A stretch of DNA of 19,312 bases from Candidatus Hodarchaeota archaeon (GCA_016839785.1 JAEOTQ010000002.1:1-19312); one strand, 5' to 3'. Shown: positions 1 to 19,312, counted from the stretch's first letter. Notes: generated from the letters alone by a model not told the origin. Numbers and translations are program-made.

Positions 1-211
1 TTCCATCCTCAGCTTGGGCTGCGAGCATAATACAGGATTTTACTGCTTTACCATTGAAAATAATTGTACAGGTACCACATGTTCCTTCTTTACATCCTTT
101 TTTTACCCCTTTATACCCTTCACGCCTAAGAACGTCTAATAAAAGTTCATCGGGTTCAATTGGAATCTCTTTCTTACTATTATTGATAGTTACCCGTAAT
201 ATTTGACTCAT
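1..211 (-). CDS. Xanthine/CO-dehydrogenase-family small [2Fe-2S] subunit (CoxS/CutS/XdhC-like), 3' end truncated by window edge
   Basis: Not in the ORF track; translated by hand from ATG at 211: MSQILRVTINNSKKEIPIEPDELLLDVLRREGYKGVKKGCKEGTCGTCTIIFNGKAVKSCIMLAAQAEDG. It contains the GC-x2-G-x-CG-x-C-x11-C [2Fe-2S] motif. The start overlaps the FAD-subunit stop (ATGA, 208-211) and is preceded by AGGAGG. Confidence 0.95.
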   Translation of the reverse strand, partial: MSQILRVTINNSKKEIPIEPDELLLDVLRREGYKGVKKGCKEGTCGTCTIIFNGKAVKSCIMLAAQAEDG

Positions 212-1044
212 AGTGATTCCTCCTGAAGTTTTTTAAGCATTCGAGTAAAGAGAACACCTAAAATATGCTTGCGATATTCCTTACTTACTCGATAATCGCT
301 TACGATATCAACTGTAGTCTCTAAAATCGTGAGGAGTTGTTTAAAATCGATCTCCTTGACTTTTTGTCCCATTAGAGCTTTTTCTACCTCTGCTAATCGT
401 GTAACTTTTGTGATTCGAGACACTGCTAGCCTTGTATCTGATATCACACCATCTTTCACTTCTGCAGCAAATGCCATTGTCAACCATGTATAATCCACCG
501 TTGTCAGGCAAAATTTTTCATAAGAGTGGAACCAAGAGTTTTTATGAGGAAAACAAACCTTTAGTATTAAATCCCCACCTTTTACACCACCTTTTGCAAA
601 GTGATCAACTGCTGGTAAGGTTATGGTCTCTCCCTGTGGATTTATTATTTCAACTTCAGCATCTAAAGTGAGTAGCACTACAGGTAATCCTGCCCATGTG
701 TACAAACGGGCAATGTTGCCTCCAAGTGTTATGGCATTTCTTAAGGGTGTGTCTCCGATGAATTGACAGGCTTTCTTTAACACACCGTTACCTACCTTGT
801 TTACAACAGGAGAATTGTACATATCAGTGATTGTTGCCGTGGCACCAACTTCAATACTCTCATCCCCACCAGTAATTTCATTCAAACCCAGACGAGTTAT
901 ATCAATGAGCCGAATCGTATTATTCCTGTTCTCTGCTGCTAAATGGGTTCCACCAGCGATATAAGCACTGTGTTCTTGTTCTGCATATAGCGATAAAGCC
1001 TGTGTAATGTCTAAAGGGTACATATATTCTGTTACATTTTTCAT
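208..1044 (-). CDS. Molybdenum hydroxylase FAD-binding (medium) subunit, CoxM/XdhB-like
   Basis: 278 aa with IAGGTHL, VGATAT, LRNAITLGGN and C-terminal SDYRVSKEYRK motifs. Directly upstream of the [2Fe-2S] subunit (M-S order). A GGAGG RBS lies within the Gly codons of the upstream gene. Confidence 0.93.
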   Translation of the reverse strand: MKNVTEYMYPLDITQALSLYAEQEHSAYIAGGTHLAAENRNNTIRLIDITRLGLNEITGGDESIEVGATATITDMYNSPVVNKVGNGVLKKACQFIGDTPLRNAITLGGNIARLYTWAGLPVVLLTLDAEVEIINPQGETITLPAVDHFAKGGVKGGDLILKVCFPHKNSWFHSYEKFCLTTVDYTWLTMAFAAEVKDGVISDTRLAVSRITKVTRLAEVEKALMGQKVKEIDFKQLLTILETTVDIVSDYRVSKEYRKHILGVLFTRMLKKLQEESL

Positions 1045-1050
1045 GTTTCT

Positions 1051-1293
1051 TTAACCTCCGCCAATAGGGAGAGAGATCCAGATATGATCGTTATTTTTTA
1101 GTAAATAATCATGAGAGCTTCGAGTTCCATTTACGATTGGAATAAGAAATTCTAGTTCAGTTTCAAGAAAACCATTTTCTAACAAAACAGTCTTAATCGT
1201 TGTATTATCAGAGAACTCGATAATTTTTTTCCGCTTCTTGCTAGGAAAGGGATTACGGACTGATCCAACTAGCTCTAGTGTGGCAGAATTCAT
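1051..1293 (-). CDS. MoaD/ThiS-family ubiquitin-like sulfur carrier protein
   Basis: 80 aa with beta-grasp-type 'IVNG...LKNNDHIWI' and a C-terminal PIGGG di-glycine. Lies in a Mo-enzyme context. Confidence 0.88.
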   Translation of the reverse strand: MNSATLELVGSVRNPFPSKKRKKIIEFSDNTTIKTVLLENGFLETELEFLIPIVNGTRSSHDYLLKNNDHIWISLPIGGG

Positions 1294-1335
1294 ATTCGAT
1301 CGTACCGTGAACTAAACTGAGAAGATAAGTAAAAA

Positions 1336-1968
1336 TTATAAAGAGTTTTTCCCATTCATAGAATTATCAGAAAATTTGTTCAAATCATTGAGCGTATCTA
1401 GGTCTTTAAGGATTCCAGGATTGTTCGTGGGAAGAAGAACAACTTTATTTCTGTATTTGGTAGTAATTTCCTTAAGTCCTCTTAGTTTTTCGGAAATAGC
1501 TAATATTTCAGCAAAAAGTGTCGATTTGAATAGAATTGGATGCCCTTTTCGATTGTTAAAAGTAGGAATCAGAATATCTGGAGTATTATGAAAAAAATAC
1601 TCAATCATTGCATTGATGGTTCTTGTAGGCATGAGTGGAATATCTGCAGGAGTAATTAGTACCGCATCAGCTTCAGTTACACTTTTTAATCCACTTTTAA
1701 CAGAAGAAGACATGCCTCCAGATATATAATTCTCATTAAATATAGAAATAACTGGGATATGAATGTTGGTTTTGTATTTGTCAATTTTCTCAAGTATTTT
1801 TGCTGATTCATGTCCTGTGACGATGACTATTTTATGTATGTCAGATTTCATGAAAGCAAGTAAAACTGATTCGATAATACTTATTCCAGGATTAAGCTCA
1901 TATAAAAGCTTATTTTGTGTAGAAAATCGTTTTGACTCACCTGCAGCGAGAATTATTCCAGCTATCAT
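1336..1968 (-). CDS. mocA: Molybdenum cofactor cytidylyltransferase-like nucleotidyltransferase (MocA/NTP_transf_3)
   Basis: IILAAGESKRF...NKLL, GMSSSVKSG, PADIP, RKGHPILF and DLDT motifs. Adjacent to xanthine-oxidase-family subunits, which typically use MCD. Confidence 0.85.
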   Translation of the reverse strand: MIAGIILAAGESKRFSTQNKLLYELNPGISIIESVLLAFMKSDIHKIVIVTGHESAKILEKIDKYKTNIHIPVISIFNENYISGGMSSSVKSGLKSVTEADAVLITPADIPLMPTRTINAMIEYFFHNTPDILIPTFNNRKGHPILFKSTLFAEILAISEKLRGLKEITTKYRNKVVLLPTNNPGILKDLDTLNDLNKFSDNSMNGKNSL

Positions 1969-2066
1969 CAGTTCTTCTCTACTTTACCAAATTGATAAAT
2001 ATTTCTGGGTAACAATACAATTTCTATTAAAAGCTATCTCTATTCCCTCCTTTTGATTCGTATCTA

Positions 2067-2074
2067 GCTTTAAA
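2067..2074 (+). promoter_or_regulatory. Putative archaeal TATA box for tex
   Basis: GCTTTAAA lies about 26 nt upstream of ATG 2101. This spacing favours a near-leaderless start at 2101 rather than 2089. Confidence 0.35.
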
Positions 2075-2088
2075 TCGTGTAATCTATC

Positions 2089-4464
2089 ATGTTAACCACA
2101 ATGGACGATTCTACTACTGAAATTATGCAAATGATTGCTGTAATGTTACAGTTATCTCAAAAACAGGTGTCCTCTACTCTTCAATTACTCAATGATGGGA
2201 ATACTGTTCCCTTTATTGCTCGTTATCGGAAAGAGAAAACCCAATCATTAGATGAAACTCAGATTAGAGCAATTGAGGAGAATTATCACGATTTAACACA
2301 GTTACATCTCGAAAGAAAGCGCGTTCATGATGTGGTAGAAGCACAAGGACAATTAACAGAGGAATTAGCCTCCAGCATTTTAAATGCTTCCAGTTTGGCC
2401 GAATTAAAAGAGATCTATAGGCCCTACAAACGAAAAAAGAAGACTAAGGGTTTAGTTGCACGGGAAAAAGGATTGGAACCTCTTGCCGAGATCATATTTG
2501 GAAAAACAGATTTTCCTGAGGGAAAATCATTAATTGAAATTGCAGAGCAATATATAAATTCCGAAGTGGGTGTATCTTCTACTGATGAGGCACTTGAGGG
2601 AGCTAGACATATTATTGCCGAAGATTTGTCAAATTCTACAACTATTCGTGATTTAATTAAGGAAAAATTCTTTAGCAAGGCCTTCTTCACAACAAAAAAA
2701 TCATTATTGTATGAGATGGATGAGGAGGAAGAAGAAACTAATTCGCAAAAAGTTATCCAAGGTAAAAAATATGAACAGTATTTCGAGTTTGAGGAATCTG
2801 CATTAAAAGTTCCTCCTCATCGTTTACTGGCAATGCTACGTGGAGATCGAGAAGGCATTTTGTCGTTTAAAGTAGTATTCCCTGATGAAGTTATTGTTAG
2901 AAAAATTACAGAGATCACCTCTTCTTCTTTGGACAGTAATCCGGAGATAAGTGAGCAGCTTGATCTTGCTATAAACGATAGTTGGAAGCGTTTACTTGGA
3001 CCGAGTTTGCAAAGAGAATTAAAGCGAATCCAATTTGAAAGGGCCCAACAACATTCAATCCAAGTCTTTGGAGAGAACCTAAAGCATTTACTACTTAGTC
3101 CTCCAATCCGATCACGAATTTTAGGGATAGATCCTGCATTTAGAACTGGTTGTAAATATGCTGCAATTGATGAAATGGGTAATGTCCTAGCGAGTGGTAC
3201 TGTTTATCCAACAAAGCCTCATGAGCAATATGAGAAATCAGCTAAAGTATTGAAAGATATAATTCAGAAACACAAGATCTCGATTATAGCAATTGGAAAT
3301 GGCACTGCTTCACGTGAAACTGAAGAATTCGTAAGTAAATATATAGCTAAAGGAACTGATTTAAATTACGTAATTGTGAATGAAGCAGGTGCTTCAGTAT
3401 ATAGTGCAAGCGATATAGCACGAAATGAATTTCCAGATTTAGATGTAAGTATAAGGGGTGCTGTTTCCATTGCCAGAAGATTACTAGATCCATTGGCAGA
3501 GTTGGTAAAAATCGATCCACGATCAATCGGGGTAGGCCAATACCAACATGATCTTGCTGGACTGTCTAAAGCATTAAAGGATGTAGTAGTTGATACTGTA
3601 AATTTAGTAGGTGCTGATGTAAATACTGCATCCGAAGTTTTACTGAAATATGTGAGTGGTATTACTAGTTCAGTAGCCAAAAATATTATCTCATACCGTA
3701 CAGAGAATGGCGCCTTTGTTTACCGTGATGATTTGAAAAGTGTCCCTGGAGTCGGGCCTCGTACGTTCGAGCAAAGTATTGGTTTTTTACGAATACCTGA
3801 CGCCCCAGATCCTTTTGACAACTCTCCTATCCATCCTGAATCCTATGAATTAGCAGAAAGTATCATTAAATTAGCCAAATTTTCGAAAAATGATTTAATT
3901 GCAAAGGAAAACCGGATACGTTTACAAAAACAACTTAAAATGCTTAATCCAACATTCGCAGCAAAACAATTACATCACGAAGATCTACTTGTGACAATTA
4001 CAGATATTATCGAGATCCTCCAAAATCCCTATCGTGATCCGAGAGATGACTTTGATAAACCCCTCCTTAAATCTTCGGTTTTAACGATAGAAGATTTAGA
4101 GGTAGGCAGTGTTGTTGAAGGAACTGTAACCAATGTTACGGATTTTGGCTGTTTTGTTGATCTTGGAGTTAAAACAAATGGCTTAATTCATATAAGCGAA
4201 ATAACAGAGAGCTTCATTAAACATCCTCGTGAAGCGGGATTAAAAGTTGGAGATATAGTAAAACCCCGAGTAAAAGATATTGACTTGGTTAAAAAGAGAA
4301 TTTCCCTTTCTTTGAAAAAAGAGGTAAGTAAAGCTAAAGATAAAGTGAGAAGAACTGCCAGAAGAGGGGATCCGTCCGTTAAACCAGTGAAGAAGCAGAA
4401 ACCTCAAACATTCGAAGATAAGAAAATTGATAGCTTGTTTAAGAACGGGAAAATTCAGTTATGA
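2089..4464 (+). CDS. tex: Tex-family RNA-binding transcription accessory protein (Tex_N, YqgF/RNase H-like, HhH, S1); true start may be 2101
   Basis: GNTVPFIARYRKEKT, YRPYKRKKKT, ILGIDPAFRTGCK, VNEAGASVYSAS, DPLAELVKIDPRSIGVGQYQHD, and S1 domain GTVTNVTDFGCFVDLG...GLIHISE. Confidence 0.96.
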   Translation: MLTTMDDSTTEIMQMIAVMLQLSQKQVSSTLQLLNDGNTVPFIARYRKEKTQSLDETQIRAIEENYHDLTQLHLERKRVHDVVEAQGQLTEELASSILNASSLAELKEIYRPYKRKKKTKGLVAREKGLEPLAEIIFGKTDFPEGKSLIEIAEQYINSEVGVSSTDEALEGARHIIAEDLSNSTTIRDLIKEKFFSKAFFTTKKSLLYEMDEEEEETNSQKVIQGKKYEQYFEFEESALKVPPHRLLAMLRGDREGILSFKVVFPDEVIVRKITEITSSSLDSNPEISEQLDLAINDSWKRLLGPSLQRELKRIQFERAQQHSIQVFGENLKHLLLSPPIRSRILGIDPAFRTGCKYAAIDEMGNVLASGTVYPTKPHEQYEKSAKVLKDIIQKHKISIIAIGNGTASRETEEFVSKYIAKGTDLNYVIVNEAGASVYSASDIARNEFPDLDVSIRGAVSIARRLLDPLAELVKIDPRSIGVGQYQHDLAGLSKALKDVVVDTVNLVGADVNTASEVLLKYVSGITSSVAKNIISYRTENGAFVYRDDLKSVPGVGPRTFEQSIGFLRIPDAPDPFDNSPIHPESYELAESIIKLAKFSKNDLIAKENRIRLQKQLKMLNPTFAAKQLHHEDLLVTITDIIEILQNPYRDPRDDFDKPLLKSSVLTIEDLEVGSVVEGTVTNVTDFGCFVDLGVKTNGLIHISEITESFIKHPREAGLKVGDIVKPRVKDIDLVKKRISLSLKKEVSKAKDKVRRTARRGDPSVKPVKKQKPQTFEDKKIDSLFKNGKIQL

Positions 4465-4521
4465 TTAGAGAATTTTCAGATTACGTCAAATCTCACCCTT
4501 TTTGATTCGTCTTAGCATGCC

Positions 4522-4534
4522 AAATGCTTTTAAG
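4522..4534 (+). promoter_or_regulatory. Putative BRE/TATA-like element upstream of the YhhN-like gene
   Basis: AAATGCTTTTAAG about 50 nt upstream of ATG 4585. A near-identical AATGCTTTTTAA lies upstream of the superoxide reductase gene. Confidence 0.35.
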
Positions 4535-4584
4535 GAGAATTAGCTGTACTCTCTTCCCAATTTAACAAAGAAGGTTTAGATAAA

Positions 4585-5292
4585 ATGATAGAAATTATTT
4601 ACTTAGGCAGTTTTTGGTTCTTTGCGGTACTTTATATTCTTGTGAAAAGTATAAAATCGAATGAAATTACGCTTAACTTTGGGATATTAACCAAACTGTC
4701 CCAATATAGTACAATTGTCAAAATTTTTCCAGCAGGAATAGCAATATTATTTACTTTGTCCGTTGGACATGAATCTATCTATTTATCACTCGTTTTGAGT
4801 ATAGGACTATTTTTTTGTTTGCTGGGAGATCTAGGTATGGAAAAAGGTTTAATTCCAGGCCTCCCTATCTTCTTAATAGCACAAATAATTCTTTTAGTAA
4901 CCTTTACAGGTCAAGCTCTTGAGATTGGAATAGCTACAGACTCTTTGTTATTAAGTGGAATTGTGGCTGTTGGAACCGCAGTATATATTCTCCTCTTTCT
5001 CCGCTATTTAGAATCTTCTGACAAAGGTTTGGGGAAATTTAGAACTCCAGTTTTAATCTATTGTGTATTCATTTCACTCATGTTAACGTCGACTGTTTTA
5101 CTTTGGACTACTTCAAGTGTGGCTGAATTTGGCATTGTTGTGTTTGGGGCATTATTATTTGTGATTTCTGATTCAATAATTGCTGTACGTGAGTTTCACC
5201 ATGATATTTCCTATCGAGAAATCAAAGTCATGAGTACTTATTATACAGCAATATTCCTCCTCTCACTAAGCCCACTTACAATTCTCATTTAA
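4585..5292 (+). CDS. YhhN/TMEM86 (lysoplasmalogenase-like) membrane protein
   Basis: About 8 hydrophobic segments. Family-like motifs: VKIFP, CLLGDLGM...GLPIFLIAQ, PVLIY, GALLFVISDSIIAVREF, STYY. Confidence 0.8.
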   Translation: MIEIIYLGSFWFFAVLYILVKSIKSNEITLNFGILTKLSQYSTIVKIFPAGIAILFTLSVGHESIYLSLVLSIGLFFCLLGDLGMEKGLIPGLPIFLIAQIILLVTFTGQALEIGIATDSLLLSGIVAVGTAVYILLFLRYLESSDKGLGKFRTPVLIYCVFISLMLTSTVLLWTTSSVAEFGIVVFGALLFVISDSIIAVREFHHDISYREIKVMSTYYTAIFLLSLSPLTILI

Positions 5293-5424
5293 GACATGAG
5301 AATCCACTAAGGTCAGCTCAAATTATTTATATTTCCTGAAAATGTAAGTGAATTATTAATCATTTTACTCTTAAATGAAAATATACCTTATGATCTTAGG
5401 ATTGTTTAAATAGAAGGTCATTAT

Positions 5425-8400
5425 ATGGAATTACAAGAAACGAAAGAACCTTTACCAGAAATAATAGGTCACTCTGGTGAATTAAGTACGTTAATAACGG
5501 ATCTAAAGACTGATATCAAAACAGGACTGAGTTCAAGCGAGGCAAACAAACGTCTAGAGGTTTATGGAGAGAATAAAATTCCTCAACCTAAGAAAAGTTT
5601 CTGGAAAGTCTATTTAGCTCCTCTGATGAATACATTGATTGTAATATACCTGTTGATGACTTCATTCATTCTAATGCTAGCGTTAATATATTTTCTATTC
5701 ATCGATCCTAAAGATACTAGCATTTGGTTTACTGCAATACAATGGCTGATCATTGTTGGTGTGAACTTTCTTATAGCAATTATCCAACAACAACGAGCCC
5801 AAAAACAAATCGAAGCATTACATAAAATGTCCGCTCCAGCTGCACGAGTAATTCGTGATGGAAAAGAGATTGAAATCTCAACAGAAATGGTAGTACCAGG
5901 AGATATTGTAATTCTCGCTCAAGGGGATAAAATTCCTGCCGATGCACGAATAATAAACTCGAGTTCTTTCCGTGTAAACGAATCCTCGTTGACTGGGGAA
6001 AGTGTTCCGGCAACAAAGGTTGAAGATGGCAATAAATCTTTTGAACATGACACTGTTATAGGGGAAAGGAAGAATATGGTTTACAATGGCACTTTCGTCA
6101 CTATGGGGTCAGGAAAACTCCTGGTTGTAAACACTGGTGGAAGGACTGAATTTGGAAAAATAAGCTTAGAACTGGCTGAATTGAATACTGGTGAAATTCC
6201 TATACGTCAAAAAGTGAATACTATTGGTAACTACCTTGCTGGAGGGATGATGATCGTATTTAGTCTTTTACTTGTTTATCAAGGTACAGTTATCCTTGAT
6301 AAGCTTGAGAAAGGAATAATTCCTCCTAATGACGCTCAAGCTTTAATTGGCCATATTATCTTTGATATTTCAAACATTATAATCAAAGCGATGTCGGTAG
6401 TACCAATTAACATTCCCCTCTTAACCACAATAATATTGATTACGGGAGTTTTGGCTATGGCTAAACATAGAGTAATCATTCGGAATCTGGCATCAATTGA
6501 GAGTTTAGGAAGAATTTCAATCCTGTGTTCTGACAAGACTGGTACAATCACTGCGGGTCAAATGACTGTAAAAGGAATTTGGAATGCTTCTTCAGATCAG
6601 CATTACTATGTAAGTGGGTTAGGTTATTCTCCAGAGGGTTATATCTCAGAAATTGAGGGAAAAACCCATATCAAAGTATCAGAAAAAGAAGCATTAAATT
6701 TAAAACCTATCGATGTTGATCTAGATTCTTCTCTTGGAATGCTAATTATCTCGGGCATGTTAAATAATGACTCAAACATTACAGAAGAAACTGTAGGAGA
6801 CCAAATAGTGTATGCAGGTACTGGATCTCCTACCGAGTCAGCACTTACGACTCTTTTTAATAAGAGTAAGCTTTCTGAAAAAAGTATTTCAAAAGACTAT
6901 AAGTTGATACGAGAATTTCCATTTGATTCTTCACTGAAACGTATGAGTAAGATTTTTGAAATTGATGGAAAGCCCAGAATATTTTGTAAGGGAGCTACGG
7001 AAGTATTATTGCCTCGTTGTTCGCAAATTGGATATGGAAAAGATAAAAAGAAACTATCGGATGATAATAAAAAGGAAATTATATCTGAAGTTGAAGCAGT
7101 TGCTGAACAAGGTTACCGCGTCCTTTCTTTAACCTATAGAGATCCTAAAAAACTTCCACCAAAAGATGATAAGGAAAGAGATCTAATTGAATCTGATTTG
7201 TGTTATCTCGGTTTCGTAAAAGTATTGGATCCTCCTCGTGATCTGGTAGATGAATCCGTTCAAGAAACTTTAGCTGCAGGAATCACACCTATTATGATTA
7301 CAGGTGATTCACCAATTACTGCGTCTTCTATTGCAATTAGCATTGGCCTTATGCGTCCTAAAGAGCATCAGACACACGAAGGACGGATGGCCACTCTCTT
7401 GAATGATCCTGATTTTCAAAATACCCGTGTCTTTGCCAGAGTAGCACCTCAAGATAAACAAACTATTATACAACGCTATCAGAATCAGAAGAGAGTAGTG
7501 GCTATGACAGGTGATGGTGTAAATGATGCGTTAGCTTTGAGTATGGCTGATGCAGGTATTGCTATGGGGATATCAGGGACAGAAGTTTCTAAACAAGCGG
7601 CAGATCTTGTGATTGCAGATGATTCATTCAATTCAATCGTAACTGGAATTCGAGAAGGGCGTGCTCTTTTTCAACGTATTCGGATAATTATATTCTTCTT
7701 TATAGCAATTAATCTAAGTGAAGCTGCATGCTATATTGGTGCATCGTTCATATCGGGTTTTATCCCAGGTTTTGAACTCATGGATCATATTCAACGGGCG
7801 TACATATTTGGAATTGCACATACATTACCCCCACTTGCGTTGATATTGGATCAAATTCCACGAGGTATAATGAATCGAGCCCCTATCGATTCAGCAGGGA
7901 TTTTCAATCGAAAACTTGCAGTAACTCTTATTGGAGTGGCAGTTAGCCTCGCTAGTGCTATATATCTTGTTTATTTCTCTACTTTCTTTGGTTTCATTCA
8001 ATTAAACGCAACCAATCAACAATTCTATATCCCAGTATTTCACGATGATCCCGGAGTAGCTACAAACAATTTACGGCCCCTTAGCTGGAACCATGCAAAA
8101 GCTCGAACTATGATGCATACTATCCTGTATTTAGCGATTCCTTTAATGATATTATCGATTCGTCGAATTGATGAGTCGTTCATTGATGCAATCAGGAAAG
8201 ATTCGTATTGGATTACCTATCTCTTAGCTTTCTCGATTCTCCCGATCCATCTTTCTCTTATGTATTTTCCAGTGCTTCAGGAGCTAGTTGCAGGAGTCGG
8301 AGTGTATGTTGATATAATTGGACTTTCTCTGGGAGATTGGCTAATCTGTCTAATCGCCGCTTCTGCACCTGTTTTGATTATTGAAGCTGCTAAGTGGGTT

Positions 8401-8427
8401 AACAGAACTCGAGGAGAATATTACTGA
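5425..8427 (+). CDS. P-type ATPase with P2A-like scaffold and non-canonical transport site (substrate unknown)
   Basis: GLSSSEA...YGEN, VPGDIV, IPADAR, ESSLTGES, CSDKTGT (phospho-Asp at 6532), FPFDSSLKRMS, KGATE, DPPR, MITGD, FARVAP and MTGDGVNDA motifs, with about 10 TM segments. M4 reads PINIP instead of PEGLP. Confidence 0.95.
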   Translation: MELQETKEPLPEIIGHSGELSTLITDLKTDIKTGLSSSEANKRLEVYGENKIPQPKKSFWKVYLAPLMNTLIVIYLLMTSFILMLALIYFLFIDPKDTSIWFTAIQWLIIVGVNFLIAIIQQQRAQKQIEALHKMSAPAARVIRDGKEIEISTEMVVPGDIVILAQGDKIPADARIINSSSFRVNESSLTGESVPATKVEDGNKSFEHDTVIGERKNMVYNGTFVTMGSGKLLVVNTGGRTEFGKISLELAELNTGEIPIRQKVNTIGNYLAGGMMIVFSLLLVYQGTVILDKLEKGIIPPNDAQALIGHIIFDISNIIIKAMSVVPINIPLLTTIILITGVLAMAKHRVIIRNLASIESLGRISILCSDKTGTITAGQMTVKGIWNASSDQHYYVSGLGYSPEGYISEIEGKTHIKVSEKEALNLKPIDVDLDSSLGMLIISGMLNNDSNITEETVGDQIVYAGTGSPTESALTTLFNKSKLSEKSISKDYKLIREFPFDSSLKRMSKIFEIDGKPRIFCKGATEVLLPRCSQIGYGKDKKKLSDDNKKEIISEVEAVAEQGYRVLSLTYRDPKKLPPKDDKERDLIESDLCYLGFVKVLDPPRDLVDESVQETLAAGITPIMITGDSPITASSIAISIGLMRPKEHQTHEGRMATLLNDPDFQNTRVFARVAPQDKQTIIQRYQNQKRVVAMTGDGVNDALALSMADAGIAMGISGTEVSKQAADLVIADDSFNSIVTGIREGRALFQRIRIIIFFFIAINLSEAACYIGASFISGFIPGFELMDHIQRAYIFGIAHTLPPLALILDQIPRGIMNRAPIDSAGIFNRKLAVTLIGVAVSLASAIYLVYFSTFFGFIQLNATNQQFYIPVFHDDPGVATNNLRPLSWNHAKARTMMHTILYLAIPLMILSIRRIDESFIDAIRKDSYWITYLLAFSILPIHLSLMYFPVLQELVAGVGVYVDIIGLSLGDWLICLIAASAPVLIIEAAKWVNRTRGEYY

Positions 8428-8480
8428 GGACTGAGATTCCAACTCTACTGAGATCTCATATCCATCATGATGGACCTAGG
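8422..8480. repeat. Cluster of short direct repeats and back-to-back palindromes immediately after the ATPase stop
   Basis: ACTGAG at 8423, 8430 and 8447. Perfect palindromes TGAGATCTCA (8449-8458), TCCATCATGATGGA (8461-8474) and CCTAGG (8475-8480). Confidence 0.5.
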
Positions 8481-8769
8481 GCCAAAAGCTACCATCTTCA
8501 TAATTGTAATACCGAACCCTAAAGAAAAATCCTCGGAAAAATGGTGAAAAATTCACGAGGAAGCCTTGCTTCATAAAATGGAAAAAAAGATAATCGTCAG
8601 AAATGCAATTTTGTGCAATTTCTACACTTTTATTAGGATGGAAACTTTCAAAGATAGGTCCACTATAATTTAGATAAGACATCACTACATGTAGAGGAGT
8701 TGTCTCTATTGTCATCAATTCTACCTCGATTCTATGTAACCACTTATTAGGAAAAAGTTGGGAGTTCAT
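8476..8769 (-). CDS. Possible small hypothetical protein (uncertain)
   Basis: Only ORF over 60 aa in a 500-bp gap. A GAGGT RBS-like sequence precedes the internal MTIETT start. No recognisable motif. Confidence 0.25.
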   Translation of the reverse strand: MNSQLFPNKWLHRIEVELMTIETTPLHVVMSYLNYSGPIFESFHPNKSVEIAQNCISDDYLFFHFMKQGFLVNFSPFFRGFFFRVRYYNYEDGSFWP

Positions 8770-8931
8770 AAATATCGGGTAGGGAGAGAATTTTCAAAAT
8801 AATAGCTTCGAATATACAAATTTTCTGTCATTAAATTTAGTAAATCTATTCACAGGCGCTATAACAAGCGAGACTTGGATAAATACCAGAACCTAGGCTT
8901 TTTGTTTTGTTTTCAATATGAATTTTTATTC

Positions 8932-10125
8932 TTAAGCAATTCCAGGGAATAATTCCTCTAGTTTCTTTTGATTGTGTGAGAGAGGTTCCTCAAACATCTT
9001 CCTCAATTGTGGAATTCCCTTTTTGGTACCCAATAAGATAATCGCTTTTATCTTGTCATCTTCATGGAAAATCTTCATATATTCATTAGATTCATCGTTT
9101 ATGTACTTTATGAATTGATAATCAGCTTGATTTGCATCATACCCAATAGAAGTAAGAAAGAGATCCGCAACTTTTAGGGTTGTTGACATTCTTGATCCAT
9201 GATACTCTCTCGATCGTGGTGAAATCAAATTTTCAACTACTACTCTCGATTGTTCAGTTGTTGGGGGAATAATACCATATACTCTTCCTTCATGTTCTGC
9301 CATGTCACCAACGGCAAAAATATTAGGATCCGATGTTTCGAGGTAATCATTAACAACCACACCACGGTTTACATCTAAACCAGCCTTTTTAGCTAGTGCA
9401 ATACGAGGTTTTATACCTGTACATGTCATTACAATGTCAGCTGGTATTAACCGTCCATCTTTCAACTGGATGCTTTCCACTACACTATCTCCTAGAATTT
9501 CTTTTACTTGAGCGCTAGTTATGATTCCTACCCCATATTTAGCTAATAATTCAGTAAAAATCTTGCTTCCTTCAGGATCTAGCTGTCGGGGTAACATATG
9601 GGGAAAAAATTCGATTATCGTCGTTTTTAGTCCATGTTTCGCACACGCAATGGCGTTTTCGATCCCGAGTAATCCTCCTCCAATTATTACAGCAGATTGA
9701 CTTAATTCAAGTTGATTTCGTATTGTAATTGCATCAGCTAATGTTCTGAGGGTATAGGCATGCTCTAATTCAAGTCCTGGAATGGGTGGACAAGCACAAC
9801 TTGCCCCTTGTGCCAGAAGTAATTTATCATAGTCATATTCACCTTTTTCAGATACAACTTTCTTCTCTTTTCGGTTTATGGAATGAATTTTCTCATTCGG
9901 ATGAAAATCTATCTTCGATTCATTGTACCAATCTTTGGTGTATATCATGAGATCTTCAGGTGACTGGGTTTTATCTCCCAGGAATTGTGGTAATTTTGGA
10001 CGAGAATAATATCCATATGGTTCAGTTGTGAATTGAAGGACTTTTGATCCTGGAGGTGCTTTTTGAATCAATGACCTAGCTACTGTGACACCAGCAACCC
10101 CGTTACCGATGATAATGTAATTCAT
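8932..10125 (-). CDS. FAD-dependent NAD(P)H oxidoreductase, NADH:rubredoxin oxidoreductase/NirB N-terminal-like
   Basis: IIIGNGVAG (FAD), YSRPKLP, YDKLLLAQGA, VIIGGGLLGIE (NAD), TSDPNIFAVGDMAE and TTLKV motifs. AGAGGT RBS. Downstream of superoxide reductase. Confidence 0.9.
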   Translation of the reverse strand: MNYIIIGNGVAGVTVARSLIQKAPPGSKVLQFTTEPYGYYSRPKLPQFLGDKTQSPEDLMIYTKDWYNESKIDFHPNEKIHSINRKEKKVVSEKGEYDYDKLLLAQGASCACPPIPGLELEHAYTLRTLADAITIRNQLELSQSAVIIGGGLLGIENAIACAKHGLKTTIIEFFPHMLPRQLDPEGSKIFTELLAKYGVGIITSAQVKEILGDSVVESIQLKDGRLIPADIVMTCTGIKPRIALAKKAGLDVNRGVVVNDYLETSDPNIFAVGDMAEHEGRVYGIIPPTTEQSRVVVENLISPRSREYHGSRMSTTLKVADLFLTSIGYDANQADYQFIKYINDESNEYMKIFHEDDKIKAIILLGTKKGIPQLRKMFEEPLSHNQKKLEELFPGIA

Positions 10126-10202
10126 ATTGTTTTACCTCTTCTAGTTAAATTCATGGCTAGTAGATGTACAAATACGAGAGAATTATAAAAAAATAAGTAG
10201 AG

Positions 10203-10227
10203 AAAAAAGAAGGGATATTTACCCTTC
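10203..10227 (-). terminator. Hairpin plus U-tract terminator after the superoxide reductase gene
   Basis: Minus strand reads GAAGGG-TAAATAT-CCCTTC-TTTTTT, starting a few nt after the stop codon at 10232. Confidence 0.6.
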
Positions 10228-10231
10228 AAAC

Positions 10232-10624
10232 CTAAACGGTAAGTTTTGCTTCAGAGCGCCAAAGCCCGTGGATGTTGCAGTAAGAGAATGCAATCAAAGT
10301 TCCTGATTTTTGTGTTTTTAACGCAAAAAGTCCTTTAGGTTCTGTGTACACGGTTGAAGTATCAGGACCTGCTGCTGATTCTCCGTGTGCAGTGAATTCG
10401 ACCTTACCAACTTGGAGAGGGAATTTTTCACCATCAGGTAAGAAAAACAATGAGATCCATGAAATATGATGATTTGTTTGATTGGGGTGGGCAATTTCTT
10501 TCCCCACTAATACCTTTATGAAGACAAAATCTTTGTCTTCCTTCTCTTTAATCTTAATAACTGGCGAGTGTTTTTCTGTTTTCCAATCGGCTGACTGGAA
10601 GAGTTCCTCAAAATTAATATCCAT
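10232..10624 (-). CDS. sor: Superoxide reductase, 1Fe/neelaredoxin type (class II SORL)
   Basis: Complete Fe ligand set: EKH, HP-x4-HHISWI and YCNIHGLW. No N-terminal desulforedoxin domain. Confidence 0.95.
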   Translation of the reverse strand: MDINFEELFQSADWKTEKHSPVIKIKEKEDKDFVFIKVLVGKEIAHPNQTNHHISWISLFFLPDGEKFPLQVGKVEFTAHGESAAGPDTSTVYTEPKGLFALKTQKSGTLIAFSYCNIHGLWRSEAKLTV

Positions 10625-10686
10625 AAATATCGTATCCTATGTTTTTTTTCCAAATAAATTTGAACGTTTAACCAACCAAAGCCGGA

Positions 10687-10698
10687 TTAAAAAGCATT
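10687..10698 (-). promoter_or_regulatory. Putative TATA-like element upstream of sor
   Basis: AATGCTTTTTAA on the minus strand, about 60 nt upstream of ATG 10624. Matches the element at 4522-4534. Confidence 0.35.
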
Positions 10699-10726
10699 AT
10701 GTTGAGATTAATGCAGTGAGAATTCG

Positions 10727-11911
10727 TTATGCACTAGGATTACTGTCAATTTTCCTGATTAATTTAATAGCAAATTCTTTTATTTCCGAAATGACAACTT
10801 CCTCAATATTTTCAACAGTATCAGTATACCAATGCCAGTTTGGAGGAACACTGTATTCGTTAAGTGCGAGGAATGACAAAACCTTAAAACCTCTAACCAT
10901 TGCAGCGGTCCCATCGGTATATCCTGCTCTAAATGGTTGTTCTACAACTTTTGATTCAGGTAAATCTTTTTGCACTGAGCGTGCGAGTGATAAAAGAGTT
11001 GCATCTGCCTGATGGGCATAGAAAATACCCTCTTTTGGTGTAAATATGGGGGTACCAGCTCCGACATTATCAAAATTCAAGAAGTTTGCATCTCTAAGTT
11101 CTCTTCCATATTCAGCTAGAAATGCAAACATTCCATTGCAGTTCACCTCTTCACAACCTGTCAGAACACAGATGAGTTCGGTAGATTTTAACGGATCTTT
11201 CTTCAACTCCTTCATCAAGTCTAAAACAACTGCAACACCTGAAGCATTATCATTTGCTCCTGCGACAATCTCATATTTGGATTGGCGGGTAACCGCTAAG
11301 AAAAATGAATACGCAACAGGAATGGCCAATAACACACTAAAAAACCATTCAATATCATTGATTAATACTGTTGTCTCAGTTAAGTCTAAAAATATGCCAA
11401 TAATCATCAGAAATAATATTATCCAGAATAAACCGAAATTTAACAAAACTAGTTTTCTAAAGTTTTTCACTTGATCAGGTTGATGGACATAATCTGCTCT
11501 AGACGAATCCATGTGTGCAACAAGTACAATTGATTGTATTTTTTTCCCTGTGGAGGGTTCTAACCTTCCAATTACATTCTGACTTGATTGTTTTGGCATT
11601 AACCTTGAAAGAATTGGTCGATTGTCATTTTCTGCAAAGAAGAAAATAATAGCAAGGAAGACAAGAATAACTCCAATAATAGGAGAGAGAGGATAAGCTC
11701 CGACTCCTATAAGCGCTATAAATAGCGTAATTGAATTAGGCCATGACCAAGTCCACGGAGATTGAAATGATTGAGTTTGAACTGATAAACCACCGAGAGA
11801 ACTCAGATATTCACTTATATATACTGCTACCTGCTTTTCTTCATTGGAAGTTGATCCACGAGGGCCTATTTCATTTGCAAGTTTGTTTATATGAATTTGG
11901 ATGTCTGACAT
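10727..11911 (-). CDS. Membrane-integral M28-family Zn metallopeptidase
   Basis: IGPR, NVIG, VAHMDS, GANDNASG, TGCEE, NFDNVG, YTD and WHWYTD motifs, with two inserted TM hairpins. Start placed at ATG 11911 (MSDIQ; AGGTGG RBS upstream) rather than GTG 11935. Confidence 0.88.
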   Translation of the reverse strand: MSDIQIHINKLANEIGPRGSTSNEEKQVAVYISEYLSSLGGLSVQTQSFQSPWTWSWPNSITLFIALIGVGAYPLSPIIGVILVFLAIIFFFAENDNRPILSRLMPKQSSQNVIGRLEPSTGKKIQSIVLVAHMDSSRADYVHQPDQVKNFRKLVLLNFGLFWIILFLMIIGIFLDLTETTVLINDIEWFFSVLLAIPVAYSFFLAVTRQSKYEIVAGANDNASGVAVVLDLMKELKKDPLKSTELICVLTGCEEVNCNGMFAFLAEYGRELRDANFLNFDNVGAGTPIFTPKEGIFYAHQADATLLSLARSVQKDLPESKVVEQPFRAGYTDGTAAMVRGFKVLSFLALNEYSVPPNWHWYTDTVENIEEVVISEIKEFAIKLIRKIDSNPSA

Positions 11912-12036
11912 GGCAACAATTCCACCTAAAGTCACAATTTCTAAATTAAATTCCGAATGTCCTATATTAAATCTCTTGAAATTTATATTTTTCCCTGAAT
12001 TGGTTCAATGATCCAATTAGACCATGATTGATCTCT

Positions 12037-12720
12037 TTATACAGGATCAACGAACAGGGTAGCTGCAAAATCTAAAGGTATTACGTACTCAGATCCTTCC
12101 TTATCAATTACCACACCCTTTTTGGAAGAATTCATTACAATGAATATTTCTCCTATCCCTTTGATTCCATAGTCAAGAAGTTTGGTTGCTGTTTCATAAT
12201 TATGAATCGAGATTCGAGTTAAAACGACTTTTGATCCCTTAGGAGTGTCTATGATAGTTTGATCTGAACATGCAAAATCCTCATTTGTAGACATAGGAAT
12301 CATAATACCAAAAGGTGTCTTCTTTTCTGGAAGTGCTGCGTAAATGTGCTTGGCCATTTCATCAGAAATTGCATGTTCTAGAAGACATGCCTGTTCATGT
12401 ATGGTATCAAAAGGCATGTGAAAGAGTTGAAAAAGCATGGCCTCTGCTAATCTATGGTTCCGAGCGATTTTTTGAGCTACTTGGAATCCCTTATCGGTAA
12501 GACGCACTCCTTCATATGGAGTATAGCGCACATATCCAAGTTTTTCAAGTTTTCTCTGAACTATATTTGTTAATTGTGTTTTTGAAATCTGAGGACCAAT
12601 CCGTTCGAGAATTTGCTTCATTTTTAAATAGGAATCGTCACAAAGAGACAGATGAAGGTCAAAAAGAGCTTCCATGATTTCTTCTTCGATATCTCTAAGT
12701 TTATGAGGTTTTAAATGCAC
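12037..12720 (-). CDS. DtxR/MntR/SirR-family metal-dependent transcriptional regulator with C-terminal FeoA-like domain
   Basis: wHTH wing GYVRYTPYEGVRLTDKG. Metal sites RNHRLAE and HEQACLLEHAIS, then TPFGIMIP. GTG start. Confidence 0.9.
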   Translation of the reverse strand: MHLKPHKLRDIEEEIMEALFDLHLSLCDDSYLKMKQILERIGPQISKTQLTNIVQRKLEKLGYVRYTPYEGVRLTDKGFQVAQKIARNHRLAEAMLFQLFHMPFDTIHEQACLLEHAISDEMAKHIYAALPEKKTPFGIMIPMSTNEDFACSDQTIIDTPKGSKVVLTRISIHNYETATKLLDYGIKGIGEIFIVMNSSKKGVVIDKEGSEYVIPLDFAATLFVDPV

Positions 12721-12936
12721 AATTATCCCATCAAAGATTTTTAAAGGAATATGAATGTTGAGAGCTTATAACTCTTAGGATCCTTGGGTATATATTGATA
12801 GGACGGAGATTTTAAGCAGCAAATTAACTAGAAAAGAAATTATTAAAAGGGGTTAATTTAAAATTGATTTATTAGTTACTTTATTGCATTGTCATATTCC
12901 TCTAAATATCATATTGTGTGCCGTGGGTGATCATAC

Positions 12937-13425
12937 ATGGAAGATACACAAGGGTTTATCGGTCTGTGGATTATAGATAAGGATTCGGGAATTCCAATTT
13001 CCTCTTTTGAGTTTGGTCATACCAAAACTGATTCCGTCCTTTTTGGGGGATTTCTAGTAGCACTCAGAGGGATGGCTCACGATTTTGAAATTGGCCAATT
13101 GACATCGTTCCAGACAGACACAGCTAATCTTATAATAACAGGTTCAGAGGCAATTCTCAGTGTAATAGCAATCACTCGCGAATCAAATTCTGATTGCTGG
13201 TATCCAACTTTAGTCACAATAAATAATCATGCCGAAACATTCTATCGTTCTTATCAAGAAAAAGAAATAATTGTTGATACTGTTTTAAATGAACATTTGG
13301 TTCCTGAATTCAGGCGAATAATTGTGAGAAATATTAATCTGTTACAAAAGAATTCCAAGGATCATTGTGGTTCCAAAAAAGAGGAAGCAGTAGCTGACAA
13401 ACTTAAAGATAGTGGTTTATGGTAG
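12937..13425 (+). CDS. Stand-alone longin-like (longin/roadblock superfamily) domain protein of Asgard type
   Basis: Pattern GLWIIDKDSGIPISSFEF...DSVLFGGFLVALRGMAHDF..GQLTSF...LIIT...LSVIAI plus helix matches the beta-beta-alpha-beta-beta-beta-alpha longin layout. GGGTGA RBS. Assignment by pattern recognition only. Confidence 0.7.
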   Translation: MEDTQGFIGLWIIDKDSGIPISSFEFGHTKTDSVLFGGFLVALRGMAHDFEIGQLTSFQTDTANLIITGSEAILSVIAITRESNSDCWYPTLVTINNHAETFYRSYQEKEIIVDTVLNEHLVPEFRRIIVRNINLLQKNSKDHCGSKKEEAVADKLKDSGLW

Positions 13426-13434
13426 AAGTGAAAT

Positions 13435-14205
13435 ATGATGATAACAAAAATTCTTTTAATTCAGCAACAAGTCTCAGAAATTCCCCCTTTAGCATTAATT
13501 GCTGAAGGAACTGCTTTACTGGTGTATACATATCTGACATTGAAACTTTCTTCCAAGTGGAGAAGTACGAGGAAAGATGCAACGAGAAATCTATTCTTAA
13601 GCTTTGCTTTTTATTTCTTGGCAGTATTAATGCTCTTTAGCACTAAAACTACAAACTTCCTAACTGGGGATCAAATAGATATCTCCTCTCTTGGAATAAA
13701 TGTAGGGTATGCTTTCTCATTACTAGGAAATATCTTCTTATATTATTTTACCGAGGATATCTTTTTTGATGATGATAACAGAGTAACTTACTTGAAAGAT
13801 GTAATAACTCTTGCAAATGGGATAACATTAGGTTTCTTGATGATTTTTATATTTCAACTGCAATCAGCACCCTTCTTAGAAGTTCCTGGTGAGTATATAT
13901 CCACTCATTTACTTATCTGGCATGTACTCGTATCCACTGTTGGATTCCTAATATTGTTTGTAAAAGCATTTCAAGCTACCATCAAAGCGAATACAAGGGT
14001 ATCCCGAGGAGGTTTTCTTATGATCAGCTTAACAGCGATCTTTGAAATTCTCGTGTTTGTATTCTTCTTTCTTGACAGATTTTCTGGTGCAGGTTATACT
14101 TATTGGTACTTTATTGCTTGGATGACAGCCTCTGTAGCAGGTTTAAGCAGCATGATAGGATATTTAATGCCTAGTTGGTTTAGAAGATTACTTGGTGGAA
14201 GCTAG
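13435..14205 (+). CDS. Seven-transmembrane protein (HisKA_7TM/'GPCR-like' Asgard membrane family), no cytoplasmic output domain
   Basis: Seven hydrophobic segments, basic loops after TM1 (KWRSTRK) and TM5, and a C-terminal G-x3-P-x-W-basic tail (GYLMPSWFRR). Starts 9 nt after the longin gene. Confidence 0.7.
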   Translation: MMITKILLIQQQVSEIPPLALIAEGTALLVYTYLTLKLSSKWRSTRKDATRNLFLSFAFYFLAVLMLFSTKTTNFLTGDQIDISSLGINVGYAFSLLGNIFLYYFTEDIFFDDDNRVTYLKDVITLANGITLGFLMIFIFQLQSAPFLEVPGEYISTHLLIWHVLVSTVGFLILFVKAFQATIKANTRVSRGGFLMISLTAIFEILVFVFFFLDRFSGAGYTYWYFIAWMTASVAGLSSMIGYLMPSWFRRLLGGS

Positions 14206-14254
14206 AAATCTCTATTCCACACAAGTCTTTTAGAAAAAGGGGGAGAATTCTTTT

Positions 14255-15334
14255 TTAACTTGGATTGCACTTCGAACATTTCGGATCACAACCAAACATA
14301 TCTCCAGAGTAATAATACGCAGAAGATCGGCAACCAAAGCAAATCTCGTTTTGGTCACATTCTGAACATGGTTCAGGTAAATCATCTGGATTACGAAGTT
14401 TTTTCATTAAAATATCCCCAGGATTCTCCTCTAGAAGCTTGATTAGACTTAAGTTTTTGTGATTTCCGAATTCTTCTGTACGAATGACACTGCAGGGAGT
14501 ATAATCACCCTTATTTGTAATACAAATCATACTTCCACAATAGAATTTGTTTACATCCATCGTCGAGAAAGACATGTCTTCTCCATACATTAACTCATCC
14601 CGACCCTGATAGGCTTTTTGTATCAATCCATTAGAAGGTACCATGTCATCACGAGAGTCGGAACTCGCAACTGGATTATACAGAGTAAGAACTGTTCTTA
14701 TCTTCTTTTCTTTCCAAAACCAGGCCATTGTGTCGTACACATCACCGATGGCAACAGGTTTTGTTAACGTGATACAGTTCCAGATTTCTTTTGGATCCTT
14801 CCCTAGACTTAAGATATTCTCGATTCCCTGAGTAATTGCTTCAATATTTTCCTCAACTCGGAATTTATGAACCTGTTTGTAAACTTCAGGATCCAGTGAA
14901 TCAAGGTGAACTGATATGAATCCACCGCTTTGTGTAACTTCTATAGCTTTTTTTGCTACTTCTCTATTTTTCAGTGGTATTCCTGATGTCCAAATATTAT
15001 TGATCAAACCTTTTTCTTGAGCATATTGGAGTAATTCGTACCAATCGCTTCGGACGAGAGGGTCACCACCCAACCAATCAATACAACGTACATTGATTTC
15101 GGCAGCTTCATCAATAATAGCTTTTATTTCATATGAGTCCAAATATTCAGGACTGGACGGTGTAGACTCTGCATAACAGTAAGAACACCCTTGTGAACAT
15201 TTAAGAGTCATTTCAATCTGTAAAGTATATATCAAACCCTCATTAAAGTATTTCTTTTGAATTAGGGCTTCTGATGACATTCCTCCATGAAGGAATGCAG
15301 AATTTGGTTCATCGTACAATTTTTTTTGTTCCAT
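14255..15334 (-). CDS. Radical SAM protein with C-terminal SPASM domain (PqqE/NirJ/Ahb-like superfamily)
   Basis: CSQGCSYC (Cx3Cx2C), GGDPL and WTSG. SPASM cysteines: YCG...GDYTPC...CSECx4CFGCR...DPKC. Confidence 0.92.
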   Translation of the reverse strand: MEQKKLYDEPNSAFLHGGMSSEALIQKKYFNEGLIYTLQIEMTLKCSQGCSYCYAESTPSSPEYLDSYEIKAIIDEAAEINVRCIDWLGGDPLVRSDWYELLQYAQEKGLINNIWTSGIPLKNREVAKKAIEVTQSGGFISVHLDSLDPEVYKQVHKFRVEENIEAITQGIENILSLGKDPKEIWNCITLTKPVAIGDVYDTMAWFWKEKKIRTVLTLYNPVASSDSRDDMVPSNGLIQKAYQGRDELMYGEDMSFSTMDVNKFYCGSMICITNKGDYTPCSVIRTEEFGNHKNLSLIKLLEENPGDILMKKLRNPDDLPEPCSECDQNEICFGCRSSAYYYSGDMFGCDPKCSKCNPS

Positions 15335-16137
15335 TAAAGCTTTTTAGCGATCCATAGACCCCGAGTTACTTTTCCTTTTTCAGCGGCATCTTTCCACGCT
15401 TTAACCCCTTTCTCTGCTATCTGGTATAGTTCCTCCCCAAATTCTTGTATTATCGTGTCTTTTAATTCTTGGACCTTCTCATAGTAGAAACGCAAGTGTG
15501 ATGTGAAATCTTCTTGGAGGTTCTCTACTTCGAGTACTTCGCAGTTATTTTCTTCTAATAGTTCCTTATATCCATTAACGGTCTGTAGATTCGGAAAAAT
15601 CATGAATTCATATAGAAAATCAGCTTCTTCTTTTGAAAGTGGAGTAGACCCAAGAATCCAATCAGTAAACCCAATTTTTCCGCCAAGTTTGCACACTCGA
15701 ACAGCTTCTTGAATCAAACGCAATTTATCGGTCACGTAACACCAAGCATCTTGTCCCCAAACGATATCCATGGTATTACTGCTAACTGGTAAGTCTAAAG
15801 CGTTTCCCATCCGAAATTCTATCTTATTTTGTAACCCCTCTTCTAGAGTACGAGCAGTTGCTTTCTCCAACATAGTTTTAGTGATATCTACACCTAATAC
15901 GGTCGTATTGAAATTCTTAGCTAAATACCTCGCTGGTCCACCAAGAGCTGAGCAAATATCTAATAGATAGCTGTCTTTAACTCCTAATTTCTCTGCTAAT
16001 CTTTGAGTTTCTTTCTCTCCACCAATATGGATATGTTCACCCATCAATACCTCCCATAAGATACCAACAGCTCCATCGTACGCATCGGAGACATCTTTAA
16101 CAGTATAATCGTACTGGTAATTCATATAATATTCCAC
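15334..16137 (-). CDS. Class I SAM-dependent methyltransferase (sterol/tocopherol/sarcosine-dimethylglycine MT-like); start GTG 16137 or ATG 16125
   Basis: GEHIHIGG, LLDICSALGGPARYLA, GVDIT, GNALDLP, DIVWGQDA and RVCKLGG motifs. Its TAA stop overlaps the radical SAM ATG (TAATG). Confidence 0.9.
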   Translation of the reverse strand: MEYYMNYQYDYTVKDVSDAYDGAVGILWEVLMGEHIHIGGEKETQRLAEKLGVKDSYLLDICSALGGPARYLAKNFNTTVLGVDITKTMLEKATARTLEEGLQNKIEFRMGNALDLPVSSNTMDIVWGQDAWCYVTDKLRLIQEAVRVCKLGGKIGFTDWILGSTPLSKEEADFLYEFMIFPNLQTVNGYKELLEENNCEVLEVENLQEDFTSHLRFYYEKVQELKDTIIQEFGEELYQIAEKGVKAWKDAAEKGKVTRGLWIAKKL

Positions 16138-16345
16138 TACATTCTCACACCTAATAAAGTCATCATGATTTGATATTGCTTTAAATCTTTATTTTCGAAT
16201 AAGACCATTTGAATTGTGAAAAAATTAGTAAAATACTGATGATATTTAGTTCTACGGAATTAGTAGTATATTTTTCGATCTTTCGAGGCATAATCATAAA
16301 TAGATATTTGCTTATAAATCTCAAAAAGCATAGGAGAATTGAATA

Positions 16346-16849
16346 ATGACACGTGATGCAATTAAAAAAATGCATGAACAGCAAATTTCTGGAGGATATA
16401 TTGTTATATTACGTTTTTTTCTGGGATTTGCTTTTTTAACGACATGGCTGAATAATCTCTTCGAGGGTGTCTTCACAAGCTCAGGTTTCGTTGGGACGAT
16501 TAATTATTTCTTTGATCATCCTGATCATGTAGCAACTCCCCTTGATTCTATAATCCGAGACTTTGTCTTTCCGAATGCAGCACTTTTTGGAATTGGATGG
16601 ATGATAATTGAGCTTTTTATCTCGCTCTCGTTGATATTAGGTGTTGTAACTCGACTGGGATCATTCGTTGGAGCTAGTTTTACAGTTATACTCGGTCTAG
16701 GATCGTTAGGTGTCGAATGGGTATGGACACAACCTTTATTATTTGTAGGATTTCTTACTTGTGGCTTAATTAGCGCAGGAAAATGGTATGGCCTTGATTA
16801 TTGGTTAAAAGATAGAATCCCTCAAAGATATACTAAATTTATCATCTAG
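16346..16849 (+). CDS. DoxX / TQO small subunit (DoxD)-family membrane protein
   Basis: LRFFLG, IELFISLSLILGVVTR and AGKWYGLD motifs with about 4 TM segments. AGGAGA RBS and GCTTATAAA TATA-like box (16310-16318). Confidence 0.85.
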   Translation: MTRDAIKKMHEQQISGGYIVILRFFLGFAFLTTWLNNLFEGVFTSSGFVGTINYFFDHPDHVATPLDSIIRDFVFPNAALFGIGWMIIELFISLSLILGVVTRLGSFVGASFTVILGLGSLGVEWVWTQPLLFVGFLTCGLISAGKWYGLDYWLKDRIPQRYTKFII

Positions 16850-18252
16850 CATAATTCTGTGGAAGGTTTATCATTTTTTCCTTTTTTGAATAAAGATTTA
16901 ATCGCCTTAATCTGACTAACAAGGCCCGTTCGATTCTCGTACAGGAAAATAAGGTAAAATGGAAGGTATTGTGCTAAACGTACTATTATTGATTCCTTCC
17001 ATACGTTGACAGTGTCATATAGAATGTAGACATTGTAGGAAAAGATTATTAAGCCAGATAAAACAATCCAACTCCAAGATATGGTCTTTTCATCAAGTAA
17101 TATAAATGGGAATAACCAGAAAAGATACCATGGGTGAAATGTAGGTTGTAGAAGTAGGAATAGACCTATTACTAATCCCGCAGAGTCGTAAGGTAGTTTT
17201 TTTCTTTGTTGAGCATTGAAGATGACGATGCTGAGAATGACGATGAAAATCGTTCCCGTGATATATTGTGACAGAAAGAGGGATTTTGTTAATTCAGAAA
17301 GAATCCAAATAATACTCGAATTAAAATACCATTCATTTGCAAACATTAATAATCCTGAAATTAGTGGAGGATTTAAAATTGCTGAAACTATATATCCTAA
17401 AAGCCCTATCATGATTATCCTCTGTCCTTTCCTTCCCATATGTCTCCAAAATAGAGGAATAATGAAGATTGTATAATATTTTAAGAAAAATGTTGCCAAG
17501 AATAGAATACTAGCAAGCTCCTTTCTATTATTTTCCAGACTCAATAATGCGAAAATGATGAGTAATACTATCACCGCTTCAAAATGTGACCCGTTTCCTG
17601 TTTCAAGATGAAATAGTGGATTCCACGCGAAAATAATTATCTTCCATTTATCATTCGTCGACAGTAGTTTATCTAATGCTATTATTGAGAGAATAAATGA
17701 CGAAGAGAAAACAATTCTAAATAGTAGAGGATTCTCCCAGATCCAAGCCAACACAGTAAAAAGGAAAAGTGCGAGAGGAGGGTAAGGTGAGGTTATATGG
17801 TCATTGTTAACCAAATGTAAGAATTCACTTGTGAAACTAGTCGGTACATCATTCAGTGAAGTTATGTATGGATTTAATCCATTTAAAACCATTTTTCCCT
17901 CAAGGATAAAGCGATAAATATCATCCGACAAGGATACATTGGTGGTTAGGATGAGTAGTTGGATTAAAAGTGCAAATACCATGACAATCGGAAAAAAATA
18001 CTGCTTTGTATCTAATCTGAGGTATTTCACGGTTAAGATAATCATTAAATAAACGAGGAATGGGAAAAAAAATAGAATCTCAAACTTAAGTAATGATCTA
18101 GATAGTCCAGTTAAATTGATTAGGACAATAAACGAAAATAGTAACAGACATCCTTCTACCAAAAAAATGTAAATTCCCCGAGACTCAAGTCGATTTTCTA
18201 TATTTGAGTCCCTTAATTTTTCTCGTTTCCAGATTTTCCTGAGGTTTAACAA
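16846..18252 (-). CDS. GT-C fold polytopic glycosyltransferase (GT87/DUF2029-like, polyprenol-phosphate-sugar dependent)
   Basis: SDDIYRF..EG....G.NPY, YPP, FAWNPL, HFE, K-YY and HPWY..W motifs with more than 10 TM segments. Start placed at TTG 18252 after GGCGAGG; the track's ATG 18285 overlaps the upstream gene. Confidence 0.82.
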   Translation of the reverse strand: MLNLRKIWKREKLRDSNIENRLESRGIYIFLVEGCLLLFSFIVLINLTGLSRSLLKFEILFFFPFLVYLMIILTVKYLRLDTKQYFFPIVMVFALLIQLLILTTNVSLSDDIYRFILEGKMVLNGLNPYITSLNDVPTSFTSEFLHLVNNDHITSPYPPLALFLFTVLAWIWENPLLFRIVFSSSFILSIIALDKLLSTNDKWKIIIFAWNPLFHLETGNGSHFEAVIVLLIIFALLSLENNRKELASILFLATFFLKYYTIFIIPLFWRHMGRKGQRIIMIGLLGYIVSAILNPPLISGLLMFANEWYFNSSIIWILSELTKSLFLSQYITGTIFIVILSIVIFNAQQRKKLPYDSAGLVIGLFLLLQPTFHPWYLFWLFPFILLDEKTISWSWIVLSGLIIFSYNVYILYDTVNVWKESIIVRLAQYLPFYLIFLYENRTGLVSQIKAIKSLFKKGKNDKPSTELC

Positions 18253-18263
18253 AATTTCCTCGC

Positions 18264-19312
18264 CTATTTGGATGTAACAGCCCATGAATTGTAAGGTTTA
18301 CCAATAAGCCATCGGATTGAGGCATATAATGCACTGAAAGATTCAATTGGGCCAGCTAGAGGTGTTACAACTAATAATTTCATGACTTCAATTATTTTCT
18401 CTTTCTGGGTGATGCCTTCTATCAATTCCAAATTCTTTAAGGATCCTACATACACTCCAAATAACCAAAATAATGTACCAGGTAGAAAAATAAACCGAGT
18501 GAAGAAGAATTGTGCCGTTCTAAATGATGGAGATAAAAGCTCAGTATTGATCTGAAACGCTAGGAAGAAAGAAGGAAACAGGAATATCGCTAGGCTAAGG
18601 ATTACAAAGCTTACGGCAAAAAAACTAAGAGAATGAGTCATTATACGCAGTCTAATTCGGGATTTAATTGATAGTTGTTCTCTCCAAGATAATTTTTTAA
18701 AATCAGGTAGCTTATCGAGGAGCTTCAATGCTTGCCATGCCCCTGTCACCCAGCGAGTTCGGGCGTTAAAAGAAGAACGAATAGTAAAAGGTGGTTGTTC
18801 TGATAATCGTCCTCCATGCCAACCAAAGGGGTCTCCTCCATATTTGAAATAGACATTTAGTCCGAAAATTAAATCTTCAGCAAGGAGAGGCCTTTCATCA
18901 ACACGTCCAAAGTCCCAACCAATTTCATTTACAATTTCCTCCTCAACAAGTAGATTAGAACCGTGAAGATGAGTAGGAGGGGGATTTTTCATCACATGTG
19001 CACAGTGATGACAATTAAATGGGCGGGATGCTTCCATTTGACGACTAAATACATTTGATTTGAAGTATTTGTGTGGATAGACGATAGGGCCCTCGAAAAC
19101 TCTCTTTTCAGGAAAGCTAATAACCGTATGAATTATTCTCCGAAAATCTTCTTCATAAATTGTTGATTCAGCATCAAAATAAAAGATAAATGACTTAGGG
19201 ATCTCTTTGGATTTGGTAGAAATCTTGGATTTTCTATAATTTACTGAATATTGAAGACTTCTTGCTTTGAAAAGAGTAGAATTAGGTGTTACATAATCTG
19301 ATGGGACAACAA
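18264..19312 (-). CDS. Membrane GT2 glycosyltransferase, egghead/Bre-3-like; 5' end lies beyond the window edge
   Basis: The frame is open from 19037 to the window end. Hand translation: VVPSDYVTPNSTLFKARSLQYSV...FIFYFDAEST...FEGPIVYP...HGSNLLV...LAEDLIFG...EQPPFT...ARTRWVTG, followed by TM helices. Confidence 0.88.
   Translation of the reverse strand, partial: VVPSDYVTPNSTLFKARSLQYSVNYRKSKISTKSKEIPKSFIFYFDAESTIYEEDFRRIIHTVISFPEKRVFEGPIVYPHKYFKSNVFSRQMEASRPFNCHHCAHVMKNPPPTHLHGSNLLVEEEIVNEIGWDFGRVDERPLLAEDLIFGLNVYFKYGGDPFGWHGGRLSEQPPFTIRSSFNARTRWVTGAWQALKLLDKLPDFKKLSWREQLSIKSRIRLRIMTHSLSFFAVSFVILSLAIFLFPSFFLAFQINTELLSPSFRTAQFFFTRFIFLPGTLFWLFGVYVGSLKNLELIEGITQKEKIIEVMKLLVVTPLAGPIESFSALYASIRWLIGKPYNSWAVTSK

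Follow-up and report, generated by a model that had tools for sequence, protein, structure and literature searches.

A P-type ATPase gene in DNA from a Candidatus Hodarchaeota archaeon raises the question of what is transported by a pump whose catalytic motifs are all in place and whose membrane ligand positions are largely rebuilt. P-type ATPase families are defined by the chemistry of their transport sites, and new ones are rare. According to an excerpt of a 2023 review, one family has been added since 1998 and more are expected from prokaryotes (PMC10654040). The gene lies in a stretch of 19,312 nucleotides (GCA_016839785.1 JAEOTQ010000002.1:1-19312), referred to here as the window. An initial annotation, made from the window, had proposed a P2A-type scaffold with an altered transport site and a possible relationship to the eukaryotic lipid flippases.

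Catalytic motifs and transport-site residues

The gene and the cytoplasmic motifs of its product, P0001, are located as follows.

5425..8427, + strand: complete P-type ATPase gene (P0001), 1000 amino acids, an open frame without a stop
5992..6003, + strand: A-domain dephosphorylation motif TGES, residues 190-193
6532..6546, + strand: phosphorylation motif DKTGT with Asp370, present in 120 of the 120 best homologues
6988..6996, + strand: N-domain KGA with the ATP-binding Lys522
7228..7239, + strand: P-domain DPPR, D602 and P603 invariant
7300..7308, + strand: P-domain TGD, T626, G627 and D628 invariant
7510..7527, + strand: hinge motif GDGVND, followed by AL where AP is usual

The protein contains the Pfam domains E1-E2_ATPase (139 bits), Cation_ATPase, Cation_ATPase_N/C and Hydrolase, and its score of 266.3 bits against TIGR01494 (cut-off 62.3) places it in the P-type ATPase superfamily (HAD-IC). 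Of the 120 best homologues, 117 have TGES, and the remaining three are partial sequences with gaps at this point. Lys522 and Gly523 are invariant in family alignment A2, and Gly523 also in A1. The leucine that follows the hinge motif, Leu703, is the family consensus (84% of 31 representatives), and Pro occupies the position in 97% of 89 PEGL representatives. An AF2 model of P0001 (pLDDT 89, pTM 0.83) was compared with the PDB using Foldseek; the top 50 matches were all P2 pumps (SPCA1, SERCA, Na,K- and H,K-ATPase; TMq 0.58-0.74), headed by E2P-like states. The claim that all cytoplasmic catalytic motifs are intact therefore holds, each having been located within one uninterrupted frame of 1000 residues. 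Motifs and fold show an ordinary apparatus for ATP hydrolysis and an ordinary E1/E2 cycle.

The membrane segments carry the following features.

6403..6417, + strand: M4 motif PINIP, residues 327-331, with Ile328 at the position of the PEGL glutamate and Asn329 at that of the glycine
7711..7722, + strand: M5 NLSE, with Asn763 and Glu766 at SERCA N768 and E771
7792..7842, + strand: M6 QRAYIFGIAHTLPPLAL, with Phe795 at N796, Ala798 at T799 and His799 (codon 7819-7821) at D800
8101..8154, + strand: M8 ARTMMHTILYLAIPLMIL, with Ile905 (codon 8137-8139) and a variable His898

The register relative to SERCA was taken from a phmmer (HMMER) alignment to the SERCA1a chain 5zmv_A, an E309A mutant in which the chain numbering is offset by +6. 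Pro327 aligned with P308, Ile328 with position 309, Asn329 with G310 and Pro331 with P312, and an alignment to LMCA1 gave the identical register. Pro327 precedes Asp370 by 43 residues, a spacing equal to that in a PEGL paralogue encoded on contig C1 of the same genome; alignment and spacing thus agree in placing Ile328 at the E309 position, as the initial annotation had it. There was no gap inside M6, which bears out the proposed replacements of N796 by Phe, T799 by Ala and D800 by His, and the M5 NxxE motif, also said to be kept, aligned with its SERCA counterpart. Of the five ligand positions of SERCA that were aligned, three therefore hold residues that are not ligands (I328, F795 and A798), and D800 is replaced by His. 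Judged by the residues that mark P2A pumps, M5 Asn768 and Glu771 are present, while the M4 PEGL glutamate and M6 Asn796 and Asp800 are absent. Two aromatic residues (Tyr793 and Phe795) and a Pro-Pro pair also occur in the M6 segment of P0001.

Conservation was assessed in 134 aligned family members. Glu766 is present in 134 and Asn763 in 127; within M6, His799 and Pro802 are each found in 133 and Gln790 in 131, and Arg791 in just 79. At position 905, a column that we take to be SERCA E908 from the alignment to PEGL homologues, 100 members have Glu, 32 (P0001 included) Ile, one Leu and one Gln. Position 898 is His in 62, Leu in 38, Val in 14, Ile in 10, Met in five and Phe in three. The absence of an acidic residue from M8, noted at the outset, is thus a property of P0001's own sub-clade and not of the family, and of the M6 and M8 residues put forward for a conservation check His799 stands out as conserved, while Arg791 and His898 do not. 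In all, 14 positions distinguish the family from PEGL pumps.

The transport-site geometry that we infer from alignment only is as follows. Ca2+ site II of SERCA would be filled with hydrophobic side chains, Ile328 replacing Glu309 and Phe795 replacing Asn796. The central site would be reduced to the invariant Glu766 of M5 and to His799 of M6, which takes the place of the otherwise universal Asp800, with Asn763 and Asn329 on its flanks; the M8 glutamate, kept by most relatives, would have been lost in P0001's lineage. With such a site the pump may no longer carry Ca2+ but a single small cation in each cycle, bound by the Glu766-His799 pair, and it would work beside the canonical calcium pumps that its genome encodes and not replace them.

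Distribution and ancestry of the family

The 120 best homologues share 42-100% identity with P0001. Those that are named are all Asgard (in the sources Hodarchaeales, Heimdall-, Thor-, Odin-, Njord- and Helarchaeota), consistent with an early guess that the genome is an Asgard one. P-I-x-I was found at M4 in every one of these 120 homologues (PINIP in 101, PISIP in 15, PINIT in two, PITIP and PIAIP in one each), and PEGL in none; in the 134 aligned members, Asn329 is replaced by Ser in 17. Had close homologues retained PEGLP, the changes would have been peculiar to a single decaying copy. Because homologues in many separately assembled genomes and from many sources have the same rebuilt site, and since the frame is open with its motifs intact, gene decay or an error of assembly is so improbable that we set it aside. 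As judged from the alignments, the transport-site changes are real, conserved, family-wide and under purifying selection.

A survey of sampled genomes of the phylum, counting matches at E<=1e-150, found the PINIP family in 209 of 301 genomes (~70%) and in 72 of the 90 high-quality ones. Several genomes have two copies, some of them in tandem. In its genome P0001 is accompanied by two P1B pumps and by two pumps of the PEGL/NxxE/D type, on contigs C1 and C56, and the presence of two canonical PEGL pumps argues for a different job for P0001. In the Protein Atlas, P0001's own cluster has 327 members, most commonly from the phylum Promethearchaeota, and the other clusters were those of ordinary bacterial Ca2+ pumps; a contig search seeded on generic P-type motifs returned ordinary P2A pumps alone, at ~30% identity. 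No description of the PINIP family was found in the literature searched on Asgard and prokaryotic P-type ATPases. An excerpt of a study of the Asgard transportome mentions only 'a putative Ca2+ ATPase (TC 3.A.3.2.21)', reported for each of its five proteomes (PMC7997004). The family is large, common in Asgard archaea and apparently undescribed.

Trees were built by IQ-TREE quick search (LG+G4) and rooted on one long P1B branch; sampling covered prokaryotic PEGL, P3A and P3-like references, with eukaryotic P2, P4 and P5 sequences left out. Thirty family representatives formed a single clade (SH-aLRT 100, stem length 0.31), nested in a 62-row clade shared with prokaryotic PEGL representatives, for which the support of 97 applies to the shared clade and not to its inner branching. 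A tree from the columns of the cytoplasmic domains alone again recovered the family clade, with support of 97. Two P3A pumps above their curated cut-off and three P3-like pumps fell outside the 62-row clade, the P3A pumps being separate with support of 100. References above cut-off for P2C (TIGR01106) and P3B (TIGR01524) were not found in five genomes, which yielded sub-threshold P3-like genes only.

P0001 fell below all of the curated NCBIfam cut-offs for Ca2+, Na+/K+, H+ and Mg2+ pumps, its P2A equivalog scores being 393.4 bits for TIGR01116 (cut-off 703.4) and 400.6 bits for TIGR01522 (cut-off 798.3). The top NCBIfam match was the fungal P2D model (421 bits), an affinity that we rejected, as PMR1- and SERCA-type models gave the best E-values across 30 members. 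With every curated cut-off missed, the 'Ca2+-ATPase' label given by the sources is unsafe; the earlier suspicion of such an automated call was justified by these scores and by the conservation of the site changes. From the sequences, a distinct subfamily with a substrate other than Ca2+ would be the natural reading. Our best explanation is that the family arose once, from PEGL-type P2A-like pumps, as a distinct, ancient and mostly Asgard-archaeal lineage, and that it transports some small cation, not Ca2+ and most probably H+; taken as a whole, we regard this explanation as evenly balanced between right and wrong.

Candidate substrates

Just two ionisable residues of the site are invariant and the polar residues that flank them are variable (N329; the M8 glutamate, absent from 34 of 134 members), so that a proton or a small monovalent ion fits better than a metal held by many ligands. 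Within the explanation above, H+ would be carried in the manner of the P3A pumps, an identification by analogy that we put forward as tentative and somewhat doubtful when taken on its own; Na+ or K+ is less likely than H+. Several observations run counter to a proton. The family lacks the M6 Asp and the M5 Arg of P3A pumps and falls outside the P3 clade, the candidate counter-charge, Arg791, occurs in only 79 of the 134 members, and His together with Glu and Asn would suit a transition metal equally well.

Histidine, carboxylate and carboxamide together make a ligand set typical of transition metals. P0001 could accordingly be imagined as a pump for Mn2+, Fe2+, Zn2+, Co2+ or Ni2+, bound through His799 (133/134), Glu766 (134/134), Asn763, Asn329 and, in most relatives, the M8 glutamate. 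The window also encodes a candidate metal-responsive neighbour:

12037-12720, - strand: DtxR-type iron-dependent repressor (Pfam Fe_dep_repr_C), with a homologue in five of five long loci from the same genus

The repressor lies 3.6 kb from the pump gene, on the opposite strand and behind several unrelated genes, however, and recurs in a genus-wide syntenic block alone, not being seen in 15 loci from other taxonomic families. Moreover, P0001 lacks an N-terminal metal-binding domain by sequence and Pfam, some branches of the family do without two of the candidate ligands (N329 and the M8 glutamate), and no riboswitch or other Rfam element was matched when the window was scanned. We consider a transition-metal pump unlikely.

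Public annotations imply an alkaline-earth pump, for Ca2+ or Mg2+, which would here have an unusual single site. Homologues are named 'Ca2+-transporting ATPase' in the sources, P0001 is nearest to LMCA1, SERCA and SPCA1 in both sequence and fold, and it keeps the M5 N..E pair. There is also a precedent, in the excerpted review, in the CtpE-type P6 pumps, for which Ca2+ is reported although the M6 Asp is missing (PMC10654040). Against Ca2+ or Mg2+ are the non-ligand residues of M4 and M6 (I328, F795 and A798), the histidine at D800 and the wide margin by which curated cut-offs are missed (for example 393 versus 703 bits), and such a pump seems to us distinctly improbable.

The remaining alternatives concern lipids. 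The initial annotation had taken the M4 isoleucine as the hallmark of P4 flippases and had suggested a relative of the flippase lineage. An excerpt of a review of P4-ATPases describes P3-ATPases with Ile or Val at the M4 Glu position and gives DGET as the P4 dephosphorylation motif (PMC4937031), and the two P3A pumps in our sample have PVAMP; since P3 pumps share this feature, the M4 character is homoplastic and not exclusive to P4 pumps. Compared with the PISL of flippases, the family shares Pro-Ile, with Asn in third place (Ser in 15 of the 120 homologues), Ile rather than Leu in fourth and then a second Pro. This second proline is as in P2 and P3 pumps. The P4 model TIGR01652 scored P0001 at 89.5 bits (cut-off 431.25), as against ~400 for P2 models, its weakest P-type subfamily score apart from those of the ZntA, CopA and KdpB models. 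Over 30 diverse members, its best E-value was 1.9e-43, weaker than that of the P1B model TIGR01525 (7.2e-73) and far from that of the PMR1-type model (3e-162). A search for CDC50 (PF03381) gave no match in the 84.5%-complete genome, but the control search was also blank in every genome. Descent from, or ancestry to, the eukaryotic P4 flippases has in its favour the shared Ile beside the M4 Pro and the Asgard host, and nothing else; the motif is TGES, the P4 model is a weak match and, within the tree as sampled, the family branches among P2A-like pumps with PEGL. We judge this kinship highly improbable, and the PINIP family offers no support for the idea that lipid flippases arose in archaea.

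A convergent pump for lipid head groups or organic cations, flippase- or P5-like in activity and derived from a P2A scaffold, is a separate proposal. It could draw on the hydrophobic M4 residue, as in P4 PISL (with PISIP in 15/120), on the loss of the acidic ligand from M6 together with its aromatics (Tyr793 and Phe795) and Pro-Pro pair, and on a gene for a YhhN-family membrane protein 133 bases upstream of P0001 on the same strand. YhhN proteins are presumably lysoplasmalogenase-like. This neighbour was found in five of 29 short loci, and in four of five long loci of the genus versus none of 15 others, and was thus seen within the genus alone. The family has TGES rather than DGET and scores weakly against the P4 model, P4 and P5 structures are absent from the 50 best fold matches, and an invariant buried Glu-His pair is a feature of ion sites. 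Thus, of the initial proposal of an altered-substrate subfamily carrying a lipid or organic substrate, the first part stands, and nothing tested points to such a cargo; we regard it as very unlikely, a little more so than Ca2+ or Mg2+. In other lineages the gene has different neighbours (subtilase, pantoate transferase, Mo-oxidoreductase domain protein, nucleotidyltransferase). The loci compared showed no partner gene conserved across the family, and these neighbourhoods gave no functional clue.

Annotations uniformly call the family a calcium pump, and to learn what it carries would put thousands of them right and bear on ion handling and membrane energisation in the archaeal lineage nearest to eukaryotes. 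If the proton explanation is correct, an electrogenic Glu-His proton pump would energise the Asgard membrane as P3A and P2C pumps do in eukaryotes. A non-metal cargo taken up in place of metal ions, such as an archaeal lipid head group or an organic cation passing a hydrophobic M4 gate, would, if true, be a second, independent invention of flippase- or P5-like activity.

Comparison with known pumps

The P4 flippases (ATP8A2 and Drs2) resemble the family in the Ile that follows the conserved M4 Pro, and some members approach them further with PISIP. They differ in having DGET where the family has TGES, and no P4 structure was among the top 50 fold matches.

The best PDB sequence matches were P2A pumps, namely LMCA1 (6zhf/9euq), SERCA1/2 and SPCA1, at 356, 319 and 298 bits, and the family shares with these pumps ten transmembrane helices, the A, P and N domains, TGES, DKTGT, GDGVND, the unwinding P-x-x-x-P of M4 and the M5 N..E. 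It differs from them in M4 (Glu to Ile and Gly to Asn), in M6 (N796 to Phe, T799 to Ala and D800 to His) and in AL for AP after the hinge motif. The P6 pump CtpE of M. tuberculosis, compared by its description in the excerpted review only, likewise combines a P2-like scaffold with loss of the M6 Asp and forms its own family, but retains PEGL and carries Ile where the M6 Asp would be, whereas the PINIP family has lost PEGL and has His (PMC10654040).

The plasma-membrane H+-ATPases of plants (AHA2) and fungi (Pma1) are P3A pumps. The two cyanobacterial P3A pumps of our sample (1040 and 1013 bits against TIGR01647) carry PVAMP at M4, so that a hydrophobic residue within P-x-x-x-P is common to both groups. 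P0001 itself scores 309.9 bits against the same model, below the cut-off of 615.5, and the M6 Asp and M5 Arg of the P3A pumps are absent from the family: the references read LLNDG and ETIR where the family reads IAHT and NLSE. The P3A pumps thus have an Asn-Asp pair in M6 and an Arg in M5, in contrast to the M6 His and M5 N..E of the family, and the two form separate clades. As far as the aligned sequences go, the invariant Glu-His pair is seen in none of the characterised P2 and P3 pumps compared. As both have a hydrophobic side chain in place of the M4 Glu and a much reduced central site, we propose that the family may be a functional analogue of the P3A pumps.

Conservation of the pump and its transport site

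The pump gene (window 5425-8427, + strand) is one uninterrupted reading frame of 1000 codons, in which Pfam recovered every domain expected of a cation pump: Cation_ATPase_N, E1-E2_ATPase, Cation_ATPase, Hydrolase and Cation_ATPase_C. Recomputed coordinates placed every motif listed in the initial annotation at or near the site claimed for it, with PINIP and NLSE agreeing exactly.

Motifs of the pump gene
5992-6003, + strand, TGES
6403-6417, + strand, PINIP (M4)
6532-6546, + strand, DKTGT
6988-6996, + strand, KGA
7228-7239, + strand, DPPR
7300-7308, + strand, TGD
7510-7527, + strand, GDGVND
7711-7722, + strand, NLSE (M5)
7792-7842, + strand, M6 string
8101-8154, + strand, M8 string

A phmmer comparison of the pump with PDB sequences ranked Listeria LMCA1 first (356 bits), ahead of SERCA1 (319), SPCA1 (298) and the Na,K-ATPase (282). 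The alignment to SERCA1a used chain 5zmv_A (E309A mutant, numbering +6), hand-converted to SERCA numbers. In M4, P327, I328, N329 and P331 match P308, position 309, G310 and P312; in M5, N763 and E766 match N768 and E771; and in M6, which is ungapped, F795, A798 and H799 match N796, T799 and D800. Alignment to LMCA1 gave an identical register, and the residue mapping to SERCA proposed previously is therefore correct. The M4 Pro lies 43 residues from the phospho-Asp, as claimed, a spacing also found in a PEGL paralogue of the same genome.

The best 120 matches of a word-indexed search, unselected by motif, were 42-100% identical to the pump, carried the source names Hodarchaeales, Heimdall-, Thor-, Odin- and Njordarchaeota, and were mostly annotated as 'cation-translocating' or 'Ca2+-transporting' ATPase. 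Their M4 motif was PINIP in 101, PISIP in 15, PINIT in 2, and PITIP and PIAIP in 1 each; PEGL occurred in none of the 120. DKTGT was present in all 120 and TGES in 117, the remaining 3 being gaps in partial sequences. Retention of the site across these homologues rules out decay or an assembly artefact. When representatives clustered at 50% identity were searched exhaustively with HMMER, M4 P-hydrophobic-N/S-hydrophobic and the M6 His persisted to ~34-36% identity, and below ~440 bits were replaced by PEGL/N..E/N..D pumps.

Conservation within this family was scored on 134 full-length members of 139 proteins chosen by an M4 regular expression (5 shorter ones were excluded); M4 counts on this alignment would be circular and were therefore not used, while columns outside the M4 selection are informative. 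E766 was present in 134/134 and H799 in 133/134 (one Gln), followed by P802 (133), Q790 (131) and N763 (127); Tyr793 occurred in 113, Phe795 in 109 and Arg791 in only 79. M8 had been described as lacking any acidic residue. That holds for the pump's own sub-clade, the 32 sequences with Ile at position 905 (in essence, the members sharing 63% identity or more with the pump), but not for the family, in which the same column is Glu in 100/134 members and at least 90% conserved as Glu among 30 diverse representatives; loss of the M8 acid is thus a lineage trait. Fourteen positions set the family apart from PEGL pumps, among them Pro66 in M1 (Gln in PEGL pumps), Asn329 (Gly) and Leu332 (Ala) in M4, His799 (Asp) in M6, and Leu703, where PEGL pumps have the Pro of GDGVNDAP.

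Placement among P-type ATPases

The pump passed none of the curated subfamily models (bits/cut-off: IID 421/645, PMR1-type 401/798, SERCA-type 393/703, PMCA-type 381/507, IIC 322/946, IIIA 310/616, IIIB 293/611, P5 258/618, P4 89.5/431). Best E-values among 30 family representatives were 3e-162 for PMR1-type, 3e-149 for SERCA-type, 5e-133 for IID, 4e-124 for IIB, 1e-122 for IIC, 5e-112 for IIIA, 2e-109 for IIIB, 9e-85 for P5, 7e-73 for P1B and 2e-43 for P4.

A tree of 69 rows was built by a quick IQ-TREE search (LG+G4, 967 columns), with support taken from that quick search only. It held 30 family representatives, every third eligible PEGL representative (30 in all), both PEGL paralogues from the window's genome, two cyanobacterial P3A pumps passing TIGR01647 (1040 and 1013 bits), three sub-threshold P3-like genes and one Bathyarchaeial P2-like gene; the outgroup was the same genome's P1B pump, a single long branch, and all rows were prokaryotic. 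The family formed one clade (SH-aLRT 100, stem length 0.31), nested with PEGL pumps in a 62-row clade (support 97) within which lineage order is not settled; the P3A and P3-like rows fell outside it. With A-, P- and N-domain columns only (521 kept), from which membrane residues cannot drive the grouping, the family was again one clade (support 97). P0154, a protein on the basal family branch, has relatives at 59% identity under the names Helarchaeota and Promethearchaeota, and its next matches are already canonical P2A pumps at 36-41%; one deeper family member carries the name Korarchaeota.

An AlphaFold2 model made with the family alignment as input (pLDDT 89, pTM 0.83) matched P2 pumps exclusively among the first 50 Foldseek matches in the PDB, led by SPCA1 in early E2P and SERCA2b in E2-BeF3 (TMq 0.70-0.74) and then Na,K- and H,K-ATPases; entries for P4 and P5 pumps were absent from these 50. 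Kinship with P4 flippases, raised in the initial annotation, is opposed by TGES in place of DGET, by the P4 model score, by the fold neighbours and by the tree. The sole character common to P4 and the family is the Ile after the M4 Pro. A review of P4-ATPases places the P4 Ile at the PEGL-Glu position and gives Ile or Val as the residue at this point in P3-ATPases, AHA2 among them (PMC4937031); the two cyanobacterial P3A pumps read PVAMP. As judged from these sequences, the Ile character is thus homoplastic. A CDC50 search of the window's genome was blank, with a positive control lacking for that search. The family pump may instead have shifted convergently to a bulky substrate, but the invariant Glu-His pair, probably buried, and the retained M5 N..E helix resemble an ion site. 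A P3-like ATPase from a cyanobacterium (locus L154, genome G305, contig C13), whose TIGR01647 score of 403 bits falls short of the cut-off, reads LPNEFP in M4, an unusual transport-site variant unrelated to the family.

Literature searches on Asgard P-type ATPases and PINIP found no description of the family, and a search on FUPA returned nothing relevant. The accessible portion of a 2023 P-type review does not mention it (PMC10654040), and that of an Asgard transportome study gives only a 'putative Ca2+ ATPase' (PMC7997004). The initial observation is confirmed, and the interpretation placed on it is partly supported: a distinct subfamily under a wrong annotation is the probable reading, a flippase relative is not, and the substrate is inferred.

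Distribution and gene neighbourhood

Matches to the pump at E<=1e-150 occurred in 209/301 sampled genomes of the phylum, in 72/90 high-quality genomes and in 51/70 genera. Many genomes have two family copies, and whole taxonomic families have none among the genomes searched. Head-to-tail tandem pairs of two subtypes, differing at M6 ('QW..L..TLH' versus 'QHIY..IVH'), were seen in other Asgard genomes (L141:6995-12966 and L142:6989-12934), and two copies lie 460 bases apart on contig C86 of genome G025. In the window's genome, which is 84.5% complete, there are one family copy, two CPC-type P1B pumps (contigs C198 and C212, the latter partial), and two canonical PEGL P2A pumps on C1 (~5.3-9.1 kb) and C56 (~2.9-7.9 kb), whose open frames span 923 and 946 aa. 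Since both PEGL pumps coexist with the family copy, the new pump type is an addition to the calcium pumps of this genome, not a replacement.

Neighbouring genes
4585-5292, + strand, membrane protein of the YhhN family (95 bits to Pfam PF07947), 133 bases upstream of the pump
12037-12720, - strand, DtxR/MntR-type metal-dependent repressor (Fe_dep_repr_C)

The window's genus is the only one in which a YhhN gene adjoins the pump or lies close to it (5/29 short loci; 4/5 long loci of the genus versus 0/15 loci from other families), and unrelated genes flank the pump in other lineages. The repressor homologue likewise occurs in 5/5 long genus loci, 3-6 kb from the pump, and in 0/15 loci of other families. 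The 132-base spacer before the pump (5293-5424) is AT-rich with a TTTATATA box; transcription of the pump may start at a separate archaeal promoter and not continue from the YhhN gene. An Rfam scan of the window returned no element.

Elsewhere in the window, 2089-4464 (+) encodes a Tex-like protein of 791 aa in which Tex_N, Tex central, YqgF, HHH and S1 domains were recognised, along with weaker matches to SPT6-type YqgF and HHH_7 models, making it a complete Tex/Spt6-like protein in an Asgard genome. At 8932-10624 (-), a rubredoxin-reductase-like flavoprotein (397 aa) adjoins a desulfoferrodoxin-type superoxide reductase (130 aa), which looks like the oxygen-defence pair of an anaerobe.

Candidate mechanism and substrate

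The cytoplasmic cycle would be that of any P2 pump. Ile328 and Phe795 would plug SERCA site II, leaving a central pocket with Glu766 and His799 as its only invariant ionisable groups, accompanied by Asn763, by Asn329, which is Ser in 17/134 members, and by the M8 Glu that most relatives retain. The main rival reading is a transition-metal site built from the His, Glu and Asn, and a DtxR-type repressor does lie nearby; its proximity, however, is synteny at genus level only. We favour an H+ pump, possibly H+-coupled, because a pair of invariant titratable residues whose neighbours are dispensable would be a better match for H+, or for a single small monovalent cation, than for a divalent site with many ligands. 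Such a pump would be P3A-like in its working yet outside the P3A family: P3A pumps keep an M6 Asp and an M5 Arg, whereas the family is without both.
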